This document shows positions 1 to 64,000 of a stretch of DNA of 64,000 nucleotides, piece by piece. The stretch lies in the sequence record MT446411.1; one strand, 5' to 3'. The notes under the pieces were generated by a model. The model had not been told where the DNA came from. It saw nothing but the letters and a program-made list of their open reading frames with translations, and did not search any database. Source of the stretch: Escherichia virus TH40. Position 1 is the stretch's first letter. Every line of letters begins with the position of its first letter. The position numbers were made by a program, and so were the translations under genes.

Positions 1-1
1 C

Positions 2-2542
2 CACGAAGTTAATGTTAATGACGGAATAACCTGGTATTCCGGAGATGGCTTAGACACTTATCTTTGGTCGTTTAACTGGGCCGGTGGATTGAAAGCGGGT
101 CATTCTATTGCTGTTGGCCTTCCTCACGGTTCTAAAAATTATTCAGAAATGGGCACGGCTTCTATTGCTCTTGGTGATAATGACACCGGGTTAAAATGGC
201 ACCAAGATGGATATTTTTTTACGGTAAACAACGGTACAAAAACTTTCCTTTCCGGTCCGGCGGAAACTACTAGTCTTAGAAAAATGGTTATGGGTTATTC
301 TGTAAATGGTACTGATTTGACAACGCCACCAGCAGAAAACTACGCCCTGGCAACTGTAGTTACTTACCATGATAATAACGCTTTTGGTGATGGTCAAACC
401 CTTTTAGGATATTATCAAGGCGGTAATTACCATCACTATTTTCGTGGTAAAGGCACTACAAACGTTAACACCGCAGGCGGATTGTTAGTTACTCCAGGTG
501 ATATTAATGTTACCGGTGGTTCGGTTAATATCGACGGCCGCAACAATGCATCTACTCTGTTGTTCAAAGGATATACTACAGGAAGTAGTTCAGTTGATAA
601 TATGACTATCAGCGTTTGGGGTAATACCTTTACTAATGTCGATGGTGACCGTAAAAATGTAATGGAAATATCTGATGCCACCAGCTGGATTCAATATTAC
701 CAACGTCTGACTTCAGGTTCTATCCAAAGCCATTTAAATGGAACTTTGGGCGTAAATGAAAGTATAAATGTCGGCCAGGAAGTTAACGTCTCTGGCACTA
801 TTGCCGGTAATGCGGTCAATGCACTTCGTATTTGGAACGACGATTATGCCGCTATTTTCCGACGTTCAGAAGGTAGTCTTCATATTATTCCTACCGCCTT
901 TGGTGAAGGTAAAACTGGGGACATCGGTCCACTTCGCCCGTTTAGTTTGGCTTTAGATACTGGTAAAGTTACTATTCCAGATTTACAGTCAAGTTACAAT
1001 ACGTTCGCTGCAAACGGCTATATTAAATTTGTTGGCCATGGTGCAGGCGCAGGTGGATATGATATTCAATACGACCAAGCAGCTCCCATTTTCCAGGAAA
1101 TCGATGATGATGCCGTAAGTAAATATTACCCAATTGTTAAGCAAAAATACCTTCAAGGTAAAGCTGTGTGGTCTTTAGGTACTGAAATTAGCTCAGGTAC
1201 ATTCGTTATTCATCATCTGAAAGAAGATGGAACACAGGGTCATACATCAAGATTTAATGCTGATGGTACAGTTAATTTCCCGGATAACGTGCAGGTTGGC
1301 GGCGGTGAAGCTACTATTGGCAAAAATGGTAACATCTGGTCTGATATCTGGAAAACGTTTACTTCTGCCGGTGATGTAACCAATCTTCTTGGTGCTGTCT
1401 ATAGCCGTGTTTCAAAAGAAGGCGATACGCTGACCGGGCGCTTAACTCTTAATGCAAACTCGGATGCTATTGTTATTAACAGTGCTGCAACCGAATCCGG
1501 TTATGTGAAAGGACAAAAAGCTGGTGTTGATAACTGGTATGTAGGCAATGGCGGCGCTGATAACGCCCTATCGTTTTATAGTTTCCGAACTAATTCAGGC
1601 GTTAATATTCATAATAGTGGGGAAATTGCTTTAGCTCCTCAAGGGTCGGATACTTTTTATTTTAATAGGGACCGTCTTTATATAAAGGGTTCACAATGGG
1701 CTGCACATCAGGCTGGCGATTGGGGAAACCAATGGAAGCAAGAAGCTCCTGTGTTTGTAGATTTTGGTAATGTTGGTAATGATAGTTATTATCCGATTAT
1801 CAAAGGAAAATCTGGTATTACTAACGAAGGATACGTATCCGGTGTAGATTTTGGTATGCGCCGCATCACTAATACATGGGCCCAAGGTATTATTCGTGTA
1901 GGTAACCAGGAAAATGGCTCCGACCCGCAAGCTATCTATGAATTCCACTCTAATGGTACTTTTTATGCTCCGAGCTTACTTAAGAGCAACAGAGTATCGG
2001 CTGGTGGTGGAGACCCTGTATGGACTGGACCATGTATTGTTATCGGCGATAACGACACCGGATTGGTATGGGAAGCAGACGGTATTTTCAACGCATATGC
2101 AAACGGTCAAGGTGTGTTTAGTTTCCGCGCTGGCCTTGCTCAGACATTTGGCAACGTGTCCCTTAACGTTAACGCGGGTATGTATGTTCGCGATAACATT
2201 GACGTTAACGACGTTTATATTCGTTCTGATATTCGTTGTAAGTCGGAAATTAAGCTTATTGATAACGCCCAAGAGAAATCTAAACTCTTAGGCGGTTATA
2301 CTTATTTGCTTAAAAACTCCGTTACTGATGAAGTTAAACCGTCTGCAGGTTTAATTGCTCAGGAAGTTCAAGAAGTATTACCTGAACTTGTGACTGAAGA
2401 TAAAGAGACCGGCTTACTTCGTTTGAACTATAACGGTATTATCGGTTTAAATACTGCTACTATCAATGAGCATACTGACGAAATCAAGGAATTGAAATCT
2501 GAAATTGCTGAATTGAAAGCATTAATTAAATCATTATTATAA
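2..2542 (+). CDS. 37: long tail fibre distal subunit gp37, 5'-truncated by window start; C-terminal intramolecular-chaperone-like segment
   Basis: Frame open from nt 2; internal repeats (GDNDTGL.W..DG, YYPI[IV]K); C-terminal ...[15 protein letters not shown]...coiled coil; followed by gp38 and t as in T-even phages. Confidence 0.8.
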
Positions 2543-2546
2543 GAAA

Positions 2547-2560
2547 GGGCCTTCGGGCCC
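2547..2560 (+). other. intercistronic stem-loop GGGCC-TTCG-GGCCC between 37 and 38
   Basis: Perfect 5-bp stem with UUCG tetraloop immediately after the 37 stop, T-run and SD for 38 follow. Confidence 0.5.
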
Positions 2561-2571
2561 TGGAGGTTTTT

Positions 2572-3360
2572 ATGGCAGTAGTAGGAATTCCCGGTTGGAT
2601 TGGAACATCAGCAGTGGCTGAAACAGGTCAACGTTGGATGACAGCAGCTTCTAGAGAATTGCGTCTTGGTAACCCATCTTGGATGTCGCAATTTGCTGGT
2701 CGGTCCCGTGAGATTATTCACACCCTTGGCGCAGACCACAACTTTAACGGGCAATGGTTTAGAGACCGTTGTTTTGAAGCCGGTGCCGCACCTATTGTGT
2801 TTAATATCACCGGTGATTTAGTATCTTATACTAAAGATGTTCCATTGTTCTTTATGTACGGTGATACCCCTAATGAATACGTTACTTTGAATATTCACGG
2901 CGGGGTCCATATGTGGGGACGTGGTGGTAACGGTGGGACCCGTGTTTGGATAGCAGGTACAAATGGTGGTGATGTAATTCAAAACGACATTGGAGGCCGA
3001 CTCCGTATCTGGAACTATGGCGTTATAGCTTCAGGTGGTGGCGGCGGCGCCGGATGTGCTTCAAATAACTCTTGGCTTGAAGCAGGTACAGCCGGTGGCG
3101 GCGGTGGTAGACCATATGGATTAGGTGGTACTAATGGCGCCGTAATGCCTGGCGGCAACGCTAGTTATACCGGACCAGGTGGCGGTGGTAGCTTTGGCGG
3201 ACAGTGGGGTGGTGGTAATGGTGGCGACGCAGGCGGGGCTGGTGGCGGCGCTTACGGTCGAAACGTTACATACGGCTCGCAAGGCGGAGCCGGGCGCGCG
3301 GTATTCGGAAGTTCTCCTTCATGGGGCGCGACAGGCACTATCTACGGCTCATGGTTATAG
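2572..3360 (+). CDS. 38: gp38 receptor-binding adhesin (T2-type, glycine-rich motifs)
   Basis: 262 aa; conserved N-terminus then poly-Gly blocks ([24 protein letters not shown]...); SD ggagg; sits between 37 and t. Confidence 0.8.
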
Positions 3361-3371
3361 TACATAAGCGC

Positions 3372-3379
3372 TATAAATA
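3372..3379 (+). promoter_or_regulatory. T4-type late promoter TATAAATA for t
   Basis: Exact TATAAATA 18 nt upstream of the t ATG, followed by SD aaggag. Confidence 0.7.
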
Positions 3380-3397
3380 TCTTTAAAGGAGAAAAGT

Positions 3398-4051
3398 ATG
3401 GAACCAAAAGTAGGAATATCAATACCCGACCTACTTTTTGGACTTCTTGATAGAATTTTTAAAGATAATGCGACCGGGAAAGTTGTTTTTTCCCGGGTAC
3501 TAGTTATTGTTCTATTATTTTTAATGGCGGTAATCTGGTATAAAGGTGATGCACTTTTAGATGCGTACAGGGATGCTTCATATGCCTCATACACTGAAAT
3601 GATAAGGCAAGACCAGGATAACAGATTTAAAATTGCAGCTATCGAGCAAATCCAGATAGTCCACTCGTCAAGTGGAGCAGACTTTACAGCAATATATTCC
3701 TTTAGACCAACTAACCTTAACTACTTTGTGGATATGGTGGGATACGAGGGAATATTGCCTGATACAGTCGACGAAAAAAATTTAGGTGGGTTTCCAATAG
3801 ATAAGACTTCAGCGGAATATTTGGCGGGGGTTAATGGTAATTATTTTGAATCCAGTGTGGAATCTGTATTCTTACCAACAAAGAAAAAAAGCAGCTTCAC
3901 ATATATGTTCAGCTGCCCATTCTTTAATTTGGAAAACGTTTATGCAGGCACAGTCTCACTGTACTGGTATAAGCAAAAACCCGACCTTGGTTTTGATAGG
4001 CTTTCTTCTATGTGTGGACAAGCAGGTCGTACGCTCGGGCGTACACGTTAG
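3398..4051 (+). CDS. t: holin t
   Basis: 217 aa; LLFGLLDRIFKDNATGKV... N-terminal TMD matches T4 T holin; late promoter and SD upstream. Confidence 0.9.
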   Translation: MEPKVGISIPDLLFGLLDRIFKDNATGKVVFSRVLVIVLLFLMAVIWYKGDALLDAYRDASYASYTEMIRQDQDNRFKIAAIEQIQIVHSSSGADFTAIYSFRPTNLNYFVDMVGYEGILPDTVDEKNLGGFPIDKTSAEYLAGVNGNYFESSVESVFLPTKKKSSFTYMFSCPFFNLENVYAGTVSLYWYKQKPDLGFDRLSSMCGQAGRTLGRTR

Positions 4052-4323
4052 AATCCGGAGGTATACATCATAAGATAACGGTGTATATCTTCGAATCCTT
4101 CGTTAAATTGTTCAATGATTTGTTCAATTTCATCTTCAGATAAACTTTTAAACAATTTGTTAAACGATACATTGTTTAACTCATTCCCATTCTCATTTCT
4201 CAATCCCAACTCATTCAAAAACGCGATAAACACATCGCGCTTCATCGTAATATCTTCCCGGTCGGTTTTAATCAAAATTGAAGTTATAGTAACAATTTCA
4301 GAAACGATTTCAAATTTAGTCAT
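4048..4323 (-). CDS. asiA: anti-sigma70 protein AsiA
   Basis: 91 aa; ...ITSILIK..REDI...FIAFLNE...FNEGFE..RYL.MYT matches T4 AsiA; adjacent to t. Confidence 0.9.
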   Translation of the reverse strand: MTKFEIVSEIVTITSILIKTDREDITMKRDVFIAFLNELGLRNENGNELNNVSFNKLFKSLSEDEIEQIIEQFNEGFEDIHRYLMMYTSGF

Positions 4324-4372
4324 TTTAATTTACTCAAGTATTCAATAAGACATTCAATTATTCAGTAAGGGT

Positions 4373-4401
4373 ATTATACTATTATTCCTCTGGGTTGTAC
4401 A
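4373..4401 (-). promoter_or_regulatory. early promoter (-35 TGTACA, 17 bp, -10 TATAAT) for asiA
   Basis: TGTACA at 4396-4401 and TATAAT (rc) at 4373-4378 upstream of asiA. Confidence 0.45.
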
Positions 4402-4546
4402 CATGATTTTCCATCTGTACAACATATTCCTGATACATCTGTTCAACTGGTTCCTGGAACTTAAAATCAGCTCCAAGGAATTCCTCAAAGCAAGCCTGCT
4501 CGTGCGTACGTTGACCGGTGATGGTGTTCTCTAAGTTATGACTCAT
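4382..4546 (-). CDS. small acidic hypothetical protein (54 aa)
   Basis: Sub-threshold ORF MSHNLENTITGQ... in the asiA-arn gap. Confidence 0.3.
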   Translation of the reverse strand: MSHNLENTITGQRTHEQACFEEFLGADFKFQEPVEQMYQEYVVQMENHVYNPEE

Positions 4547-4635
4547 AATGATTCCCTTTGTGCTTCTGCTTACGTTTGGACTGCATTTTGGTTTTCTTCT
4601 TGTCCTTATGGACAGACGCCTTATTGAAATCGTGC

Positions 4636-4914
4636 TTAGCTACCAGATTGTTCATGCAATTTCCTTAATTGATATTCAAGAGAACTGATAATTTCTTTAT
4701 TAGTTGCAATATACATATCACGTAGGAAGGGTTTCAGACCTTCTCTAACTCTATACGTGTTATCACTAATATCCTTTATATATTCATGGTCTAAAGCATC
4801 CCAAGCCGGCTGGTTAACATAAGTTCCCCAGTTGTCTTCCATCATAGTGTTCAGACGTTTGATATGATTGATATGGGTTTCGATTGCATCAATCTGGAGT
4901 TGTTTAAGGTTCAT
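4636..4914 (-). CDS. arn: possible Arn (anti-restriction nuclease) homologue
   Basis: 92 aa acidic protein; T4 arn-like length and position next to asiA; sequence identity not verified. Confidence 0.4.
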   Translation of the reverse strand: MNLKQLQIDAIETHINHIKRLNTMMEDNWGTYVNQPAWDALDHEYIKDISDNTYRVREGLKPFLRDMYIATNKEIISSLEYQLRKLHEQSGS

Positions 4915-5525
4915 TAATAAAGGTCCTCTGAATAAAGTTCTTTTTCACTACCGCCACGTTCAATACGCACTTGATTTGCATAAGTCGCAATAATCATTGC
5001 TTCTTCGCGGGTCCAGTAATTGCTGTACTGGTCAATGAATCCTTGATTATCACCACAAACATGGTCTGACACAAGTTTATCACTTACTTGGTCAAGCACT
5101 TCTGCCATATCCTTGGAATAATGTCTGGCACCAGGAATAACCAGAGTCCCACCATCTTTTAACTTAAATCGGTTGGCGGCACATACAATCCGTCGCTGAT
5201 ATTTTTCATTGTTATTCCAATGCGCAATCTGCCAACAGATTTCCGGGACTTCTTCCAGAATATCTTTTTCATCGCATGTGTATCCATGTGCTTTAAATTT
5301 TTCAGCGAGGCTTTTGGGGGTTTCACGCGATTCTGGTGCTGGTAACATTTCTAAACGAGTGATAAACGGATTCATTTCACAATTACCTTCTTCATTATAT
5401 TCGGTGTAATCACCGTATGCATGTAATTTAGCAGCGAGACTTTCAGGAGTCTCCCGAGAAAGAGCTTTATCTAACAAGGCCATACGGTCTTTAAAGGATA
5501 ATGCTTTACCTTTTAATGGATTCAT
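4914..5525 (-). CDS. hypothetical protein with internal duplicated ~25-aa segment
   Basis: 203 aa; [18 protein letters not shown].. repeated as [18 protein letters not shown].. Confidence 0.55.
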
Positions 5526-5869
5526 TTGAAAATCACCTTATAACCGTTATCTTTAGCGAATTCTTGAATTTTAGCGGCGGTTTCAATTAAATCACCTTTA
5601 TAATAGGATGATAATTTAATATCAACTGTTTTGCCTTCGCCATACGAAGTTATATTCACTTTTTCCGTAAAAATAAGCTCAAGAAATCGCAATAGCTGCA
5701 TACCAAATTCAAGAGTAACATTATCAATCTGGAGGTTAAGTTGATAAGTTTTCTTAATACCATTCACCAGGGCACAGCGCTCATCCCAAGCGTTACGTTG
5801 TTCTTCAATCAATTTAAGGGAATGACCTTCGCCATCCCAATTTAGTTCCATAGGAATCATTTGAACCAA
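5522..5869 (-). CDS. hypothetical protein
   Basis: 115-aa ORF, ATGA-type junctions with neighbours. Confidence 0.5.
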
Positions 5870-6189
5870 CCTTTAACACGTTGCCACAGACTTTTCTGTT
5901 GAGCTTTATTAACACCAATTGAGCGAATAACTGGTTGTGATTCCAGGTATTCTTTATAGTCAGCTTTATAGACTTCATATGCTGCTGGAACAAAGGCACC
6001 AATCGCCGCCATGAAGTTCTTGCGAGCACCAAATGGAGCTACTGCATCATCCTGGCGATGGATAAGATACTGACCAGCTTTGACCTTGACAATAGTCCCA
6101 AGGTAAGCGCCATGATACCAAACATCCCAACCCTCTTGAGTGGGTTCTACACAAGCACGCAATTCATTAACAATATTCAGCTTATTCAT
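5857..6189 (-). CDS. hypothetical protein (motA.1 position)
   Basis: 110-aa ORF immediately downstream of motA. Confidence 0.5.
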   Translation of the reverse strand: MNKLNIVNELRACVEPTQEGWDVWYHGAYLGTIVKVKAGQYLIHRQDDAVAPFGARKNFMAAIGAFVPAAYEVYKADYKEYLESQPVIRSIGVNKAQQKSLWQRVKGWFK

Positions 6190-6196
6190 AATTTCC

Positions 6197-6805
6197 TCAC
6201 TTTAAGATGTTAATAACATGTTGAATGTTTTCAGTTGACATATGATTGTCAATGTAGGTATTCAATCCACCTACTTTAACGCTAAATCCCACGTCTGTAA
6301 ACTGTTTTACTATCTTTTGTTCAGTATTATACGCATGCACGCGAATCTGACCATCACGACGAACATCAATCTGTTTTAATGTCTTGACACGCTTGAACTT
6401 CACAATCAGATTGCTGCGGTCTTCTGAAATGCTCTTAAAGTCAATACCAATAGACAACAATTGCTCTTTGATATATTCTGCAGTCGCTTCCATTTCATCA
6501 GTCACACCGCGTTTTGTTCTTGTCTTCTTCACTTCCAGAAGGTCAGGATTATTTTCATTTGCCCAAAGTTCAGCTGCATCCAGAATAAGGTCAACACCTT
6601 TTTCTGTAACCATCAAACCATCACCAGAAGCTTCAACATAGTTGTTATTCAACAATGTCTGCACGCTATCAATTGACGTGTTCTGCTGGCCTAAAACAAC
6701 CTCAGGACGCACGAAGTTGTTTTTGTATACAAACACCAGAGCATTGACATCAGTCTCATGTAGAGCGTTCTGGGAGCATTTAACGATATAATTTAGCTTG
6801 TTCAT
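6197..6805 (-). CDS. motA: middle transcription activator MotA
   Basis: 202 aa; SGDGL...ENNPDLL pattern and position between asiA and 52 as in T4. Confidence 0.75.
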   Translation of the reverse strand: MNKLNYIVKCSQNALHETDVNALVFVYKNNFVRPEVVLGQQNTSIDSVQTLLNNNYVEASGDGLMVTEKGVDLILDAAELWANENNPDLLEVKKTRTKRGVTDEMEATAEYIKEQLLSIGIDFKSISEDRSNLIVKFKRVKTLKQIDVRRDGQIRVHAYNTEQKIVKQFTDVGFSVKVGGLNTYIDNHMSTENIQHVINILK

Positions 6806-6807
6806 AA

Positions 6808-7023
6808 TTATCCCTTAATAGATTTCATGTAATTTGATGCATATGATTGTACCACAGTACGTTTCATATGGGAAGTAGAAACAATAACATCAATCGCTTG
6901 TTTACGTTCTTCTTTAGAATTCGCCAGTTTGAACATATCAAAGTAGTAATAGCAAGCTTCTTTGTTAGATTTGAATTTAGCGTTAATGTATTCTTGACCT
7001 TCATTCTGTTGTGCAGTAAACAT
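6808..7023 (-). CDS. hypothetical protein (52.1 position)
   Basis: ORF trimmed to first ATG (MFTAQQNEG...), SD ggag. Confidence 0.5.
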   Translation of the reverse strand: MFTAQQNEGQEYINAKFKSNKEACYYYFDMFKLANSKEERKQAIDVIVSTSHMKRTVVQSYASNYMKSIKG

Positions 7024-7072
7024 TTTATTCTCCAAAGTTTTTGTGATTCATTGTGTAACTCAGTATGGAATC

Positions 7073-7101
7073 ATTATGCATCAGGTCAAGGGTCATGTAC
7101 A
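7073..7101 (-). promoter_or_regulatory. early promoter cassette (TGTACA-17-CATAAT) with gtaactcagtatgg leader
   Basis: Member of recurring promoter/leader family; drives 6808-7023. Confidence 0.5.
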
Positions 7102-7130
7102 CTACTTTTTTAAATATTTTAAAATAAAAA

Positions 7131-7152
7131 CTAGGACCCCGAAGGGTCCTAG
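7131..7152 (-). terminator. rho-independent terminator (bidirectional-looking)
   Basis: ctaggaccc-cgaa-gggtcctag flanked by A-run and T-run. Confidence 0.7.
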
Positions 7153-7247
7153 TTTTTATCTATCTTATTACCAATAAACATACCAACAATCACACCTGCG
7201 ATTGCCGCGAAAATACAAAGCAATGCAAACTCAACTCCAAAACTCAT
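7149..7247 (-). CDS. small hydrophobic protein (32 aa)
   Basis: MSFGVEFALLCIFAAIAGVIVGMFIGNKIDKN; start overlaps the gp52 stop (ATGA). Confidence 0.4.
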   Translation of the reverse strand: MSFGVEFALLCIFAAIAGVIVGMFIGNKIDKN

Positions 7248-8623
7248 AGAGCCTCCAAATCATTAAGGTACTCAGTTTTAACGTCAGTTGTCTTCCAGTA
7301 CTCATGCTCAGCTTTCTTAGCCTTAGCTTCGTCCGCAAGCTTCTTAGCTTCATCAGAGGTCATATGGTAGATGTTCATTGCCACTAACTTCTCTGCATAA
7401 TCGCCATATATTTCACTCGCCTGGAGCTCCTCAATCAACTTCTTACGAGGTTTCCCCTGGATAACAACCTTACCATCAATCACTTCTTTAATAAAGAAGA
7501 CTTTCGCGCGGGCCAGTTTAAATGCCGCTTCAGTTTCTTTAATCTTACTGTCAATTCGCACTTGGACATAAGTCTTACGGACATCAACGAAATCGCGAAT
7601 CAGGTCAAGCGTGTTGGTGTATTCAGCCAGTTTGCCTTTATGATTAAGCACCGTTAAGTTCTGGGAGAGCTTCTCAATCAGACCAAAGTCTTTCATGATT
7701 TTCTCATGATTTTCTTCTTCAGTGCCATCCAGCTTGTATTCCTTACGGAATTTAATCTTAAACCCAAAACCATGCTCGCCACAGTTATCTTTCCAGGTGA
7801 TAAAACCTTTCTCTTCCAGCGGGTCCAGGATTTTACTTGTATACTTTTCCAGGTTCCATTGGACCGGGATTTCAGTAATTTCCATTTGAGTCCTGGAAGT
7901 CATTTTGTACGTGCCATGAAGCTCATACTTACCAGGCTCTTCCAGCTCAACAACTTTACCACGGAATTCTGGATATTTTACTTTCGGAGCAACCGGCTCA
8001 CGACCTTCCACGATAGCTTTAACAGCTTCCTTGACGTCCTGGAACGAATGAGGAAGGATATCAGTAGCAAAGCCAACAGCAATCCCAGAAGTGGCGTTAA
8101 GTAATACAGTAGGAATAACAGGAAGATAAAAAGCAGGAGGCTTATGTTCTTCATCAGGATGGACCGGAGCATATTCTGTATCCTTAAACAAGTTATAAAA
8201 GTTCTTTGAAACCCTTGCGAATACATAACGAGCTGATGATGCTTCTGGCACCATTCTGGAACCAAAGTTACCTTGCCCATCAAACATAGGATATTCATTT
8301 TTATATGTTGCGACCAAACCAGAAGTTGCTTCTTCCGCTGATGCTTCACCATGGTGATAACCATAATCAGCTACGCCCCCTGCGATGGATGCAACCTTAT
8401 GGAATTTATTCTTATCACCACGTGCCAGGTCTAATGCTCTCGCCATAACAAATCTGTGAACTGGTTTAAAACCATCAATCATGTTTGGGATGGCACGACC
8501 TTCCACAGTGTAGATAGCATATGACAATGCTTCCACATCAATAATGTCTTTTAGACTGCGTGGGTTAAGGGTCCCCATGGAATCACTGAACTGTTTGGAC
8601 ATCATACTTAAAACGTCAGACAT
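7244..8623 (-). CDS. 52: DNA topoisomerase II medium subunit gp52 (GyrA-like)
   Basis: 459 aa; ...AIPNMIDGFKPVHRFVMARA... Confidence 0.9.
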   Translation of the reverse strand: MSDVLSMMSKQFSDSMGTLNPRSLKDIIDVEALSYAIYTVEGRAIPNMIDGFKPVHRFVMARALDLARGDKNKFHKVASIAGGVADYGYHHGEASAEEATSGLVATYKNEYPMFDGQGNFGSRMVPEASSARYVFARVSKNFYNLFKDTEYAPVHPDEEHKPPAFYLPVIPTVLLNATSGIAVGFATDILPHSFQDVKEAVKAIVEGREPVAPKVKYPEFRGKVVELEEPGKYELHGTYKMTSRTQMEITEIPVQWNLEKYTSKILDPLEEKGFITWKDNCGEHGFGFKIKFRKEYKLDGTEEENHEKIMKDFGLIEKLSQNLTVLNHKGKLAEYTNTLDLIRDFVDVRKTYVQVRIDSKIKETEAAFKLARAKVFFIKEVIDGKVVIQGKPRKKLIEELQASEIYGDYAEKLVAMNIYHMTSDEAKKLADEAKAKKAEHEYWKTTDVKTEYLNDLEAL

Positions 8624-8631
8624 ATATCACC

Positions 8632-8772
8632 TTACCAGATTAACGAATGTACTGCCATTATAGCATCAGAAATAAAAAGCACAACCTGCACTAATGCAAA
8701 CACAACTCCATAATATAGCGCTACCAATAAGGCAGCAAGGGCTAACGAGTAGCCCAAGATTTTCTTAATCAT
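8632..8772 (-). CDS. small membrane protein (46 aa)
   Basis: MIKKILGYSLALAALLVALYYGVVFALVQVV...; ATGA overlap with upstream ORF. Confidence 0.45.
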   Translation of the reverse strand: MIKKILGYSLALAALLVALYYGVVFALVQVVLFISDAIMAVHSLIW

Positions 8773-8917
8773 TTTTATCCAATAATTTAAATAGTGTTAA
8801 AGTCGCTAATACACCTTGAGCTGTTGACTGCAGAAATACTGAAGTTTCTCCAGTTATTAATGTTCCAACAAATAAAAATGACCAACAGAAAAAAGCTACG
8901 CCATGAACAAATTTCAT
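8765..8917 (-). CDS. small membrane protein (50 aa)
   Basis: MKFVHGVAFFCWSFLFVGTLITGE...; SD gagg; preceded by hairpin element. Confidence 0.45.
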   Translation of the reverse strand: MKFVHGVAFFCWSFLFVGTLITGETSVFLQSTAQGVLATLTLFKLLDKND

Positions 8918-8919
8918 AT

Positions 8920-8985
8920 TTTCCTCAAGGGCGCCCAAAGACGCCAGTTAATTTCAGATTATGACGATGCCATTGCATCGCTACA
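8920..8985 (-). repeat. ~66-bp repeated intergenic hairpin/SD element, copy 1
   Basis: Near-identical to 9184-9249; contains GGCGCC-CAAA-GACGCC hairpin directly 5' of gaggaaaatATG. Confidence 0.6.
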
Positions 8986-9027
8986 GGCAGCAAGGGCTAA
9001 CGAATAGCCCAAGATTTTCTTAATCAT
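8959..9027 (-). pseudogene. truncated duplicate (22 codons) of the 8632-8772 gene N-terminus
   Basis: MIKKILGYSLALAA then diverges where the repeated hairpin element begins. Confidence 0.3.
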
Positions 9028-9182
9028 TGTTTAGCTAACCTAAGTAAACCAACAAAAGTAGAAATAACCCATGCAATAAACAATGCACCCATGAAGAAGG
9101 TACTTGGAGTCCAGACTCCTAAAAAGAAGCAGGTTGAACAAACAATAGCTATAATAAGTTCAATAAAAACTAGGATAATCAT
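9024..9182 (-). CDS. small membrane protein (52 aa)
   Basis: MIILVFIELIIAIVCSTCFFLGVW...; SD gagg; ATGA overlap downstream. Confidence 0.45.
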   Translation of the reverse strand: MIILVFIELIIAIVCSTCFFLGVWTPSTFFMGALFIAWVISTFVGLLRLAKQ

Positions 9183-9183
9183 A

Positions 9184-9249
9184 TTTTCCTCAAGGGCGTC
9201 CAAAGACGCCAGTTAATTTAAGATTATGGCGATGCCATTGCATCACATG
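9184..9249 (-). repeat. ~66-bp repeated intergenic hairpin/SD element, copy 2
   Basis: GGCGTC-CAAA-GACGCC perfect 6-bp stem; same flanks as copy 1. Confidence 0.6.
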
Positions 9250-9262
9250 TTCATTATGGAAA

Positions 9263-9436
9263 TTACTCATATATACCACACATTTTACATAAACGTTCAA
9301 AACAGATATACCCACCACTAAAGCACATAGTAACAGCAACTTTATCATTAAATGGAGCACCAAAGGCTATAAAGGCTCCTGTAATAACAAATAGTGCTAA
9401 AACAAATAGGTAACCCATTGCGAAGAAATGTCTCAT
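9263..9436 (-). CDS. small membrane protein
   Basis: ORF trimmed to [20 protein letters not shown]... just after the ndd stop. Confidence 0.4.
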
Positions 9437-9437
9437 A

Positions 9438-9887
9438 TTAATAACTCTGCAGAATGAATTTAAAGTTATCAGCAAGCATGCGATTCATTTCTGAAAGGGT
9501 CTGGCAATCAGAACTATGCGAGCGAGTGAACGCCATCGCAATTTGACCTTTACCATAACCAGTTGTCAGAGGTTTCATTTTAGAAACTGGGACAAACAGG
9601 ACTTCATAGATAACCCCATTGTTCGCCATTGTGCGAGACAGTTGAGAACGCTGTTTGCGGATGTGGCTTAATACAGTGTCAAACCCTTGTTGTGAACGTT
9701 GGTTACCAACATAAAACCGTGCAGCAACAATACGTGATTCGCCTTCACCTTTAACCACGAAATAAAAACCTGGTTGAGTGATAGCTTCTTTAGTTGGGCG
9801 ACCTGCAACATAATTACCATTATGAATATAAGCAACAGTGGTAGCGCCAGCATTCAGTACGTCACGACGGGTCATGTAAGTAGTCAT
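9438..9887 (-). CDS. ndd: nucleoid disruption protein Ndd
   Basis: 149 aa; ...[28 protein letters not shown]...[15 protein letters not shown] matches T4 Ndd. Confidence 0.85.
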
Positions 9888-9931
9888 ATTAATTTCCTCA
9901 GTAAGTTAAAGTTTTTTGCTCCAGTGGGGTC

Positions 9932-9960
9932 ATTATACTCTGACCCCAAGAGTTTGTACA
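9932..9960 (-). promoter_or_regulatory. early promoter/stem-loop cassette (TGTACA-17-TATAAT inside GGGGTCA/TGACCCC stem) for ndd
   Basis: -10 lies in the loop of a 7-bp stem; same ~45-bp element repeated at 20558-20598. Confidence 0.55.
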
Positions 9961-10308
9961 CTATTTTTGAAGTTGTTCTAAAATAAATCCGCTCGTATAA
10001 AAGGAAGCATTATACACCTTATTCAGCGGGGTCAAAGCGCGCTTATAGGTATTACGCAATTCTTTGATAACATTTTCATAACTCACGTAGTAAGCACTAT
10101 GATAATAACCTGGCTCCATACTCATACGAAATTTAATGAACCGATAAAAGCCTGTTTCCGGGTCTTGGACGAAAACGAAATCAGCACTCGTCATAACTTT
10201 TGGATGTACGTCAGGAATCATACTTTGATTGAATGCCTCCGACGCCTCCTGAAGGCTAATCTGTTTAAAGAACATAACTTTAGCATTACCAAAAAATACT
10301 TTAGACAT
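9961..10308 (-). CDS. hypothetical protein
   Basis: 115-aa ORF. Confidence 0.5.
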   Translation of the reverse strand: MSKVFFGNAKVMFFKQISLQEASEAFNQSMIPDVHPKVMTSADFVFVQDPETGFYRFIKFRMSMEPGYYHSAYYVSYENVIKELRNTYKRALTPLNKVYNASFYTSGFILEQLQK

Positions 10309-10335
10309 AATATTTTTCCCAGTAAGTAAACCTTT

Positions 10336-10482
10336 TTAAAGAACTTCTTCAATCTGAATGTACTTGCTGTAACCTTCCTCAATGAGGATATCCCGCGCAC
10401 AATTTGCGCTAATATACGCATTAAAACTAAGAGTTTTAATCACTTTACCATGAAGCTTTACTTTATAAATTCTATTGTCCAT
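10336..10482 (-). CDS. small hypothetical protein (48 aa)
   Basis: MDNRIYKVKLHGKV...; SD gaggaaaat; fills gap. Confidence 0.4.
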   Translation of the reverse strand: MDNRIYKVKLHGKVIKTLSFNAYISANCARDILIEEGYSKYIQIEEVL

Positions 10483-10496
10483 AATATTTTCCTCAA

Positions 10497-10742
10497 TTAT
10501 TCAGGGTCTACTGCGCCATCCCACAAGTCAACTTCTTCTGATGATTCCATCAGTTCATCAACTGTGAAGCACTCAGTATTATTTTCAATTGCAAAACGCT
10601 TCTGATAAAAAGGATAATCCAAACAGTTTTCAGTGCGCACGGGGCGCTCGCTGTTATCCATTAAAGGCGAAATGCGAATCAGTTGTTGACCATTACCCAG
10701 GACAAATTTTTCACCAACTGCAATGTCTTTAAAAAGTTTCAT
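10497..10742 (-). CDS. hypothetical protein
   Basis: 81-aa ORF. Confidence 0.5.
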   Translation of the reverse strand: MKLFKDIAVGEKFVLGNGQQLIRISPLMDNSERPVRTENCLDYPFYQKRFAIENNTECFTVDELMESSEEVDLWDGAVDPE

Positions 10743-10945
10743 TGCTTAGCTCCATTCCAAATTACATCAACAACAGACTTCAAACCATTATCCTGGATTT
10801 GTGTGAACACTTCAGCAGCAATCCAGAGCTGGAAACCAATCATTGCAATGGCACCAATGAAAATCAGGATAATCATCGCCACAATAAACTTGAACATAAA
10901 ATCAAAGCGACGATTGGATTTCTGAAATTGTGAATTGTAATTCAT
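10739..10945 (-). CDS. small membrane protein
   Basis: Trimmed to MNYNSQF... with SD gagga; one TM helix. Confidence 0.45.
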   Translation of the reverse strand: MNYNSQFQKSNRRFDFMFKFIVAMIILIFIGAIAMIGFQLWIAAEVFTQIQDNGLKSVVDVIWNGAKQ

Positions 10946-10955
10946 AATATTATCC

Positions 10956-11078
10956 TCAAAAGAAATAGTTAAAGTAAACGCGCACATGGTCAATCATAAA
11001 AACAATTGGGAAAATGCTCAGGACAACAAACAGTACAAACATGTTCCAAATGGCTTTAAGTAACTTTTTCATAATCAT
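10956..11078 (-). CDS. small membrane protein (40 aa)
   Basis: MIMKKLLKAIWNMFVLFVVLSIFPIVF...; downstream of promoter cassette. Confidence 0.4.
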   Translation of the reverse strand: MIMKKLLKAIWNMFVLFVVLSIFPIVFMIDHVRVYFNYFF

Positions 11079-11098
11079 CTCCAGTAGTTGATAGGTTC

Positions 11099-11126
11099 AT
11101 TATACTACAACCACTGGAGATGTACA
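11099..11126 (-). promoter_or_regulatory. early promoter cassette (TGTACA-16-TATAAT) within TCTCCAGT/ACTGGAGA inverted repeat; cagtagttgatagg leader
   Basis: Recurring family. Confidence 0.5.
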
Positions 11127-11217
11127 CTCTTTTATGCAAGTTTCATTAATAATAAACTAAAACAAACGCAAATTACTGGGATACACAACATCCAGATAAG
11201 GCACCAGGTTTTGCTGC

Positions 11218-11484
11218 TCAAAATATCACCTCTTTGATTTCAATCAATCCTCTGTACAATGCGGTGCGAAGGTCATAAAGAATATCTATGCCATCAACAT
11301 TATCCAGCTTGCCATCAATAAGCTTTTTCAAATCTTCCTTTGACGCAACTAGTGGGCGAAGAAATTTACAATCAGAAAGAGACAATTCTGTGGTAACATC
11401 ATCACCATCACCTGACGCATCATACATAGCGGCAACAACCATACCTGTAACTTTGTGTTTGGCGTAGTATAATTTAATATCCAT
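11218..11484 (-). CDS. hypothetical protein
   Basis: Trimmed to MDIKLYYAKHK...; track N-terminal extension is translated leader. Confidence 0.5.
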   Translation of the reverse strand: MDIKLYYAKHKVTGMVVAAMYDASGDGDDVTTELSLSDCKFLRPLVASKEDLKKLIDGKLDNVDGIDILYDLRTALYRGLIEIKEVIF

Positions 11485-11517
11485 TTGTTTCTCCAGTTGG
11501 TAACTCAGTATGGAATC

Positions 11518-11546
11518 ATTATATATAGACTCCATACTGATGTACA
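11518..11546 (-). promoter_or_regulatory. early promoter cassette (TGTACA-17-TATAAT) in CAGTATGGA/TCCATACTG 9-bp stem
   Basis: -10 in hairpin loop; gtaactcagtatgg leader family. Confidence 0.55.
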
Positions 11547-11557
11547 CTACTTTTTGA

Positions 11558-11833
11558 TTAATTGTGCATTTGTTCTTTAACTTCTTTATATGCACCAACT
11601 GCATTCACGACCCCAGTGAAATCTGCTGTTCCGCGATATAGATAGAAAGCGATTTCAGTCAGGTGATAAACTTCAAATTCTGAAAGATAAATGATAACGT
11701 CATAATAGGCAACTTGCCCCTGGACTTCGTTGAATACCACATCAAAAATTTCATGGGTTGGAAAATTGATGTTGTTGTTTTTGAGTGCTTGAATAAGAAT
11801 TTGTTTGATGTGATGAGTAGTAACGTGTTCCAT
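11558..11833 (-). CDS. hypothetical protein
   Basis: Trimmed to MEHVTTHHIKQ...; SD gagga. Confidence 0.45.
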   Translation of the reverse strand: MEHVTTHHIKQILIQALKNNNINFPTHEIFDVVFNEVQGQVAYYDVIIYLSEFEVYHLTEIAFYLYRGTADFTGVVNAVGAYKEVKEQMHN

Positions 11834-11880
11834 GATAATGTCCTCATTTGTTGGTGTGAGGACATTATTACATGGTTGGT

Positions 11881-12474
11881 TCAGCTTGTAAACCGGTGAT
11901 AGGGAAATTTTTCTTCTGAACAAGAACGGAGGTACCAGCCATCCCCTTGTGACTTCTGCACAAGACCAGACTCAGGGACGAAAGCACCAGGTCCAGCAAG
12001 GAATTTTGGTTTAAATCTATAACCTTTGATAGTCTCTTTAACATTAAACATAATCATAAGGTCAGCAAGCTTGTACTGCATAAAGGGTCCAAGATTAACT
12101 CCGTAACCACGTGGATAATCGCCCTGGTGACCAGTATGCACGGATATCCATTTGGAGCCAGATTGGTGAGTCTTAACTTCGATTCTTACCCCTTCCTGGG
12201 AGACTACATCGAATGCAAAAGAGAACGGGTTATTGTAATCTTCATCGCCGCCACATAAGAAACCGGAGGTCCATTTGGCAATAGCTTGTTCAGCCATTGT
12301 AGCCACCATACATCTTTGCATGACTTGCTCACGGTCCTGGGCTGGGTCTTTACGCAATGAATACCTGGCAGTGCCTACAATCTTTTGCATGGATTCGGGT
12401 GTTAAGTCTTCCTTTGTATAAAGAAAGGAGGGCATCTTTTTCAGATGCTCCCATGTTTTACTCTTCTGAATCAT
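11881..12474 (-). CDS. denB: possible endonuclease IV DenB
   Basis: Position between ndd block and rIIB as in T4; sequence not verified. Confidence 0.45.
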   Translation of the reverse strand: MIQKSKTWEHLKKMPSFLYTKEDLTPESMQKIVGTARYSLRKDPAQDREQVMQRCMVATMAEQAIAKWTSGFLCGGDEDYNNPFSFAFDVVSQEGVRIEVKTHQSGSKWISVHTGHQGDYPRGYGVNLGPFMQYKLADLMIMFNVKETIKGYRFKPKFLAGPGAFVPESGLVQKSQGDGWYLRSCSEEKFPYHRFTS

Positions 12475-12478
12475 AATG

Positions 12479-12799
12479 TCATCCTTTAAAATACATATCG
12501 GATTTTTCGACAATATCTAAAGAATTTTGCTCAGCTTGCTCTTGATAATCGCTGCCAATATAAACTTTGTCCACATGAACGACGCCATAATAAATTCTGG
12601 CACTTTCGGCTAGTGTAGAATGGTCCAGACTACGAAGTTCTTCTTTCGTTGCAAGAATGATGTCCCTCGCATATAACCGCCCAGTTGACTTTGTAGAAGC
12701 ATAATGACAATCCACACAATAAACAATATCCGCAACATGATTACCATGCAACCGGATTTCGTTAATAGATTCATCGCCAACGTTCATATAGTTAATCAT
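12479..12799 (-). CDS. hypothetical protein
   Basis: 106-aa ORF. Confidence 0.5.
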   Translation of the reverse strand: MINYMNVGDESINEIRLHGNHVADIVYCVDCHYASTKSTGRLYARDIILATKEELRSLDHSTLAESARIYYGVVHVDKVYIGSDYQEQAEQNSLDIVEKSDMYFKG

Positions 12800-12802
12800 A
12801 AT

Positions 12803-13000
12803 TTATTCACCAAAATAAGAGATACGGATTGCCAGTACATGAGCATATGCGCCCATCGCATCCAGTTGGGCAATCAAAAGACCTTGTTGACGGATATCAA
12901 GAGTTTCAAAAACACCACCTTTAATAAACTCTTCAAGAGCATTGATTTTCAGGACCAGTTGGTCATATTCTTCAAATACACGTGCTTGGAAACCTAACAT
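12803..13000 (-). CDS. hypothetical protein
   Basis: 65-aa ORF. Confidence 0.45.
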   Translation of the reverse strand: MLGFQARVFEEYDQLVLKINALEEFIKGGVFETLDIRQQGLLIAQLDAMGAYAHVLAIRISYFGE

Positions 13001-13012
13001 AAAGCCTCATTA

Positions 13013-13026
13013 GGGGCCGAAGCCCC
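13013..13026 (-). other. stem-loop GGGGC-CGAA-GCCCC downstream of rIIB
   Basis: 5-bp GC stem with tetraloop; no T-run. Confidence 0.4.
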
Positions 13027-13033
13027 GATTAAT

Positions 13034-14008
13034 TTAGAATTGTTCAGTTACATCATCAAGGACCAGGTAACCACAAACCCTCATCTTACTATCCCCATAA
13101 TCCACCGGGATGCTTACAACATCACGCGGGTGAACTTTACAGGATACGATGCGCCCATCACCATGACCAAAACCACTTCCGATATAACCTTTAGAACAAA
13201 CGTGCAGCCCGGTTGAACAGGTCTGTTCGTCATTGTCATTCACACGAGAGCGTGGCATTTTAACATATTGTCCAGGACTGTTGTCGAATGTGTTTGAGTG
13301 ACAATCTTTGTAGGTTGAACGAACCATTTTCCAGGCGATGAAATGACCGTCTTCGGTGATTTCGATATCATTCGCAACCAGGAAGTCAAACAAACGCTGT
13401 ACGGCTTTCTCGCTCGGGTTCTCAAGGAGATTCTCAAGGAATGGCAGATAGAATTCAAAGTCTTCGCCATTTTGCATTGAATCGATGATACGAGTAACCA
13501 GACCAGAGCGCAGTTCAATTCCCTGATAGAACAGACTACCACCTTCGATACGCACATCGCCTTTCACATATTTTTGTACTGCAGCTTTGATTGAGATAAA
13601 CTCGATAGCATCATCAAAACGAGATTCAATCAATGCCTGAATAATATCATTAAAGTGTTTATGGTCTTTTGTTGCGTTCCAGACCGTACGACCTTCAGTG
13701 ATGGAAACGAATTTGCTTGATGCATTCCATACGATTTCTGGACGGCTACCGCCGATTGTATCTTCAACAACCGGGACTTCAACCGTTACTGTCACCGGAG
13801 CATTAATCGCCACACCAACAGCTGCTTTCAGTGATGCAGAAATGGTTTTAGATAATTTTGATTCTTTATCATTTTTCAAAACGCGGCGAATGGTGTCAAC
13901 CGATACACCGAAATTATCTGCTAATTCCTGTTGGGTATAATTACCAGTTTTATAAAGAGAAACTACCTGGTTTTGGTCAAATTTGGATAAAGCTTTAATA
14001 TTAAACAT
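13034..14008 (-). CDS. rIIB: rIIB protein
   Basis: 324 aa; N-terminus ...YTQQELAD..GVSVDTIRRVLKN and C-terminal half match T4 rIIB. Confidence 0.9.
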   Translation of the reverse strand: MFNIKALSKFDQNQVVSLYKTGNYTQQELADNFGVSVDTIRRVLKNDKESKLSKTISASLKAAVGVAINAPVTVTVEVPVVEDTIGGSRPEIVWNASSKFVSITEGRTVWNATKDHKHFNDIIQALIESRFDDAIEFISIKAAVQKYVKGDVRIEGGSLFYQGIELRSGLVTRIIDSMQNGEDFEFYLPFLENLLENPSEKAVQRLFDFLVANDIEITEDGHFIAWKMVRSTYKDCHSNTFDNSPGQYVKMPRSRVNDNDEQTCSTGLHVCSKGYIGSGFGHGDGRIVSCKVHPRDVVSIPVDYGDSKMRVCGYLVLDDVTEQF

Positions 14009-14009
14009 A

Positions 14010-16244
14010 TTATTCCTTATTGGCCGCTTCCACGGCCTTCATGATTTGAGCAACGTTCTGTACTTGTTCAGTTGACATGGCGTTACGGTTATATAAAAAG
14101 TGTGAAACAATCGGGTGATTCTTTTCAAATTCAAAAACCATTTTATCGCTTGTTACCGAAGCGTTTTTGGTCAGGTCGTCATAAATCTTATTACAAAGGA
14201 CCAGAGTTTCCTGCATGGTCTTATCAACTGTCCCACTGTTATATGCGTTATAAGCAAAGAACTTATTGAACTGCATTAGTTCGGCATAGTCAGTGTTAAC
14301 ATCTTTCTGAACATCTTTTGCATAAAAATACTTGAACATAAAATTCAATTCTGCATATTCAGACAGGATAGGAATATAATAACGCGAACGGCTTGAAGCG
14401 GCAATGTACTGGTCCGCATCAACCGCATCAATCAATTCCACATAACGATTGACTGCAGCTTCAATCAGACAATCACACTGTGCCAGCTTGGTAACCTTTT
14501 TCTGAAGCTGTGGACGAATAACACAGAATTCATTGATTTCCAGTAGATTCGCCAGTTTGCACAATGTCTGGGTCCCGAAGGTCGTGGTGCCATATTCTTG
14601 ATTCAACGGGGAAATGCTACTGCGGTTAATGAATACAGCATAACCATCGATTTCCTCTGCATCAGCTGCACATGTAAATTCTTCAACAGCCTGCCAGCGA
14701 CCATTGGTTTTGGTCCAACGAATCACCGATGGAGTCTTTGACTTAACACGCTCTTTCGGGTCCGCAACCGGAATCCAGTCTTTTACAAGGGCGGTCAGTT
14801 CAGACGTACGATAGATATTAACTGTATCGCCTTTAAATCGTTCCTGAAGTTGAACCATCAACCGTGTTTGAATTTCGCTGGTTGGGTCAACGAACAATAG
14901 ACTACTACCTTGTACAGTCGGGACTTTACCAGATGCTTTGAGCTTTTTGGCTTTCGCGCTGGTGTCATACAGCATTGAACTGATACCACGAATCATCGCA
15001 ATTCGCCCTTTAGCATCGTCAATAACAATATTCAAGGTATCATTATGAATACCAAACATGCTTGTCAGGCTTGCAGTATTCGTGTTCGAGCTTGAGTTAC
15101 GCAGACGTTTCAGACGGGTAGTGCTATAGATATCATAGACAACCCCTGCATTAATAAGGTCTTTGTCCAGCTCGAACATTTCGTACATCTGGTTAAAAGT
15201 TAATTGCGATTTTGTAAATTTTGTATCAGCATTACGAGCTTTCAAAAAATTACGAGCTTCATAACTCAGACTCTGTAATTCGCGATACGTATGACGAATA
15301 CATTCTGATTCCTGCCATTTCTTACAATCATCTTCCATGACTTTCTTATCAAGGGTTTCAATACGCTCAACGATATTTGCGACCGTACGTTTGTCCAGTG
15401 ATAATGCTTCGCGAGAAGGTGCGATATCCAGCGAACCCATCGGGAACTTAATAAAGACGACATCATTTTTGGCAGTCATCCAGGTTTTCTTTGTATAACC
15501 ATCGGCAATCGGATAAACAATGCCACCGTAAATTGCGTAAAGACCATAACGCTCTGGGCTGCTATAATCAATACGCTTTGGAGCATAATAATCATCGAAT
15601 TCCGGGAAGTAATTAATTTCGTTCGCGCCTTGCACATCAGCCAGCCCAGCAAACGGACGCATGATATATGCAATCTCATGACGGAACTTGCCGAAATCAT
15701 TACTATCGACCGGGACAACAACTTCAATCCCTGTACGGTCACCAGGTTTCATTGGTTCGCTAAAGGTTGGCTTAATCTGTGGACCATCACCATCCATATA
15801 AGCGACATAACCATTAACTTGACCATCATGATATGAAATCAGGCTAAACGTCTCTGTATAACTAAACGGAGATTTAGAGCCCAGACCAAAGCCACCAATA
15901 AAATCGTTGGATTCAGCCTTGGATGATGCAAAGAAACTGTTATACAGACCTGGAGTATTTTCATCACCACGAATCTGGAAATCGCTCATACCTGGACCAA
16001 AATCACGACATACAAAACGTGGGTCCAGTTCGCCAGGAGCTTGAACAATGAATTTATCCTGACAACCATTGAGCATATGAGCATCAATCATATTGGTAAT
16101 CAGCTCACGAACAACCGCGCGCACTTTGTTTGTGTAAAGGTCGCTGGTCAGAATCTTAAACACCTTTGGAGATGCTTGGATTGTAAATGCAGATGCCTTT
16201 GCACCATTACCAAGGATTGTTTCTTTTTCAGTTTCTAAAATCAT
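14010..16244 (-). CDS. rIIA: rIIA protein
   Basis: 744 aa; ATPase-like N-terminus; immediately upstream of rIIB. Confidence 0.9.
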   Translation of the reverse strand: MILETEKETILGNGAKASAFTIQASPKVFKILTSDLYTNKVRAVVRELITNMIDAHMLNGCQDKFIVQAPGELDPRFVCRDFGPGMSDFQIRGDENTPGLYNSFFASSKAESNDFIGGFGLGSKSPFSYTETFSLISYHDGQVNGYVAYMDGDGPQIKPTFSEPMKPGDRTGIEVVVPVDSNDFGKFRHEIAYIMRPFAGLADVQGANEINYFPEFDDYYAPKRIDYSSPERYGLYAIYGGIVYPIADGYTKKTWMTAKNDVVFIKFPMGSLDIAPSREALSLDKRTVANIVERIETLDKKVMEDDCKKWQESECIRHTYRELQSLSYEARNFLKARNADTKFTKSQLTFNQMYEMFELDKDLINAGVVYDIYSTTRLKRLRNSSSNTNTASLTSMFGIHNDTLNIVIDDAKGRIAMIRGISSMLYDTSAKAKKLKASGKVPTVQGSSLLFVDPTSEIQTRLMVQLQERFKGDTVNIYRTSELTALVKDWIPVADPKERVKSKTPSVIRWTKTNGRWQAVEEFTCAADAEEIDGYAVFINRSSISPLNQEYGTTTFGTQTLCKLANLLEINEFCVIRPQLQKKVTKLAQCDCLIEAAVNRYVELIDAVDADQYIAASSRSRYYIPILSEYAELNFMFKYFYAKDVQKDVNTDYAELMQFNKFFAYNAYNSGTVDKTMQETLVLCNKIYDDLTKNASVTSDKMVFEFEKNHPIVSHFLYNRNAMSTEQVQNVAQIMKAVEAANKE

Positions 16245-16251
16245 GTTTTTC

Positions 16252-16461
16252 TCACTTTATATTACGTTTGAATAAGTCTGCAACTTCAAGAAGTTCATCC
16301 TTTGTTGCGGTGTCTGAAGCTATTTTAATACGGATTTCTTTGAAGCGTTCTTTAAACTCTTCCGCTTCTCTTATATCAAAAAACCGTTGGATAACACGGT
16401 ATTCTTTATGAACGGCCTTGTCAAACAGTTCCAGATTCACTTTGAAGTTTGTCATTTCCAA
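16252..16461 (-). CDS. hypothetical protein
   Basis: 69-aa ORF. Confidence 0.45.
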   Translation of the reverse strand: MEMTNFKVNLELFDKAVHKEYRVIQRFFDIREAEEFKERFKEIRIKIASDTATKDELLEVADLFKRNIK

Positions 16462-16720
16462 TCTCCTGCAATATTTTTCTCATACTACGCATGGTAGCTT
16501 TATGTTCTTGGTCATGGTATATCAATGCAAGGAGTGCTTCAATTCGCTCCTCTGGGACCTTCTGACCATCCTTTATGCTCATGGCTGATGTTCTTACAGC
16601 CAACAAGTAACTTCGCTTCCTGTCGCTATCTGGGAGCTCCTGTACCTTCCTCAAGCCTGCTTCCATAATACAACGAGCAACATTCTGCAGATTAACTAAA
16701 CTTCCGTCAGACATAATCAT
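16421..16720 (-). CDS. hypothetical protein
   Basis: 99-aa ORF. Confidence 0.5.
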   Translation of the reverse strand: MIMSDGSLVNLQNVARCIMEAGLRKVQELPDSDRKRSYLLAVRTSAMSIKDGQKVPEERIEALLALIYHDQEHKATMRSMRKILQEIGNDKLQSESGTV

Positions 16721-16737
16721 ATTTTCACCTCAAGGAC

Positions 16738-16766
16738 ATCTTAACACAATTTTTGTGGTCTGTACA
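16738..16766 (-). promoter_or_regulatory. early promoter (TGTACA-17-TAAGAT)
   Basis: Upstream of 16421-16720. Confidence 0.4.
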
Positions 16767-16776
16767 TAATAAAAAA

Positions 16777-16790
16777 GGACCCGAAGGTCC
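16777..16790 (-). terminator. rho-independent terminator GGACC-CGAA-GGTCC
   Basis: Hairpin followed by TTTTTTATT on - strand. Confidence 0.7.
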
Positions 16791-16795
16791 TTTGA

Positions 16796-16948
16796 CTACT
16801 CAACTTTATAGACTTGCCCATACGCGGTATAGTATTCACCATCCCAGGTCTCACACATAATGGTGACAAAGGATGCAAACAAGGGTTTAGTATCGGCCCA
16901 CAGATAACCGTATTCGCCATTTGACAACGTAACCCACCACTTTTTCAT
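16796..16948 (-). CDS. small protein (50 aa) behind a late promoter
   Basis: MKKWWVTLSNGEYGYLWADTK...; SD aggag. Confidence 0.4.
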   Translation of the reverse strand: MKKWWVTLSNGEYGYLWADTKPLFASFVTIMCETWDGEYYTAYGQVYKVE

Positions 16949-16966
16949 GGACTTCTCCTATAAGAC

Positions 16967-16982
16967 GGGAGAATATTCTCCC
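16967..16982 (-). other. perfect 16-bp palindrome GGGAGAATATTCTCCC in the leader
   Basis: Between late promoter and SD of 16796-16948. Confidence 0.55.
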
Positions 16983-16987
16983 ACATC

Positions 16988-16995
16988 TATTTATA
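16988..16995 (-). promoter_or_regulatory. T4-type late promoter TATAAATA
   Basis: Exact rc TATAAATA overlapping the gene 39 stop. Confidence 0.5.
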
Positions 16996-18823
16996 GCGTC
17001 GCATTCATCCAATCTTTGCGCAGCTTCGGTTCTTTACCGAAAAGCATTTCGAACAGTTCTTTCCAGTTGTCAGGTAATTGAACAACTTCGAATACCGGTT
17101 CGAGCAATACTCGCTTGTACTCGGAATCTTCCAGCGAACCCAGTCCCTTGATATATCTGATGGTATGCTTTGGAAGTTTATCCTTAGCTTCTTCATAATC
17201 AGGGAGAGAATAGAACCATTCTTGTTTATCTTTGAGTTGTGCAATAATAACAGGAGTTTTCACAAAGCGAATACGTCCTTCATGGAACAGCTCCGGCCAG
17301 TTACTGAAAAATGCCAATAACGATGGATAGATACTACCGACACCATCCACATCCGCATCTGTCATGATAGCGATATTTCGGTAATTCATATTCTCGGCTG
17401 GTTGTCCAATCGTTAATCCAGTAATCGCACACACATCAAAGGCTTCTGCGTTTTTCATAACTTCAACAGCTTTCAGACCCCATGTGTTTTTGAACTTACC
17501 GCGCAACGGATAAGCGCCTTGCAATTCACGGTCACGAACCTTGATAAACGGACCCGTTGCAGAATCCCCTTCGGTCAGGAACAAAGTCGTTTCCAGCTTG
17601 TCATTGCCCCATTCGTTGGCCTTGATATGTTTCTGTACCTTGGCCTTTGAAGCTTTCTTATTCGCCTTAGTCTCTGCTGCTTTCTCTGCAGCCAATTTAC
17701 GAGCCAATGCAGCTTCCACAATCGGCATAATCAGCGATTCATTTTTCAGAATAGCTTGAGCAATCTTCTTGGCATCGATTTGGATATGGTTTCGAATTTC
17801 ACCAGCCGGAGAAGTCAATCGCTCTTTAGTCTGGGAATCAAATCGCATGTTGCTCATATCGCGGATGAACATAAGCATGGTGAGGCATTCTTTAACTCGT
17901 GCCTTGGTTACTTCGATGCCTTTATATTTGCGCTTAATGGCTGGTTGGAGGTGTTCACAGATATCATCCATAACACATTCAACGTGGTGCCCGCCATTCT
18001 TTGTATGAATGTTGTTGACATAAGTCAGCTGACGGAAGCCGTCTGGACTGGTCGTGAAAGCCATTGATACTGTATCAGTTTCCTGAATAACAACTTCGGT
18101 ACCGAATTGCTTGGAGAACTTCTTGAAGTTGCCATCAACCTTTTTACCATTAAAGGTGAACTGAATATCCGGGTAAACAACCGCAAGAGTCTGCAGACGG
18201 TCCAATGTAATATCCAGATAAATCTGGGACAAACTATTTTCTTCGAAGTGACTAAAGTCCGGAACAAAGATAACAGTTGTGCCTTTACCCTTAGATTTCT
18301 TGGTAGACCAACCTTTGTTTTCCATACCGTTGGAGCAGTTAACAGTAATTTCATTTGCACCATCAGCGGTAATCCCTGTAAACAATACAGAGAAAATATT
18401 GGTCAGAGAAGACCCGACGCCATTCATCCCACCGGTTTTACGTTCAGCATCATCACCGAAGTTGCCCCCGGCTTTTGGAATAGTCCACGCTGCAACGGGC
18501 CCAGGGATTTGTTCACCGCTTTGGTCGACAACCATTGCTTGTGGAATACCACGACCATTATCAGAAACTGAAATCTGGTTATCTTTAATTTGAACATCAA
18601 TTTTATTGGCAAATTTAAAACTGGTGCGAATTGCTTCATCAACAGAGTTATCGATAATTTCATCAATCAGTTTTACAATACCAGGAACATAGCTTACGGA
18701 CTTATATTCACCAAACAAGAATCGCTCATGCGCTTCATTTGAACTGGAACCAATATACATCCCGGAACGTTTTTTGATATGCTCGACGTCCGAGAGTACT
18801 TTAATTTCATTATTAATCATCAT
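16991..18823 (-). CDS. 39: DNA topoisomerase II large subunit gp39 (GyrB-like), single uninterrupted ORF
   Basis: 610 aa; GHKL ATPase and TOPRIM-like motifs; longer than T4 gp39, consistent with a 39+60 fusion. Confidence 0.9.
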   Translation of the reverse strand: MMINNEIKVLSDVEHIKKRSGMYIGSSSNEAHERFLFGEYKSVSYVPGIVKLIDEIIDNSVDEAIRTSFKFANKIDVQIKDNQISVSDNGRGIPQAMVVDQSGEQIPGPVAAWTIPKAGGNFGDDAERKTGGMNGVGSSLTNIFSVLFTGITADGANEITVNCSNGMENKGWSTKKSKGKGTTVIFVPDFSHFEENSLSQIYLDITLDRLQTLAVVYPDIQFTFNGKKVDGNFKKFSKQFGTEVVIQETDTVSMAFTTSPDGFRQLTYVNNIHTKNGGHHVECVMDDICEHLQPAIKRKYKGIEVTKARVKECLTMLMFIRDMSNMRFDSQTKERLTSPAGEIRNHIQIDAKKIAQAILKNESLIMPIVEAALARKLAAEKAAETKANKKASKAKVQKHIKANEWGNDKLETTLFLTEGDSATGPFIKVRDRELQGAYPLRGKFKNTWGLKAVEVMKNAEAFDVCAITGLTIGQPAENMNYRNIAIMTDADVDGVGSIYPSLLAFFSNWPELFHEGRIRFVKTPVIIAQLKDKQEWFYSLPDYEEAKDKLPKHTIRYIKGLGSLEDSEYKRVLLEPVFEVVQLPDNWKELFEMLFGKEPKLRKDWMNATL

Positions 18824-18845
18824 CTTTCCTCTTGTGTATGGAGGT

Positions 18846-18870
18846 ATTATAAGTCACATATTTTAAAGCA
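18846..18870 (-). promoter_or_regulatory. MotA-dependent middle promoter (TTGCTTTA box, 12 bp, TATAAT) for gene 39
   Basis: rc ...tTTGCTTTAaaatatgtgactTATAAT... Confidence 0.6.
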
Positions 18871-18873
18871 AAA

Positions 18874-18887
18874 AGGCCCGAAGGCCT
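18874..18887 (-). terminator. rho-independent terminator AGGCC-CGAA-GGCCT
   Basis: Hairpin plus TTTTTG on - strand after lipoprotein gene. Confidence 0.65.
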
Positions 18888-19147
18888 TATTCAAATCGGA
18901 TGGTACTGTTCTTGAACAACAAACCAGAACAAACAGTTCCTTCAACTTTCTTACCAGTTGGACCCACGGCCGTAAAGCCTGTATGTTGGAAATCATCTTT
19001 ACCGCAAGAGAACCAGTTATATCCAGTGATTTGGATTTGTTCATAGCCGTTTGCATCTAATACACGAATAGCATTATCTGCATCAGTACAGCCAGCCAAT
19101 GAAACTGCCAGAACCAGCGCTGCAATAGAACGATTAATGTATTTCAT
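18887..19147 (-). CDS. putative lipoprotein
   Basis: 86 aa; signal peptide with lipobox LAGC. Confidence 0.6.
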   Translation of the reverse strand: MKYINRSIAALVLAVSLAGCTDADNAIRVLDANGYEQIQITGYNWFSCGKDDFQHTGFTAVGPTGKKVEGTVCSGLLFKNSTIRFE

Positions 19148-19153
19148 AATTTC

Positions 19154-19330
19154 TCACTTAGTTAGCAGGTCGTAAAAACCGCCATTAACATGTTTAGGGG
19201 CTGAAACTAACCGAACAGCCAGCCGATGGCAATCAGGACAAACATCATTATCTCTTTCAGAGATTTTCTTGATTTTTTCGTATTCTTTTGCGCAGTCATT
19301 GGATTGACATTTGTAATCATAAAGTGGCAT
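19154..19330 (-). CDS. small zinc-ribbon protein (58 aa)
   Basis: MPLYDYKCQSNDC...CPDCH; two Cys pairs; below track threshold. Confidence 0.45.
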   Translation of the reverse strand: MPLYDYKCQSNDCAKEYEKIKKISERDNDVCPDCHRLAVRLVSAPKHVNGGFYDLLTK

Positions 19331-19331
19331 G

Positions 19332-19703
19332 TTATTCCTTAAAGTGTGCTTTCAACATCTGGTAAACGGTCCAGGCTTCAGAATTATTAGAGATGGTGAT
19401 TTTAGTCAAAGGGAATTCGCTTGGCTCAGATGGAGCTGCGTCTTCGCATTCATCTTCAGTATCGTCATCTTTGTCTTCTTCAAAGAAACGGAATTCATCT
19501 TCCTTTATGAATAAGCTCACAAATTCACCAGTTGATAATTCCATTTTATACACATCACCATCTTCAATTCTGACCGGTCTAAATCCCTCGCCATTGATTA
19601 TAGTATCGGCTATATTATCATTATCTGTGCATAACAAACGGAATCTGCTTTCAGCAACATTATCTTTAAAATAATACCACTTATCAGTTTCAAATTTAGA
19701 CAT
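19332..19703 (-). CDS. hypothetical acidic protein
   Basis: Trimmed to MSKFETDKWYYF... with SD ggaaggag. Confidence 0.5.
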   Translation of the reverse strand: MSKFETDKWYYFKDNVAESRFRLLCTDNDNIADTIINGEGFRPVRIEDGDVYKMELSTGEFVSLFIKEDEFRFFEEDKDDDTEDECEDAAPSEPSEFPLTKITISNNSEAWTVYQMLKAHFKE

Positions 19704-19920
19704 TATAAATCTCCTTCCAAAAATCTGTACCATCTTCTGATTCTTCGCGGAACAGCGCATAGCTAGGTAATTCTGCGTCTTTGTCTGCATACACATAAAT
19801 GATATCAGTGGTGCAAAGAAATTCATTGATGTTTTTCTTCACAATCACTTTATCACTTTCGGCAGTGTCCCAAAACTCTTCAGCGGTCAGGGAAGTGGTT
19901 ACACAATCTTCATTAAACAT
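19696..19920 (-). CDS. hypothetical protein
   Basis: Trimmed to MFNEDCVTT...; hairpin 19936-19954 in leader. Confidence 0.45.
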   Translation of the reverse strand: MFNEDCVTTSLTAEEFWDTAESDKVIVKKNINEFLCTTDIIYVYADKDAELPSYALFREESEDGTDFWKEIYNV

Positions 19921-19965
19921 AATATTCTCCTCATTGATAGGGCAAAACCCTATCATTTTTATAAT

Positions 19966-20526
19966 TTAGGCAAAATGAATATCAGCATACTCAACGATAA
20001 AGCTCTCAGGAACAACCTTAAAGGTTCCAAGGAACACGATATTATACAGTTTGACCCCTTCTTCAACCCACTGGTCTGTGATGTAACCAGACATGCTAGT
20101 GGTTTCATAAGTCGGACCATACATGCAATTGTATTCAAACGGTTTAGGTGAAACAAAAAAGACACCTTTGCCCAATTTCCATTTAAAATCAACCCCAACA
20201 TGAGACTGGTCAATGATTTCAACGTCTTGAGCAATTACGCCACGAATATCATTGCTTTCGCACACATATCCATCATGGGATTCAACTTCTTCAACCACAG
20301 GGAGGTTGGCGGCAGTAATAGCAGTTGATTCCAGGAATTTAGCACGCACATAAGCGAATTGAGTTTCAGTCTGACCATTTTTGGGAATGATACGCACCTT
20401 TACTTCATTATCAGGATGGTCAACAAAAATATCAGCACGAATACTGACAACCTCAACAAAACGTCCAGCGGCTCTTGAACGAGATTTTTTGGATACGCGA
20501 ACGATTTCGCCAGCTTCAACTTTCAT
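19966..20526 (-). CDS. hypothetical protein, paralogue of 20606-21358
   Basis: C-terminal ~35 aa (GYITDQWVEEGVKLYNIVFLGTFKVVPESFIVEY) align with the neighbour. Confidence 0.55.
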   Translation of the reverse strand: MKVEAGEIVRVSKKSRSRAAGRFVEVVSIRADIFVDHPDNEVKVRIIPKNGQTETQFAYVRAKFLESTAITAANLPVVEEVESHDGYVCESNDIRGVIAQDVEIIDQSHVGVDFKWKLGKGVFFVSPKPFEYNCMYGPTYETTSMSGYITDQWVEEGVKLYNIVFLGTFKVVPESFIVEYADIHFA

Positions 20527-20568
20527 AATTTTCTCTCTTGGTTAATAAGTTTATTCTCCAGTGGGGTC

Positions 20569-20597
20569 ATTATACTCTGACCCCAAGAGTTTGTACA
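20569..20597 (-). promoter_or_regulatory. early promoter/stem-loop cassette, copy of the ndd element
   Basis: ctccagtggggtcattatactctgaccccaagagtttgtacac. Confidence 0.55.
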
Positions 20598-20605
20598 CTT
20601 TAAAT

Positions 20606-21358
20606 TTAATTAAAAATTTCAACAACCATGGAACGTGGTACAACAGTAAATTCACCAGCATGGACAACGTTCAGGAGTTCAACATCATCTTCAATCCACT
20701 GGTCTGTTACCCAACCACAAATGGAACTGTTAAATGGGCGTTTGATTTGAACTGGTTTACACAGCAAGTCAATAGGGTCACCCAGTTCGCTAACTTCTTC
20801 CAGCAGTACAGATTCACGTGGATAAAGGATAGCTTCAAGATTGTCACCTGATTCATTGACTGCAGTAAATTCAAAGATGCTTTGGTGATTGTGGTACTTA
20901 ACTGTTTTAACGGTAAATGGAGCAAATCCAAAAATACCTTTCAGTACGCGCCAACCGGCATTCAATGCATTAGTATTATCAAAATCACCATATCCAACAA
21001 GTTGATAGGTTTTGTCAACTTTGATAGGAGTTTCTTCAACTTCTTTGAAGAGTTCAATCTCAGCTTCATAAATCATAATTTTTTCTACTTCATTAGTATC
21101 AAGGCGACGTGCATGTAGAATATATGCTTTATCAAACCAGTTACTTTTTACAAAAGTTTCAACAATAAATTCACCTTCACCTAAAGCATCAGTCAGAGTA
21201 TTATACCCAGAAACCATAGCTGCATTTTGAATAATAGGTTCAATCAGTTGATAAGTTTTGTTAATTTCAATAGTCATATTTTGTTTCTCAAGTTTTAATG
21301 GTTTAATTGGGCGAACATACATACTTACAACATCAAAGTCAATAAATTCTGGTTTCAT
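20606..21358 (-). CDS. hypothetical protein with internal duplication, paralogue of 19966-20526
   Basis: 250 aa; KTYQL... segment repeated; C-terminus GWVTDQWIEDDVELLNVVHAGEFTVVPRSMVVE. Confidence 0.55.
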   Translation of the reverse strand: MKPEFIDFDVVSMYVRPIKPLKLEKQNMTIEINKTYQLIEPIIQNAAMVSGYNTLTDALGEGEFIVETFVKSNWFDKAYILHARRLDTNEVEKIMIYEAEIELFKEVEETPIKVDKTYQLVGYGDFDNTNALNAGWRVLKGIFGFAPFTVKTVKYHNHQSIFEFTAVNESGDNLEAILYPRESVLLEEVSELGDPIDLLCKPVQIKRPFNSSICGWVTDQWIEDDVELLNVVHAGEFTVVPRSMVVEIFN

Positions 21359-21615
21359 TATGCAACCTTATTGAACATCGCCAGTTGGTTAGGTTGTACA
21401 ACCATAATTTCACGACGGCCTTTTGCGTTTGACACGTTCAAGTAGATGCCTTTGTTCATGTCTGTTTCTTTATCATATACCGCAATTTTATTGACAGTAA
21501 AGATTTTACCACGAATATTTGTAAATGCACATTCAAACGCTTCAGTCAGACCTGCTTCAGCAGCTTGAAGAGCAGACATTTCATATTGTTGGCCAATTTC
21601 AAAAGAAGTAATCAT
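21358..21615 (-). CDS. hypothetical protein
   Basis: Trimmed to MITSFEIGQQYEM... Confidence 0.5.
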   Translation of the reverse strand: MITSFEIGQQYEMSALQAAEAGLTEAFECAFTNIRGKIFTVNKIAVYDKETDMNKGIYLNVSNAKGRREIMVVQPNQLAMFNKVA

Positions 21616-21646
21616 TTTGTTATCCTCATCAGTAGTTGATGAGATG

Positions 21647-21675
21647 ATTATGTCTCTTTCCATTGGCCTTGTACA
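21647..21675 (-). promoter_or_regulatory. early promoter cassette (TGTACA-17-CATAAT) with catcagtagttgatgag leader
   Basis: Recurring family. Confidence 0.5.
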
Positions 21676-21682
21676 CTACTTT

Positions 21683-22366
21683 TTATCGTTTTTTCGGTAA
21701 AGATAACGGGTCTGCATCTTCTTCGGAAGGAACTTCATCCAAACCAAGAGCATAGCGCTGGGCATACTTAAGCATCAAAATATCTTTCGCGCAGTCATGC
21801 ACCGAATCATGCGCCACAAATCCATCTAAAGTCCCCTTCGGTAATGGAGTTTCACACATCTTACGGACGAGTGATAGGGCTTCAATTGCCGTCCTGATAT
21901 CTCGCTGGTTCCAGAATACAACCGGCTCCAGGCCGTAGGTATTCAATTCACGCTCGGGAATACCCTCATTGCGCTGTAGGTCACGGATAAGGTCAACAAA
22001 CAACGGGAAGTCAAAAGACATTCCACGACACCACATAAGGCTTTCGTATTTGTTAATTCCATTACCATTCAGATAATCAATTGCTTGTTGGATACCAGTC
22101 AGAGTATCAACATCTTGCGCAGAAGGAGCCAAGTTAACACGAGCTTCTGGAGATTGTTTTTTCCACCAACCCATAGTTGTTGTGTCAAACAGACGTTTAC
22201 CTTTCTGGTATTCTAGGCTGAACTTAATGCGTTTACCGCGATTAACCAGAGTTTCAAAAGATTCCACAATAGCAGGGTCAGATTCAAATGTAATCAGAGC
22301 CAGGTCAATAACGGCCCCCTTCGAGCCGTTTCCCAGAGTTTCAAAGTCAATAATAGCATCAATCAT
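21683..22366 (-). CDS. dexA: exonuclease A DexA (DEDD 3'-5' exonuclease)
   Basis: 227 aa; MIDAIIDFETLG...WCRGMSFDFP...GFVAHDSVHDCAKDI matches T4 DexA. Confidence 0.9.
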   Translation of the reverse strand: MIDAIIDFETLGNGSKGAVIDLALITFESDPAIVESFETLVNRGKRIKFSLEYQKGKRLFDTTTMGWWKKQSPEARVNLAPSAQDVDTLTGIQQAIDYLNGNGINKYESLMWCRGMSFDFPLFVDLIRDLQRNEGIPERELNTYGLEPVVFWNQRDIRTAIEALSLVRKMCETPLPKGTLDGFVAHDSVHDCAKDILMLKYAQRYALGLDEVPSEEDADPLSLPKKR

Positions 22367-22598
22367 CGCACATCTCTTTTAATTTCTGAATTTCACCAGC
22401 AACATAGTCGGAGATAAAAATCCCGGGCTCTTCATTGTTAAAATATTCAATCGCAGCCATACGTTTCTGGATAAGGCTCAGTTCCAGTAAAACATAATTG
22501 CCCTGTTGGACGATAGTCGGATTATCTTCGTAAAATTCAACGGCATCATGAATACCGTAGATAAGATTATCTAAATCTTCTTTATATACCTTATACAT
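22359..22598 (-). CDS. hypothetical protein
   Basis: 79-aa ORF between dexA and dda. Confidence 0.5.
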   Translation of the reverse strand: MYKVYKEDLDNLIYGIHDAVEFYEDNPTIVQQGNYVLLELSLIQKRMAAIEYFNNEEPGIFISDYVAGEIQKLKEMCDD

Positions 22599-23919
22599 AA
22601 TATGCGTCGTACCTCGCTCGTGTGATTCCTACATAAGCCAACTGGCTCGCTAATGAAGCTTCAGCCATATGGATGCATGGAGTATAGATGAATGCTTTGT
22701 TTACTGAAACACCCTGCGCCTTGTGGATTGTACTGACTGGAAGAGCGCGAACTTTCAAGAAGGTCCGGCGTGCTTTCCAGAAGTCTTTCCACTCTGGACG
22801 TTTACCAGCAGCTTTCATCTGTTTGTATGTATCAGCAACTTTCGCCAGATATGCCTGGAATTTTGGTTGCTGGTCTTCTGGTAAAACTTTGATACGGTCA
22901 ACCTGATATTCTTCATCTTCATCAATTGACTCAACTTCCAGGTCCCAGTAATTAATTACCAACTGGTGCGATTCCCCTTTACAACGGAGAATAGTGGAAG
23001 TGTATTTGCAATCCTTGATACGAACCAACTGACCATTATTAAAAATGGTTTCGCTGAATTTCTTACCTTCAAATTCCAGCTCTTTCATGTGCGGCTCTTG
23101 CATAACCAGGACTTCATACGGTAAAAATGCTTTATCCGTTTCATAGAGCTTGCGACGAATAATATTGTTCAGTTTTTCAACTGATTTATTCGTGTACGCA
23201 TACATCCTATTTTCCATCAACATATCAGCATCTTTTACATGACTGAAATAGTTTACCATGAAATCCTTTAAAGCGGTTTGTGAGGTAAAACCTTGTACAC
23301 CATGACCTTCGTACATGCAATCACGGAACCAACCACCATTACGAATTTCTGTCGCCACTTCAATGATAGGAGCATTGCTTCGCATGACCTCAGTCAGATG
23401 AATCTGTTTGAACTTAGGATGCGTAAAGAATGGACTTATCTTTTGCTGCGTGCTTCCCGGGTCAACTGGCTGCAGCTGGTGCATATCACCAATCCCAAGA
23501 ATAGTACACCATTCAGGAACAGAATTGCAAATAATCTTAAACAGGGGTCCGTCATACATACTTGCTTCATCACAAATCAGAACATTACATTTTGACATAT
23601 CAGGCATTTCGCGCTGTTCAAAAATGTTTTGGTCTTCATATGTGGTTGGGTTAATCTTCAGGATGCTATGGATTGTATTCGCTGTTTGACCAGACAATTT
23701 GGATAAAACCTTTTTTGCCTGGTGAGTTGGTGCAGCAAGCACAATTCCCAAAACTCCATTACGCACCAGGTGGTCAATGACAAATTTTGTCAGAGTAGTC
23801 TTACCCGTACCAGCTGGACCATTCAGAGTGATACATTCCCCTGAACGTCGCTGAATAGCTTGAGTGATATAATCAAAAGCTTCTTTTTGTCCTGTGTTCA
23901 AGTCTTCAAATTTAATCAT
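22591..23919 (-). CDS. dda: Dda DNA helicase (SF1B)
   Basis: 442 aa; Walker A GPAGTGKTT; strong overall match to T4 Dda. Confidence 0.9.
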   Translation of the reverse strand: MIKFEDLNTGQKEAFDYITQAIQRRSGECITLNGPAGTGKTTLTKFVIDHLVRNGVLGIVLAAPTHQAKKVLSKLSGQTANTIHSILKINPTTYEDQNIFEQREMPDMSKCNVLICDEASMYDGPLFKIICNSVPEWCTILGIGDMHQLQPVDPGSTQQKISPFFTHPKFKQIHLTEVMRSNAPIIEVATEIRNGGWFRDCMYEGHGVQGFTSQTALKDFMVNYFSHVKDADMLMENRMYAYTNKSVEKLNNIIRRKLYETDKAFLPYEVLVMQEPHMKELEFEGKKFSETIFNNGQLVRIKDCKYTSTILRCKGESHQLVINYWDLEVESIDEDEEYQVDRIKVLPEDQQPKFQAYLAKVADTYKQMKAAGKRPEWKDFWKARRTFLKVRALPVSTIHKAQGVSVNKAFIYTPCIHMAEASLASQLAYVGITRARYDAYYV

Positions 23920-24215
23920 GCCAATTTTACTCGCTTAACATTAACAGTATCTAAAACCAATTTCAGTTCTCTTGCACGGTCTTCTGTAGGGAACACAGTT
24001 TTGGATTCCCGCTTATCAAACCACCATTTTCTTGGAATGTACAAAGTTTCAATACGTCCCATACTTAAATATCTTTTTGTGGTGTATGAATAGTTGGCAA
24101 GTTCATAATCCGCGGCAGCCTTTGTGGTATACAAGGTAACCTTCCCATCATACTCCAATGGATGTTCAAATCCATCCTTATCTTTGTAAACCAATACATA
24201 AGCGTAGTACATCAC
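23916..24215 (-). CDS. hypothetical protein
   Basis: 99-aa ORF. Confidence 0.5.
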   Translation of the reverse strand: MMYYAYVLVYKDKDGFEHPLEYDGKVTLYTTKAAADYELANYSYTTKRYLSMGRIETLYIPRKWWFDKRESKTVFPTEDRARELKLVLDTVNVKRVKLA

Positions 24216-24216
24216 A

Positions 24217-24963
24217 TTAACCTCTAATCAGTTTAAAAATTGACGCGTTCAAAGGTAGACCACGTTTCAGTTTTAATTTACCAATAAAACCAATCTTCTC
24301 AAAACGCTCAAGACCTTGAATGATTTTATCATAGCAATCAAAAAGCGTTTCAGCATTAGTTAATTTCTTGGTAACTTTCCAGTCATTACCCTTGAGCAGG
24401 ACATTCAATTTAGTAAGCTCATGACCTTCTGCAATACGGGAACCATCAATGCGAGCCTTCAGAGCAACCATTTTTAATTGGTTTTCTTTTGACTGCTCTG
24501 ATTTACTCATTTGGGCATAATGCTTAACGCGATTCTCACGTTTGTGCTGGATGTTCTTTATATGGTTGTATGACTTTTTAATCTGTTCCCATTTCTCTGA
24601 AGTCAGATTTAACTTTTCAATCTTCTTGGCAGATGGGCGAGCAATTTTTACAGCAACATCATCACGACGTTGTTTAAGCTCACCCAGGGACCAATCAGAA
24701 CGCATGGTATTATATTTCTTTTTAACAGGAATAACATTACCCTTGATATAACCAATATCATTGTTAAAACGTTCTAATGATAACTTCTCGTCTTCAATAG
24801 AGTTATTAAATGCTTCACCAGAATAAGCACAAACTTTTTGGTCAAGAATGTTAACCAGGTAATTGAAATCCAGGTTAAAGTCCTTACCACGACGTTTAGC
24901 AGAAGCTTGAGTGTGGTCCAGACGACGTTTAACTTTCAGCGTTTTGGTTTTTGATAAAGTCAT
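24217..24963 (-). CDS. srd: possible Srd (sigma-like) protein
   Basis: 248 aa basic protein at the T4 srd position between dda and modA; sequence not verified. Confidence 0.4.
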   Translation of the reverse strand: MTLSKTKTLKVKRRLDHTQASAKRRGKDFNLDFNYLVNILDQKVCAYSGEAFNNSIEDEKLSLERFNNDIGYIKGNVIPVKKKYNTMRSDWSLGELKQRRDDVAVKIARPSAKKIEKLNLTSEKWEQIKKSYNHIKNIQHKRENRVKHYAQMSKSEQSKENQLKMVALKARIDGSRIAEGHELTKLNVLLKGNDWKVTKKLTNAETLFDCYDKIIQGLERFEKIGFIGKLKLKRGLPLNASIFKLIRG

Positions 24964-25010
24964 GATATTTTTCTCATCTTACGGACGATTGAATAACTCA
25001 GTACGGAATC

Positions 25011-25038
25011 ATTATACACTATTCATCTTTCATGTACA
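25011..25038 (-). promoter_or_regulatory. early promoter cassette (TGTACA-16-TATAAT)
   Basis: aataactcagtacgg leader family; upstream of srd. Confidence 0.5.
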
Positions 25039-25098
25039 CTACTTTTTTGCCTTTAACGCTTTTATTTTTACCGTGTATAATGGTTCTAAGGTCTTTGG

Positions 25099-25713
25099 TT
25101 AATTCAAAACAGTTAAATGCCAAACAGTATACAGGTTGTTCAATGGGTGTGTCTCAATTAAATCTACGCGAAGCGTAGTCCCAGCGGGAAACATAAACTC
25201 ATCCTCATCATTAACCAGGTGTAAGTTTGACTTCCTGGTTGCTTCTGGATATGCACCATTGAACTCTTCAGGAGGAGCACCGCAAATCATTTTAAAGATT
25301 GCTTCCTGATAGTTATACGCATAAGGTGCATTGTTTATGCAGAAAATATTCCTTGTACCATAGAAGCTATATGATGCGAAATTTCTTGCAACCTGCCAGT
25401 CCCTGGAAAAACTCATCACACGATTGAACTCAATTGTTGCACCAACATATCTTAAATCTTCCAGGTATTCCATGGTTTTCTTTGATATACCACGGAACAA
25501 TGCTGCAGGCGGTGCAGTGTTCAGATTGTTGCGGATAATCCTGGTTAAGTCTTCTTGAATCAGGTCGGGTTTATTTTCCATACACTGCCAGAGTACTGAT
25601 TGCTCATTATCTGTATAAAGGGCATCAATCTCCGCTTGACATTGGTCACGAAAAGACTCACTAGAAGCGGCCGTGTCAATAATTCCATTCAAAACGTCAT
25701 CAGTGTACAGCAT
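25099..25713 (-). CDS. modA: ModA-like ADP-ribosyltransferase
   Basis: Trimmed to MLYTDD...; Arg (LFRGIS), Ser-rich (MSFSRD) and acidic (DEDEF) candidates; position after srd. Confidence 0.5.
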   Translation of the reverse strand: MLYTDDVLNGIIDTAASSESFRDQCQAEIDALYTDNEQSVLWQCMENKPDLIQEDLTRIIRNNLNTAPPAALFRGISKKTMEYLEDLRYVGATIEFNRVMSFSRDWQVARNFASYSFYGTRNIFCINNAPYAYNYQEAIFKMICGAPPEEFNGAYPEATRKSNLHLVNDEDEFMFPAGTTLRVDLIETHPLNNLYTVWHLTVLN

Positions 25714-25744
25714 TTTATTATCCTCATCAGTAGTTGATAGGAAC

Positions 25745-25774
25745 ATCTTAACGTGTCTTATTGCTCTTGTACAC
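25745..25774 (-). promoter_or_regulatory. early promoter (TGTACA, weak -10 TAAGAT) plus catcagtagttgatagg leader
   Basis: Upstream of modA-like gene. Confidence 0.35.
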
Positions 25775-26318
25775 AGTCAAGAACATAATAATCATCAACA
25801 AATCCAGCATCAACTACCACGAATTTCTGGTCAACTGGAACAAACCATTCAAGCTCAGAATCAATCATGTCCATGTATTCTTCACGCCTTAATGTAGCTG
25901 CCTGGGCGGAACCAGAAGCAGTATTGAAGAATTCCAGTGGAACGTCAAGCGCGATTTTGCGCATCGCATCATGGTAACAAAAAGCTTTGGTCCGATTCAA
26001 TCTGACGATAGTCCTAGTCGCATATTCCATTGCAGCAAAATCCCTGGCAATACCATAGTCTTCTGTAAAGGATGTTATCCGTCCAAATTCAAAAGGTTGC
26101 ATTGATTCTTTTGCTTCATCTAACAAATCAATCTCTTGCTGGGTTACCCCGCGCCACAAGACTGTATCGGGTATAGACAACCTTGACTTGATGATTGAGT
26201 TGACATTTGAATGCAAGGTCTTATCAACCTTTGATGTACGACATTCAAATAATGAAGCTATCTCCATTTCACTAAATTTTAACTGGTTGGGTTCGGTATC
26301 AGATTTGATGATGTTCAT
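25758..26318 (-). CDS. modB: ModB-like ADP-ribosyltransferase
   Basis: 186 aa; LWRGV, TSFTEDY, SELEWF motif candidates; tandem to modA-like gene. Confidence 0.45.
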   Translation of the reverse strand: MNIIKSDTEPNQLKFSEMEIASLFECRTSKVDKTLHSNVNSIIKSRLSIPDTVLWRGVTQQEIDLLDEAKESMQPFEFGRITSFTEDYGIARDFAAMEYATRTIVRLNRTKAFCYHDAMRKIALDVPLEFFNTASGSAQAATLRREEYMDMIDSELEWFVPVDQKFVVVDAGFVDDYYVLDCVQEQ

Positions 26319-26374
26319 AATGGCCTCTCTGTTGTAAGAAAGGTCATTATGTCATTAGGAGGGGAGTAAGTAAA

Positions 26375-26623
26375 CTACTTAAACACTCCAAGTGGAACGC
26401 CAAAGACTGCAATGTCTACGGCCATGCCAATCGGAGATTGATATGATGGAGATTGATATGATGAGTAAGAACTTTTCGATTCTGTCGGGCGTTCGACTTT
26501 AATTGTCTTGGATTCAGTCTTAATCCTTTGTAAGCGATTAATTTTTTGTTGCTCGATTTCCTTATGAGCATGTTTACGGTCGATATCCAGCGCCGATGTA
26601 GGAATATTTGTTAACCAGTTCAT
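26375..26623 (-). CDS. hypothetical protein with SYQSP tandem repeat
   Basis: Trimmed to MNWLTNI...; contains the 15-nt x2 tandem repeat. Confidence 0.45.
   Translation of the reverse strand: MNWLTNIPTSALDIDRKHAHKEIEQQKINRLQRIKTESKTIKVERPTESKSSYSSYQSPSYQSPIGMAVDIAVFGVPLGVFK
26432..26461 (-). repeat. 15-nt perfect tandem duplication (x2)
   Basis: (c/t)ggagattgatatga twice in tandem, encoding SYQSP-SYQSP. Confidence 0.7.
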
Positions 26624-26799
26624 TGTTTCACCCATGGTGCCCATGGAGGTGGGTCGTCGTAATATGAGGCCAGGTCGCGTAGAACTTCCAAGGGGAGACT
26701 AAAACCGTGCTTCTGTATAATCGCATCAAGTTCGTCAACTAGGTCCACACGGGCTTCCGTAGGAGCTTTAGGCTCTTCAAAAAGTTCAAATAAATCCAT
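26620..26799 (-). CDS. small acidic protein (59 aa)
   Basis: [13 protein letters not shown]...; stop overlaps next ATG (ATGA). Confidence 0.45.
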   Translation of the reverse strand: MDLFELFEEPKAPTEARVDLVDELDAIIQKHGFSLPLEVLRDLASYYDDPPPWAPWVKQ

Positions 26800-27287
26800 T
26801 AGTAACCACCGATAGGGCCGTAACCATACATACGAGCTCGAACTTTAGTATCGTGCAGAGCTTCTTCTGTTAAAGTAAAACGCAGACCGATATCAAAGTG
26901 TTTCCAAATCTGACGTTCGACTTCAGTAAGGTCTTCAGGTGCAGAAATCAGATATGTGCGACCTTTAAGGCGTTCAGTGGCCATTTTATCTCTATCTTTA
27001 TAGAAAATATCCGCGGTTCCTTCTGCATAATGGTCCGGATAACGATAGCCTTTGATATGCAGAGCTTCGGAAACAGTAAACGGGCACCCTTCGGCAACAT
27101 TAACGTTTTTTCTATGAAATACCTTCAGCATAACGTTTTCTGGCATCGTCAAGTTCATTAATTTTGTTTCCAATGCAGTGACCGAATCCATGCCATTGTA
27201 AACCATGATAAGGCATGCGGTAGCATCGTAAGGTCGTGTCTGTCCAGTGGAATCACGGACATAGAATTCTAATTCATATACTTTCAT
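26799..27287 (-). CDS. hypothetical protein
   Basis: 162-aa ORF. Confidence 0.55.
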
Positions 27288-27433
27288 AATGATTTCCTCT
27301 TACCAACTAATGGACCATCAGGAACTTTATTTTCCTTGATGTACTTTTCGTTTTCTTCCATCATTTTACTGCCAATTTTCAAAAGCAAATCCAGTGCTTC
27401 TTTTGCTCGGCGTTCAGCATCTTCTTGTGTCAT
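27284..27433 (-). CDS. small protein (49 aa)
   Basis: [17 protein letters not shown]...; ATGA overlaps at both ends. Confidence 0.45.
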
Positions 27434-27624
27434 GATTTATCTCCGTAGATATCACGCATCAGTTTAAGCGCTGCTCGTTCAGTCTTCTTTTCCTGCATGG
27501 CTTTAAGCCCGTTAACGGCCCATTCTTCAGCTTCACGTTGCATTTCTTCCTCGGCCCTGGCTACCCAGGAATCATCAATCCCTGGAGTAACCAACCAATC
27601 TTTAAGCCAACTTGTAATTCTCAT
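27430..27624 (-). CDS. hypothetical protein
   Basis: 64 aa; N-terminus resembles that of 27625-27966. Confidence 0.45.
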
Positions 27625-27966
27625 TTAATCACACGAGCTGGAAGACGAATCACAGCTTCCCGAATCATAGGAGGAATAAGACGAATCACCGGTCCACGAA
27701 CTAACTGCGGCAGCGGTGACCACAATCGAAGTAGTATCGATACTGCTTTGCGCTTGGGCTCTTTGTTCTTGCAGTCGAGTTAAACGTTTTTGTAAGTCTT
27801 CTTCTGACATTGTAGAATATAGGTCTTTTGATTTCGATTTGACCACTTCTTCCATCATACCATCACCCATGTAAGCATATTCTCTTAGCTTAACATCTGG
27901 CGGGCTAACTGGAACCACGCCCTCGTTTGGTTTAGTCTTGAATAAATTCTTGAGCCAACTAATCAT
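27625..27966 (-). CDS. hypothetical protein with Ser/Tyr/Cys-rich C-terminal tail
   Basis: 113 aa; ...SSYSSYDSGSCDSSSSSCD. Confidence 0.5.
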   Translation of the reverse strand: MISWLKNLFKTKPNEGVVPVSPPDVKLREYAYMGDGMMEEVVKSKSKDLYSTMSEEDLQKRLTRLQEQRAQAQSSIDTTSIVVTAAAVSSWTGDSSYSSYDSGSCDSSSSSCD

Positions 27967-28160
27967 AGGAAACCTCGTTTAAATTCAACTTGACCATCAT
28001 CATAACGGATTTCAATATTGAATTCTAAAGAGTCATCGTCATGCATCATGAATGAATGTACGATAACTTCATCAAACACACCCAGACCATACTTAAAATG
28101 GACATCATGCGCAATAATTTCATCTAAAGCTTTGTTTGGTTTAATCCAACGGTTTAACAT
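27963..28160 (-). CDS. hypothetical protein
   Basis: 65-aa ORF. Confidence 0.45.
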   Translation of the reverse strand: MLNRWIKPNKALDEIIAHDVHFKYGLGVFDEVIVHSFMMHDDDSLEFNIEIRYDDGQVEFKRGFL

Positions 28161-28213
28161 AGTATTCTCCTCTGTAATTGAAATAATTATACCGCTTCTA
28201 TTAAAAGCAAAAA

Positions 28214-28231
28214 GGGACTCCGAAGAGTCCC
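28214..28231 (-). terminator. rho-independent terminator GGGACTC-CGAA-GAGTCCC
   Basis: 7-bp stem, TTTTTG on - strand, just after soc. Confidence 0.7.
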
Positions 28232-28236
28232 TATAA

Positions 28237-28470
28237 TTAAACTACTGGGGTAGGCGTAAACATCGCCGCGTTCTTAGTTCGCCAATCAGCTGCACTAGAC
28301 GCTACGGTGACATAAGCGGCCTTTTCGGAAGGAAAAGTCTGATAGTGTGCATTCGCAATACGATGCTCATTTGAATAGATTTCAAACGGAACAGATACTT
28401 CAACACCTTTAACTTCTTTACCTTCACCAGCTGGATGCGTAAAGGTTTTGATATTAACGAAACCACCCAT
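28237..28470 (-). CDS. soc: small outer capsid protein Soc
   Basis: 77 aa; ...VNIKTF...HYQTFPSEKAAY matches T4 Soc. Confidence 0.8.
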   Translation of the reverse strand: MGGFVNIKTFTHPAGEGKEVKGVEVSVPFEIYSNEHRIANAHYQTFPSEKAAYVTVASSAADWRTKNAAMFTPTPVV

Positions 28471-28501
28471 AATTAACTCCTTTGTTGTTTAATTACGGGT
28501 G

Positions 28502-28509
28502 TATTTATA
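28502..28509 (-). promoter_or_regulatory. T4-type late promoter TATAAATA for soc
   Basis: Exact rc TATAAATA ~30 nt upstream of soc ATG. Confidence 0.6.
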
Positions 28510-28511
28510 AC

Positions 28512-29030
28512 TTAATAACCCCGGTCCTGACGAGCGAAGTTTTCAGCATTTTTCAGGTAATACAGTTTAAAGATTTCTTCTGCTGACAGACCAAGACCAT
28601 GGAACATGTTCAGAACAAAGTGCAGGATGTCAATCATCTCAAATTTAATTTCGAGCTGGTCTTCAGGAGACAACTCATCAATACGACGATTACGGAATTC
28701 AGCATGTTGGGCTTTCCACGGTTTCCAACAACTTGAGGCTGCTTTCTCGCCATTAGACATACCCCCGAGAGAAGTCAGAAGTTCACGGAATTCATCATCG
28801 ACATAATCTTTCTGGTTGCGAAGCCATGCAACAACATCACCTGCAGTAGCCAATTCATCTGGATGTGAGTTATATTCAGGTTTTTCGGTAGCCAGACGAA
28901 CTTGCAATGATTTCTGCATATCAAGCATAATCTGCAGCGGGTCAATACCTTTTGTAATTGCATTGTCATAAGCCAGAGCAGCTTTATCAACACCGGCAAT
29001 CAGTTGTGAACATTCATTAAAATGAGCCAT
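28512..29030 (-). CDS. 56: dCTP pyrophosphatase gp56 (MazG-like)
   Basis: Trimmed to MAHFNECS...; ...DEFRELLTSLG...EIKFE.IDILHFVLNMF...KLYYLKN.ENFARQDRGY matches T4 gp56. Confidence 0.85.
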   Translation of the reverse strand: MAHFNECSQLIAGVDKAALAYDNAITKGIDPLQIMLDMQKSLQVRLATEKPEYNSHPDELATAGDVVAWLRNQKDYVDDEFRELLTSLGGMSNGEKAASSCWKPWKAQHAEFRNRRIDELSPEDQLEIKFEMIDILHFVLNMFHGLGLSAEEIFKLYYLKNAENFARQDRGY

Positions 29031-29091
29031 TATATTTTTCCTTATCAATTCATGTTGTTTTGTATGTTAATTATATCATATTGGTTTGAAG

Positions 29092-29099
29092 CATAAATA
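29092..29099 (+). promoter_or_regulatory. near-consensus late promoter CATAAATA
   Basis: 16 nt upstream of ATG 29116, followed by SD aaaggagg. Confidence 0.35.
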
Positions 29100-29115
29100 C
29101 AAGAAAGGAGGATAT

Positions 29116-29313
29116 ATGCTAAAACTATCTAGTCTAATTCAAGCCATCAAAGACAGTCGTAAGCGAACAATTCTGGTCCTTTCGATACTCTGTTTAGTTC
29201 TACTCTGGAACTTCGTTGTTGCCCCTGTTGCATTGACACATGGTGTTATATTACCAGTCATTGCACTCGAATCAGTTGTAGATATTTTACTGGCATTAAT
29301 CGGCCTTATATAG
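29116..29313 (+). CDS. small membrane protein (65 aa) on the opposite strand
   Basis: MLKLSSLIQAIKDSRKRTILVLSILCLVLLWNFVV...; strong SD; two hydrophobic helices. Confidence 0.5.
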   Translation: MLKLSSLIQAIKDSRKRTILVLSILCLVLLWNFVVAPVALTHGVILPVIALESVVDILLALIGLI

Positions 29314-29339
29314 ATGGAATAATGTGAATATTATTCCAT
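29314..29339 (+). other. perfect 10-bp inverted repeat ATGGAATAAT/ATTATTCCAT
   Basis: Immediately after the stop of 29116-29313. Confidence 0.55.
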
Positions 29340-29431
29340 CGGATTTGGAAATTAACCAGTAAGAAAGACAAGAAACATCATGGACTTTTTAGCCCATGAT
29401 GTTTTTCTGCGGAACTTACCGGAATTCCTTC

Positions 29432-30460
29432 CTAAACTTTTGCGTACTTCGAAAGTCGCATTCTTGCCATCAACCCTTGAGCAACGTTATCGGCCATATA
29501 TGATTCGATTTGTTCAGGGGTTGCACCCTCCGATTTAACCATCTCATTTATGTCTTTCGTATGCCATGGTGCATTGTCCCAGAACATAACAGCTTCGCCA
29601 GCTTCAACGAGTTTCTTCATACGTTTAATCGTATCCGGATGTCTTGGCTCGTTGTCCATTACCCATACTCGGGTTTCAGCATAAGGAACGGATTCCAATG
29701 CTAATGTTCCGCCGGTTATCGCAATGCTGTTAGGGATAAACAAACTATCAATCGGACCTTCCATTACCCACACGCGCTTGCGCTCATCAATCTTGTCTAC
29801 TCCATAGACTTTTGAAGCTTCTGGGTGAGCTTTGATTGTGATATATTTTTGTGGTGCATCTTTGCGAAGAGCTCGTCCTTGGAAAGATTCGATTTCTTTT
29901 TTGCCGTTGAAGATAGGAATAACCAAGCGTGGTTCATTCGTTTCATTCTTATACGTCCCAGGATTAACGGAGTTAACTAATGCAGGCCATTTGTTTGTAA
30001 ACCATAACCGGTTCCAAACATTGCTCGGAATACACCGACTTTTTACATACTTAACTATCGGATACTCTTCTGGTAAAGTATCGATTCTTTCACAAAAAGC
30101 AAGCTCTTCAATAACCGGAGTTTTTTCTGGTTCTTTCGGAGCTTCTGCAACTTCATTACGTTGTCGACCGAAGGCATTCTCCTTGTACTTCTCGACCATA
30201 TATTCCCGGTGCAAATCCGGCTCAAACTCTTTTATGTATTTGCTTATATGCGTGGAGTAGTCACAGTTAAAACATTTCACGTAAACCGCACCATCAGACG
30301 GATTGGTATACGCCCAGAATCGAGCCTTGTGCGAATCTTTCTGGGAGTCACCACAAACCTTGCAACGACAGTTTGCCTTAAATGTGCTCCCGGTGACTTC
30401 TCTATAACGTGGTTGATACGATAAAGCTCTGACTGCAAATTCTCTATCAATATATGACAT
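29432..30460 (-). CDS. 61: DNA primase gp61
   Basis: 342 aa; N-terminal Cys zinc motif, TOPRIM-like core, same length as T4 gp61. Confidence 0.85.
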   Translation of the reverse strand: MSYIDREFAVRALSYQPRYREVTGSTFKANCRCKVCGDSQKDSHKARFWAYTNPSDGAVYVKCFNCDYSTHISKYIKEFEPDLHREYMVEKYKENAFGRQRNEVAEAPKEPEKTPVIEELAFCERIDTLPEEYPIVKYVKSRCIPSNVWNRLWFTNKWPALVNSVNPGTYKNETNEPRLVIPIFNGKKEIESFQGRALRKDAPQKYITIKAHPEASKVYGVDKIDERKRVWVMEGPIDSLFIPNSIAITGGTLALESVPYAETRVWVMDNEPRHPDTIKRMKKLVEAGEAVMFWDNAPWHTKDINEMVKSEGATPEQIESYMADNVAQGLMARMRLSKYAKV

Positions 30461-30492
30461 AGTTTCCTCATTTCAATGGCCCCGAAGGACCA

Positions 30493-30660
30493 TTATACTG
30501 TAGGTTTATCGTCTTTATTCTTACGCTTTTTTGATGGGATTTGTTCAGGGCCTTTATTGACAACTGCCCCGGAAGTGGTACCTGTTGCGATATTAGTTGG
30601 GTTTCCACCTGCATCACCGGCAACCATATCTTCATTGATAAAATCTTTGAATGTTTTCAT
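30493..30660 (-). CDS. small internal-protein-like peptide with capsid-targeting-like N-terminus
   Basis: 55 aa MKTFKDFINEDMVAGDAGG...SKKRKNKDDKPTV; SD aaagggggg; late promoter upstream. Confidence 0.45.
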   Translation of the reverse strand: MKTFKDFINEDMVAGDAGGNPTNIATGTTSGAVVNKGPEQIPSKKRKNKDDKPTV

Positions 30661-30677
30661 AACACCCCCCTTTCCGC

Positions 30678-30685
30678 TATTTATA
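30678..30685 (-). promoter_or_regulatory. T4-type late promoter TATAAATA
   Basis: Exact rc TATAAATA 17 nt upstream of ATG 30660. Confidence 0.55.
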
Positions 30686-30872
30686 CAACGAAGATAGCTT
30701 TATCGCCATTTGCATCAGTCACTTCATAAGTGTCTTCATGATACAACGGAATAATCCAGGTAACACCATCATCAGCGATAACATGGATTGCTTCTTGGTC
30801 TTGCGACACGATTTCATATTCTTCAAAAATCTGGAAGACCGAAATCTTAGAGCCCGTACACATTGCACTCAT
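30681..30872 (-). CDS. hypothetical protein
   Basis: 63-aa ORF. Confidence 0.45.
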   Translation of the reverse strand: MSAMCTGSKISVFQIFEEYEIVSQDQEAIHVIADDGVTWIIPLYHEDTYEVTDANGDKAIFVV

Positions 30873-31068
30873 ATTGTTCCCTTCTTTTAATCAATTGACG
30901 ATGTGCCTTTTTAAGTTTACGAATCTGACGTTTAGTCGGTCGTGCAACATAAGCTTGAGTAGTTACTCGTCCAAAAACTCCATACTTGGGAGACGGAGTA
31001 TCAATAAAGACTTCCCACTGACAAGAGTAACTATATATTGCTTTAGAGAATTGGGTCAAAACAAACAT
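30847..31068 (-). CDS. hypothetical protein
   Basis: 73-aa ORF. Confidence 0.45.
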   Translation of the reverse strand: MFVLTQFSKAIYSYSCQWEVFIDTPSPKYGVFGRVTTQAYVARPTKRQIRKLKKAHRQLIKRREQYECNVYGL

Positions 31069-31069
31069 A

Positions 31070-31420
31070 TTAACCTCGCTTCATGAAGGCATTAAAAATC
31101 TGGTCGTCGACAGACTGTTCTTGAGCTTTGCCTACCCTATTCAAAATGTCATTCGCTGCATCAGATAACATGACCCCAATTTCAGGGTTTCCAGTTATCC
31201 ATGCTGCACAATCGCGTACATTCTTTTTATCAAATGGATAACCGCGAGTATCTTCATAAGGCCCATTCATTACCAGGAATGAGCGAGCCTTTATGATAAT
31301 ATCATCTTTAACGATAATATAACCAATCGCTTGATTAAACCGAGGGTCGCGGAATTCATAATGAGCATTACCATCATTATTGCTCGCCAGTTCAAAATTC
31401 AGAAAATTGTAATCATTCAT
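31070..31420 (-). CDS. hypothetical protein sharing C-terminal tail with 31422-31859
   Basis: 116 aa; ends ...SVDDQIFNAFMKRG. Confidence 0.5.
   Translation of the reverse strand: MNDYNFLNFELASNNDGNAHYEFRDPRFNQAIGYIIVKDDIIIKARSFLVMNGPYEDTRGYPFDKKNVRDCAAWITGNPEIGVMLSDAANDILNRVGKAQEQSVDDQIFNAFMKRG
31076..31108 (-). repeat. 33-bp near-identical repeat (copy 1)
   Basis: 32/33 identical to 31428-31460. Confidence 0.6.
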
Positions 31421-31421
31421 A

Positions 31422-31859
31422 CTAATCTCGCTTCATGAAGGCATTAAAAATTTGGTCGTCAACTGAATAAACAGGATTTTCCAGAATTTTCAAAAGACTG
31501 TTTTTGATGTACTTGCCAGGGATATCCATATTAATGACACCATTATTCAATTCATTGTCTGGATTGATGTCTTTAAATTCAAACCCTTCAAACTCAACCT
31601 TGTCAGGAATACCATCAGCGAAAAAATAAACCAATTGGTGCATTGTATTGCGCGAAAATAATTTAGACTTGACTGCAATAAGTTCTTGCCAATGGTTTAA
31701 TTCTTTGTTAAGAAGCTTATGAGCAAACGTAATTCTATCATCACTATCAACAAGAAAATAACCCAGGTATTGAATTTCGTCGCTCCAAAACACCCGGTAT
31801 GCCTGTGCATTTGGATTTTTACAGCGAAGTTTTTTGATAACTAAATTTCTGTTAATCAT
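31422..31859 (-). CDS. hypothetical protein sharing C-terminal tail with 31070-31420
   Basis: Trimmed to MINRNLVIKK...; ends ...SVDDQIFNAFMKRD. Confidence 0.5.
   Translation of the reverse strand: MINRNLVIKKLRCKNPNAQAYRVFWSDEIQYLGYFLVDSDDRITFAHKLLNKELNHWQELIAVKSKLFSRNTMHQLVYFFADGIPDKVEFEGFEFKDINPDNELNNGVINMDIPGKYIKNSLLKILENPVYSVDDQIFNAFMKRD
31428..31460 (-). repeat. 33-bp near-identical repeat (copy 2)
   Basis: Encodes the shared DDQIFNAFMKR tail. Confidence 0.6.
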
Positions 31860-31860
31860 T

Positions 31861-32154
31861 TTATTCACCTGTAACCCATTGAACAATTTTGCTATTGTCA
31901 AATGAAGCATCGCAATACAGAACATAGTTATACTGCATAACGTCACCAGAAGTCAATTGGTCAGATACTTCTTTAACCATATCAGGGCGGTCGCGTTTAG
32001 TTATGTTCATGATATCAGCATAAATCTGATGTTCAACATCAGTCTGGTCAGCAGTCATAGACCACTCACAAAGGTCTTTATCAAGTCCAGCAGTAACTGG
32101 AGCTGTACCACATGATGCTACGGTAAGAATTGCCGCGATTAATAACTTTTTCAT
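31861..32154 (-). CDS. sp: Spackle periplasmic superinfection-exclusion protein
   Basis: 97 aa; signal peptide; ...DKDLCEWSMTADQT.VE.QI.ADIMNI.KRDRP.M...VMQYNYVLYCD matches T4 Sp. Confidence 0.85.
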   Translation of the reverse strand: MKKLLIAAILTVASCGTAPVTAGLDKDLCEWSMTADQTDVEHQIYADIMNITKRDRPDMVKEVSDQLTSGDVMQYNYVLYCDASFDNSKIVQWVTGE

Positions 32155-32182
32155 TTCAATCTCCTCAGTAGTTGATAGGGAT

Positions 32183-32211
32183 AATATACAGCATTATCCC
32201 TTTGTTGTACA
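32183..32211 (-). promoter_or_regulatory. early promoter cassette (TGTACA-17-TATATT) in AGGGATAAT/ATTATCCCT stem
   Basis: cctcagtagttgataggg leader; upstream of sp. Confidence 0.5.
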
Positions 32212-32451
32212 CTATTTTAATGCATCTTTCAGATAAATTTTGCGGAATTTGCGTTTTGTCTGACGAATCTGACGCTTAGTAGGTTTCACAGGAAAATCGA
32301 AGAACTCTACGTATTCTTGTTCATAATCATTGTGGCCGACTGAAAGAACTAGTTCCCAGCTGCTTACGGTGCGTTGGATAAACATATTATGCTTACCAAA
32401 AGATTTATTCCAAAAAGAACTAGGGGTAGGTTTCATTAATGCGATATTCAT
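32212..32451 (-). CDS. hypothetical protein
   Basis: 79-aa ORF. Confidence 0.45.
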   Translation of the reverse strand: MNIALMKPTPSSFWNKSFGKHNMFIQRTVSSWELVLSVGHNDYEQEYVEFFDFPVKPTKRQIRQTKRKFRKIYLKDALK

Positions 32452-32655
32452 TTAAATTTCCTCAATGCGGGCATCATATTCAAAAACTTTATTGTCATTA
32501 ACAAAGGCTTTAACCAGCGCATTATTCACTTCTGCATACTGCACTGTAACCCATTCAATCATATTTTGGTCACTAACATCCAGCGCGGTTTCTTTGGTAA
32601 ACATATTACCATTTTCAAACCAACCAATAAACACTACGTTCTCTAATTTATACAT
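32452..32655 (-). CDS. hypothetical protein
   Basis: 67-aa ORF MYKLENVVFIGWFENGNMFTKE... Confidence 0.45.
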   Translation of the reverse strand: MYKLENVVFIGWFENGNMFTKETALDVSDQNMIEWVTVQYAEVNNALVKAFVNDNKVFEYDARIEEI

Positions 32656-32973
32656 TTAGATTTCCTCACAAAACGCCCAGGCGGCGTGATAAACTGTGGC
32701 GCCTTTAGTATCATTTAAACAAACCACGTCAACAGGTGCAATCACACGATAAAGACGGGGTTCTCCTCCATATGAGCGGGCTGCTCTTCCTGCATAGATA
32801 CGGGCCAAACCAATATCTTCAGTAAAAAACACACGCCCTAAATTTTTCTTGCGCCCAACTTCTGACAGAACACCAGTTGCATCAGGAGGGCAAAGCATAT
32901 TTTGGATTCCAGCATTAGAGCTTGAGCCATGATAATAAACTTTGTATTCCGCCTTGCAATCAATAGTTTTCAT
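32656..32973 (-). CDS. hypothetical protein
   Basis: 105-aa ORF. Confidence 0.5.
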   Translation of the reverse strand: MKTIDCKAEYKVYYHGSSSNAGIQNMLCPPDATGVLSEVGRKKNLGRVFFTEDIGLARIYAGRAARSYGGEPRLYRVIAPVDVVCLNDTKGATVYHAAWAFCEEI

Positions 32974-32999
32974 TTTATTCTCCAGTAGTTGATAGGGTC

Positions 33000-33028
33000 A
33001 TTATAACATAAGAAAAAGGGGCTGTAAG
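33000..33028 (-). promoter_or_regulatory. early promoter cassette (-35 variant CTTACA, -10 TATAAT)
   Basis: ctccagtagttgataggg leader; -35 overlaps terminator hairpin. Confidence 0.4.
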
Positions 33029-33032
33029 CCCC
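33018..33032 (-). terminator. rho-independent terminator GGGGC-TGTAA-GCCCC
   Basis: Flanked by A-run and T-run, just downstream of gene 41. Confidence 0.65.
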
Positions 33033-33044
33033 TTTTAAAATATT

Positions 33045-34484
33045 TTAAAATTTCATTTGAGCAGCAAGGTCATCCAGGTCGCTCCTGTTGACCCTGGTTT
33101 GTCGATTCATTTCGGCCTGGCGATTCATCTCACCGGTGGCTTCTTTAACCGTAGGGCCTTGTTTAGGAGCCGAATCATCATCAACCTCATACCAGCGCTG
33201 ATTACCTTTCTTAACACCCATCTTGAATTTATTATAGTAGTTCTTATCACCATAACGAGACTTAAGCTGTTTGATTAACTGCAGCCCCATTTGAGCGAAT
33301 TCTTCGGTCTCAACAACACCCAACATAAAGTCAGCCGTGTGAGCAATACCAAAGGATTCTGCAATGTCAGCCATATCAATCTCAGCTGCAACGTTCGCGC
33401 CTCTGGTCGTCTGTGCCGCAGTCCACAGGACCACATTTTTCTCGACTGCCAGGCCACGAAGTTCTTCTGCAACCATCTTAATCAGACCGTAACTGTTTTC
33501 GGTAAACGTTTTCAGTCTTGAGCTTGCACAGATTGCCAGGTAGTCAACAATAATCACATCCGGCACAAACCCTTGCTTCAGTTTGTACTCGTTCAGTAAT
33601 GCACGGAAAGTATCCGCATGAGCACCACCAGTTGGATATTGTTTTATCTTCAGAGTCCCGAGAGTCCCGGAAGCACGCCATTTTTCCATCTTAGCTTTAT
33701 ATTCTGCCCATGATATATGACCTTCATCAATATCATCCAGAGATACATCCAGCAAGTTGGCATCAATACGTTTGGCACATACTTCTTCGGCCATTTCCAT
33801 GCTTATATAAAGAACATTATGACCAGTCTGAAGATAGTCAGCAGCTAACGAACAAAGTCCAAGGGATTTACCGACATTCGTCCCGGCCAGTAAAACGTTT
33901 TCTGTGCCATACTCAACTCCACCCTTCGTGATTTTATTCAGGATGTTAATGCGGAACGGAACCTTCTTCGATTTGTTCAGATAAGTCTGGAATCGAGCTT
34001 CGTAATCGTTTAACCAGTCATGGCCCAGGGCAGAGTCAAAACAGATAGACAATGCATCACGCATGATGTCAGGGATAGCACCGATATCCGGGATTCGTTT
34101 ATCACGTTTATCTTTAGGAAGTTCGGCATTACTCTGGATTTCGATAATCCGGGATGTGGCATTAAACATCGCAGACTTCTGTACATATTTCTCGGTTTCT
34201 TTAACCAACCATTCCTGGTCTTCTGGAGTATCAACCAGGGCTCCTAAGAGTTTCTTTGTGCCTTCATATTCGACTTCAGAAAGGTCAGAACCGTCGAGCG
34301 CGATATCAAGTGCAGTCTTAGTTGGAACTGCTTGATATTCTTTTACATGTTCGTTAATCGTATTAAAAAGGGTCTTCGCTGGACCCTTTTCAAAATATGT
34401 GCTATTCAGATATGGCCAGACTTTAACAAAATATTCCTTGTTAAAGAGTAGCTGGGATAAAATAGTTTCTACCACTTCCACCAC
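33045..34484 (-). CDS. 41: replicative DNA helicase gp41 (DnaB-like)
   Basis: 479 aa; GTNVGKSLGLCSLAADYLQ...LYISMEMAEEVCAKRIDAN; GTG start. Confidence 0.95.
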   Translation of the reverse strand: MVEVVETILSQLLFNKEYFVKVWPYLNSTYFEKGPAKTLFNTINEHVKEYQAVPTKTALDIALDGSDLSEVEYEGTKKLLGALVDTPEDQEWLVKETEKYVQKSAMFNATSRIIEIQSNAELPKDKRDKRIPDIGAIPDIMRDALSICFDSALGHDWLNDYEARFQTYLNKSKKVPFRINILNKITKGGVEYGTENVLLAGTNVGKSLGLCSLAADYLQTGHNVLYISMEMAEEVCAKRIDANLLDVSLDDIDEGHISWAEYKAKMEKWRASGTLGTLKIKQYPTGGAHADTFRALLNEYKLKQGFVPDVIIVDYLAICASSRLKTFTENSYGLIKMVAEELRGLAVEKNVVLWTAAQTTRGANVAAEIDMADIAESFGIAHTADFMLGVVETEEFAQMGLQLIKQLKSRYGDKNYYNKFKMGVKKGNQRWYEVDDDSAPKQGPTVKEATGEMNRQAEMNRQTRVNRSDLDDLAAQMKF

Positions 34485-34813
34485 CTCTTTTTCATTTTAA
34501 TCTTATCAATTTCATCTTGTATTTGCATTGTAACACACTTTTCTACATGCACTGCAAGCTCCGCTTTGCGGTCTTCAGAAGGGGTGCCGAAATCAACTGA
34601 AACTTTTCCAGATGGTTCAATTTTAATTCCGGTTACGTACACAATGTGATTGGACCCATCAGGGAGTGATAACAGAATTTCCTGCCGTACAGTTCCCATG
34701 GATTGCCGGATAATCTCCAAACTTTTTTCGTAGTAAGGTACAGAAGGAGCCTTAGCTCCCTCCGCATCTTTCTCGAAATTATCTAAATCAGATAAATCGA
34801 TATCATTCATCAA
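34469..34813 (-). CDS. 40: gp40-position protein
   Basis: 114-aa ORF between 41 and uvsX as in T4. Confidence 0.45.
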   Translation of the reverse strand: MMNDIDLSDLDNFEKDAEGAKAPSVPYYEKSLEIIRQSMGTVRQEILLSLPDGSNHIVYVTGIKIEPSGKVSVDFGTPSEDRKAELAVHVEKCVTMQIQDEIDKIKMKKRWWKW

Positions 34814-35981
34814 GGTCTTCCATCATATCTAAATCGTTTTCGATATCTGCCGCAGACGGTTTTGTCTTACCTTCAGGAGCAGAGTATTTTTCAACCTTGG
34901 AGGCAATAAGCGCATCAACTTCGGCGTCAACAACAGCATTGCTATCGATTGCACCCAGCTGGTAATGTCGTTTGATTGCATCACGGAAAGGTTCGTGCTT
35001 GAACAACGGACCCCAGAATTCGGTACAGTTAGTATCTTTTGCGCGCCATGATTTTTCTTCGCGGACCATTTCACCGGTCTCAACATCAAGATATTCACGG
35101 TTATACCAACCAACTTTCGGTTTCACCACAAATCCGATTTCCATTGCCATATCAAGCAGGCCAGAATACGGGTCAATACCACCATCGAATTTTACATCAA
35201 TGAAGAATTTACTTTTCTCTTTGACCATACGAGATTTTTCGGCGTTCAGAACAAATTGGAAACCTTCAAGTTCTTTACCGGTTTCTTTAATCTGGCGTTT
35301 GCCGATAATGAATACGGTGTCCGCAGAATACATAACACCTGTACCACCGGTCATAACGGTTTTGCTGTACATCTCAATCGTCTCGATTGTATGGTTAACC
35401 GCGACACAAGGAATATCCTTGATACTAAAATACGGGGTAACAATACGGAACAGAGATTTCAAGGATTTAGCACGAGTCATATCGCCAACGACTTTTTCGT
35501 TCATCGCATCTTCTGTTTCTTTTTTAGACGCCATGTTACCGATTGAGTCAATAAAGATAATGACTTTTTCACCGCGCTCAATTGCTTCAAGCTGGTTAAC
35601 CATATCAACTTTCAATTGTTCAACCGACTGGATTGGTGTATGGATAACACGCTCCGGGTCTACTTTCATTGCACGAAGATAAGCTTCGGTGATACCAAAT
35701 TCTGAATCATAGAACAAACAGATTGCGTCGGGGTATTTGTTCATATATGCAGAGACCATCGTTAAACCCATATTGGATTTAAAGTGTTTTGACGGACCAG
35801 CAAAAATAGTCAAACCTGACTGCATACCACCATCTAGTGCACCGCTGATTGCAATGTTCAGCATCGGGATTTTTGTACGAACTACATCTTTATCATTAAA
35901 AAACTTGGACTTAGTAAGAGTCGCAGTCATTTTGGATGTAGAAGCTTTAATCAAACGGGATTTCAAATCTGCAATAGACAT
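34803..35981 (-). CDS. uvsX: UvsX recombinase (RecA-like)
   Basis: 392 aa; RecA fold core; position. Confidence 0.9.
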   Translation of the reverse strand: MSIADLKSRLIKASTSKMTATLTKSKFFNDKDVVRTKIPMLNIAISGALDGGMQSGLTIFAGPSKHFKSNMGLTMVSAYMNKYPDAICLFYDSEFGITEAYLRAMKVDPERVIHTPIQSVEQLKVDMVNQLEAIERGEKVIIFIDSIGNMASKKETEDAMNEKVVGDMTRAKSLKSLFRIVTPYFSIKDIPCVAVNHTIETIEMYSKTVMTGGTGVMYSADTVFIIGKRQIKETGKELEGFQFVLNAEKSRMVKEKSKFFIDVKFDGGIDPYSGLLDMAMEIGFVVKPKVGWYNREYLDVETGEMVREEKSWRAKDTNCTEFWGPLFKHEPFRDAIKRHYQLGAIDSNAVVDAEVDALIASKVEKYSAPEGKTKPSAADIENDLDMMEDLDE

Positions 35982-36034
35982 TCATTTTTTCCATAGGCAC
36001 CATTATATTTTTCTCACAGGTTTAAGATAGGATA

Positions 36035-36060
36035 ATTATATCACTGTATTTTTAGAGCAA
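36035..36060 (-). promoter_or_regulatory. MotA-type middle promoter (TTGCTCTA box, 12 bp, TATAAT) upstream of uvsX
   Basis: rc ttgctctaaaaatacagtgaTATAAT. Confidence 0.45.
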
Positions 36061-36189
36061 TTAACGATTGAATCCACGATTAATTGCACGTTCAACAATC
36101 TTCCGGGTCTGACGTTTGTCCCACCAGTACATAAAACCAATACCAAATGCAGACAACAGCCACAGACTAATCAATAGCATACCAATCAT
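36061..36189 (-). CDS. small membrane protein (42 aa)
   Basis: MIGMLLISLWLLSAFGIGFMYWWDKRQ... Confidence 0.4.
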   Translation of the reverse strand: MIGMLLISLWLLSAFGIGFMYWWDKRQTRKIVERAINRGFNR

Positions 36190-36216
36190 AATATTTTTCT
36201 CGCAGTTCGGAGTAAT

Positions 36217-36324
36217 TTAGTAAACGTTTCCGCGTTTCCAGTTTTCTTCAGCCAAATGCTTATTACGCTTTTCTAATAGCAGCAAACCAATTACTGTTCC
36301 AACAATCAGAAGTAATAATAGCAT
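36217..36324 (-). CDS. small membrane protein (35 aa)
   Basis: MLLLLLIVGTVIGLLLLEKRNKHLAEENW...; start overlaps upstream stop. Confidence 0.4.
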   Translation of the reverse strand: MLLLLLIVGTVIGLLLLEKRNKHLAEENWKRGNVY

Positions 36325-36827
36325 CAGTTAATACCTTGGCGTGCTTTCTCTTTAGCTATACATTTATTAATATAGCTCAGACGGTTTTGAGCAGAACGCT
36401 GATACATATCGCGATACTCATTGGCTTTTGGAGAACCCGTCTCTGCTGCCTGATAAGCTTCCGCGCGCATGATGTTTATCTGCATATTGATGTATGACAT
36501 GCAGACCTGTGAAATCTGGTTAACAGTATCCAGGTCATTTTGGCGCTTGGTTTCTGCTTCCAGTTTAGCAATGATTTCGTCATGCTTCGCAGCTTGTTCG
36601 CGTTTGTACTCAATTTCACGTTGAGCATATTTCGCGCAGTTATTTCCACATTGATTGTTGTCGCGTTTGTAGATAAGTCCAGTACCACCTTTGAAATCAA
36701 AGGAACCATTATGCACCTGACGGTCTGCAGCAATTCGCGCTTTACCAATCTCATTGGCATTAACAACATCGCCCTGGTAAGCACAACCAGATAGCAGCAT
36801 AACAGCTGCGATAGCTAACTTTTTCAT
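36324..36827 (-). CDS. putative lipoprotein at the T4 position of beta-gt/42
   Basis: Trimmed to MKKLAIAAVMLLSGC...; lipobox LSGC; coiled-coil-like C-terminus. Confidence 0.55.
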   Translation of the reverse strand: MKKLAIAAVMLLSGCAYQGDVVNANEIGKARIAADRQVHNGSFDFKGGTGLIYKRDNNQCGNNCAKYAQREIEYKREQAAKHDEIIAKLEAETKRQNDLDTVNQISQVCMSYINMQINIMRAEAYQAAETGSPKANEYRDMYQRSAQNRLSYINKCIAKEKARQGIN

Positions 36828-36977
36828 TGTATTTTCCTCAATTAAAACATTCATAACGGGCTTGGAGTCCCAAAAATACCCAACCCAAAATTAAAGTTGG
36901 AATCATATGCGGAGTCATTATTGCCCAATAGATTGACATACTAAAAAATGCAATCAGTACAATAATTGTAATTATCT

Positions 36978-37220
36978 TCATTTGGTTTCCTTGATGATAA
37001 TTACATGTGCATTTGATTTACGCTCAGCAACGAGTGCCCAGATAAATGCAATAAACCATCCGACCATTGTCCAACCTAACAGGAGGTTAACAAAGAAGAT
37101 TCCGCAATTACTTTTGGTTCCTCGCAGTAGCGCGATAATCCACGGCAGAAAATATGCCAGTGCAGCCAGGAAGAAAGAACCAGCACCAAGAACAACAGTA
37201 CCTGCAATTAATGTTTCCAT
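36978..37220 (-). CDS. imm: possible Imm immunity protein (two-TM)
   Basis: 80 aa, two hydrophobic helices, immediately upstream of 43 as in T4; sequence not verified. Confidence 0.45.
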   Translation of the reverse strand: METLIAGTVVLGAGSFFLAALAYFLPWIIALLRGTKSNCGIFFVNLLLGWTMVGWFIAFIWALVAERKSNAHVIIIKETK

Positions 37221-37260
37221 TTTAATATCCTTAATTTAATCATCAGTAGTTGATGGAGTA

Positions 37261-37289
37261 ATCATACGGCAATCCTTTGCCGTTGTAAA
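37261..37289 (-). promoter_or_regulatory. early promoter cassette (-35 TTTACA, -10 TATGAT) with catcagtagttgatgg leader
   Basis: Upstream of imm; stem CGGCAA/TTGCCG. Confidence 0.4.
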
Positions 37290-37292
37290 CAC

Positions 37293-40007
37293 TTAAAAAT
37301 CAAACATATCAAAAAGAGATGCTTTTTTCTCGTAATCAACCTTAGCTGCTTCAGAGAACCCTGTTAACGGTTTGACAAAAGTCTTCTGGAACAGTGTGTT
37401 GTAGTCCATCCACTGCAGAACCTGGTCACGAATTTCAATCGGGAGTTCAATCCCTGATGGCCATGCAATCACGGTTTCGCCAAACGGGTTACCAACTTTA
37501 AGAGGAAGCACATACACCTTTTCCCCTTCCATGATTTGTGGAACAGTCTTCAGCCCTTTAGTTGCACGCATATATGCAAGCACACCTTTGATATGAGCCG
37601 GGCACTTAAATCCAGGGAAACCACCCTCATTATATTTCTGGATGTTGTTAACTGATGATACACCCGCGATGGTCATGTAGTTAAGCTCATTAAATTCCTT
37701 ATTGAATTCCTTGAAGTATGTCTGCAGAGATTCTTCACCTTCTTGCAGCATGCGACGGATACATTCTTTCAGAGCTTTCTGGCATGCTTTTGGGGTGCTC
37801 GACTTTTGAGTTTCCAGACCCATGATTTTAAGTTTCGGAACAGCATATCGTGTGCCTTCCATATCGTACACATTCAGAGCATAACGCTTCTTCGCTGTCC
37901 AGAATCCACCAACACCTTTAGAACCCAGCGGAGGGCATGCAATCGCTTCACGGTCCATAAACATAAGGTGCTGTTTGTTGTTCATGTATTCAGCCAGCTC
38001 ACGGAAAGCTTTATCGATTGCCGGTTCCAGACGGTCTTTCGCAAACTTGTCCATGAAGTCAACCAGGTGGTTTGTATCGCGGAATTTAGATTCGCCACCA
38101 ACCTTTTTAATCAGGTTATCGCACTGAATATAAATGGAGTCAGTATCGCCATAGAATACATATGTTTCACCACTTGTACCACAAACACTATCAAAATATT
38201 CGTTAACTTTACGCTCAATCCACTGCAATGCAAGTTGACCAAAAGATGTAATTGCGGTTGCATTTCGCAGGTCAAAATAACGGAACCAGATATTACCCAG
38301 AGCACCATAACAACTGTTGATAAGCAGTTTACGGTTAATCTGTGCGGTCATGCCTGCAACTTCTTCCATCTGCGCTTTGTACAACATACCATTCAGAACT
38401 GTTTGATTCAGACCATGCAAGGCTGTTTTCATATTGTCATCAAAGTCATAACGATAATCAACTTCAGGCTCGGTTGTACCAACTCCTGGATTACGCAGAG
38501 CTTCCTTAATCAGTTCACCATTACGTTGAGCCGCAAGCATATAACCTTTGTGCTCTTTACGCTGATTAAACACCTTGGTGACTTCTGTCGGAATAATACC
38601 TGCAACATCTTTAAAATACATCATACCGTTTGGAGCACAACTAAATGTATCAGATGGACGGTCAGCAGTTCCTGCGATGTATTCGTACATTGGCGCTGGT
38701 GCAAATGAGCCGGCAATCGTTTCTGGACTGATGTTAATCTGTCGGATGATGCTCGGATACAGAGATGTTAAGTCACAGCTCATAACGTATTTGTATGCGT
38801 TCGGAATCGGTTCCTTAACAAATGCACCAGGGAACGATTGGCGAACATGCGATTTGGTTTCCGGAATGACTTTGTTTTGAGTCTTCAGGCTGTTAAAGAT
38901 AATCGCATCCCAAGTTTTGATTGGGCTGAATACAGACTGAATCTGCATTTTTGCGTAATAACCCATTGACTGGCTAAGGTTAATAAACTGTCGTTTACGG
39001 TCAATCTGTACAACACGATAAACATCGATGATGTTATAAGAAATATACCGTTGGTGATTTGATTCACGCAGTTTAGAAATCGGACCATCATACGGGAGTT
39101 TACCAACACCCAGCTCAGATTCTGCAACATAATCCAACGAATAAGATGGTTGGTTTGTGAAGCTGAACTTTTTGTACAGGTCCAGATAATCCAGAACAGA
39201 GATACCCAGAATCTGAATGATTTCTTGTTCTTCACCGAAACCGTTGTTAATGACCTTAACTTTTGTACGACGATGTGGACTCAGTCGTTTTGCCGTAGCT
39301 TCACCAAATACATTTTTAAGGCGGTTGTAGATATATGGAATATCAAACTTCTCGATGTTCCAACCAGTTAACATAACCGGAGTTTTCTCGTTCCAGAATA
39401 CCAAATACTGCTGGAGCATTTCTTCTTCTGAATCGAAAGCCATATAAACAATTTTTTCCAGGATTTCTTCAGGGACTTCATCGCCGCCATCTTCTTGCAG
39501 CTTAGCAGCAATATCGATAGACCATTGCTCCACAGTGGCGTATGGTGAGCTCAAAAGGTCAAAGACATAGAATTTATCGTCTATCGAATCATAGTGCGTC
39601 AGGGCATCAATAGGGTGACGTGCTTCAGACGGCTCAGGGAACCCATCAGGAGATGTCACCTCGATATCGAAGTTAGCCACACGGATTTTACTTGAATCGT
39701 ATTTGATTTCGTGTGGGTAACGGTCGGACAAGTACGCGAGTTTAAAGTCATCCATACCCATAGCTTCGAGACCCATGTCATTCATTCGCTTCATCCACTG
39801 GGATGCATCACGCATGGAATCGAATTCTTTTTTCACACAACCTTTATTATAGATGTCTGTATACTTTGCAGCCTGGTCTTCGCGGGCATGCATAAACAGG
39901 CATGGAGCATAGGGGATTTCACGAACACGTTCATGACCATTCTTGTCAATGTATCGTTCGAGTAGGTTGTCACCGATTTGTTCGATAGTTAAATAAAATT
40001 CTTGCAT
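37293..40007 (-). CDS. 43: DNA polymerase gp43 (family B)
   Basis: 904 aa; exonuclease motifs and YGDTDS. Confidence 0.95.
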   Translation of the reverse strand: MQEFYLTIEQIGDNLLERYIDKNGHERVREIPYAPCLFMHAREDQAAKYTDIYNKGCVKKEFDSMRDASQWMKRMNDMGLEAMGMDDFKLAYLSDRYPHEIKYDSSKIRVANFDIEVTSPDGFPEPSEARHPIDALTHYDSIDDKFYVFDLLSSPYATVEQWSIDIAAKLQEDGGDEVPEEILEKIVYMAFDSEEEMLQQYLVFWNEKTPVMLTGWNIEKFDIPYIYNRLKNVFGEATAKRLSPHRRTKVKVINNGFGEEQEIIQILGISVLDYLDLYKKFSFTNQPSYSLDYVAESELGVGKLPYDGPISKLRESNHQRYISYNIIDVYRVVQIDRKRQFINLSQSMGYYAKMQIQSVFSPIKTWDAIIFNSLKTQNKVIPETKSHVRQSFPGAFVKEPIPNAYKYVMSCDLTSLYPSIIRQINISPETIAGSFAPAPMYEYIAGTADRPSDTFSCAPNGMMYFKDVAGIIPTEVTKVFNQRKEHKGYMLAAQRNGELIKEALRNPGVGTTEPEVDYRYDFDDNMKTALHGLNQTVLNGMLYKAQMEEVAGMTAQINRKLLINSCYGALGNIWFRYFDLRNATAITSFGQLALQWIERKVNEYFDSVCGTSGETYVFYGDTDSIYIQCDNLIKKVGGESKFRDTNHLVDFMDKFAKDRLEPAIDKAFRELAEYMNNKQHLMFMDREAIACPPLGSKGVGGFWTAKKRYALNVYDMEGTRYAVPKLKIMGLETQKSSTPKACQKALKECIRRMLQEGEESLQTYFKEFNKEFNELNYMTIAGVSSVNNIQKYNEGGFPGFKCPAHIKGVLAYMRATKGLKTVPQIMEGEKVYVLPLKVGNPFGETVIAWPSGIELPIEIRDQVLQWMDYNTLFQKTFVKPLTGFSEAAKVDYEKKASLFDMFDF

Positions 40008-40072
40008 TTGGTTTCCTTTATAGTCGAGTGATTGACTTTTGTTTTATGACTTGATGTTATTATACTACAAAA

Positions 40073-40086
40073 GGGACCGAAGTCCC
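40073..40086 (-). terminator. rho-independent terminator GGGAC-CGAA-GTCCC
   Basis: Hairpin plus TTTTG; followed by TATAAT before gene 43. Confidence 0.6.
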
Positions 40087-40092
40087 TTTGCT

Positions 40093-40320
40093 TTAAATTT
40101 CTATTGTACGTCGTTCGATGGTTGGATTACCCTTTTCATCTTTAGTTCTAACCATAGCCTGGAAGACTCTCTGTCCAGGATGCAATAATTTCTTGAGTTC
40201 CTTTTGAAATTCTATTTGAAGTTCTTCGGAAAGGTCAAAAATGGTTTGAGTTGGGGAAAGTCCATATATTTCTTTAAGGCGTTCGCATGTTTCAATTTCA
40301 TACTTCATATCAATTACCAA
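40093..40320 (-). CDS. hypothetical protein
   Basis: 75-aa ORF between regA and 43. Confidence 0.5.
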   Translation of the reverse strand: MVIDMKYEIETCERLKEIYGLSPTQTIFDLSEELQIEFQKELKKLLHPGQRVFQAMVRTKDEKGNPTIERRTIEI

Positions 40321-40678
40321 TTGTATATTTGGCTACGAGCTTCCAGTCGTCTTTTTGTTTAAAGGAGATAACACGGAAGTTGTTTGTTACTGCGAACAAT
40401 TCATTACGCTCTTCTTCTTTGATAGTGATTAAGCCCCAGTCTTCGAGCAGTTGAGTGATGGAATCACGGCGCTGATAGTCTTCACCATCAATATCCACCT
40501 GGCGACCATCCATACGCAACATTTCTTTGAAGTGAACAATATAATAACGGCCTTGCTTCTGGAGGATGTGGCAGCTCTGGTACAGCACACGGTCTTTATT
40601 ATTTGCGATGCCCATACGGGTCAGAGTTTCTTTAACTTTCAGGAAGTCTTCAGGTTGCTTTAATGTAATTTCAATCAT
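40310..40678 (-). CDS. regA: translational repressor RegA
   Basis: 122 aa; MIEITLKQPEDFLKVKETLTRMGIANNKD.VLYQSCHILQK near-identical to T4 RegA. Confidence 0.9.
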   Translation of the reverse strand: MIEITLKQPEDFLKVKETLTRMGIANNKDRVLYQSCHILQKQGRYYIVHFKEMLRMDGRQVDIDGEDYQRRDSITQLLEDWGLITIKEEERNELFAVTNNFRVISFKQKDDWKLVAKYTIGN

Positions 40679-40679
40679 T

Positions 40680-41258
40680 TTACCATTCCAATATTTGTTT
40701 TTTAATTTCTTTTTGTTCTTTCACATTACTGGTAACTGTCTTTAAGAATTCATCCGTTACCAGACCTTTTGTCTTTTTCAAAACATCTTTAAGACTACCT
40801 TTGACTTTCAATGTTTCCATATACATCAAAGCATCATCAGCATTAATTGTATAATATTTCATTAAAAGCTTTAACACAAGCTGGACGCTGACTACATCCG
40901 GTTCAGCCTTTGCCCATTTACCATAACGTTTGCCTTGTGGAACCGCATGCAGCAAATAATTATAATGCTGCTGGTCTGTTAACCCGGCACCGATTAAGTT
41001 CATCACATTGACCTGCATAATGCAATCGACATGTTGGCTCAATGCGTTTTCTAACCAGAATTTATTGTAGTTTTCCGATTGAATCAGGTTTCGTGGTTTT
41101 TTACTAACGGTTATATCATTAAGAATCGCGAACAATTCATTTTCTGCTTTCTCTTTGTATGAATCGGACAATTCCTGAATTTTGTTAAAGTCGCGTGATT
41201 TCCACGCAACCTCATGTTCGTTTAATTGAACGTCATCATCAAAGAGACTTACAGCCAT
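40680..41258 (-). CDS. 62: clamp loader small subunit gp62
   Basis: 192 aa; position between regA and 44. Confidence 0.75.
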   Translation of the reverse strand: MAVSLFDDDVQLNEHEVAWKSRDFNKIQELSDSYKEKAENELFAILNDITVSKKPRNLIQSENYNKFWLENALSQHVDCIMQVNVMNLIGAGLTDQQHYNYLLHAVPQGKRYGKWAKAEPDVVSVQLVLKLLMKYYTINADDALMYMETLKVKGSLKDVLKKTKGLVTDEFLKTVTSNVKEQKEIKKQILEW

Positions 41259-42208
41259 TTCATTTCCCCAGCCAGTTGAGCAAACAGATAAGTCAAGTGA
41301 ACTTCGGTATTAGCTGCAATGCCATGGTACTGATTATTCTCACCCACAATCTCATACATACGGATGATGCTTGCACCAGTCAGTTTGCCGTACATTTCAT
41401 CAGCCAGCTTTGCAATGAAGTTTGAATAATCATTTGCGTGTTTAGGAGCCAGACCACGAAGAACTTTAAAGTTACGGTCCTTAAGGGCATCAATCACGTC
41501 ATCAATTGGCGTGCGATTGTTTGTCACGATGCTTAGAATACCGGAATCGATAACACCCTTTGCAGAGTAACGGTCAAGCTCATTAATTGTCTTACGCAGG
41601 TCCGGGAAGTTATGCTTAACCAGAGCAGCAACAACTTTCAGGTCTTCGATTTCAACGCCTTCGTTTTTACATATCGCGACTGCACGATGAATCATCTCTT
41701 TCATCATAGTGGTCTGGTCAGCTGGAGTTGCTTCACCAAACTTAATTACGCGACAACGAGACTGCAGCGGAGTGATGATGCCATCGATATTGTTCGCGGT
41801 CATAATGATTGAACAGTTGCTCGAATAAGCTTCCATAAAGCTACGAAGGTGTCGTTGTGATTCAGCCAGACCCGCGCGGTCGAACTCATCGATAACAATT
41901 ACCTTGCGGCGACCTTCGATTGATTTAGATGATGCAAAGCGAGTCAATTCATTACGCACAAAGTCAATTCGGCAATCGGAGCCGTTAACAAACAGCATAT
42001 CAGAATTCGTATCTGCGCACATAGCTTTTGCAACTGTTGTCTTACCAGTACCAGGGGAACTACTGACTAGAATCAAGTTAGGAATTAAACCTTTTTTAAC
42101 AATCGCCTCTAATGTTTCTTTATCATGAGCCGGGAGAATACACTCTGATAATGTACCTGGGCGGTATTTTTGTTCCCACATGAATTCTTTGTCATTAACC
42201 GTTAACAT
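41249..42208 (-). CDS. 44: clamp loader large subunit gp44 (AAA+)
   Basis: 319 aa; Walker A SSPGTGKTT. Confidence 0.9.
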   Translation of the reverse strand: MLTVNDKEFMWEQKYRPGTLSECILPAHDKETLEAIVKKGLIPNLILVSSSPGTGKTTVAKAMCADTNSDMLFVNGSDCRIDFVRNELTRFASSKSIEGRRKVIVIDEFDRAGLAESQRHLRSFMEAYSSNCSIIMTANNIDGIITPLQSRCRVIKFGEATPADQTTMMKEMIHRAVAICKNEGVEIEDLKVVAALVKHNFPDLRKTINELDRYSAKGVIDSGILSIVTNNRTPIDDVIDALKDRNFKVLRGLAPKHANDYSNFIAKLADEMYGKLTGASIIRMYEIVGENNQYHGIAANTEVHLTYLFAQLAGEMKWL

Positions 42209-42244
42209 ATATTTTCCTCATATTAGTTTCTACTTTGTACTCCA

Positions 42245-42260
42245 TGGGGCCGAAGCCCCA
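42245..42260 (-). other. stem-loop TGGGGC-CGAA-GCCCCA in the 45-44 intergenic region
   Basis: 6-bp GC stem with tetraloop; no T-run. Confidence 0.45.
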
Positions 42261-42264
42261 TTTA

Positions 42265-42960
42265 TTAATCTTGGAATTCGTGGCTAGAGCCTTGTTCCAT
42301 TGCAATCACATAGCTTGCTTGTGTGCCTTCAAACTTCGTAGCAAATTTATCATCTTTCGCCCAAAGCATAACACGGTAATCAGCCGGAATCATTTTCATG
42401 TTCAGTTTGTTAATGATAAATTTAAACGCTGCATCACCTTCGTAGTCGCCGCACACCAGGGAATACAATGGACGCGCTAACTCTTTATCTTCGAGCTGAT
42501 TATAACCATGGATAACAATCTTACCGTCTTTGTTGGTGATTGCAAAAGTATCCAGAGACAAACCACCAGCCACACGCAGAAGTTGTTGCAGGTCACTACC
42601 TTTCAGGTCGAAAATAACCTTAGCTACCGGGAAAGGAATCTTCTTAGCAGGGAACACGATAGTGCTCGGGTCTGCTGCAGGCCAGTGAATCGTTGAACGT
42701 TGGTCTTTGATAATGATGTTTGATGCGTCTTCAGCCAGAGATACTTCAGCTTGGTCAGTTACCAGGCCCAGGATACTTAAGAAGCCGTTCAGGTCATAAA
42801 TTGCGGCTTCAAAGTCGATTGTATCATTGATTTCGGCTTCGCCATATGACGCTCCAGTTACGGAACGAGTCAGGATGGTATTACCTGGCTTAAGCATAAT
42901 GCCAGAGTAAATGGAAGTGAAGTTTTTCAGAACTGCGATAGTGTCTTTAGAGAATTTCAT
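42265..42960 (-). CDS. 45: sliding clamp gp45
   Basis: 231 aa; position upstream of 44. Confidence 0.85.
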   Translation of the reverse strand: MKFSKDTIAVLKNFTSIYSGIMLKPGNTILTRSVTGASYGEAEINDTIDFEAAIYDLNGFLSILGLVTDQAEVSLAEDASNIIIKDQRSTIHWPAADPSTIVFPAKKIPFPVAKVIFDLKGSDLQQLLRVAGGLSLDTFAITNKDGKIVIHGYNQLEDKELARPLYSLVCGDYEGDAAFKFIINKLNMKMIPADYRVMLWAKDDKFATKFEGTQASYVIAMEQGSSHEFQD

Positions 42961-42990
42961 TTAATTACCTTTTATTCAAATCAAAATTAA

Positions 42991-43422
42991 TTAAGCAACA
43001 ACTGCCATTTGTTTGCGGATGGCTTCTGGAAGAGATTCAATATACTCTGGAAGTTGTGCAGCAATAATAGAACCAGCTTGCACCAGATGGTCGTCAGAGT
43101 TAACGCAATAATCATCTTCAAGACGTTCGGAACCATCACGGTCGATAACCAGTTTAGCACCAGCAGCTAGTGAATCGTTGTAGTGATTACGCATCAGTTC
43201 AATCCACTTATCAGATACATCAGTATCAATCACACCATACAGCATGAATTTAATTTCTTGCGGCAGAGACTGCAGACGGGTAGCAGATGCTTCATCGCAT
43301 GCCAGGACCCAGGATTTACGAACACGGTTTTGGTTATGCGGGTTAGCGTCAGTGCGGATGGTTTTAACTTGGATATCTTTAGCAGTTACGTTGTTCATAA
43401 TATTCTCTCTATTCATTATCAA
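42991..43422 (-). CDS. rpbA: possible RpbA (RNA polymerase-binding protein)
   Basis: 143 aa at the T4 rpbA position between 45 and 46. Confidence 0.4.
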   Translation of the reverse strand: MIMNRENIMNNVTAKDIQVKTIRTDANPHNQNRVRKSWVLACDEASATRLQSLPQEIKFMLYGVIDTDVSDKWIELMRNHYNDSLAAGAKLVIDRDGSERLEDDYCVNSDDHLVQAGSIIAAQLPEYIESLPEAIRKQMAVVA

Positions 43423-43674
43423 TTAATCAAAGTATTCATATGCGAACCAGGCATTGTGTCTGTTCGCGATTATTTTAACATATTCTTCACCGAAAGCGTT
43501 TTGCAAGTCACGTTCAGTGACAAGGTGTTCATCTTTCGAAAAGGTATTAACTAACACATACCGTTTAATTTCAGGGACAGCCAATAAATGCTGCCCGGTT
43601 AAGAAGTCAGCCATAATAGCCTCTATTATAACATCCTTGTTTAAAGCATTATTCCATAACAGTGAATCGACCAA
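43423..43674 (-). CDS. hypothetical protein
   Basis: 83-aa ORF. Confidence 0.45.
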   Translation of the reverse strand: MVDSLLWNNALNKDVIIEAIMADFLTGQHLLAVPEIKRYVLVNTFSKDEHLVTERDLQNAFGEEYVKIIANRHNAWFAYEYFD

Positions 43675-45331
43675 CTTTTTTCATCTGGAGATGTTGCCCG
43701 TATGCTTCCGGGTCATGGTCTCGGTGACTGATAATAAAGATGTTGGTGTCTTCCAATTTGTTCAGGATGGTAGCAATTGCTTTAACACCCTCTACATCCG
43801 TGGCCGAGTCAAAAACTTCATCCAGAATCAAGGTGTTAATATTAACACCAGATACTTTCGCAGCAATATCACGCCATGTAAACAGCAATGCAATATCGAT
43901 ACGAGCTTTTTCACCCTGGCTAAATGATGCATAGCTGAAGTCTTCACGTCCACGAGATTTAATCGTTTCGTTGAACTCTTCATCTAACGTAAAACTATAA
44001 TCAGCTTCCATAACTTTAAGGTAAGCGTTTATCTGCTTATTAAAGATAGGAATATATTTCTTAATAATCGCGCCTTTGATACCGGAATCTTTCAACATAT
44101 CCGTTAGGATGCCACGTTGATATTTTTCCATCACAAGGTCGGATTTCTGTTTGACTATTTTATCAAGCTGGTCTTGAAGCATTTTAATGTCTGCTGCATG
44201 GTCAATAAATTCTGACTTAGCTTGCTCGATTAATGCTTTAACCTTTTTAGCTTTTTCGACAGTCTGGACTAAGGTTTGTTTCTTAGTTTGAATGTCTTGA
44301 GCTATTGTACGTTGTTTTTGTCTTGCAGCAGAATACGCATCAAATTGCTCCTGAACAGCTTTCTGGCGAGCTTTATGGTTATCAGCTGATACATTACATT
44401 CTTCAATCTTTGACTCAATCCTGGCGACAATAGGGTCTCCTGGATGCAACTGACTGGCACAAGTCTGACAACAACCACCTTTCTCGTACAGACCAACAAC
44501 CTTTCGGTAATCGTCTATCTTCGACTTAATCAGGAATGATTCCTGCTTTAACTTCGTTAGTTCATGCTCAGGGTCTTCTCCCAAGATTATCTCGGTCAGT
44601 CTTGTCGTTGCTTCTTCGATAGTTGTCTTAATTCCACGTGCTTCTGTGGCAAGTTCATCATACATCGTTTGCAGCCGCAACAGATTATCACCTGATAATT
44701 TTCTTTGACGGTCTTCGTTGTCCTGATAGATTTTAATCTGTTGAACAATACCATCATGCTGCACATCCATCACCTGGATTTGACTATTGACTTCGCGGAT
44801 AAGAGATTTGTTCAGCTTATCCATATCGGCCAGTACAGAAACCTCTAAAAGGTCTTCGACAAGTTTTCTTCTTGCAGGAGTGGATAGGCCCATAAAAGGG
44901 GTATATCCAGCTGTGCCGAGTACGACAATTTGTTTGAAACTGGCGTATGACATTCCGATAAGCTGTTCAAATTCCGCTTGGAAGTCTTTACTGCTGGCAG
45001 ATTCATCAAGACGTTTACCGCCACAAGAGATTTCAAAAACATTGGGTTTTTGCCCGCGTTTGATATAGTATTCTTTTCCATCATATTCCATCCACAATTC
45101 AACGAGCATATCTTTTTTGTTGCTCGAGTTAATCAACTGGCCTTTCTTTACATCACGGAAAGGCTTACCGAACATAGCAAAGGTAACCGCTTCAAGGAAC
45201 GTAGATTTACCTGCACCATTCTTACCGGTGACCAGAGTTTTCTGGACTTTATCCAGTTCAACAGTAATCGGTTGAGCACCAACCGACATAATATTTTTAT
45301 AGATAACTTTCTTAAGCTTAAAATTCTTCAC
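43649..45331 (-). CDS. 46: recombination endonuclease subunit gp46 (SbcC/Rad50-like)
   Basis: 560 aa; Walker A GKNGAGKST; extensive match to T4 gp46. Confidence 0.95.
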   Translation of the reverse strand: MKNFKLKKVIYKNIMSVGAQPITVELDKVQKTLVTGKNGAGKSTFLEAVTFAMFGKPFRDVKKGQLINSSNKKDMLVELWMEYDGKEYYIKRGQKPNVFEISCGGKRLDESASSKDFQAEFEQLIGMSYASFKQIVVLGTAGYTPFMGLSTPARRKLVEDLLEVSVLADMDKLNKSLIREVNSQIQVMDVQHDGIVQQIKIYQDNEDRQRKLSGDNLLRLQTMYDELATEARGIKTTIEEATTRLTEIILGEDPEHELTKLKQESFLIKSKIDDYRKVVGLYEKGGCCQTCASQLHPGDPIVARIESKIEECNVSADNHKARQKAVQEQFDAYSAARQKQRTIAQDIQTKKQTLVQTVEKAKKVKALIEQAKSEFIDHAADIKMLQDQLDKIVKQKSDLVMEKYQRGILTDMLKDSGIKGAIIKKYIPIFNKQINAYLKVMEADYSFTLDEEFNETIKSRGREDFSYASFSQGEKARIDIALLFTWRDIAAKVSGVNINTLILDEVFDSATDVEGVKAIATILNKLEDTNIFIISHRDHDPEAYGQHLQMKKVGRFTVME

Positions 45332-45546
45332 AAAAGATTCCTTTTAATGTATCTTTTAGACCATTCTATCATATCATCATAATCTAAAAAGCATTCATCA
45401 AATTCAGCCATGCAAACAACACCTTGTGCTGCTTTTGATGTGATATAAATTATTCCAATATATCTAGAATCTTCTTCGGTATAATCAATATTTGCTACGA
45501 ATTCATCACCAAGATTAAATTCAAAAGTCTTCATCATAATAAGCAT
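45328..45546 (-). CDS. hypothetical protein
   Basis: 72-aa ORF. Confidence 0.45.
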   Translation of the reverse strand: MLIMMKTFEFNLGDEFVANIDYTEEDSRYIGIIYITSKAAQGVVCMAEFDECFLDYDDMIEWSKRYIKRNLL

Positions 45547-45784
45547 CCTTGATGCATGATTCAGCCATATGAATTAATGTCTCTGGAGTATCATCTTCCA
45601 TTACATTAAAGCTAAATTCTACGGCCCAATCGGTGACTACATAGACTTTGATAAGTTGACCGGTTTCCCGGTCAGTGATAGCTTCAAACCAATACTTAAT
45701 AGTATTCGGTTGATTATCGTCGTCAACCACATCACATTCGCGGATATGTTCAAGCCCCGCTTCATTAAAATCATAAAGTCTCAT
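45521..45784 (-). CDS. hypothetical protein
   Basis: 87-aa ORF. Confidence 0.45.
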   Translation of the reverse strand: MRLYDFNEAGLEHIRECDVVDDDNQPNTIKYWFEAITDRETGQLIKVYVVTDWAVEFSFNVMEDDTPETLIHMAESCIKDAYYDEDF

Positions 45785-46800
45785 GGTTGCACCTCAAGAT
45801 ATAATTTGTTAGCCAATGCTTTGAGAGCTTTTGATTCTTTCTCATTGGCATCAGGCAATGCATCGATATATTCTGCCATCATATCAGTTAAGCGTTTTAT
45901 GTCTAACTCTTCTTCGGAGTCAGTCGTATCAACACTGTTATCAACCTTATTGACAACACGCAATTCATGCACACGCTTTTCTAATTCGGATTCGAACTTG
46001 GTCAGGTCTTTATCGACTTTTTCTACAATAACACGGACTGATAAGTCTTTGAAGTCGTCGTAGTTAATAGTTTCGTTTGGATAGAAAATCTTCCGATGCC
46101 AGGTGGTTTCATTCGGAATAAATTTCATCTCTTCGGTTTCGGTATCAAATTCCCAGAACCCACGCGGGTCGTTCTCATCACCCGCTGTTAATGTCCATGG
46201 TGTCCCGATGTACTTAACGTTCGCAGCTTCTGAAATGGTATGGAAGTGCCCAGACCAAACTTGTTTGTACTTCTTAAGGAAATCAGGCTCAAGCCCGTGG
46301 GATTTCAGTCCTTTATAGAAATAAAACCCGGTTAATTCCCAGTGACCGATGCAATATTCAGCCCCAGAAGTTTTGATGTGTTGATGAATGTCAGTCGCGT
46401 TCTCGTCACACATCCATGGAATCATATCAATCTGGCAACCGTCAAAATCAACAGTCGTTGGCTTATCGTAGATTTTAACATGGTCATACTTATTCAGGAG
46501 CTCAGTGATAGCATTAGGATGAATCTTATTCTTCAGATTCATGTCATGGTTCCCGACTATCGTGTGCATAGTAATTCCTGCTTCACGAAGGAGTTCCATA
46601 ATCTCACGGCTGAATTCCATCGTCTTATGCGTTACGGCCTTACGGACGTCAAAAATATCACCATACTGAATCCAGACTTTAATTCCATTCGCTTTGGAAT
46701 ATGCAATCGCCTGTAAAATACCATCACGTTGAATGTTTTGAGCCCATGGGTCGTCAGCTTTGACCCCTAAGTGCCAATCACCTAAATTTAAAATTTTCAT
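45781..46800 (-). CDS. 47: recombination endonuclease subunit gp47 (SbcD/Mre11-like)
   Basis: Trimmed to MKILNLGDWHLG...; phosphoesterase motifs GDIFD, GNHD. Confidence 0.95.
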   Translation of the reverse strand: MKILNLGDWHLGVKADDPWAQNIQRDGILQAIAYSKANGIKVWIQYGDIFDVRKAVTHKTMEFSREIMELLREAGITMHTIVGNHDMNLKNKIHPNAITELLNKYDHVKIYDKPTTVDFDGCQIDMIPWMCDENATDIHQHIKTSGAEYCIGHWELTGFYFYKGLKSHGLEPDFLKKYKQVWSGHFHTISEAANVKYIGTPWTLTAGDENDPRGFWEFDTETEEMKFIPNETTWHRKIFYPNETINYDDFKDLSVRVIVEKVDKDLTKFESELEKRVHELRVVNKVDNSVDTTDSEEELDIKRLTDMMAEYIDALPDANEKESKALKALANKLYLEVQP

Positions 46801-46940
46801 AAGCCAAGCACCGTTATCGCAATGCAAAATAAAATTACTGAAATGAACCCGTCAGGAGTAGAAAAGAATCCTATCCAACAAGCTCTTGTGAATGTGTAGA
46901 ATGCCATGAATAGCACGACATATCCTAAAAATAATTCCAT
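46797..46940 (-). CDS. small membrane protein (47 aa)
   Basis: MELFLGYVVLFMAFYTF...; stop overlaps gp47 ATG. Confidence 0.4.
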   Translation of the reverse strand: MELFLGYVVLFMAFYTFTRACWIGFFSTPDGFISVILFCIAITVLGL

Positions 46941-46990
46941 ATACTCTCCTCAGTTGGTTCATTTTATCATCCCGAATATAAAGCAAAAAA

Positions 46991-47007
46991 GGAAGCACTA
47001 GGCTTCC
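46991..47007 (-). terminator. rho-independent terminator GGAAGC-loop-GCTTCC
   Basis: Hairpin followed by TTTTTTG on - strand. Confidence 0.6.
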
Positions 47008-47252
47008 TTTCCAATTAATACACCGTACAGAGGTTCGTGAGAAGACCTGAACTTGATAGGCTTATAGGTAATAGTACCTTCATTTTCTGCTTTAATACGA
47101 GCAGCTTCAAATTGAAGTATCATCTCATTTTTGTCAGATTTAATCTTATCAAAATCCGTCGAATTCGTCATTCATATAGCCTCTTAAACTTTTTCGTATT
47201 CGTCATTCATAAGTTTAAAAATCCGGGTGTTCGTCTTCAAAGCAACCGATAT

Positions 47253-47453
47253 TCATCGCTGCCACCACTTCTTAAGTTGATGTGAATCCACCCAAACCTT
47301 GGCCACGGGCTCAATCTGAAAAATACCATCAGAATACTGCCCAACCATTTTATATTCGGTTTCGGTCTGCTTGATACAGATATTACCATATGAGCGAAGT
47401 CTGAAAGCGGCTCCAACAAGAAGCCGTTTAAAAGGTTTATTTACTAATGCCAT
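47253..47453 (-). CDS. hypothetical protein
   Basis: 66-aa ORF. Confidence 0.4.
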   Translation of the reverse strand: MALVNKPFKRLLVGAAFRLRSYGNICIKQTETEYKMVGQYSDGIFQIEPVAKVWVDSHQLKKWWQR

Positions 47454-47748
47454 TTACGATTTCCCAAATTTGTTTGCGAGTAGTTTCCCACATCAACTTA
47501 ATCAGGTCTTCCGTAACTGGTTGACGGTAAATTCCACGCAGTTTAACTAAAGCATATTTGTATGCTTCAAAATTGTTTTCCAGCACTGCGCCTTGAGCAT
47601 GTTTATTCAGACGTGCAATTTCACGAGCATTCTTTTTCAGAATCTTCGCTGCTTGACTGGTTGCTTCGAGCGCGTTCGCTTCTTCGAGACGTTCCTGTGC
47701 TTCTTCAATCTGCTTATCGGTCAGTTGAGAAATATCTGGAGCTTGCAT
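47437..47748 (-). CDS. hypothetical protein
   Basis: 103-aa ORF. Confidence 0.5.
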   Translation of the reverse strand: MQAPDISQLTDKQIEEAQERLEEANALEATSQAAKILKKNAREIARLNKHAQGAVLENNFEAYKYALVKLRGIYRQPVTEDLIKLMWETTRKQIWEIVNGISK

Positions 47749-47749
47749 A

Positions 47750-48001
47750 TTAATCCTTGGGAGTTAACTCAATTGTAAAATATAGATTAGCATTATCTAC
47801 ATGATAACGGTAATCAACGTTATTATCCGGTGAAGTAAATTCCAGATTCCGGACGTTTAAAGGGTCGATATCAATTGGAAGACCTTTTATGTCTCGCAGA
47901 TAAAGTTTAATGAAATATGGGAGCGCAGTAAAGTCTTCCTCGATTTTATCTAAAAAATCGGTAATATCAAATTGATGTTCCATATAAAAAATCCAAATCA
48001 C
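47750..48001 (-). CDS. hypothetical protein
   Basis: 83-aa ORF. Confidence 0.45.
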
Positions 48002-48524
48002 CTTCTTTATCTTTGGCGCTCTTATCAGACCCTGGCGCTTTAACTAAAGAGGATTCGTACTGTGTCATTTTGTCATAGATGTCCTGGATAAATGTTTCAT
48101 CAGCCAGAGCCACCATATCGTCGTCACGTGAATCATATACGTTATGGACGAAGTAGCTATATTTCTTTGCCATTTCTTTACGTTCTTTTTTGATACGCTG
48201 AACGAAAGCATTGAAGCAAGCCATTGTTATGTAAGCATGTGGATTATCGTATTTTGTTTCGTCGAAGTTGTGAAGACCTTTTATTGCGGCCTCAATTCCG
48301 TCTGCTATCATTTCTTGCTTCCAGGATTGGGTATATCCGGAGAAGTTGAAACGTTTGCTAAGACCTTCGGCTATAAGCATAATCGCCAGACCAATAACAT
48401 CGTTCTGGCGAATAATTTTGTTCGGGTTGGTGTTCGCATTCAGCTTCTGTTTCCACTCCGAAATAGCTTTCAAAAGCTCTTTATTATTTACATAGTTATT
48501 CTTGGTTAATTTAATTTCGTTCAT
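47967..48524 (-). CDS. 55: late sigma factor gp55
   Basis: 185 aa; ...[12 protein letters not shown]...[38 protein letters not shown] matches T4 gp55. Confidence 0.9.
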
Positions 48525-48547
48525 ATCGCCTCACTTAGTATATGAAT

Positions 48548-48572
48548 ATTATATCATCCTTAATACAAAGCA
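48548..48572 (-). promoter_or_regulatory. MotA-type middle promoter (TGCTTTG box, 12 bp, TATAAT) for gene 55
   Basis: rc aaTGCTTTGtattaaggatgaTATAAT. Confidence 0.45.
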
Positions 48573-48839
48573 TTAGCGAAGTAAACAGTAAGCCTGAAAG
48601 ACCTTCTCCATAATTGCCTTAAATTCATGGATGTCAATATAAGGGATAACCTCGGCATCGCTAATGAATTCCATCAAACGGTCATGCTCGTTGCGGTATT
48701 GTCCTTCATTCAGCATACCGATATGGGACTCCCAAGAGCCATACCCTTCTGCGTGCGGGAAGAATGTTATTTTCATAAATTCATCCACCCAAAACGTTCC
48801 CAGGTCCTGGACGGATATCATTGTATGATTGATGTGCAT
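48573..48839 (-). CDS. hypothetical protein
   Basis: 88-aa ORF. Confidence 0.5.
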   Translation of the reverse strand: MHINHTMISVQDLGTFWVDEFMKITFFPHAEGYGSWESHIGMLNEGQYRNEHDRLMEFISDAEVIPYIDIHEFKAIMEKVFQAYCLLR

Positions 48840-49105
48840 CAGTACACCATCTGGGCAGCTTCTAAAACATCGTCAAGCTTATCAAACTGGTCAACATAAT
48901 CAATCCCACCAACTTCATCTTTGGCATACAACCAATACTGATGGAATTCATATTCAATAATAAAGTGGTCACCTTCAATCTGGAGAACACCAACATCATT
49001 AAATTGAACTGCATAACCCGTCAAGCGGACATCATTCAGGAGTTCTTCTTTCATAGTAATCATTTCCAGGTTTTTATCGTAATTAGAGAGTTTTATTTTA
49101 ATCAT
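48839..49105 (-). CDS. hypothetical protein
   Basis: 88-aa ORF. Confidence 0.5.
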   Translation of the reverse strand: MIKIKLSNYDKNLEMITMKEELLNDVRLTGYAVQFNDVGVLQIEGDHFIIEYEFHQYWLYAKDEVGGIDYVDQFDKLDDVLEAAQMVY

Positions 49106-49361
49106 TTAAGTAGTCCAGGAATTCGTCTAATGTCATGCCTTCCGCCCAAGCTTCCCAAGCATCGATTTTAGTGTACTTGGTTTTAGCACACATAGGATAG
49201 ATTCTGAATTCATATCCCATTGAAATGAAATAATTTAAAGTCCTTTGTAAATAGCAACCGTGACTAATTTTATGAGCTCGGCGAATTCCATTAGCATACT
49301 TATGTTTGTAAGATACTATTACCGCAACACCTTCAGGTAATTCAATAGCAGGGCACATCAT
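49098..49361 (-). CDS. hypothetical protein
   Basis: 87-aa ORF. Confidence 0.5.
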   Translation of the reverse strand: MMCPAIELPEGVAVIVSYKHKYANGIRRAHKISHGCYLQRTLNYFISMGYEFRIYPMCAKTKYTKIDAWEAWAEGMTLDEFLDYLND

Positions 49362-49684
49362 TTCGCACCCTTAACAATTTTTAGGTCAACAAAACCTTTC
49401 TTGCGCTGGGACTTCATACGCTTGATGGCTTTGTCAGAAACTTCTTTGTTTTCACGTGGAAGCGGCAGGCCAAACGCTACTACATCAAATTCATTCAGGA
49501 TATACTGGACAAGGCTTTCACGAATACGCGCTTTACCCATTGTCTGACCTTCTGCAATAATCAGTTTCTGTACATCGCCTTCCCACTGGTCCAGAATCTC
49601 AGGGGTAACAAAACCAGATTTCATCAGAGTGTTAACTTTAGCAAATGCAAAATTAGCGATGATGTTAGTGATAGATGCAGTCAT
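49358..49684 (-). CDS. hypothetical protein
   Basis: 108-aa ORF. Confidence 0.5.
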   Translation of the reverse strand: MTASITNIIANFAFAKVNTLMKSGFVTPEILDQWEGDVQKLIIAEGQTMGKARIRESLVQYILNEFDVVAFGLPLPRENKEVSDKAIKRMKSQRKKGFVDLKIVKGAK

Positions 49685-49727
49685 GATATATTCCTCAGTC
49701 TCATTAAATTAAAATTTTATTATCCTG

Positions 49728-49749
49728 GGGGTCATTATACCATGACCCC
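49728..49749 (-). promoter_or_regulatory. stem-loop GGGGTCA/TGACCCC carrying extended -10 TGGTATAAT
   Basis: Same stem arms as the ndd cassette; no clear -35. Confidence 0.4.
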
Positions 49750-49757
49750 GTTGGTTT

Positions 49758-49955
49758 TTACTGCGCTTTAGCGCCTTTCCAACCTTCGTACATCAATGCG
49801 GCCGATAATAATATTGTTCCTGCACATTTTGAATAATAGAGATTCCAAAACCAGTTCAGAAAAACTTCATCATCAATACCTTGAGCTATCATATTTTCAA
49901 AGAACTGACGACGAGATTCAGCAATTCGCTGTGATAATTTAGATTCAGGATTCAT
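49758..49955 (-). CDS. hypothetical protein
   Basis: 65-aa ORF. Confidence 0.45.
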   Translation of the reverse strand: MNPESKLSQRIAESRRQFFENMIAQGIDDEVFLNWFWNLYYSKCAGTILLSAALMYEGWKGAKAQ

Positions 49956-50087
49956 TTAAATTTTCCAGTTACCGTTTTCATCAATAAATTTAATCCAGTC
50001 ATTTACTGACCACTTAGTCGTATCGCCTTTTGGAGCAGAATTTAAAGCGTATAATCCTTGTTTAAAAAGCATTCGTTTGATATTCAT
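49956..50087 (-). CDS. small hypothetical protein
   Basis: Trimmed to MNIKRMLFKQ... with SD gaggaaaac. Confidence 0.35.
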   Translation of the reverse strand: MNIKRMLFKQGLYALNSAPKGDTTKWSVNDWIKFIDENGNWKI

Positions 50088-50094
50088 GTTTTCC

Positions 50095-50388
50095 TCAGCT
50101 GTAACGATAACATTCGTTTGATTTACGTTTTGCAACACGATGAGAAGTATTGTAATCCAAATCATCCTCAACGTATACATCTTTTTTCAACTGACGAACT
50201 TCTTTACGCAGTTGACGATTCATCTCATTCTTGACTTCTGAATCAACGCCACAAAAACGTTTCCATTTGTCCGAACGGAAGATATTTTTATTCAAAGTTT
50301 CTTCTGATACACCGTCAGGTGCTTTACGTCTAGCTATGCAATTAAAATCTTTAGAAGACAATTCTTTACGACGGATAGTTTTACCCAT
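50095..50388 (-). CDS. hypothetical basic protein
   Basis: 97-aa ORF. Confidence 0.45.
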   Translation of the reverse strand: MGKTIRRKELSSKDFNCIARRKAPDGVSEETLNKNIFRSDKWKRFCGVDSEVKNEMNRQLRKEVRQLKKDVYVEDDLDYNTSHRVAKRKSNECYRYS

Positions 50389-50390
50389 AG

Positions 50391-50645
50391 TTACCTCAAC
50401 AGTTTGTATCCAATAAGATTTTTAATGTACTGGATATCTTTGACATCCAAATCCAACTTAAGGTCTTTCAGACGGTCGCACAGGGTCAAAAAGGTTACAT
50501 GCTTCCAATTCTTCACTGGGCAGCAATAAGTCTTAGGACCATTTGCAATTTCAATATTCTTATCAGTGACGGTGAGAAAAATTAGGCGCTCATCATCCAG
50601 ATTAAGGGTAATGATATTTTTCATTGAGTGTAATTTCAGGCTCAT
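50391..50645 (-). CDS. hypothetical protein
   Basis: 84-aa ORF. Confidence 0.45.
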   Translation of the reverse strand: MSLKLHSMKNIITLNLDDERLIFLTVTDKNIEIANGPKTYCCPVKNWKHVTFLTLCDRLKDLKLDLDVKDIQYIKNLIGYKLLR

Positions 50646-50818
50646 AATTTAATTTCCTTAGCTATCGAACAAAACACTCCACGGTCACAAATCATTTTAA
50701 TACCAAGGTCAATTATGGTATACCACACATCCAGGCTAGATATTTCAGTTACTAAAACAGCTTTGCCGTTGATTGAATAATACTGGTTGACTTTAATTTC
50801 TTTATCTTCAATAACCAT
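50642..50818 (-). CDS. hypothetical protein
   Basis: Trimmed to MVIEDKEIKVNQ...; track extension is translated leader. Confidence 0.45.
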   Translation of the reverse strand: MVIEDKEIKVNQYYSINGKAVLVTEISSLDVWYTIIDLGIKMICDRGVFCSIAKEIKL

Positions 50819-50849
50819 TTTGTTTTCCTCATCAGTAGTTGATGGGATA

Positions 50850-50882
50850 ATGATACACCGTTCAAAGGGGCTTGTACACCCC
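50850..50882 (-). promoter_or_regulatory. early promoter cassette with TGTACA inside GGGG/CCCC hairpin; catcagtagttgatgg leader
   Basis: Hairpin 50867-50882 just after the glutaredoxin-like gene stop. Confidence 0.4.
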
Positions 50883-50885
50883 TTT

Positions 50886-51203
50886 TTAATCTTCAATTAA
50901 GTCCTGGTCATACCCCAGGGATATCAGTTTTGTTTTAAAGGCAGGAATATTTGTCATTTTTTCATCATTGACAAAAATCACTGGGTAACGAATGTTAAGG
51001 GTAGGATATCCAGCACGCTTAGCCAAAGACACGATTAAAGGCCTGTCATAAGCGATTTCAGAGCCTTGTTTGTTAAGGACTGAATAGAATGTATAAGGAA
51101 GGTTTAAGGAGCCCAGAAGGCTCCTGACGTGCATACAACCAGGGCATCGACCGACTTCTTCGGGGATACCATAGATTTCAATCTTAGTCGAGTTTTGGCC
51201 CAC
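50886..51203 (-). CDS. glutaredoxin/thioredoxin-like protein
   Basis: 105 aa; CPGC redox motif near N-terminus; near nrdG/nrdD. Confidence 0.5.
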   Translation of the reverse strand: MGQNSTKIEIYGIPEEVGRCPGCMHVRSLLGSLNLPYTFYSVLNKQGSEIAYDRPLIVSLAKRAGYPTLNIRYPVIFVNDEKMTNIPAFKTKLISLGYDQDLIED

Positions 51204-51483
51204 AGGAAATCACTCCTTGGTAGTTCCAGGTTTTAATAACTTCTTCATCGCTGGCGGTTGCATACGGGACATAAATCTGAATAAGGAAACCTGTGTCATC
51301 GAAAGAGAAATAAACCGTCGGTTTGATTCCATGAATCTCAGATAGAGCATAGATATCTTTAAGGTCTTCTTCTTTATCAGCAAAGAATTTCGGGTCCAGG
51401 TCACAGTCATGGAAGTACCATTCATCACCGAACTTGTCCCATGCGGTCCAATTAGTAGCTACATATTCTTCGAAACGTTTCAT
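51184..51483 (-). CDS. hypothetical protein
   Basis: 99-aa ORF. Confidence 0.45.
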   Translation of the reverse strand: MKRFEEYVATNWTAWDKFGDEWYFHDCDLDPKFFADKEEDLKDIYALSEIHGIKPTVYFSFDDTGFLIQIYVPYATASDEEVIKTWNYQGVISCGPKLD

Positions 51484-51695
51484 TCTTTCACCTTCATCAT
51501 TTTAGCAATAACACTATGGACAGCCTGGATTCGTTTGTCGAACTCAGACCCTTCAAGGCCCTTTTCAGTACTCAGGGCACCAATCATCACAAACAGCAAT
51601 CCAAATGGGATAACCAGGATTAAAAGGCACACAATAAACAGGGCAAATGTAATATTGGCCAGGATATCAGAAACAGCATTACGAAATTTATTCAT
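51480..51695 (-). CDS. small membrane protein
   Basis: Trimmed to MNKFRNAVSDILANITFALFIV... Confidence 0.4.
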   Translation of the reverse strand: MNKFRNAVSDILANITFALFIVCLLILVIPFGLLFVMIGALSTEKGLEGSEFDKRIQAVHSVIAKMMKVKE

Positions 51696-51809
51696 ATTTA
51701 CCCTTAATTGATTAACCAAGCATTGATAAGCACTAAACTATATTGTGAATAAAATTCTGGACCAAAATGAAAAATCATATCATTTATAGTATCCATAATA
51801 TAATTAAAT

Positions 51810-52280
51810 TTAATCATGTTTCCACACCCCATCGGTATTTGACCAAAGTCGCTGATTATCTGACCCTCGCCACAGTTTTTTGGTCGGAAGATTTTTATCA
51901 TACTTCCCATCAATAATAACATCAACATATTTAAGCATTTCTAGTTGTTTAATATCTTCAAACTTATATCCTGTCCACATCCAAATACTTTTATTTGGAT
52001 AAAGATTTTTAACAGTTTGAACCACAGAGTGAATAACCTCTCGGTTATCGGGATAGAGAGGGTCTCCTCCAGTTATAGTTAATCCTTCTATATAATCATT
52101 ATTCAAACATTCAATTAATTGTTCTAGTGTTTCACCAGTGAATGGAACTCCATTTCTAGCATTCCATGTTGATTTATTATAACACCCTTCGCATTTATGC
52201 AAACAACCTGTGACGAAAAGAACGACCCTGCATCCAGGGCCATTAATAAAATCACAAGGATAAATTCTATCATAATTCAT
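51810..52280 (-). CDS. nrdG: anaerobic ribonucleotide reductase activase NrdG (radical SAM)
   Basis: 156 aa; CLHKCEGC cluster motif. Confidence 0.9.
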   Translation of the reverse strand: MNYDRIYPCDFINGPGCRVVLFVTGCLHKCEGCYNKSTWNARNGVPFTGETLEQLIECLNNDYIEGLTITGGDPLYPDNREVIHSVVQTVKNLYPNKSIWMWTGYKFEDIKQLEMLKYVDVIIDGKYDKNLPTKKLWRGSDNQRLWSNTDGVWKHD

Positions 52281-54094
52281 TGGTGTTTAACCCTATGCAT
52301 GATTTCTTTATTTTTGCCGAGATTAAATCCGCGTTCGTTCGGATTTCCCAAATAACCGCAAGTTCTTCTTATTGTGTTCATCTTTTTAGGGTCAGTTTCT
52401 CCACAAATAGAACAAACAAATCCGTTTTCAGTAGGAGTCATTTCATGGGTACTTCCACACGTAAAACATTTATCTACTGGCATGTTAACACCAAAATAAT
52501 CTAAATGTTGCGCAGCATAATCCCATACAGCCTCAAGACCTTTTAAGTTATTTTTCATATCAGGAAGTTCAACATAAGAAATGTGACCACCTGTCGCAAT
52601 GAAATGATATGGAGCTTCGCGGGAAATCTTTTCAAACGGGGTGATATTTTCTTCTACTGAAACATGGAAACTATTAGTGTACCAGCCTTTATCAGTAACA
52701 TCCTTTACACTTCCATATTTTTCAGTATCAAGTTTACAGAAGCGATAACAAAGGTTTTCAGCAGGTGTAGAATACAAACTAAAAGCAAAACCGGTTCTTT
52801 CAGTCCACTGCTTAAGACGAGCATTCATTTTAGTTAAAATTTCTTGCCCAATATCACGACCGGCAAGAATATTCAATTCGTGAATACCAATGTATCCCAA
52901 AGACACTGAACTTCTACCGTTTTTAAATAACTCAATTATATCATCATCAGGTTTAAGACGAACCCCGAATGCACCTTCTTGGTAAAGAATAGGAGCAACA
53001 GTCGCTTTAACTCCTTTTAAAGAACTAATTCTACACATCAAAGCTTCAAAACACAAATCCATTCGCTCATTGAACAATTCGATAAATTTCTGTTCATTGA
53101 ACTGTGTTCCAATATAAGAATCTAACGCAATGCGAGGAAGATTCAGTGTTACAACGCCAAGATTATTACGTCCATCAAGAATTTCATTGCCAGTCGAATC
53201 TTTCCATACGCTCAAGAAACTACGACATCCCATTGGAGAAACAGGAATAGATGAGCCGGTGATAGCTTTATTGTTCTTAGCTGAAATAATATCAGGATAC
53301 ATTCTTTTGCTTGCACACTCTAGAGCAAGCTGCTTAATATCATAGTTCGGGTCGTCTTTATAAAGATTAACACCTTCTTCAACGAACATAACAAGTTTAG
53401 GGAAAATAGGAGTTATCCCATCGCGACCAAGACCTTTGATACGATTTTTCAGAATTGCTTTCTGAATCATTCGTTCAGTCCAGTCAGTTCCCGTGCCAAA
53501 CGTAATTGTCACAAAAGGCGTTTGCCCATTTGAACTAAAGAGCGTATTTACTTCATATTCATAAGCTTGGAATGCATCGTATACGTCTTTTTCTGTTTTA
53601 GATTGGGCATAATTCAATGCATCAGTGATTTGCCATTTTTCTGCATCTTCAATATGTTTTGCGTATGTACGTTTAACATAAGGAGAAAATACTTTGTCTA
53701 CATTAGCAAAAGTCGTTCCACCATATTGGTGAGAAGCAACCTGTGCAGTAATTTGTGCCATAATTGCAGTAGCAACACCAATTGATTTAGGAGTTTCAAT
53801 CTGCGCATTACCGAGCTTAAACCCGTTCTCAAGCATTCCTTTTAAATCTACTAAACAGCAATTAGTAAATGGAAGAGCAGGGGAATAATCAATATCATGG
53901 AAATGAATAATTCCACTTTCATGTGCTTTCATAATAAAAGACGCGACCATATTTTTGGCAATGTGTTTAGATACAATACCAGCCATAAGGTCCCGTTGAG
54001 TTGGAAAAACACGAGAATCTTTATTAGCATTCTCGTTTAAAAGGTCTTTATTAGTTTTATGAATCAATCCTTCAATTTCGTTTTCAATTGTCAT
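52277..54094 (-). CDS. nrdD: anaerobic ribonucleoside-triphosphate reductase NrdD, uninterrupted
   Basis: 605 aa; C-terminal glycyl-radical motif RRTCGYLG; Cys zinc site. Confidence 0.95.
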   Translation of the reverse strand: MTIENEIEGLIHKTNKDLLNENANKDSRVFPTQRDLMAGIVSKHIAKNMVASFIMKAHESGIIHFHDIDYSPALPFTNCCLVDLKGMLENGFKLGNAQIETPKSIGVATAIMAQITAQVASHQYGGTTFANVDKVFSPYVKRTYAKHIEDAEKWQITDALNYAQSKTEKDVYDAFQAYEYEVNTLFSSNGQTPFVTITFGTGTDWTERMIQKAILKNRIKGLGRDGITPIFPKLVMFVEEGVNLYKDDPNYDIKQLALECASKRMYPDIISAKNNKAITGSSIPVSPMGCRSFLSVWKDSTGNEILDGRNNLGVVTLNLPRIALDSYIGTQFNEQKFIELFNERMDLCFEALMCRISSLKGVKATVAPILYQEGAFGVRLKPDDDIIELFKNGRSSVSLGYIGIHELNILAGRDIGQEILTKMNARLKQWTERTGFAFSLYSTPAENLCYRFCKLDTEKYGSVKDVTDKGWYTNSFHVSVEENITPFEKISREAPYHFIATGGHISYVELPDMKNNLKGLEAVWDYAAQHLDYFGVNMPVDKCFTCGSTHEMTPTENGFVCSICGETDPKKMNTIRRTCGYLGNPNERGFNLGKNKEIMHRVKHQ

Positions 54095-54564
54095 TTTAAA
54101 CTCTTTCTAAGCTGCTTCTTAAATGAAGCCATTAATTGTGTTTTTGTGTCAGATTCATTATAAGTCATACCGTTCAAAAGCATTTCCCGAATCATTTCTT
54201 CTTTCCCCAGACGGCCAAACTCTTTGGCTTTGTCTGTTACAAAATTGGGGTGAATATTGTTTTCGGTATAATCAGATTTCAGATAGACAAGCAAACTCTC
54301 CAACCATTCCAGGTAGTCAACATCACGACCTTTCAGACCCGAACGGCTGAACTTATGCTTCATTTGCCCTTCTGTTCCATTGCACAGATTGCATAGTAAC
54401 CCGCGAACCTTACCAGCTTTTGGCCCGTTCAATTCGTGGTCATGGTCAAGATGGTTGGCCTGAACATCAGAGTCCAAATCACGGTGGCAAATTGGACACT
54501 TACCAGCTTGTGCATCATAAAGTTTTTGTTTTTCTTCTTTGTATAATTTGCCAGTCAACAACAT
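54091..54564 (-). CDS. 49: endonuclease VII gp49 (Holliday junction resolvase)
   Basis: 157 aa; MLLTGKLYKEEKQKLYDAQ.GKC.IC...HLDHDHELNGPKAGKVRGLLCNLCN matches T4 gp49. Confidence 0.9.
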   Translation of the reverse strand: MLLTGKLYKEEKQKLYDAQAGKCPICHRDLDSDVQANHLDHDHELNGPKAGKVRGLLCNLCNGTEGQMKHKFSRSGLKGRDVDYLEWLESLLVYLKSDYTENNIHPNFVTDKAKEFGRLGKEEMIREMLLNGMTYNESDTKTQLMASFKKQLRKSLK

Positions 54565-54599
54565 AATAAACCCTTACCATTATTAGATAAGGGTATTTA

Positions 54600-54785
54600 T
54601 TATTTTTCAAATGTGCTATAGAACGAACGATGCAACCGTTTAAATTGACGAATCATCTTTTTGGTAGGACGAGTATACAATCCCACACAGGTGGCCATAA
54701 ACTGGTCAGTAGGGCTTCCTTTGATAAGGAGTTTCCAGACCTTGTCACCGTTTAACTTTTCGGTATAGACTAATGCAGTTTTCAT
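54600..54785 (-). CDS. hypothetical protein
   Basis: 61-aa ORF. Confidence 0.4.
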   Translation of the reverse strand: MKTALVYTEKLNGDKVWKLLIKGSPTDQFMATCVGLYTRPTKKMIRQFKRLHRSFYSTFEK

Positions 54786-55057
54786 TAAACAATCCTAAAA
54801 CAAGGATAATGACATTCAACGTTACCATTATCAATTATCATATACTCAGTGATACAGGTCCATGACCCTTCAATTTCTATGGTATCAAAAAGGTATTCAT
54901 CTGTTTCAACAACGTCCCAAACATTACATTCAACATCAGGGTCAAAACGTTGTCTTAATGCCTGGATAACATCGCCATTTTTAAATCCTGCGTCTTGAAG
55001 CTCTTTCATAAATCCTGATTGAGCAGCCGCATGAATATTAACAATTTCTAAAAACAT
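54785..55057 (-). CDS. hypothetical protein
   Basis: 90-aa ORF. Confidence 0.45.
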   Translation of the reverse strand: MFLEIVNIHAAAQSGFMKELQDAGFKNGDVIQALRQRFDPDVECNVWDVVETDEYLFDTIEIEGSWTCITEYMIIDNGNVECHYPCFRIV

Positions 55058-55248
55058 TAAAAGGCCTCATCAGAAAAGCGGAGTTGAGCTTCAAGCCAAT
55101 GAATATAGTCAGCTGCAGCAAAAATTAAAGCAGATTCTTCATCGGGTAACTTACGAGAATCTGACAATTCGTAAAGTGAATGTTCAATCAAACGGCCTTT
55201 GTGGCGGCCAACTTCAATTTTGGTACTCATATCCAAACTCCATATCAA
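55057..55248 (-). CDS. hypothetical protein
   Basis: 63-aa ORF. Confidence 0.4.
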   Translation of the reverse strand: MIWSLDMSTKIEVGRHKGRLIEHSLYELSDSRKLPDEESALIFAAADYIHWLEAQLRFSDEAF

Positions 55249-55347
55249 TTAACTCATTGTTTGAAGGTTCATTATACTCTATTTCGGAATCGTTGTAAAC
55301 AGGTTCCTCTGGCTCGACGGTTTCCCATCGAGCGGTATACCATGGTT

Positions 55348-55668
55348 TTATAGCGTAATCCATTCTCTGATAGTTTGGGTTACGACACGTTCTTGGGGCT
55401 TAACCAGTTCAACAGTCGGGACCATATGGTCCCAGTCGGTATGATAAGAACCGGTACGAGTTTCGTTTACAGCCACATGCACATTATGTTTTTTGCTGAA
55501 ATAAATTGCCTGGCGATATTGGTATTTGCCGGTTTGTGTCCATTCGCCTAATTCAACCGGAACCAGGTAGTCCGAAAATTCAAACTCGTATGATTCAGTA
55601 AACGCATCATGGTCTTCAATGATTTCGCTTAAAACAGCATCAACATCTAATTCATTTTCAATAGTCAT
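55348..55668 (-). CDS. hypothetical protein
   Basis: 106-aa ORF. Confidence 0.5.
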   Translation of the reverse strand: MTIENELDVDAVLSEIIEDHDAFTESYEFEFSDYLVPVELGEWTQTGKYQYRQAIYFSKKHNVHVAVNETRTGSYHTDWDHMVPTVELVKPQERVVTQTIREWITL

Positions 55669-55973
55669 TGGTCACTCCAATAGCTTGATACTTCAAAATC
55701 AGGCTCGCCGTCGTCCCAGTACCAAGGACCAACCGGATGCCAATCGCCATGCTTATCTTCTTCATATTCTTCAGATTCAAGCCCAACGTATTGCCATTGG
55801 ACTTCATAAGCAGTGCCACCAATTACGACAGTGTTTTCACCATACGGGTTAGCCACAGCAAAGTCAATGCCTTCTTCTTTCGCCAGGGCTACCATGTATT
55901 CATAGAGTTTATATTCCAGGTCGTCTTCGTTACCATCGCCCAGATAAATTGTTTGTCCACTTAATTCACTCAT
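55665..55973 (-). CDS. hypothetical acidic protein
   Basis: 102-aa ORF. Confidence 0.5.
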   Translation of the reverse strand: MSELSGQTIYLGDGNEDDLEYKLYEYMVALAKEEGIDFAVANPYGENTVVIGGTAYEVQWQYVGLESEEYEEDKHGDWHPVGPWYWDDGEPDFEVSSYWSDQ

Positions 55974-55995
55974 AATTCCACCATAAATTCGTCAA

Positions 55996-56163
55996 TCATT
56001 TAAAGTTCCAGAATGAAGCACCGACCAGAAATAAAGGCCAACAAATCATTGACGTCAGCCACCAACAAAAATCACCTGCACCGAAATCATCTAATTTAGC
56101 TAGGGTCTTAGCATAGCCAATACCAATGATAATATACAAAACACCCAACATTAATTCAATCAT
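55996..56163 (-). CDS. small membrane protein (55 aa)
   Basis: MIELMLGVLYIIIGIGYAKTL...; start overlaps nrdC stop. Confidence 0.4.
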   Translation of the reverse strand: MIELMLGVLYIIIGIGYAKTLAKLDDFGAGDFCWWLTSMICWPLFLVGASFWNFK

Positions 56164-56423
56164 TTGAAATATTCTCGCAGTTGGTCGAAGCCACCAATAT
56201 GACTTCCGTCAGGAGCAAACACTTGTGGCATAGTCAAACCAATTTGAGATTCGCGACCAAGTGCAGCCAGGAGTTGGGTAATCTTCTCATCATCAAACAC
56301 ACCTTTTTCTGGCATAACGTTGATGAATTCGTAAGGTTGTTTTTTAACATCCAAAAAACGTTTTGCATTATCACAGAAAACACAGCGATGGATAGATGAA
56401 TCGTAACCATATACTTTAAACAT
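56160..56423 (-). CDS. nrdC: thioredoxin/glutaredoxin NrdC
   Basis: 87 aa; MFKVYGYDS.IH.CV.CDNAKR...GLTMPQVFAPDGSHIGGFDQLREYFK matches T4 NrdC. Confidence 0.9.
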   Translation of the reverse strand: MFKVYGYDSSIHRCVFCDNAKRFLDVKKQPYEFINVMPEKGVFDDEKITQLLAALGRESQIGLTMPQVFAPDGSHIGGFDQLREYFK

Positions 56424-56424
56424 A

Positions 56425-56682
56425 TTATTCCTTAATTCCTAATACTTGTTTGAAGGTCTCAGTATAATCGGGGTATTGACCGGTTTGTTCTTTATGTTTG
56501 ACCATAATACCATAAACTTCTGAACGCATATTATTATATGAACGAGTTAAAGCAGATTTCAATACTGAATAACTATCCGGAAGTTTACCGTGTTCTTTAT
56601 AATAGGCCAGAGTTAATTCACGGACCACTCTTTCAGCGGTCTCAACATATTCTTTACGCTTTGCCATTTTCTTCTCGCTCAA
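56425..56682 (-). CDS. hypothetical protein
   Basis: 85-aa ORF. Confidence 0.45.
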
Positions 56683-56878
56683 ATCGGTGTTTACAATGTC
56701 TGCATTTATATTGAAGCGGAGAGCTACGCCAATAAGTCAATTGGACCTGTTCAGTTCCGCATTCAGGGCAGTTCGGAACGTTTTTAGAAGCTTGTTCACG
56801 TCGTTCGACAATTTTAATAATCGCATTCCAATCAGGAATCCCGTATTCTGCGATATCTTCTCTTAAACGTTGTTTCAT
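56654..56878 (-). CDS. zinc-ribbon protein
   Basis: 74 aa; CPECG...CRHC. Confidence 0.45.
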
Positions 56879-57867
56879 TTCAGCAGCTCCAGAGCCTGTT
56901 CCAGTTTATCCAGACGATTGGTTGATTCTTCCCAAAGTCGCTTGGCTTTTGTATAGTCTTCCGTTGCCTTTTTATTAACAGCAAGAGCTTCATTATACGC
57001 TGTTTCCAGGGCAACAATTTCAGGCGCTTTTTGTTTCACTGGTTCATTATTCAGATTATCAATCAGGTCTTCAAGGGTGGTAACTTCTTGCGGTGTATTC
57101 ATAATTTCCTCATTTTTCTTTTTATAGATTTCTGCAATAGTTGGTTGTTTTGCGCATTTAACTTCGCGTAATGTCACCGCAATTTTCCAACCTTTCCAAC
57201 CATGAGCACTGGTGATAGGGTCTACTTTAATTTTTTCAACAGTGCGCATATAATTAAGGGCACACTGCACCTGATGAGTAAGCGTACAGGCAGCATCAAG
57301 ATACTTTTTAACATTTTCTGGAGTAGCCACCGGCGTAAAGAATTCATACTTAACTGTAATAATTACCTGGTTTTCACCAGACTCTTTAACATTTATCATG
57401 TTCTCAGCTAAATGGGAGATAGTGCGAAAATCACCGCCCATCAATTTTGTCGCTGATTTTATGATAGACATTTTGTTATCTCTGAATTCACGAGACCAGC
57501 AATTTGCGAATTCAGAAACAGCATAGCCTTGCTTATCAAGGTAGTATTTTTCAACATCACCAAACCAATGATATCCAATTGTACCTTTACCGCGTCTGGA
57601 TTCAACACCAAACTTATTAAGAAGGTCCTTATTAACCAGGTATGCCAGGACTCGGGAACCTTTAAAAGTTTTCTTGATATCATCTTTACCTGCACGATTC
57701 GCAATAGCCGCAATGTCTTTCTTGAAGCGGCCAGATGCAACAATCGTCGAGTCAATCTGATTTAACCAGAAATTGATAATTGAAATGATAGCCGATTCAC
57801 CTGTTAATGGTTTTACTTTTGTATCGATAGTGGTGTTAAAAGCCTGGATATATTCGTTACGCGTCAT
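56875..57867 (-). CDS. hypothetical protein with C-terminal coiled coil
   Basis: 330-aa ORF. Confidence 0.55.
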   Translation of the reverse strand: MTRNEYIQAFNTTIDTKVKPLTGESAIISIINFWLNQIDSTIVASGRFKKDIAAIANRAGKDDIKKTFKGSRVLAYLVNKDLLNKFGVESRRGKGTIGYHWFGDVEKYYLDKQGYAVSEFANCWSREFRDNKMSIIKSATKLMGGDFRTISHLAENMINVKESGENQVIITVKYEFFTPVATPENVKKYLDAACTLTHQVQCALNYMRTVEKIKVDPITSAHGWKGWKIAVTLREVKCAKQPTIAEIYKKKNEEIMNTPQEVTTLEDLIDNLNNEPVKQKAPEIVALETAYNEALAVNKKATEDYTKAKRLWEESTNRLDKLEQALELLK

Positions 57868-57925
57868 AGTGTTCTCCTCATAAAGTAGGAATTCATTATA
57901 CTCCCTCCATCCTTGGAAGTAAACA

Positions 57926-58882
57926 TTATTTTAATGCTTTGATTGCAGCTTGCAATTTATTGCGTTGTTTTTCCATGTTCTTGATGCGATTCAGGACGTC
58001 CTGAATACCCTTTTTCTCATCTTCAATCAGACCATTTAAGCGGTTGACTGATTCCTGGATAGCATCAGCATGATGGCTCTCAATAGGTTTCATTGATGGG
58101 TTAAAGATTCCAAGAGAGCTGGATGGCTGGACATTCCATTTGTACATATTTTTAACGTCATGCGGTGAAATTTTAGTCTGGTCATAAGATTTAAACTGGC
58201 CTGCAAATGCTGGGCCATATGAGGCAGATGATGCAGTAGGGTTTTCCATTTCTGGTTCCTTTTTCTCTTCTGGTTCATTTTTCTCTTGATAAGGAGCATA
58301 AGACAAAAGATATTCTTTAGTTAATTTAATATCAATAGCTATAGTTTTGAAGAATTTTTCAGTCTGATGAATATAATTGGTATCTTCATCAAATGTATAT
58401 CCTTCAACGGCGTGCCGCATATAAAACAGTGCAATACCCATAACCTCTTTAAAGTTATGACAAAGAGCAACATCGCCCTTGGTAGTTGGTTTGAACTTAA
58501 TCTGTACACCATCATTCTTAATATTGATAATCAAGTTGTCAGAGTTAAAATTATAGTTCTTGATGTTAACCGGAGCTTTGCGAATACGAAATCCGCCGGC
58601 CAGAATTTCCTTGATACTCTTACGAACCGTGGCACCAAACAAAAACGCTGGGCGGCGGCAGTAATCATTCAGAGAGTTAATTCTTACAATACGTTGACCA
58701 TACCCCTGGGTAGCAGAACCTGATTTGATTTTGCCAAAGTTAACCAAAGAATTCATTGCGATAAGACGAGTCACACGACCGTCATGTGGTTCATAACTAC
58801 TAGCATATTCTTTACGTGTTTTAATTTTCATATCATAGTCCAAATAATTTTTCATAGAATTTAGCAATTGGCCAAAACACAA
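57926..58882 (-). CDS. hypothetical protein with C-terminal coiled coil (start uncertain)
   Basis: 318-aa ORF; 5' end overlaps upstream gene, so true start is probably an internal Met. Confidence 0.5.
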   Translation of the reverse strand: MCFGQLLNSMKNYLDYDMKIKTRKEYASSYEPHDGRVTRLIAMNSLVNFGKIKSGSATQGYGQRIVRINSLNDYCRRPAFLFGATVRKSIKEILAGGFRIRKAPVNIKNYNFNSDNLIINIKNDGVQIKFKPTTKGDVALCHNFKEVMGIALFYMRHAVEGYTFDEDTNYIHQTEKFFKTIAIDIKLTKEYLLSYAPYQEKNEPEEKKEPEMENPTASSASYGPAFAGQFKSYDQTKISPHDVKNMYKWNVQPSSSLGIFNPSMKPIESHHADAIQESVNRLNGLIEDEKKGIQDVLNRIKNMEKQRNKLQAAIKALK

Positions 58883-59048
58883 TCATAATTGCCAAAGCAA
58901 ACCAAAGCAGAGGCCATACTAGTGTAATGAATACTGCATCATAGCTTGATTCAATTTCGATTGGATTCCAATCACCCGATTTATGAATGATAATGGTCGT
59001 CATGAATCCTAGCACAAAGTAAAGGAGAATAAAACCTACAATTTCCAT
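58833..59048 (-). CDS. small membrane protein
   Basis: 71 aa, two hydrophobic helices. Confidence 0.45.
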   Translation of the reverse strand: MEIVGFILLYFVLGFMTTIIIHKSGDWNPIEIESSYDAVFITLVWPLLWFALAIMIVFWPIAKFYEKLFGL

Positions 59049-59049
59049 A

Positions 59050-59130
59050 TTAACCTACAATATTTGAGAATATAAGCCACAGAATACCTGTGGCAACGAA
59101 TACATAACCAAGAACGGCGAGCCATTCCAT
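59050..59130 (-). CDS. tiny hydrophobic peptide (26 aa)
   Basis: MEWLAVLGYVFVATGILWLIFSNIVG. Confidence 0.25.
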   Translation of the reverse strand: MEWLAVLGYVFVATGILWLIFSNIVG

Positions 59131-59132
59131 AA

Positions 59133-59981
59133 TTAATCCTTAAGCAATTTAATAACGTTCATCAGTTTATGACGTTCAGCTTTTGCTGCACTGTTCAGTC
59201 CTGACAGGCGGAAAATTTCATCATCTTGTTGCTGGATGGTGATGTTAAGTTCTTCAATCTGTTTAGTGAAAAGCTCAATTTGCTCTGAATATTTTTCATT
59301 GCTTCGCACTGGAACAGGTTCCATTTTAGGAGCTTGTTCTGAAGGACTCTCAACTACAACTCGGTCTTTAATTTGGCATAATTTAATACGCTGGACGCCT
59401 CCAGTTTTAACATCATAGAAGGTAAGAACCCCATGATGTTCGAGTTCAGACAAAGCCAAACGGAGGTGGAATTTCCAGTTTTCGTATTGACATCCGCTAA
59501 AAGAAGAAATACTGTATTCGCCTTCATTTTGACCTTTAATAACATTAAATAGTTTGTAATCTAAAGAATTATTGGTTTTAAAGGTCATTTGTTTATCTTG
59601 ACCGCTTGCCAGACGAGCACCAAGAGCTAATAAACGTCGTTGGTTAGTATGAAGGTCTTTGACCACTTCATCAAATGTCATGGTGCTAATCGCACGACCA
59701 TAAAGGTCATAACCTTTATTATAATTTTTAAGTAAAATTTTGGCATTAGCACGAGACAACATACCCGAACGTTGAAGAGATTTCATGACTCGGTCTTCTA
59801 ATGTAAGCAAGCCCGTTGTTTTATTAAAGATTTTAGTGAATTCAGCAGAATTAGTACAAACATTGAACTTATTCCACATCATATATAAAACATTTAAAAC
59901 CACATCTTTAGTGCTCGGAATACTGTTAAATTTAACAACTTTTTTAACTTCAGAACGAATTTCATTAATTGCTTGTGACAT
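59133..59981 (-). CDS. hypothetical protein with C-terminal coiled coil
   Basis: 282-aa ORF. Confidence 0.55.
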   Translation of the reverse strand: MSQAINEIRSEVKKVVKFNSIPSTKDVVLNVLYMMWNKFNVCTNSAEFTKIFNKTTGLLTLEDRVMKSLQRSGMLSRANAKILLKNYNKGYDLYGRAISTMTFDEVVKDLHTNQRRLLALGARLASGQDKQMTFKTNNSLDYKLFNVIKGQNEGEYSISSFSGCQYENWKFHLRLALSELEHHGVLTFYDVKTGGVQRIKLCQIKDRVVVESPSEQAPKMEPVPVRSNEKYSEQIELFTKQIEELNITIQQQDDEIFRLSGLNSAAKAERHKLMNVIKLLKD

Positions 59982-60043
59982 ATTATTTTCCTCAATAGAT
60001 TATCAAAGGTCAGAACCATTATACCATCCTTGGTATAAAGCGT

Positions 60044-60568
60044 TTATGCGAGAACCGTCTTTAAACGCTCTTCAAACTTCTGAAGGAGTACCTGGCGCTC
60101 TACTCTTTGTTTGGTATAGGTTTCAATACGCTCTGAAGTGAGATTGTATTGTTCATTAACTGATTCCCGCATGAATTCAGGAATCTCTTTACATGCTTTG
60201 ATTTCATTAAACTTATCAAGCACTGCTTGTTGTTCAGCAATCAGACCATCATAATATTGGATATCTGATTTGATGTTTTGTACATCAGATTCAGTAGGCA
60301 TATTTTTCTTTGCTCTTGCCGCCTGGTACTCAGCATTAGTCTCTCTTGACCAGAACAAAGAGCGGTTTTTGTTGGTGTTTTTATACACATCAACAATACC
60401 AACTGAATCAACATTCACAATCCAGTTCCAGGCGTTTTTATAAGTTTGACCACCTGATACTGTAATCTCACCCGCACAAGCAACATCATTAAAGAACTTG
60501 CTTTGTGCTTCTGATTTAAAATTACCATTATTGTAATTAATCAGATTAAAGATTGATTTAGCTTCCAT
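60044..60568 (-). CDS. hypothetical protein
   Basis: 174-aa ORF. Confidence 0.5.
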   Translation of the reverse strand: MEAKSIFNLINYNNGNFKSEAQSKFFNDVACAGEITVSGGQTYKNAWNWIVNVDSVGIVDVYKNTNKNRSLFWSRETNAEYQAARAKKNMPTESDVQNIKSDIQYYDGLIAEQQAVLDKFNEIKACKEIPEFMRESVNEQYNLTSERIETYTKQRVERQVLLQKFEERLKTVLA

Positions 60569-60603
60569 TTTATTCTCCAGTATTTGGTAACTCAGTATGG
60601 GAA

Positions 60604-60632
60604 CATTATACGTCTATCCCCATACCATGTAC
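60604..60632 (-). promoter_or_regulatory. early promoter cassette (TGTACA-17-TATAAT), gtaactcagtatggg leader
   Basis: Recurring family. Confidence 0.5.
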
Positions 60633-60636
60633 ACAT

Positions 60637-60939
60637 TTAATTAAAAGTTCTTTCAGTATTTTCACCACTGAACCAGGCGCTCTTAACGGCTTGCTGTGCG
60701 CGTTGTAGCTGTTCTGCCATGTAAACACTAAGGGCTTCTGCTTTTCTTGTTCTGTGAGCTTCTGCGGCGACTATTTGCAACTTATCCATCATGATAAGAG
60801 CTTTACATTTCTCCTTCAGAGCATATCGCTTCTTCTCTTCTGGGGTTTTGACCATCCCTCTTAACTTGTGCATTTTCAACTTAAAATGGTCAGCAGATTT
60901 CAGACATGCCTCAATCATGTCAAGTTCATACTTTTTCAT
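60637..60939 (-). CDS. hypothetical protein
   Basis: 100-aa ORF. Confidence 0.5.
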   Translation of the reverse strand: MKKYELDMIEACLKSADHFKLKMHKLRGMVKTPEEKKRYALKEKCKALIMMDKLQIVAAEAHRTRKAEALSVYMAEQLQRAQQAVKSAWFSGENTERTFN

Positions 60940-60945
60940 AATTCC

Positions 60946-61152
60946 TCACTTGCGACGACGTTTTGGTAATGGTTTAGGGAAGAACATTGCTTTACCTGCA
61001 GGGGTCAAAGTCACATGCAAAGCATTACCAATACCAAGGGATGCTTTAACCAGACCTTTAGCTTTTAACTCACCAAATGCTTGACGTTGTTCAGGGTCAC
61101 GAGTGTTAACCATCAGACCTTTTTCACCAGCAGCTTTGATTAATTCTAACAT
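60946..61152 (-). CDS. hypothetical basic protein
   Basis: 68-aa ORF. Confidence 0.45.
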   Translation of the reverse strand: MLELIKAAGEKGLMVNTRDPEQRQAFGELKAKGLVKASLGIGNALHVTLTPAGKAMFFPKPLPKRRRK

Positions 61153-61193
61153 TTTATTCTCCGTTTGTTTATTTGGTAACTCAGTATGGAATC

Positions 61194-61222
61194 ATTATGC
61201 ATCATGACCATCTGGTTGTACA
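61194..61222 (-). promoter_or_regulatory. early promoter cassette (TGTACA-17-CATAAT), gtaactcagtatgg leader
   Basis: Nearly identical to the 7073-7101 element. Confidence 0.5.
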
Positions 61223-61269
61223 CATATACTAAATAAAAATACTTAATAAAACCATAAAGGAGAAAGTTT

Positions 61270-62016
61270 ATGATTTTATCCGGAAGAACTGTTGATGAAC
61301 TCAATGAAAAAGTCCAGGCTGCCTTGGCTGATAATTGGTATTTGTTTGGTTCTACTATGGTGTTGCCGAATACCCCTACAGATAGCAAAGAGCGTTTTTT
61401 CCAAACTATGTCCAGCTCGGAAACTCAGATACCGGGTCCGCCTGGTCCCAAAGGAGAACCGGGTGTACCAGGACCAAAAGGAGACCCAGGTGGGGATGGA
61501 AAATCTTCTTATCAGATATGGCTTGACTTGGGAAATACAGGAACTGTTGATGATTTTTTAACTGATACAGCAGGAAAGAGGGAAAAATCCGAGGTGTTTT
61601 GGAGTGGTATAAACGTTCTATTAACTAATGGTACGACTTCAAACATAATTAGTGTTTTAAAGGGGATTCCACCGACTGCAGGGACTCTATCTCCGTTTTT
61701 TAGAACCACTGATGATAAGTTGTGGCCATATAACCAAGACAGAAGCCTAATGTTTAAACTCAACCTTATTGGTAATTTTGCAGGAGCCTCGCAAGCTCGA
61801 AGTATAACATTAAATTTCGTTGGAACCAACGGAAACACTTATATACAGAATCGTCCGGAAAATGCTACAGATATTTTGTCTTTTACAACGTTCTTTAGCA
61901 TTGATAAAGATGGGGCAATGGCAACCAATGGTACAGCTATAACTGTTATGCCAAATGGCGGCAACTTTACAATAACCTCTGCATTGTTAGTAGCCGAACA
62001 AACAGCGACTTCATAA
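61270..62016 (+). CDS. collagen-like repeat protein
   Basis: 248 aa; SD aaaggag; G-x-y run GPPGPKGEPGVPGPKGDPGGDG then Asn/Thr-rich domain. Confidence 0.55.
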   Translation: MILSGRTVDELNEKVQAALADNWYLFGSTMVLPNTPTDSKERFFQTMSSSETQIPGPPGPKGEPGVPGPKGDPGGDGKSSYQIWLDLGNTGTVDDFLTDTAGKREKSEVFWSGINVLLTNGTTSNIISVLKGIPPTAGTLSPFFRTTDDKLWPYNQDRSLMFKLNLIGNFAGASQARSITLNFVGTNGNTYIQNRPENATDILSFTTFFSIDKDGAMATNGTAITVMPNGGNFTITSALLVAEQTATS

Positions 62017-62024
62017 ACAAAAAA

Positions 62025-62038
62025 GGGCCGTATGGCCC
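62025..62038 (-). terminator. rho-independent terminator GGGCC-GTAT-GGCCC
   Basis: A-run upstream and TTTTTTG on - strand; sits between convergent genes. Confidence 0.65.
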
Positions 62039-62281
62039 TTAGATTGCACTCCAAAAATTATGGAATCTTATAGTATTGATAGCCCAGTTAACAAACCTGC
62101 GAGTTTGCTTGGGAGTTGGTTTGCATGTGTACTTGATATTGTCCCGACGACCAGTTTCACGACAGACTGCTTCGAGATACCAGCGGCGACCTTTATGAGG
62201 TCTTCCATACGATAAGAAGACCTTGATTTCCTGGTTATCGATAATAGGAATTGTGGTTGTCAAGATATACCTCCTCAACAA
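62039..62281 (-). CDS. hypothetical basic protein
   Basis: 80-aa ORF. Confidence 0.45.
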   Translation of the reverse strand: MLRRYILTTTIPIIDNQEIKVFLSYGRPHKGRRWYLEAVCRETGRRDNIKYTCKPTPKQTRRFVNWAINTIRFHNFWSAI

Positions 62282-63245
62282 ACTTGTCCCAGAACTTCAT
62301 GTCCACCTTCGCAGGCATACCGTTCTTATGAGCCCAGATGGCATTAGTTTCGACTTCATCAACGATAGCTTCAAGTTCAGCCTGTACATCTTTAAAAGCA
62401 TGTAGCCCTTGTTTGATTTCAAGGATAAACGGTGCTGTTCGTAAAGGATATTGAAGGTCACCGGTCATATAAATTTCCTTCAGCTGATATCCAGCACGAT
62501 AAGCATGGCTCAGAGCTTTCCAATCAATGCCTTCATTAGCTTCGGCCTTACGAGCACGTTCACCATATTCAGCATCAAGTTTATTCAGAGATTGCTTGAG
62601 CTCGATTAAGGACAAAGTGGTTTGGTATTTACGACCGAGGACAGTATAGAACGTTTGAGGACCTGTTTTCTCATGGTTATGGAATACCCATTCACAGAAC
62701 TCGTTTTCGGGGAGTCGGTGCTTAATATCTTCTACCTTAGTTCGACGTTGCTTAACAGAACCATCTTCTTGATAATCGACCCACTGTTCAGGAATCTGGT
62801 TAACTATAGCTAGTACACCACGCAGTGCAGCCAGACGAGAACCTTTAACACCATATTTGGAAGCTTGCTTACGGACGTACCCTAAATAGGCTTTCATGTT
62901 AGTTGTATAGAACCGCGAACGGTTGTCTTGAATAAACTTCCATACATCTGGTAAATCGGATTTGACTACCAGGTCAGCCGGTGTGTGAATCATATCCAGG
63001 GCAACGGTTTCACCTTCGGCTGCCAGTTTAAAGAAATATTTCAGGCTATAAAGTTCATGGTCAACATCGTCTTTTGTGTTCTTTGATGCAGTGTTATTCG
63101 TGCTCAGGTTTGTATGGTTCATCGCGGTTCCGAGCAGGATATCTCGCGGATGTGGAACAAAGATTTCTTTAAAATCGACATCAGATTCTGGAGTACTTGT
63201 TCCATAAAGGTGGGAGCCAAAATATCCCTTCATAACTGTTTTCAT
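62235..63245 (-). CDS. predicted nucleotidyltransferase-fold protein
   Basis: 336 aa; N-terminal FGSHLYGTSTPESDVDF fits the pol-beta-type hG[GS]x9-13Dh[DE]h signature. Confidence 0.5.
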   Translation of the reverse strand: MKTVMKGYFGSHLYGTSTPESDVDFKEIFVPHPRDILLGTAMNHTNLSTNNTASKNTKDDVDHELYSLKYFFKLAAEGETVALDMIHTPADLVVKSDLPDVWKFIQDNRSRFYTTNMKAYLGYVRKQASKYGVKGSRLAALRGVLAIVNQIPEQWVDYQEDGSVKQRRTKVEDIKHRLPENEFCEWVFHNHEKTGPQTFYTVLGRKYQTTLSLIELKQSLNKLDAEYGERARKAEANEGIDWKALSHAYRAGYQLKEIYMTGDLQYPLRTAPFILEIKQGLHAFKDVQAELEAIVDEVETNAIWAHKNGMPAKVDMKFWDKFVEEVYLDNHNSYYR

Positions 63246-64000
63246 TATTCACCTCTTTCATAGTCTTCAATAAATTGCATAATTAAACGCTGATAATTGG
63301 ATTTAGGGTATCCTAATTTACTAATATGAGTACCAAAAGCTCCACGCTTTGGCCTATTTAATTTAAGCCATAACGAGTAAAGCAAATCATAATCTTGCCA
63401 CTGTTTTCCTATTCTTTGTTTTGCTTTAGAAGCATCAGATTGTCTCTTTTTAGTCTCTGGATTATTTAAAGATTTCTTAACAGCATTCGAATGACGTTCT
63501 CTAACATCTGGCCGTTTAAATGCTTCTTTAATCGCTTTAGAAATTTTCTCTTTAACTTCAGGACGGTTTTGGGCTTCTATTTGAACAGCCGACATTTTAT
63601 CCTTTATTTTGGGCAGACTCATAGTTATAGAGCGTTTGTTTCTATATTCTTTGGTCTTCCATATTTCTTTCATTGTATTCGAATGAATTTCTGAAAATTT
63701 TTCTCTAACTAATTGGTATCCCCTAGAAGTTAATTTAAGGTTTCTTCCCAGAGAATCTTCGCCGAAGTTATAAAATGACCACCAGGCATAAATTAATCCA
63801 GAAGAATCGGAATGAATTCTAGCTAGAAGCCAGTGTGCTATAAAATGTTCTCTAGCTGTCAACAGAACCAAATTATTAGGTTCATCACTCCCGCCAATAC
63901 ATGACGGGATTATATGATGGGACTCTGTATAAAAATTTAATTTGGATTTGTCTAATCCTCTAAGTTTACCTCTTTGGATTAGACTATCATAAAGCTTGAT
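63245..64000 (-). CDS. HNH homing endonuclease (Mob-like), N-terminus beyond window end
   Basis: Frame open to nt 64000; ...ESHHIIPSCIGGSDEPNNLVLLTAREHFIAH... HNH motif; Lys-rich C-terminal region. Confidence 0.7.
   Translation of the reverse strand: MKLYDSLIQRGKLRGLDKSKLNFYTESHHIIPSCIGGSDEPNNLVLLTAREHFIAHWLLARIHSDSSGLIYAWWSFYNFGEDSLGRNLKLTSRGYQLVREKFSEIHSNTMKEIWKTKEYRNKRSITMSLPKIKDKMSAVQIEAQNRPEVKEKISKAIKEAFKRPDVRERHSNAVKKSLNNPETKKRQSDASKAKQRIGKQWQDYDLLYSLWLKLNRPKRGAFGTHISKLGYPKSNYQRLIMQFIEDYERGE

What the first reader, a model, noticed from the sequence alone, without database searches (positions are those of the whole stretch)
19966..21358. Adjacent paralogous genes sharing a C-terminal domain, one with an internal duplication
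Proteins 19966-20526 (186 aa) and 20606-21358 (250 aa) end in clearly homologous ~35-residue segments (GYITDQWVEEGVKLYNIVFLGTFKVVPESF / GWVTDQWIEDDVELLNVVHAGEFTVVPRSM). The larger also repeats a KTYQL... segment internally. Tandem paralogues with divergent N-terminal regions are typical of diversifying accessory genes.
Basis: seen in the sequence. Interest (0 to 1): 0.45.

Follow-up and report, generated by a model that had tools for sequence, protein, structure and literature searches.

The report
Phage motB and motB.1 paralogue pair
The two neighbouring genes are motB and motB.1 of a T4-like phage. They are already known to share a C-terminal domain, so the finding is real but mostly ordinary, and the only unreported detail is that this phage's MotB.1 carries two copies of its N-terminal barrel domain.

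Summary
Both ORFs lie on the minus strand. Their C-terminal segments match at 50% identity over 38 residues (BLASTP E=3e-11; profile comparison E=6e-16; 0 of 2000 shuffles reach the score). The internal repeat is also real: residues 30-109 against 110-193 give 29% identity, profile E=4e-10 and z=7.3.

The window is a T4-like phage of the Gaprivervirus type. The 186-aa ORF is MotB (Pfam PF17613, 190 bits). MotB is the T4 DNA-binding nucleoid protein that acts with H-NS. The 250-aa ORF is MotB.1.

The shared C-terminal domain and the likely gene duplication were published by Patterson-West et al. (2021). The GoF/Frd.2-type "LSm-like" N-terminal barrel of MotB.1 was published by Kim et al. (2025).

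I found the following details in neither paper:
- This lineage has two diverged N-terminal barrels in tandem. Each type occurs alone in other phages.
- The shared domain is acidic, nearly invariant and looks SH3-like rather than OB-like.
- A 20-residue motif travels with the MotB.1-type C-terminal domain.

The biochemical role of the shared domain is inferred, not shown. Interest is low.

The parts
19966..20526 (-). motB coding sequence (186 aa): basic KOW/SH3-like N-terminal barrel, disordered acidic linker, C-terminal barrel.
   Evidence: Pfam PF17613 motB scores E=2.9e-56, 190 bits against a cut-off of 25. PHROG 1671 matches full length at E=5.8e-68. It is 51% identical to T4 MotB over the full length. 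AlphaFold2 predicts strands 8-67, a disordered stretch at 70-107 and strands 121-180.
20320..20526 (-). MotB N-terminal domain (residues 1-69), a basic SH3/KOW-like barrel and the likely DNA-binding part.
   Evidence: The domain has pI 9.86 and net charge +4. Invariant residues G6, V11, S12, S15, S17 and G21 lie in the VSxxSRSxxAG loop across 36 homologues. The model shows five strands with a short helical turn before the last one. The KOW assignment comes from HHpred in PMC7827196.
20224..20286 (-). 21-aa acidic insertion in the MotB linker (residues 81-101, VESHDGYVCESNDIRGVIAQD).
   Evidence: The insertion is present in the window and some relatives and absent from the 163-aa MotB of SP18-like phages (alignment). 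It explains the two-piece megablast hits. AlphaFold2 confidence (pLDDT) is below 50 here. It helps lower the whole-protein pI to 5.16.
19990..20103 (-). Shared C-terminal core in MotB (residues 142-179).
   Evidence: BLASTP, hhalign, and AlphaFold2 strands 139-180 with pLDDT of about 88-95.
20569..20598 (-). Early-promoter-like site for motB (GTGTACA, 17 nt, TATAAT) in the 79-nt gap between motB.1 and motB.
   Evidence: This is the best promoter-like match in the region, 10 of 12 positions. The same element sits at the same place in T4 as GTTTACA...TATAAT. Promoter function is inferred from the consensus match and conservation and was not tested.
20606..21358 (-). motB.1-type coding sequence (250 aa): disordered leader with a conserved motif, barrel A, barrel B, and a MotB-type C-terminal barrel.
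   Evidence: PHROG 2333 matches at E=3.4e-77. Pfam motB matches only residues 210-246, at E=1.1e-7. The protein is 37% identical to T4 MotB.1 over residues 112-222. Its position immediately upstream of motB is as in T4. The AlphaFold2 model has mean pLDDT 76.7.
21290..21349 (-). Conserved 20-residue leader motif EFIDFDVVSMYVRPIKPLKL (residues 4-23).
   Evidence: A motif HMM finds it in 116 of 123 proteins with a MotB.1-type C-terminal domain and in 8 of 120 with another C-terminal type. Its position within the protein varies between phages. It is predicted to be disordered.
21032..21271 (-). Barrel A (residues 30-109), first copy of the internal repeat.
   Evidence: It is 54-64% identical to the single N-terminal domain of the roughly 180-aa MotB.1 proteins. 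The model gives the order strand, helix, three strands, short helix, strand. hhalign against barrel B gives probability 96.7%.
20780..21031 (-). Barrel B (residues 110-193), second copy of the internal repeat.
   Evidence: It is 49% identical to the single N-terminal domain of P0110 and weakly similar to the T4/RB55 N-terminal domain. hhalign against the GoF N-terminal domain gives probability 85% and E=5.8e-6 over 70 columns. Its predicted topology is the same as barrel A.
20609..20779 (-). MotB.1 C-terminal domain (residues 194-250). The core shared with MotB is residues 210-247 (window 20618-20731).
   Evidence: It is nearly invariant across 27 homologues, with the sequence DPxDLL...GWVTDQWIEDGVELLNVVHAG. 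It has pI 4.35 and net charge -5. The model shows five strands between 202 and 247 with a helical turn before the last.
21358..21615 (-). Upstream 85-aa ORF (listed as 101 aa from 21663). Context only; it is not shown to be related to the pair.
   Evidence: Its stop overlaps the motB.1 start by one base (TAATG). A GAGGA ribosome-binding site precedes Met17. Homologues are 85 aa long. No profile similarity to A, B, GoF or MotB domains was found.

Best explanation
These are motB and motB.1, two early, non-essential genes of a T4-like (Gaprivervirus-type) phage. They lie between cef and dexA, as in T4.

Both proteins are chains of small beta-barrels. They share one C-terminal barrel of about 55-80 residues, with the core G[WY][VI]TDQW[VI]E..V.L.N.V..G.F.VVP.S. 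This barrel descends from a single ancestor through gene duplication. Different N-terminal modules were then joined to it:
- MotB carries a basic KOW/SH3-like barrel. In T4, MotB binds DNA tightly and non-specifically, co-purifies with H-NS and StpA, and doubles the burst size.
- MotB.1 carries acidic barrels of the GoF/Frd.2 family, called LSm-like in the literature. In this lineage there are two of them in tandem, A and B, which are only 29% identical. Each type occurs alone in other phages. The duplication is therefore old, and the one-barrel and two-barrel forms differ by loss or by recombination of whole modules.

Inferred mechanism. The shared C-terminal barrel is acidic and nearly invariant, while everything N-terminal to it is swapped. 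I therefore infer that it is not the DNA-binding part. I propose that it is a constant docking or self-association module. In MotB.1-type proteins a conserved 20-residue motif accompanies it. On this view the N-terminal barrels supply the variable activity: DNA binding in MotB, and an unknown RNA or protein ligand in MotB.1.

Status of each step:
- Shown here: gene identity, homology of the C-terminal domains, the internal repeat, and the modular architectures.
- Taken from the literature: DNA binding and the link to H-NS.
- Inferred: which domain does what.
For: Identity:
- Pfam and PHROG matches.
- About 96% nucleotide identity to phages MN01 and vB_EcoM_RZ, where the two genes are annotated as MotB-like.
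- The same gene order as T4.

Shared domain.

Internal repeat.

Published precedent:
- PMC7827196 reports that MotB and MotB.1 share a C-terminal domain, are adjacent and probably arose by duplication.
[quoted passage not shown] My hhalign result for barrel B against the GoF N-terminal domain agrees (probability 85%).

Modularity. The following forms occur:
- leader + A + C-terminal domain
- leader + B + C-terminal domain
- B-like barrel + C-terminal domain
- an extra N-terminal domain + leader + A + C-terminal domain
- KOW barrel + leader + C-terminal domain

C-terminal constancy: identity to the window protein is 72-77% for the C-terminal domain in eight of the nine proteins compared (67% in the KOW-type P0251). 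It is 54-64% for barrel A among the proteins that carry an A-type barrel, and 25-49% for barrel B among those with a B-type barrel.

Charge:
- The MotB N-terminal domain has pI 9.86.
- The MotB.1 C-terminal domain has pI 4.35.
- Whole MotB.1 has pI 4.64 and net charge -17.

Against: - No experiment assigns a function to either domain.
- PMC7827196 proposed from HHpred that the C-terminal domain is an OB-fold nucleic-acid-binding domain and noted that either domain could bind DNA.
- Acidic overall charge does not rule out a local basic binding surface.
- T4 MotB.1 showed no clear phenotype. Deleting it left burst size and latent period unchanged, and it had no strong effect in the RNA reporter assay (PMC12152347).
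- The direction of evolution, whether the tandem form is ancestral or assembled later, is not resolved.
Confidence: 0.9

Rival explanations
1. The shared C-terminal domain is itself the nucleic-acid-binding module, an OB-fold as proposed in 2021. MotB.1 would then be a second DNA- or RNA-binding protein whose barrels add further nucleic-acid contacts.
Confidence: 0.25
2. The internal repeat is a recent in-place tandem duplication specific to this phage lineage.
For: The two copies are directly adjacent with an 82-codon period and share a 33-nt DNA stretch at 79% identity at their starts. The two-barrel form has a narrow distribution: about 33 of 736 phage records match at 80% identity or more.
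Against: A and B are only 29% identical to each other. A is 54-64% identical to the single domain of A-only proteins, and B is 49% identical to the single domain of P0110. Each copy is therefore closer to a domain in another phage than to its neighbour, so the duplication predates these lineages.
Confidence: 0.1
3. The similarity is a chance or convergent short motif and does not reflect common ancestry.
For: Only about 38 residues align. The same core profile also picks up short SGYATEQWVEDKGY repeats in long tail-fibre-like proteins.
Against: The statistics are strong: E=3e-11, E=6e-16 and 0 of 2000 shuffles. The Pfam motB model passes its curated cut-off on the 250-aa protein (32.3 bits against 25). 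Both models show the same five-strand topology. The genes are adjacent in many phages.
Confidence: 0.01

Closest known systems
T4 MotB (gene motB, Pfam PF17613; Patterson-West et al. 2018 and 2021, PMC6070864 and PMC7827196)
   Same: The 186-aa protein is its orthologue. It is 51% identical over the full length and has the same genomic position, the same two-barrel layout, the same invariant basic VSxxSRSxxAG loop and a conserved early-promoter-like site upstream.
   Different: It has a 21-aa acidic insertion in the linker. The whole protein is acidic, with pI 5.16 against 9.23 for T4 MotB (PMC6070864). DNA binding and the H-NS effects were not tested for this orthologue.
T4 MotB.1 (P39415) and its family (PHROG 2333; categories 2-4 of PMC7827196; LSm-like family of PMC12152347)
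   Same: It has the same C-terminal domain, the same position immediately upstream of motB and the same type of N-terminal barrel.
   Different: There are two N-terminal barrels instead of one, plus an N-terminal leader motif that T4 lacks. T4's own barrel is only weakly similar to barrel B (21 of 83 identical). The T4 reference protein is also truncated by a frameshift.
T4 GoF and Frd.2 N-terminal domains
   Same: They are homologous to barrel B at the profile level (probability 85%, E=5.8e-6). A goF-like gene lies two genes downstream of motB in the window, beyond cef, at 19332-19703.
   Different: GoF and Frd.2 have other C-terminal regions and no MotB-type domain. Only the gain-of-function mutant GoF(D25Y) has a demonstrated effect on RNA stability (PMC12152347).
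Tandem Tudor, KOW and other SH3-like small-barrel proteins (53BP1 tandem Tudor, Spt5 KOW repeats, EF-P domain I)
   Different: There is no sequence relationship (7-18% identity) and no evidence of shared ligands. This is a resemblance of fold only.

Membership tests
MotB (Pfam PF17613), for the 186-aa protein | Full-length match above the curated Pfam cut-off. | tested here: met
   190.2 bits against a cut-off of 25, E=2.9e-56. PHROG 1671 covers residues 1-186.
MotB (Pfam PF17613), for the 186-aa protein | Position between cef and motB.1/dexA in a Tevenvirinae genome. | tested here: met
   The gene order 39, 39.1, 39.2, goF, cef, motB, motB.1, (ORF), dexA, dda is the same as in T4.
MotB (Pfam PF17613), for the 186-aa protein | Strongly basic protein (T4 MotB pI 9.23), the property used to rationalise its DNA binding. 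| tested here: not met
   The whole protein has pI 5.16 and net charge -7. Only the N-terminal domain is basic, with pI 9.86. This is a property of T4 MotB rather than a criterion for the family.
MotB (Pfam PF17613), for the 186-aa protein | Tight non-specific DNA binding, co-purification with H-NS/StpA, and a burst-size effect. | not testable with these tools
   Known only for T4 MotB (PMC6070864, PMC7827196).
MotB.1 family, for the 250-aa protein | A MotB-type C-terminal domain of the MotB.1 subtype (DPxDLL...GWVTDQWIEDGVELLNVVHAG). | tested here: met
   It is 72-77% identical to the C-terminal domain of other MotB.1 proteins.
MotB.1 family, for the 250-aa protein | An N-terminal beta-barrel homologous to those of GoF and Frd.2. 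| tested here: met
   Barrel B against the GoF N-terminal domain gives probability 85% and E=5.8e-6. Barrel A against barrel B gives probability 96.7%. PHROG 622 and 3710 give marginal hits to both the 250-aa protein and the GoF-like protein. Frd.2 was not tested directly.
MotB.1 family, for the 250-aa protein | A single N-terminal domain followed by the C-terminal domain, as in T4. | tested here: not met
   There are two barrels in tandem plus a leader. This makes it an architectural variant within the family.
Sm/LSm (Hfq-like) proteins | The Sm fold (an N-terminal helix and five bent strands) that assembles into hexameric or heptameric rings and binds RNA. | tested here: inconclusive
OB-fold cold-shock-type domain (proposed for the MotB C-terminal domain) | A five-strand barrel with a helix between strands 3 and 4, and structural neighbours among OB proteins. 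| tested here: inconclusive

The most novel reading that the evidence does not exclude
The MotB-type C-terminal barrel, together with the 20-residue [IV]xDxD[VI]xSMY...P motif that accompanies it in MotB.1-type proteins, is a conserved docking device. It tethers interchangeable small-barrel effectors to one common target or to each other. The effectors are a basic KOW barrel in MotB and one or two acidic GoF-type barrels in MotB.1. MotB and MotB.1 would then act as a pair in nucleoid or RNA takeover. The tandem barrels of this lineage would form an intramolecular pseudo-dimer with a new ligand surface.
Probability: 0.15. Interest if true: 0.5.

Novelty: new member of a known kind. Interest (0 to 1): 0.2.

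Why it matters
The finding matters little by itself. The MotB/MotB.1 paralogy and the GoF-type barrel are already in the literature, and RefSeq already labels both genes as MotB-like.

Three points have modest value:
- MotB.1 is a modular protein. Its N-terminal barrels are gained, lost and duplicated around an almost invariant acidic C-terminal barrel. This argues that the shared barrel is an interaction module and not the DNA-binding part, and that the "transcriptional regulator" label on MotB.1 is unfounded.
- A conserved linear motif that travels with the MotB.1-type C-terminal domain gives a concrete handle for finding a binding partner.
- The T4 reference MotB.1, which served as the reference for the published plasmid constructs, appears truncated by one extra base. 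This may bear on the published negative results.

Tried and rejected
1. I suspected that the upstream 85/101-aa ORF (21358-21663) was a further copy of the same barrel. I suspected the same of the extra N-terminal domain found in 247-251-aa MotB.1 proteins of other phages. hhalign found no similarity to A, B, GoF or the MotB domains (probability 1.65% or lower), so I dropped the idea.

2. I suspected that the MotB linker insertion (DGYVCESNDIRGV) was a copy of the MotB.1 leader motif. The motif HMM does not detect it there, so I rejected this.

3. The PDB sequence search found no solved relative of either protein.

4. The exhaustive search with the shared-core profile found only 41 representatives among 1.84 billion proteins. 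About 30 of them are small MotB or MotB.1-like proteins. The rest are long tail-fibre-like proteins with short SGYATEQWVEDKGY repeats, which I judged to be motif-level noise. The domain therefore does not appear outside this small protein family. The origin of the new representatives was not examined.

5. The search for related loci with MotB as a single query returned only 9 close loci. That was enough for synteny but not for a broad survey.

6. A Pfam hit of the 101-aa ORF to DUF4299 (E=0.056) lies below the cut-off and was ignored.

7. I could not find the 2021 NAR paper on MotB and DNA compaction in the searchable library. I found it only as a citation in other papers.

Full report
**What the sequence shows.** The two ORFs exist as described, both on the minus strand: 19966-20526 (186 aa) and 20606-21358 (250 aa). 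Their C-terminal segments align at 19 of 38 identities, with BLASTP E=3e-11. A local alignment of the full proteins scores 112, against 32.5 +/- 4.9 for 2000 shuffles (z=16, none reach it). Profiles built from each family's C-terminal region match with probability 98.6% and E=5.9e-16 over 38 columns. The N-terminal parts show no similarity (z=1.2).

The internal repeat is also real. Residues 30-109 against 112-193 give 29% identity over 82 residues, E=2e-4. Shuffling gives z=7.3, with 2 of 2000 shuffles reaching the score. hhalign gives probability 96.7% and E=3.8e-10 over 80 columns. Traces remain in the DNA: a 48-nt repeat at 75% identity for the C-terminal core, and a 33-nt repeat at 79% identity spaced 82 codons apart at the start of each internal copy.

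**What the genes are.** The window is a T4-like phage. This stretch is about 96% identical to Escherichia phages MN01 and vB_EcoM_RZ, the latter a Gaprivervirus. The gene order matches T4: topoisomerase gene 39, 39.1, 39.2, goF-like, cef, motB, motB.1, a small ORF, dexA, dda.

The 186-aa protein is MotB. It matches Pfam PF17613 at 190 bits against a cut-off of 25 and is 51% identical to T4 MotB over its full length. The 250-aa protein is a MotB.1. It matches PHROG 2333 at E=3.4e-77, and the Pfam motB model matches only residues 210-246. It is 37% identical to T4 MotB.1 over residues 112-222. RefSeq already annotates both genes of the near-identical phage as "MotB-like transcriptional regulator".

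**What is already published.** Patterson-West et al. 2021 (PMC7827196) report three things. MotB and MotB.1 share a conserved C-terminal domain and have different N-terminal domains. motB.1 lies immediately upstream of motB. One gene probably arose by duplication of the other. They sorted homologues into four categories by N-terminal type.

Kim et al. [quoted passage not shown] They also report that deleting motB.1 has no effect on burst size or latent period. For T4 MotB, the literature shows tight non-specific DNA binding, co-purification with H-NS and StpA, toxicity when expressed in E. coli, and a two-fold effect on burst size (PMC6070864; PMC7827196).

Only these two papers in the searchable library mention MotB.1.

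**Anatomy from structure prediction.** The AlphaFold2 model of the 250-aa protein used 27 sequences and has mean pLDDT 76.7. It shows:
- a disordered leader at residues 1-27;
- two domains with the same order of elements (strand, helix, three strands, short helix, strand) at residues 35-107 and 117-189;
- a five-strand C-terminal domain at residues 202-247, with a helical turn before the last strand.

The MotB model used 36 sequences and has mean pLDDT 71.5. It shows:
- a five-strand N-terminal barrel at residues 8-67;
- a disordered linker at residues 70-107;
- a five-strand C-terminal domain at residues 121-180, with a longer first hairpin and the same turn before the last strand.

The whole C-terminal domain therefore corresponds between the two proteins, not only the 38-residue core. 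MotB has an insertion of about 11 residues in the first hairpin.

**Modularity of MotB.1.** Comparing homologues shows that the region N-terminal to the constant domain is assembled from modules:

| Architecture | Where found | Length |
|---|---|---|
| leader + A + B + C-terminal domain | the window and its close relatives | 250-252 aa |
| leader + A + C-terminal domain | the PD112 Tequatrovirus locus and most other loci fetched | about 180 aa |
| leader + B + C-terminal domain | P0110 | 165 aa |
| B-like barrel + C-terminal domain | T4, RB55 | 143 aa |
| extra, unrelated N-terminal domain + leader + A + C-terminal domain | P0008 and similar | about 248 aa |
| B-like barrel + leader + C-terminal domain | P0249 | 164 aa |
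| MotB-type KOW barrel + leader + MotB.1-type C-terminal domain | P0251, P0257, P0260, P0265 | 157-181 aa |
| MotB-type KOW barrel + MotB.1-type C-terminal domain, no leader detected | Klebsiella phage type (P0252) | 126 aa |

About 33 of 736 phage records with a match carry the two-barrel form, taken as matches at 80% identity or more.

Window barrel A is 54-64% identical to the single domain of A-only proteins. Barrel B is 49% identical to the domain of P0110. A and B are 29% identical to each other. The duplication therefore predates these lineages, and the forms differ by loss or recombination of whole modules. Which came first is not resolved.

The C-terminal domain stays 72-77% identical to the window protein in eight of the nine proteins compared, and 67% in the KOW-type P0251.

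**How it most likely works.** The charge distribution is uneven:

| Region | pI | Net charge |
|---|---|---|
| MotB N-terminal barrel | 9.86 | +4 |
| MotB linker | 4.05 | -8 |
| MotB C-terminal domain | 5.14 | -3 |
| MotB.1 C-terminal domain | 4.35 | -5 |
| whole MotB.1 | 4.64 | -17 |

The MotB N-terminal barrel also carries an invariant SRSxxAG loop. Whole MotB in this phage has pI 5.16, against 9.23 in T4.

From this I infer that DNA binding in MotB resides in the basic N-terminal barrel. I infer that the shared acidic, nearly invariant C-terminal barrel is a protein-interaction or self-association module, and that the swapped N-terminal barrels give each paralogue its specific activity. The ligand of the MotB.1 barrels is unknown. 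The literature suggests RNA by analogy with LSm proteins but found no effect for T4 MotB.1. I put the probability of this domain assignment at about 0.35-0.4. It is an inference from composition and conservation only. The identity and evolutionary origin of the genes are secure.

**Expression context.** The motB.1 stop and the motB start are separated by 79 nt. This gap contains GTGTACA, 17 nt, TATAAT, matching the element at the same place in T4. The upstream small ORF overlaps the motB.1 start by one base (TAATG), which suggests translational coupling.

**Verdict.** The feature is the known motB/motB.1 pair. The two-barrel MotB.1, the acidic SH3-like character of the shared domain and the accompanying motif are small additions to what is known, so interest is low.

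Noticed in passing
L002 (T4 NC_000866.4) locus positions 3292-3651; the extra base is near record position 7305: The T4 reference motB.1 (119 aa, 13.8 kDa) ends GWVTDQWIGRWR*. The rest of the C-terminal domain (EDGVELLNVVHAGEYSVVPRSAVVAILN*) is intact in the next reading frame. The reference has one extra G compared with RB55. Only the two reference records (AF158101.6 and NC_000866.4) match an 81-nt probe at 100%. Eleven other T4-named genomes, plus RB55 and RB59, lack the base and so should encode the 143-aa protein, as RB55 does. Kim et al. 2025 cite NC_000866.4 coordinates for their constructs, report a 13.8 kDa protein, and do not mention a frameshift. Their plasmid-expressed MotB.1 may therefore lack half of the shared domain.
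   Followed up: partly
window 20563-20584 (minus strand): A 7-bp hairpin, GGGGTCA-GAGTATAA-TGACCCC, encloses the -10 element of the motB promoter-like site. T4 has GGGACCA...TGGTCCC, and two other loci have GGGGCCA...TGGTCCC. Two stem positions therefore change in a compensatory way, which suggests a conserved RNA or DNA structure. It has no T-run, so it is not a typical terminator.
   Followed up: partly
window 21290-21349 (minus strand; MotB.1 residues 4-23): The 20-residue motif EFIDFDVVSMYVRPIKPLKL is found in 116 of 123 proteins with a MotB.1-type C-terminal domain and in only 8 of 120 with another C-terminal type. Its position varies: before the barrels, between two N-terminal domains, or directly before the C-terminal domain, including in proteins with a MotB-like KOW barrel. 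It is predicted to be disordered. It may be a short linear interaction motif. I did not find it described in the two papers I read.
   Followed up: partly
window 21358-21663 (minus strand): The small ORF between dexA and motB.1 sits where T4 has the unrelated motB.2. It probably starts at Met17 (21615), which has a GAGGA ribosome-binding site, giving 85 aa. It has its own promoter-like site, GTGTACA, 17 nt, CATAAT, at 21675-21647. Only 6 clusters, all at least 89% identical, exist among 5.8 billion proteins, and it matches no Pfam family.
   Followed up: partly
window 20224-20286 (minus strand; MotB residues 81-101): A 21-aa acidic insertion in the MotB linker is present or absent among otherwise very similar phages. 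In other phages it also occurs next to a different MotB N-terminal subtype, which suggests mosaic exchange. With this insertion the whole protein is acidic (pI 5.16), unlike T4 MotB (pI 9.23).
   Followed up: partly
window 19332-19826 (minus strand): The 164-aa ORF listed mechanically overlaps cef. The goF-like protein most likely starts at Met42 (19703), giving 123 aa. That matches PHROG 622 end to end and the 1532-1906 annotation in the near-identical phage vB_EcoM_RZ.
   Followed up: partly
P0262, P0274, P0279: Long tail-fibre-like proteins with many SGYATEQWVEDKGYLT repeats score against the shared-core profile in short stretches. I judged this to be a chance resemblance at motif level and not homology.
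   Followed up: no

Follow-up and report, generated by a model that had tools for sequence, protein, structure and literature searches.

A short open reading frame that runs against every gene around it raises the question of whether it is a gene at all and, if it is, when it would be expressed and what its product would do. The stretch of DNA analysed here (the window, 64,000 nucleotides) comes from a T4-like genome of the genus Gaprivervirus, and the record closest to it is that of Escherichia phage EAWsc9 (98.4% identity across the 2.1 kb tested). The genes soc, 56, 61, 61.1 and the other neighbours of ORF 29116–29313 are all encoded on the - strand. The original prediction placed a + strand ORF of 65 amino acids between the leftward genes 56 and 61, and reading of the sequence confirms that it is present there (Table 1). 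A longer listed frame opens at an upstream TTG at position 29086, and the ATG at 29116 is the 11th codon of that frame.

Table 1. Features of the window around the + strand ORF (positions in the window).
Feature	Position	Strand	Basis or remark
soc	28237-28470	-	
Gene 56 (dCTPase), divergent neighbour of the ORF	28512-29030	-	phrog_173, E=5e-45; dCTP pyrophosphatase label in EAWsc9
MotA-type middle-promoter-like site for gene 56 (TGCTTCA, 11 nt, TATAAT)	29070-29093	-	pattern search of the window
Variant T4-type late promoter element (candidate), CATAAATA	29092-29099	+	7/8 match to consensus TATAAATA, mismatch at -13
Shine-Dalgarno sequence, AAAGGAGG	29104-29111	+	4 nt before ATG 29116
phrog_2024-family ORF, 65 aa	29116-29313	+	ATG 29116, TAG 29311-29313; phrog_2024 over full length
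Hairpin 1, perfect 11-bp inverted repeat with 6-nt loop	29313-29323 / 29330-29340		folding and repeat scan
Hairpin 2, terminator-like for gene 61	29373-29404	-	terminator scan; folding -22 kcal/mol, z=-6
Remnant (pseudogene) of Dhakavirus-type second paralog (MDFLAHDVFLRNL...)	29380-29435	+	alignment with VR20/25/26
Gene 61 (DNA primase), convergent neighbour of the ORF	29432-30460	-	phrog_47, E=9e-94; tblastn, 99.4% identity to the EAWsc9 primase gene region

Comparison with profiles assigns the window protein to phrog_2024, a 65-position family of unknown function, with residues 1–65 aligned to profile positions 1–65 (E=6.4e-26). The reading frame of this family is unbroken down to about 20–30% identity, substitutions across homologs are most frequent at the third codon position, followed by the first and then the second, and an AAGGAG/GGAGG element is kept upstream of the ORF at every homologous locus. 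Because pairwise dN/dS within the family is 0.09–0.68 and the frame stays intact at about 30% identity, the ORF is taken to code for a protein; comparative sequence analysis makes it near certain that 29116–29313 is a real protein-coding gene under purifying selection. The alternative is that the ORF is spurious and that its conservation results from overlapping regulatory DNA or RNA elements such as promoters, terminators or origin-related sequences. The ORF is left out of the T4 reference annotation, the region does carry further signals in the form of a MotA-type promoter and hairpins, and oriA of T4 lies nearby, in gene 56. However, such elements would have to account for a frame that is intact in hundreds of genomes of at least 10 genera, for dN/dS values below 1 with a coding-type substitution pattern, for the conserved Shine-Dalgarno sequence and for second copies that have been lost by frameshift or deletion with one copy always left intact. 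The original prediction had named an intact overlapping - strand gene in homologues as evidence that would speak against it; a - strand ORF overlapping the T4 homolog was looked for in T4 and none is present, and it is the + frame that is under coding-type selection. A spurious ORF is already contradicted by these comparative data, and we consider it extremely unlikely. Scans of the window protein and of distant members of the family against Pfam, NCBIfam and PADLOC gave no match (none in Pfam at E<=1), and literature searches using the ORF names, the PHROG identifier, T4 small proteins, transcription start sites and antisense transcription, and ribosome profiling returned no paper on the ORF.

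Searches with tblastn using the window protein match 692 phage records, and those using two distant members of the family match 182 and 594 records in partly overlapping sets. The genera represented are Tequatrovirus (including T4, T2, T6, RB32 and RB51), Mosigvirus, Gaprivervirus, Dhakavirus, Karamvirus, Jiaodavirus, Kanagawavirus, Moonvirus and Gelderlandvirus. At every T4-like locus the gene is on the strand opposite to its neighbours and converges with primase gene 61, as a rule overlapping the stop codon of gene 61 by 4 nt, an arrangement that was checked in the window, T4, RB51, fPS-65, JK36, CkP1, Mineola, KLB31, Ursula, NM4.3, AKM_NP4, PSD9, NC-G and metagenomic contigs. No homolog was found near gene 61 in five Straboviridae outgroups (Slopekvirus, Krischvirus, Pseudotevenvirus, an Acinetobacter Twarogvirinae phage and Biquartavirus), in two of which gene 56 comes 7–14 nt after gene 61. 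Since the homolog is missing from these five non-Tevenvirinae outgroups, the unit looks like an insertion specific to Tevenvirinae, as judged from gene order and sequence.

Outside this subfamily the gene is rare. A profile search of 1.84 billion representative proteins gave only 11 matches, which indicates that the family is narrow; one of them, a repetitive 449-aa protein, was judged spurious and the remaining 10 are family members or fragments. The family is limited to Tevenvirinae and a few siphovirus-like metagenomic contigs (L021, L026), where the homolog is located beside an Endo VII gene and tail genes, two genes past the tail-tip gene. A search of these two contigs for a lysis cassette or a lysin domain found none, and none of the named phages carries the siphovirus-like homolog.

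The annotated members most directly comparable with the window ORF are RB69ORF029w and RB32ORF030w of phrog_2024 (these are the names used in the RB32, RB51 and RB69 annotations), with which it shares length, position, upstream motif and Shine-Dalgarno sequence. The remaining members are named 'hypothetical', save for two automatic labels, 'holin family protein' in the EAWsc9 record and 'Holin' in UniProt for the OE5505 homolog. The T6 record has ATT where the ATG of the homolog is expected; its 'head morphogenesis' label is unreliable, and adjacent labels misfit too ('ferredoxin' on gene 56). Many genomes thus already list the gene as hypothetical, but the T4 reference lacks it. In the T4 RefSeq record the gap between dam and 61 (17626–17934) is empty, and analysis of this region reveals a homolog of 66 amino acids at NC_000866 17738–17938 which overlaps gene 61. 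The exact T4 protein was sought in a collection of 15 billion proteins and has no NCBI or UniProt accession. T4 being the reference phage, this omission has probably made the gene invisible to annotation-based expression, proteomic and knock-down studies. Nothing in our analysis points to a new mechanism; the product would be an overlooked, subfamily-wide and probably late membrane protein in T4.

The timing of expression can be approached from the sequence just upstream of the ORF. The very strong Shine-Dalgarno sequence that had been claimed is confirmed as AAAGGAGG, and the claim of a promoter one mismatch away from the late consensus holds for CATAAATA, which agrees with TATAAATA at 7 of 8 positions and ends 16 nt before the ATG. 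This octamer occurs once in the 64 kb, counting both strands, against about 5 copies expected, and its count is therefore not above chance. It is the conserved position of the late-type motif, and not its count, that exceeds chance, in about 15 lineages. Wherever the gene stands alone in an intact T4-like lineage, a late-type motif is found 12–22 nt ahead of the start codon, and NATAAATA ends within this interval in 10 of the first 13 lineages examined; at the local AT-rich composition, the chance of ATAAATA in that slot is about 0.009 per lineage. The intergenic flanks of the motif are otherwise unalignable between genera. The motifs of the homologs include ATAAATA preceded by C, G or A. ATTAAATA is present at 15 nt in Karamvirus, Moonvirus and Ursula, which are among those 13 lineages, and also in Gelderlandvirus; T4 has GATAAATA at NC_000866 17,709–17,716, and in Dhakavirus PSD9 the consensus TATAAATA is matched perfectly, 21 nt before the start. 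The idea that the first base of the motif is never T, as under selection for a weak promoter, was dropped because of this perfect site in PSD9. The intact allele of NC-G has no motif of its own and would rely on one located 190 nt upstream, and the late-type motif is absent upstream of the siphovirus-like homolog, which belongs to a phage type without reason to use gp55.

Among the T4 late sites listed in a review of T4 late transcription, 32 of 50 are perfect and 9 have A at -13, which makes the first position of the element the tolerant one; -13 is the most variable position in that list, a TA-to-AT variant is also included in it, and the in vivo relative strength of variant late promoters is not known (PMC2988020). 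The nine AATAAATA sites of that list are variant gp55 promoters, and the late genes which they serve resemble the ORF in having an 8-bp element at the right distance with no requirement for a -35 element, in the variation at -13 and in running against the early strand (PMC2988020). There are also differences: at -13, A is commoner than C or G, the leader in the window is unusually short, and the window site is a candidate. Early and middle transcripts of T4 have a single polarity and late transcripts have either (PMC2988020), and the ORF is on the non-early strand, i.e. the strand that T4-type phages transcribe only late. Transcription is predicted to start at about 29105, with +1 six nt past the element, giving a predicted leader of about 11 nt with the Shine-Dalgarno sequence at its 5' end; across lineages the predicted leader is about 9–16 nt and always includes a Shine-Dalgarno sequence.

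The reading of this element as a late promoter is backed by its positional conservation in about 15 lineages, by the perfect TATAAATA in PSD9 and by its location on the late-only strand; against it stands the fact that the promoter is non-consensus in most lineages. In addition, some of the conservation around this site within Gaprivervirus can be explained in another way. The MotA-type site of gene 56 is placed back-to-back with the late motif and overlaps it by 2 nt, the shared nucleotides being the CA of CATAAATA, which on the opposite strand reads as the TG of the MotA box, and the C at -13 is doubly constrained. The MotA-type pattern itself is enriched in the window (12 copies, 9 of them on the - strand, against 4.0 expected; none of 100 shuffles reaches 12). 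We infer late expression of the ORF and regard it as well supported by this comparative evidence. RNA polymerase carrying gp55 would transcribe the ORF from a mostly sub-consensus late promoter, and the transcript would have a very short leader beginning at or just before the Shine-Dalgarno sequence.

A promoter at this position could also act at the level of RNA, by driving an antisense transcript into gene 61 and the early genes upstream of it and so shutting them down, with the ORF being secondary. In T4 and the majority of genera, the ORF and the end of gene 61 overlap and no hairpin intervenes, and a late + strand transcript would therefore run antisense into the primase gene. The fPS-65 record annotates a - strand terminator within the 5' portion of the ORF, so that convergent transcripts would have to overlap there. 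However, a promoter alone would not hold the protein sequence under purifying selection, with residues that stay invariant at about 30% identity, and the strong Shine-Dalgarno sequence is conserved in every lineage. Protein and RNA roles are also not mutually exclusive. A purely RNA-level role thus appears improbable, and an added antisense effect on gene 61 is possible in phages without hairpins.

Returning to a translated late gene, analysis of the protein points to the inner membrane. The N-terminal is basic, with RKR before the hydrophobic stretch in the window protein and KKK, HKKK or NKGK in the other types. Residues from about 18 to 41 are predicted to form a firm transmembrane helix, with a summed Hessa dG of -2.4 kcal/mol (-0.6 to +2.8 in full-length homologs). 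For the C-terminal 23 residues the value is +3 kcal/mol in the window protein, the most hydrophobic version of this segment in the family, and up to +13 elsewhere, and in distant members this segment carries E, K, R, H and Q. The AlphaFold model of the window protein (mean pLDDT 86) has a helix from residue 2 to 41, a non-helical region from 42 to 50 and a 14-residue helix from 51 to 64. The C-terminus reads ...DILLALIGLI, and the tail has a net charge of -2 with no basic residues, as it does in type A homologs.

The original prediction had assigned two transmembrane helices to the protein and had suggested a topology prediction as a check. Both the Hessa scale and AlphaFold uphold one helix: the first segment is firm, but the C-terminal one is marginal in the window protein and clearly not transmembrane in distant homologs, and a two-helix topology is not robust across the family. 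The broader claim of a small membrane protein encoded on the opposite strand agrees with the coding evidence and with this firm helix. The topology predicted for the family is one transmembrane helix followed by a Pro-rich turn and a short acidic amphipathic tail helix, and not two robust transmembrane helices. Invariant or nearly invariant in intact members are the basic cluster, W31-(N/D)32, P37.A39, G43, P47 and an acidic residue at position 52 (E52). Asn within a transmembrane helix suggests helix-helix association as a matter of general membrane-protein knowledge, and since an invariant Asn is found inside this helix, such association is suggested for the family as well. The product would enter the inner membrane in an N-in orientation, steered by the basic cluster ahead of the transmembrane helix, and would expose to the periplasm a tail of about 23 residues that comprises the Pro-rich turn and the short acidic amphipathic helix. 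Association between helices, either of the protein with itself or with a membrane partner, is what the invariant Trp-Asn within the membrane, the Pro.Ala, the acidic residue and the Gly/Leu-Pro next to the membrane point to. Taken jointly, late expression and N-in insertion into the membrane are probable.

The two automatic labels raise the possibility that the protein is a holin or pinholin which permeabilises the inner membrane. It is small, it has at least one transmembrane helix, it is probably late, and at 65 amino acids it is near the size of class II holins. Class II holins and pinholins such as S68 of phage 21 are likewise 60–70 amino acids long and very hydrophobic, and the window protein can be read as having two transmembrane segments. 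However, the second segment of the family is not transmembrane, the C-terminal tail is not of the hydrophilic, highly charged kind, and there is neither a lysis cassette nor a match to a holin HMM. No Pfam, NCBIfam or PHROG holin family was matched, the sole significant PHROG being phrog_2024, and the structure search returned only members of the protein's own family. Linkage to an endolysin or spanin is seen in none of about 25 loci examined; the T4-like loci all have dCTPase and primase genes next to the ORF, and the neighbours of the siphovirus-like homolog are Endo VII and tail genes with no lysin. T4 lysis depends on holin T, and t-defective mutants fail to lyse; the protein is thus not a sufficient holin in T4. 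The 'holin' label fails the testable properties of holins beyond small size and one transmembrane helix and is not supported, and we regard a holin function as highly unlikely.

A second possibility is a superinfection-exclusion or immunity protein which sits in the membrane and blocks DNA entry or another step of later phages. A predicted small inner-membrane protein with a conserved periplasm-facing motif would suit such a role. One divergent allele class has repeatedly displaced another and left tandem remnants, a pattern that is frequent in genes engaged in conflict between phages and may have that origin here; allele exchange is, however, also frequent for neutral reasons in the hyperplastic regions of T4-like genomes. 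Cor-type exclusion genes sit near tail-tip genes in other phages, and the siphovirus-like homolog, two genes past a tail-tip gene, occupies a region of that kind. On the other hand, the exclusion genes imm and sp of T4 act from early in infection and the ORF is late-looking, and neither a Pfam immunity family nor a PADLOC model was matched. T4 Imm itself is a small inner-membrane T-even protein with two transmembrane helices, encoded by an early gene in the same early-gene arm; the window protein is like it in predicted location, size and genome arm and differs from it in the late-type promoter of its gene and in the lack of a match to a Pfam immunity family. A role in exclusion alone therefore seems rather unlikely.

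T4 holin T and its antiholin RI provide another parallel. Both are late inner-membrane proteins with a single N-in transmembrane helix and a periplasm-facing part, as predicted for the window protein, and the periplasmic parts of T and RI act through protein-protein contact. The window protein shows no sequence or profile similarity to either, its periplasmic part would be about 23 residues as against the globular domains of T and RI, and its ORF lies outside the t or rI locus. Lysis-inhibition signalling is still not fully explained. We considered whether one of the classical envelope phenomena of T-even phages involves this protein as a component so far overlooked; it could be a partner of T or RI in lysis inhibition, a late exclusion factor or a membrane anchor for prohead initiation, acting via the invariant intramembrane Trp-Asn and the periplasmic Gly/Leu-Pro/acidic motif. 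This is speculative and unlikely; if true, the repeated allele displacement would reflect an arms race at the membrane.

No specific process could be linked to the protein, and a Foldseek comparison of its AlphaFold model with viral structures (BFVD) returned only its own family at E<0.05. The explanation that we favour, and hold to be quite likely, is that phrog_2024 is a conserved accessory gene of Tevenvirinae which is transcribed late and encodes an inner-membrane product. It is subfamily-wide, probably late and membrane-bound, as one would expect of an accessory player in phage-phage exclusion or in the timing or inhibition of lysis; our best guess is a role at the envelope when infection is well advanced. 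The functions named in the original prediction (lysis timing, superinfection exclusion and a toxin-like factor) are all guesses. As to what that role might be, lysis timing or lysis inhibition on the one side and superinfection exclusion on the other are the likeliest candidates, though even taken together they are a tentative guess of low confidence. We would see the product, again as a guess, as modulating at low dose some envelope event of late infection, and not as an autonomous holin.

The end of the ORF is followed at once by a palindrome, which had been described as a perfect inverted repeat of 10 bp. The repeat is indeed perfect and adjacent to the ORF, its first base being the last base of the stop codon, but it has 11 bp and not 10 (hairpin 1). 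It folds at about -13 kcal/mol (z = -3.4 on the + strand and -5.6 on the - strand), and it is one of about eight hairpin-type repeats with arms of at least 10 nt in the window, two of which are within the 118-nt spacer after the ORF. The terminator scan of this spacer called hairpin 2 on the - strand alone; hairpin 1 was not called as an intrinsic terminator and has 3 G-C pairs out of 11, a weak U tract and the tail CGGAUUUGG. On comparison of genomes it falls outside the conserved unit. Hairpin 1 is perfect only in the window, EAWsc9, ECML-359 and pEC-M719. In VR20, VR25, VR26 and CJ20 the stem consists of 7 Watson-Crick pairs, 2 G·T pairs and 2 mismatches, the hairpin is deleted in SP18, and it is absent in T4, Mosigvirus and the other genera where the ORF overlaps gene 61. 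Conservation of the hairpin together with the ORF that it would terminate was not found in these phages. Judged from the aligned genomes, hairpin 1 is a lineage-specific 'perfected' quasi-palindrome and not a canonical terminator.

Hairpin 2, the stronger of the two, was built out of the 5' end of a second paralog that has decayed. In VR20, VR25 and VR26 a 46-aa fragment of this paralog remains (MGFLTLDVFLWNLLVVPIAA...), and its stop codon overlaps that of gene 61, as does the stop of the remnant in the window. Within this fragment 85 nt are deleted in the window group, and a different stretch, of 95 nt, is deleted in SP18; the second copy of Gaprivervirus is thus found in three states of decay. 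In Dhakavirus PSD9 the corresponding allele is intact and full-length (66 aa) and is 76% identical to the VR20/25/26 fragment. Dhakavirus NC-G carries this PSD9-type allele with a frameshift and, just downstream of it, a Mosigvirus-like allele (72% identical) that is intact. Because decayed copies occur in Gaprivervirus and a frameshifted copy in NC-G, we conclude that the T4/Mosig-type allele has displaced the resident allele twice, on opposite sides, leaving one functional copy each time. The ORF is short, overlaps no other gene in many phages and would be easy to delete. The locus offers a clean natural case of allele displacement followed by pseudogene decay. An association of allele type with host genus (type A in E. 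coli phages) was also considered, but PSD9 is of the Shigella/E. coli type and has a type C allele, which weakens the idea.

Both hairpins are young and lineage-specific, having arisen as the displaced Dhakavirus-type allele decayed after the arrival of the T4/Mosig-type allele, and they may at most aid the separation of convergent late and early transcripts. Near-identical phages thus differ at this locus in quasi-palindromes that have been 'perfected' or flipped. Template switching that corrects quasi-palindromes is classically described in T4, and the inversion and perfection of the hairpins fit such a process. The loop of hairpin 1 is inverted between the window (GTGAAT) and EAWsc9 (ATTCAC), and perfect copies of hairpin 2, whose interiors are inverted, are confined to the window and CJ20, those of EAWsc9, ECML-359 and pEC-M719 being imperfect and coding-like.

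At the phrog_2024 locus, one allele class has been displaced by another in two independent events. Comparison of the window with four compared sequences (L001 and L032-L034) reveals that hairpin 1 (29313-29340) and hairpin 2 (29373-29404) are perfected quasi-palindromes, and that near-identical phages carry inverted interiors in both of them. The loop of hairpin 1 reads GTGAAT in the window versus ATTCAC in the relative EAWsc9; in hairpin 2, the window has the interior ACTTTTTAGC, where the relative CJ20 has GCTAAAAAGT. These inverted interiors look like the product of template-switch mutation.

A terminator and promoter-like sites on the early (-) strand are listed in the Table. Because the minus-strand terminator annotated in the fPS-65 record is placed in the 5' part of the ORF, gene 61 transcripts of T4-type phages would run antisense over the whole ORF before termination. 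The MotA-type site of gene 56 and the late motif of the ORF are arranged back-to-back with a 2-nt overlap, and the window contains more copies of the MotA-type pattern than expected (12 against 4), most of them on the early strand. The perfect TATAAATA element close upstream of the 55-aa ORF suggests that this ORF is expressed late in addition to early. The same element upstream of soc is expected.

Table. Features of the locus and of compared sequences (L-numbers)
Feature	Coordinates	Strand	Remarks
Terminator, fPS-65 record	L003 1996-2036	-	inside 5' part of the ORF
MotA-box middle-promoter-like site (TGCTTCA, 11 nt, TATAAT)	window 29070-29093	-	upstream of gene 56
Perfect TATAAATA element	window 28502-28509	- (early)	31 nt upstream of soc
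Perfect TATAAATA element	window 30678-30685	- (early)	17 nt upstream of 55-aa ORF
55-aa ORF	window 30493-30660	-	occupies gene 61.1 position
Conserved block around non-T4 homolog	L021 3260-5082; L026 6260-8083		
T4 homolog, 66 aa	NC_000866 17738-17938		within dam-61 gap; not annotated in RefSeq
Second-paralog remnant	window 29380-29435	+	85-nt deletion
Second-paralog fragment, 46 aa	L009 2765-2905		VR20/25/26
Second paralog, intact, 66 aa	L042 1926-2126	-	Dhakavirus PSD9
Second paralog, frameshifted, then Mosig-like allele	L043 960-1380		Dhakavirus NC-G

The dam-61 gap of T4 (NC_000866 17626-17934; L005 2627-2935) is without any feature in the RefSeq record; the T4 homolog is preceded by GATAAATA (17709-17716) and AAAGGAGG. 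An NCBI or UniProt accession for the exact T4 66-aa protein was looked for and none was found. In the T6 record (AP018814; L004 1992-2192) the ORF starts with ATT, not ATG, and gene and product names are mismatched in the same stretch (gene 56 is called 'ferredoxin' and small ORFs 'terminase', for example). The sparsely annotated 134-kb ECCR664 record (L018) has a frameshift within the ORF.

Non-T4 homologs of 69 aa (phrog_2024, E=6e-11) are present in siphovirus-like metagenomic contigs; none was found when such homologs were looked for in named phages. In the conserved block around it, the homolog is preceded, in this order, by a tail-tip gene, a 94-aa protein with TM and coiled-coil segments, and Endo VII; downstream come a basic protein of 179 aa and then one of 105 aa. 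Domains of gp38-type adhesins are also present in one of the siphovirus-like contigs.

The second paralog, in tandem with the ORF, is in different states of preservation among several relatives, and its deletion in SP18 is unlike that of the window. The soc-gene 56 interval is variable among Gapriverviruses: soc is duplicated (soca, socb) in SP18 (L035 1-303), an additional 80-aa ORF is present in CJ20 (L034 154-396), and other relatives carry segF-like homing endonucleases.

Follow-up and report, generated by a model that had tools for sequence, protein, structure and literature searches.

Does a small open reading frame (ORF) lying between the primase gene 61 and the early genes of a T4-like phage encode a head protein, and if so, what does its body do there? 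The question is raised by Escherichia virus TH40 (record MT446411.1), in which the first ten codons of such a frame resemble the capsid targeting sequence (CTS) of the T4 internal proteins (IPs). We examined the frame within 64,000 nucleotides of this genome, the whole stretch of DNA that was analysed and that is called the window below. The initial annotation had described a late promoter 17 nt 5' of a 55-aa minus-strand ORF with an SD sequence, and all of its coordinates match those that we re-derived (Table 1). The encoded precursor has a computed mass of 5.8 kDa and a computed pI of 9.2, and the promoter core TATAAATA overlaps the stop codon of a 63-aa ORF upstream. The UUCG hairpin 3' of the gene is absent from terminator predictions and lacks a U-run; because of this missing U-run we do not read it as a terminator, and the hairpin probably serves in the stability or processing of the mRNA between 61.1 and 61.

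Table 1. Features of the gp61.1 locus, with positions in the window.
Feature	Position	Strand	Remarks
gp61.1 CDS, stop codon included	30493-30660	-	55 codons, MKTFKDFINEDMVAGDAGGNPTNIATGTTSGAVVNKGPEQIPSKKRKNKDDKPTV
Leader MKTFKDFINE, codons 1-10	30631-30660	-	Resembles T4 IPI/II/III and VR7 Ip6/Ip9/Ip10
gp23*-like segment, codons 11-42, DMVAGDAGGNPTNIATGTTSGAVVNKGPEQIP	30535-30630	-	BLASTP, hhalign, 5vf3_A register
Basic tail, codons 43-55, SKKRKNKDDKPTV	30496-30534	-	Computed pI about 10.2
SD-like GGGGGG run, 4 nt before ATG	30665-30670	-	SD-like purine runs 5' of all homologues
T4-type late promoter core TATAAATA	30678-30685	-	Exactly 17 nt before ATG
9-bp hairpin with UUCG tetraloop, spanning the 61.1 stop codon	30474-30495	-	dG -20.5 kcal/mol, z -3.4
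Primase gene 61, downstream neighbour	29432-30460	-	Starts 32 nt past the 61.1 stop
Antisense ORF, 73 aa	30476-30697	+	From the ORF list

The ORF is the orthologue of T4 gp61.1 and thus a gene already known, though uncharacterised. Its region is 94.7-99.4% identical to the Gaprivervirus phages VR7, VR20, SP18 and UPEC07, and the ORF itself is 100% identical to gp61.1 of VR7. Gaprivervirus records name it 'gp61.1 conserved hypothetical protein', and a gp61.1 is also present in T4, where the orthologue (NP_049649, 54 aa, MKTFKEFIKEDMVAGDSGGNPENISIGTTSGAVVNKGPEQIPKKKKEESKEKEE) occupies the equivalent locus. Family profiles match the ORF at E 1e-32 (phrog_1823, residues 1-52) and E 1.4e-16 (phrog_2086), and it shares with other members the co-oriented position directly 5' of primase. 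Primase lies downstream of gp61.1 in all 42 IMG/VR loci and adjoins it directly in 40. In the literature that we searched, gp61.1 appears in gene tables only.

The gp61.1 module is present in about 1450 phage records and in nearly all proteobacterial T4-like phages. Records with matches to gp61.1 and to gp23 number 616 vs 636 in Escherichia, 83 vs 89 in Shigella, 56 vs 58 in Enterobacter, about 70 vs 71 in Acinetobacter and about 77 vs 86 in Aeromonas, these genus counts being approximate for gp61.1 because some low-identity matches are gp23 itself. The module is absent from cyanophages and from Vi1-like phages, in both of which gp23 is only distantly related, and present in T4-likes of Aeromonas and Vibrio, which have quite different hosts (PMC3468402). 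An exhaustive HMMER search with the gp61.1 profile returned 56 clusters with the sizes of the short and long forms described below, bar one repeat protein, P0141, which was the best match of that search and was rejected as a spurious tandem-repeat translation. The family appears to be confined to T4-like phages.

The capsid targeting sequence of the T-even internal proteins was reportedly described by Mullaney and Black in 1996, and the initial annotation had noted that the N-terminus of the ORF is like that of T4. Aligned with IPI, IPII and IPIII, MKTFKDFINE is identical at 6 of 10 positions to the MKTYQEFIAE of IPII and IPIII; IPI begins MKTFKEFTST. Against the MKTYQEFINE of VR7 Ip6 the identity is 7 of 10, the I-N-E triplet included. 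The same leader as in Ip6 is found on ORF153c, and the VR7-type leaders also include MKTYQEFITE (Ip10 and ORF127c), MLTYQEFITE (Ip7) and MKTFNELFNE (Ip9). The T4 genes 61.1 and ipI start with the same 22 nt, which places the leader in the IP family by descent or recombination and not by convergence. Both the comparison with the IPs and this nucleotide identity bear out the likeness first noted.

In IPIII, residues 4 and 7 of the targeting sequence are critical for targeting and residues 8 and 10 for processing (PMC9026906). In the window these four sites of the leader are taken by an aromatic residue (position 4), Phe (7), Ile (8) and Glu (10), and at residues 4 and 7 the leader conforms to the CTS pattern of an approximately 10-aa MKT[YF]xEFIxE sequence. 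At the motif level it also ends in the Leu/Ile-x-Glu of gp21-type sites, in the form of I-N-E followed by D, for which the known IP cleavage sites LTE/A, LRE/S, IAE/A and ITE/A offer a comparison. By its residues, MKTFKDFINE is assigned to the internal-protein CTS family. No CTS-like N-terminus was found on any other ORF of the 64-kb window.

A tblastn search with the 55-aa query unexpectedly matched major capsid protein precursors at their N-termini. Residues 2-46 form an ungapped alignment with residues 55-99 of VR7 gp23 (about 42% identity, BLASTP E 1e-9), residues 2-38 of T4 gp61.1 align ungapped to residues 57-93 of T4 gp23 (E 6e-9), and hhalign of gp61.1 against gp23 family profiles gives a probability of 97.4% (E 9.3e-12, 45 columns). 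The register is identical in about 30 phages with both genes on one contig. With a slash after the junction Glu and alternative residues in brackets, the gp23 consensus reads F-L-x-E/AEIGGDxGYxAxNIAxGxTSGA(V/I)TQIGPAVMGMVRR and that of gp61.1 reads hydrophobic-x-E/(D/E)MVAGDxGGxxxNIAxGTT(S/T)GA(V/I)xNKGPExxPxKKR. Glu10 of gp61.1 aligns with Glu65 of gp23, which is the maturation cleavage site, and the first tail residues of gp61.1 align with MVRR of gp23. On these alignments the body of gp61.1, which corresponds to gp23 residues from about 57 to 99, is a paralogue of the gp23 junction, N-fist and start of the N-arm; the copy that starts at the cleavage site covers 32-35 residues. The initial annotation had seen a Gly-rich body with a Lys-rich tail; the basic tail stands, but the homology of the body to gp23 was missed.

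The gp21 protease removes 65 N-terminal residues of gp23 (PMC9546572). In 5vf3_A (mature gp23*, 456 aa = 521 - 65) residue 3 aligns with residue 13 of gp61.1, and thus the N-terminus of mature gp23* corresponds to Asp11. Cleavage after Glu10 to give DMVAGD..., which had been predicted from the leader, is therefore predicted at the same site independently by the gp23 register.

The duplication that links the two genes is ancient, and their likeness is maintained at the protein level. Identity between 61.1 and gene 23 is 48% in DNA and 27%, a random value, at third codon positions, on which grounds recent gene conversion from gene 23 was rejected. The 55-aa gp61.1 contains neither the HK97 A and P domains nor the E-loop nor the Pfam Gp23 domain, and a Pfam search with its short and long forms gave no match at E up to 1. 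Because these domains and any Pfam match are lacking, the names 'major capsid protein' and 'major capsid domain-containing protein' are misleading; judged by its domain content, gp61.1 is not a capsid protein, despite those database names.

The region of gp23 that gp61.1 copies changes place during head maturation. Residues 66-105 of gp23* are disordered in the unexpanded head, where they face the interior and probably touch the scaffolding core, and on expansion they move outward and become a 25-residue N-fist and an extended N-arm; the N-fist touches four subunits, which belong to two capsomers, and contributes to the Soc site (PMC9546572, PMC9958956). The head-length mutations A66D, A94V and G97S lie within this stretch (PMC9546572). 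The N-fist is lacking in gp24*, and unassigned helical density has been seen beneath the gp24* subunits (PMC9958956, PMC9546572). BLASTP of gp23 against gp24 left the N-termini unaligned, and we take the absence of the N-fist in gp24 from the literature. In view of these roles of gp23 residues 66-105, what gp61.1 copies is a stretch known to act in scaffold contact, head geometry and capsid stabilisation.

Family members differ most in what precedes this module. Short forms have 50-70 aa, with IP-type leaders in Tequatro-, Mosig-, Dhaka-, Gapriver-, Karam- and Slopek-type phages and another short leader, MTLLEKYKQSLSE, in Marfa-type phages. Long forms of about 127-165 aa (phrog_2086), called '61.1' in Acj9 and KVP40-type phages (159-aa gp61.1), have a conserved helical domain of ~105 aa in place of the leader, followed by ...LPLFE/DMVAGD..., and a few of them also have a C-terminal extension. 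No fold relative of this N-terminal domain was found, and it is not encoded elsewhere in the 64-kb window or in the T4 sequence compared. The expectation that homologues keep the IP-type motif thus holds for many short forms and fails for the Marfa-type and long forms. A test of whether the gp61.1 leader co-varies with the IP leaders of the same phage was likewise negative in Marfa, its IPs starting with MKTYKEFIAE and its gp61.1 with MTLLDQYKQSLSE, and this mismatch indicates that an IP-type leader is not shared by the whole gp61.1 family.

The junction, by contrast with the leader, is invariant. Each of the 166 distinct family members examined, long forms included, has a Glu one or two positions ahead of the MVAGD Met, and most have a hydrophobic Leu, Ile, Phe, Met or Val two residues ahead of that Glu. 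In the tail, the K/R run is conserved in position and the remaining sequence is variable. The N-terminal part of gp61.1 is interchangeable, whereas the protease-type junction and the module are constant, as would be expected if the module were released by cleavage. Propeptides of >100 residues occur in other phage head proteins (PMC5694885).

We examined the promoter as evidence on the timing of expression. As a bare 8-mer, TATAAATA is not enriched in the 64-kb window (4 copies seen vs 4.96 expected); all four copies lie 17-39 nt 5' of a same-strand ORF start. Two of them precede the t holin (phrog_860) and a Soc-like head protein (phrog_1715), and t holin and Soc are late genes in T4. The spacing is 18 nt for the t holin vs 17 nt for gp61.1. 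Among the 42 IMG/VR loci, at least five groups that differ in their flanks, one of them long-form, have the exact motif 21-35 nt 5' of the start. The late promoter of the initial annotation accordingly has the spacing of a genuine late gene and a motif that is kept in at least five lineages. Other gp61.1 loci have the single-change variants GATAAATA, CATAAATA and AATAAATA at the promoter position, T4-type phages have TATGAATA before 61.1 instead of TATAAATA, and several groups have just TTAAATA. A conserved TATAAATA about 10-40 nt upstream, the mark of a late gene, is thus present in the window lineage and at least four others, and late transcription of 61.1 is well supported by promoter sequence for the window lineage, though not family-wide. 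In T4 the 61.1 transcript has been classed as early (PMC9697503 Table S2), and the protein went undetected in a time-resolved whole-infection proteome; the RNAs of T4 ipII and ipIII are likewise classed as 'early' in that study (PMC9697503).

Taking as established the gene, its coding strand (see below), the promoter motif with its conservation, both homologies with their register and the invariant Glu, we infer head targeting, cleavage and an action of the released peptide. In our preferred but tentative reading, gp61.1 could quite possibly be a prohead-targeted precursor that is cut by gp21 to release 45 residues that mimic the gp23 N-fist and end in a basic tail. In the window lineage, a late promoter of its own would drive 61.1, alongside read-through from the early genes upstream. 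The leader, the gp23-like segment or both would carry the protein into the assembling prohead core, where activated gp21 would cut it after Glu10, as it cuts gp23 after Glu65. Cleavage would free the 45-aa peptide DMVAGD...KPTV, the gp23-like stretch of which reads DMVAGD...GTTSGAVVNKGP; the semi-tryptic peptide expected from the cleaved protein is DMVAGDAGGNPTNIATGTTSGAVVNK. The predicted product (4.6 kDa and pI 9.3, both computed) joins an acidic gp23-like part (pI about 4) to a basic tail (pI about 10). The acidic part could fill sites that normally bind the gp23 N-terminus and the tail could bind DNA, such that the peptide might serve as a DNA-associated internal peptide, as an occupant of N-fist sites or as a competitor for the scaffold.

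The strongest arguments for such processing are that two independent homologies give one cleavage site and that the junction is invariant. The near-universal presence of gp61.1 in proteobacterial T4-likes fits a core morphogenetic role. Head genes 40 and soc lie in the genome block of 61.1 as well, and a head-related gene at this position is therefore no anomaly. Against the head reading we count the early transcript and undetected protein of T4 61.1 (PMC9697503), the occurrence of TATGAATA in T4-type phages and TTAAATA in many lineages where the exact late motif would stand, the absence of the IP-type leader from Marfa-type and long forms while Marfa IPs keep it, and the nature of the neighbouring genes, which are counter-defence genes (PMC9391042). 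No gp61.1 chain was found in solved T4 head and prohead structures, and the classical inventory of core proteins omits it (PMC9958956); a 4.6-kDa peptide might leak through capsomer openings like other core fragments.

The location of the gene suggests a different role. gp61.1 lies in the 41-61 cluster, in which the T4 neighbours 61.5 (dmd), 61.4 (tifA) and 61.2 (adfA) all inhibit toxin-antitoxin (TA) systems and other genes of the island have been called candidates (PMC9391042). Two adfA-like ORFs, with a C-terminal motif as in T4 61.2, lie directly upstream in the window. Capsid proteins often trigger immunity (PMC9712102), a gp23 peptide activates Lit (PMC3014915), the mimicry of gp23 by gp61.1 is real, and T4 61.1 is transcribed early like the remaining island genes. 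As a member of the anti-TA island, gp61.1 might then be an unpackaged, cytoplasmic mimic of the nascent or unassembled gp23 N-terminal region that titrates a host sensor or toxin. This is the main rival to head targeting, and we consider it unlikely. A decoy would need neither a conserved protease-type junction nor an IP-type leader, and late promoters in several lineages time expression to head assembly, although gp23 also appears then. Moreover, the distribution of gp61.1 is near-universal and core-like (616 vs 636 gp23 records in Escherichia), as opposed to the patchy, host-dependent pattern expected of accessory anti-TA proteins.

Mimicry of the Gol peptide, the activator of Lit within gp23, was set aside. 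gp61.1 diverges from gp23 after about residue 99 (GPAVMGMVRR in gp23 vs GPEQIPSKKRK in gp61.1), and the similarity stops there, presumably ahead of the 20-residue Gol core. The Gol region presumably starts near gp23 residue 93-95, and on that assumption gp61.1 would share at most the first few of its 29 residues, a marginal overlap.

If gp61.1 is instead processed in the prohead as we prefer, its peptide may act in trans as a free N-fist that docks to capsid sites or competes for the scaffold, or as a decoy that blinds capsid-sensing host immunity, although we think either of these more specific roles improbable. A free N-fist would dock at capsid sites without a neighbouring gp23 N-fist, around the gp24 pentons or the portal, a region with unassigned density. 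By competing with gp23 N-termini for the scaffold, it would help to set head geometry.

Alternatively, gp61.1 might modulate assembly without becoming a stable head component, by competing for a partner that it shares with the N-terminal region of gp23. Candidate partners are the gp22 scaffold, the gp21 protease and the GroEL/gp31 or EF-Tu contact of nascent gp23, and the competition would tune maturation timing or head length. Such a role is suggested by the fact that head-length mutations lie in exactly the gp23 segment that is copied, which probably contacts the scaffold (PMC9546572), and it would agree with the substrate-like junction, the core-gene distribution and the absence of gp61.1 from solved structures and the classical core inventory (PMC9958956). 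However, the IP-type leader, which is sufficient to drive foreign proteins into heads (PMC9026906), would be superfluous for an unpackaged modulator, and no genetic link of 61.1 to head morphology was found in the literature searched. We therefore regard modulation without packaging as doubtful, while noting that it overlaps with head targeting and is hard to tell apart from it by sequence.

The remaining alternatives concern whether the protein matters at all. Pairwise differences among 35 distinct homologous cores are 0.16/0.10/0.53 at the three codon positions, and codon differences among these cores comprise 6920 synonymous vs 3110 non-synonymous changes; purifying selection acts on the gp61.1 protein. 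Such strong amino-acid conservation, with change mostly synonymous, makes it very improbable that the ORF is a leader that sets gene 61 translation or mRNA stability, with an incidental peptide sequence and a late promoter that serves to supply late primase transcripts. That reading would explain why the gene lies invariably just 5' of primase (42/42 loci), why in T4 the 61.1 stop codon and the start of gene 61 are 5 nt apart and why a UUCG hairpin stands between 61.1 and 61 in the window. However, the protein has kept its homology to gp23 while third positions have become random (27% identity), and the module is conserved even inside proteins of 155-250 aa.

There is practically no chance that the 73-aa antisense + ORF (30476-30697) is the expressed product and the minus-strand ORF spurious, and the antisense ORF was rejected as a gene on the codon differences, on the interruption of its frame in at least eight homologous loci and on the lack of a family match in a PHROG profile search. 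The antisense frame exists, and in most homologues it stays free of stops; it does so only because its third positions fall on those of the sense frame, which renders its synonymous excess only apparent, and because Gly/Ala/Thr/Val-rich sense codons give no antisense stops. The sense frame has the better score, a conserved ATG and SD and the same orientation as all neighbours, stays in frame for a further 105 codons in long forms, and shows homology to a real protein. The minus-strand ORF, which the initial annotation had favoured, is the real gene, and the + ORF is a compositional by-product.

T4 head assembly is among the best-studied morphogenetic pathways, and the localisation of proteins to its scaffolding core is still called mysterious (PMC9958956). 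gp61.1 is a near-universal small gene that carries both known prohead 'addresses', the IP-type leader and the gp23 junction with its N-terminal segment, and the combination of these with a basic tail was not found described in the literature searched. gp61.1 is a candidate new protease substrate and head component, or a candidate regulator of head length. The module is conserved behind interchangeable N-terminal parts. gp61.1 also reveals the gp23 maturation junction plus N-fist as a portable module under selection outside gp23. The name 'major capsid protein' that databases give to 61.1 ORFs is corrected here. A decoy role for gp61.1 within the anti-TA island would amount to a new type of counter-defence by capsid mimicry; if the peptide acted as a trans-acting N-fist or decoy, viruses across the T4-likes would encode a protease-matured mimic of their own capsid N-terminus.

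Compared with its own relatives, the VR7-type gp61.1 of the window has the same leader type, module, basic tail and locus as T4 gp61.1, from which it differs in tail sequence, and has a 10-aa leader where long forms have a helical domain of ~105 aa. Compared with gp23 (Gp23/Gp24, HK97 fold), it keeps register at the cleavage Glu and the mature N-terminus but covers only about 45 of roughly 520 residues, the homology being confined to gp23 55-99. Dmd, TifA (61.4) and AdfA (61.2) lie in the same cluster between helicase 41 and primase 61, and all three are, like gp61.1, small and early in T4. In contrast, gp61.1 is unrelated to them in sequence (different PHROG families) and far more widely conserved, and, unlike for Dmd, TifA and AdfA, there is no report of a counter-defence activity.

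The T-even internal proteins (IPI, IPII, IPIII and Ip6-Ip10) share with gp61.1 the leader M-K-T-[YF]-x-[ED]-F-I-x-E and are alike small and basic, and some of their genes (VR7 ip9) also have TATAAATA directly upstream. IP loci are found near e/denV or 57B, whereas gp61.1 adjoins primase. IP bodies are lineage-specific and hypervariable, whereas the gp61.1 body is near-universal and conserved across genera, and it is a copy of a capsid-protein segment instead of a novel variable domain. The gp61.1 leader has been replaced in other lineages, and its likeness to the packaged IPs is one of sequence. gp61.1 thus shares the leader of the CTS-bearing internal proteins and departs from them in locus and variability; that it may also work as they do, entering the prohead behind this leader, is what its sequence leads us to propose.

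The 61.1 and ipI genes of T4 are identical over their first 22 nt (ATGAAAACATTTAAAGAATTTA), a sequence match that fits recombinational shuffling of leaders among distant loci (coordinates of these and the other features are listed in the table). The vertex protein of VR7-type phages is present as two tandem paralogues, 24(1) and 24(2) (HM563683.1, 8503-11067), and in VR7 the propeptide of the former begins MAKINELLRE..., whereas that of the latter begins MQKINALIHE...

The long-form N-domain, the helical domain that replaces the leader in some members of the gp61.1 family, recurs at ~37% identity in two uncharacterised phage proteins that are far larger than family members (A0A411BBR2 and A0A1B1IT15 in BFVD, of 672 and 913 aa, respectively), and some family members (P0152 and P0175; ~250 aa) carry an extra C-terminal domain of ~100 aa behind the gp23-like module. 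The module and the N-domain therefore each occur in several architectures. In many records and UniRef clusters, gp61.1 homologues of 50-160 aa bear the name 'major capsid protein' or 'major capsid domain-containing protein'; a single public annotation has 'methyltransferase' instead. These names are annotation artefacts, the misnaming being due to the short gp23-like segment.

Features of the TH40 window and of T4
Feature	Position	Strand	Remarks
T4 61.1	18966-19130		NC_000866
T4 ipI	73591-73878		NC_000866
TATAAATA site and t holin, 217 aa	3372-4051	+	phrog_860; TATAAATA upstream
50-aa ORF, unknown function	16796-16948	-	phrog_4369; SD present; after TATAAATA and palindrome
TATAAATA, third minus-strand copy	16988-16995	-	
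TATAAATA site and Soc-like head protein, 77 aa	28237-28509	-	phrog_1715; TATAAATA upstream
14-bp terminator-like hairpin, then T-rich run	29373-29404	-	just 3' of primase gene
9-bp hairpin, UUCG tetraloop	30474-30495	-	dG -20.5 kcal/mol, z -3.4
adfA-like ORF, 116 aa	31070-31420	-	C-terminal ...DDQIFNAFMKR(G/D)
adfA-like ORF, 174 aa	31422-31946	-	C-terminal ...DDQIFNAFMKR(G/D)

The UUCG hairpin, which takes in the gp61.1 stop codon, separates 61.1 from the primase ribosome-binding site. As it has no U-run, the hairpin probably serves in mRNA stability or processing rather than as a terminator, like elements known from T4 intercistronic regions. Transcripts spanning 61.1 and 61 likely end at the terminator-like hairpin.

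Downstream of the third minus-strand copy of the late promoter core TATAAATA, in the would-be 5' leader, is a perfect 16-nt palindrome (GGGAGAATATTCTCCC). Within 16796-16995 (-), a small late gene may have a leader that is structured. The Soc-like gene is directly preceded by gene 56; VR7 and T4 carry the homing endonuclease gene segF between 56 and soc, whereas TH40 seemingly lacks segF at this position.

The two adfA-like ORFs adjoin and share their C-terminal motif. They appear to be tandem paralogues with dissimilar N-terminal parts, and the same motif ends T4 gp61.2 (AdfA, the anti-DarT factor; ...IDDQIFNAFMNRG).
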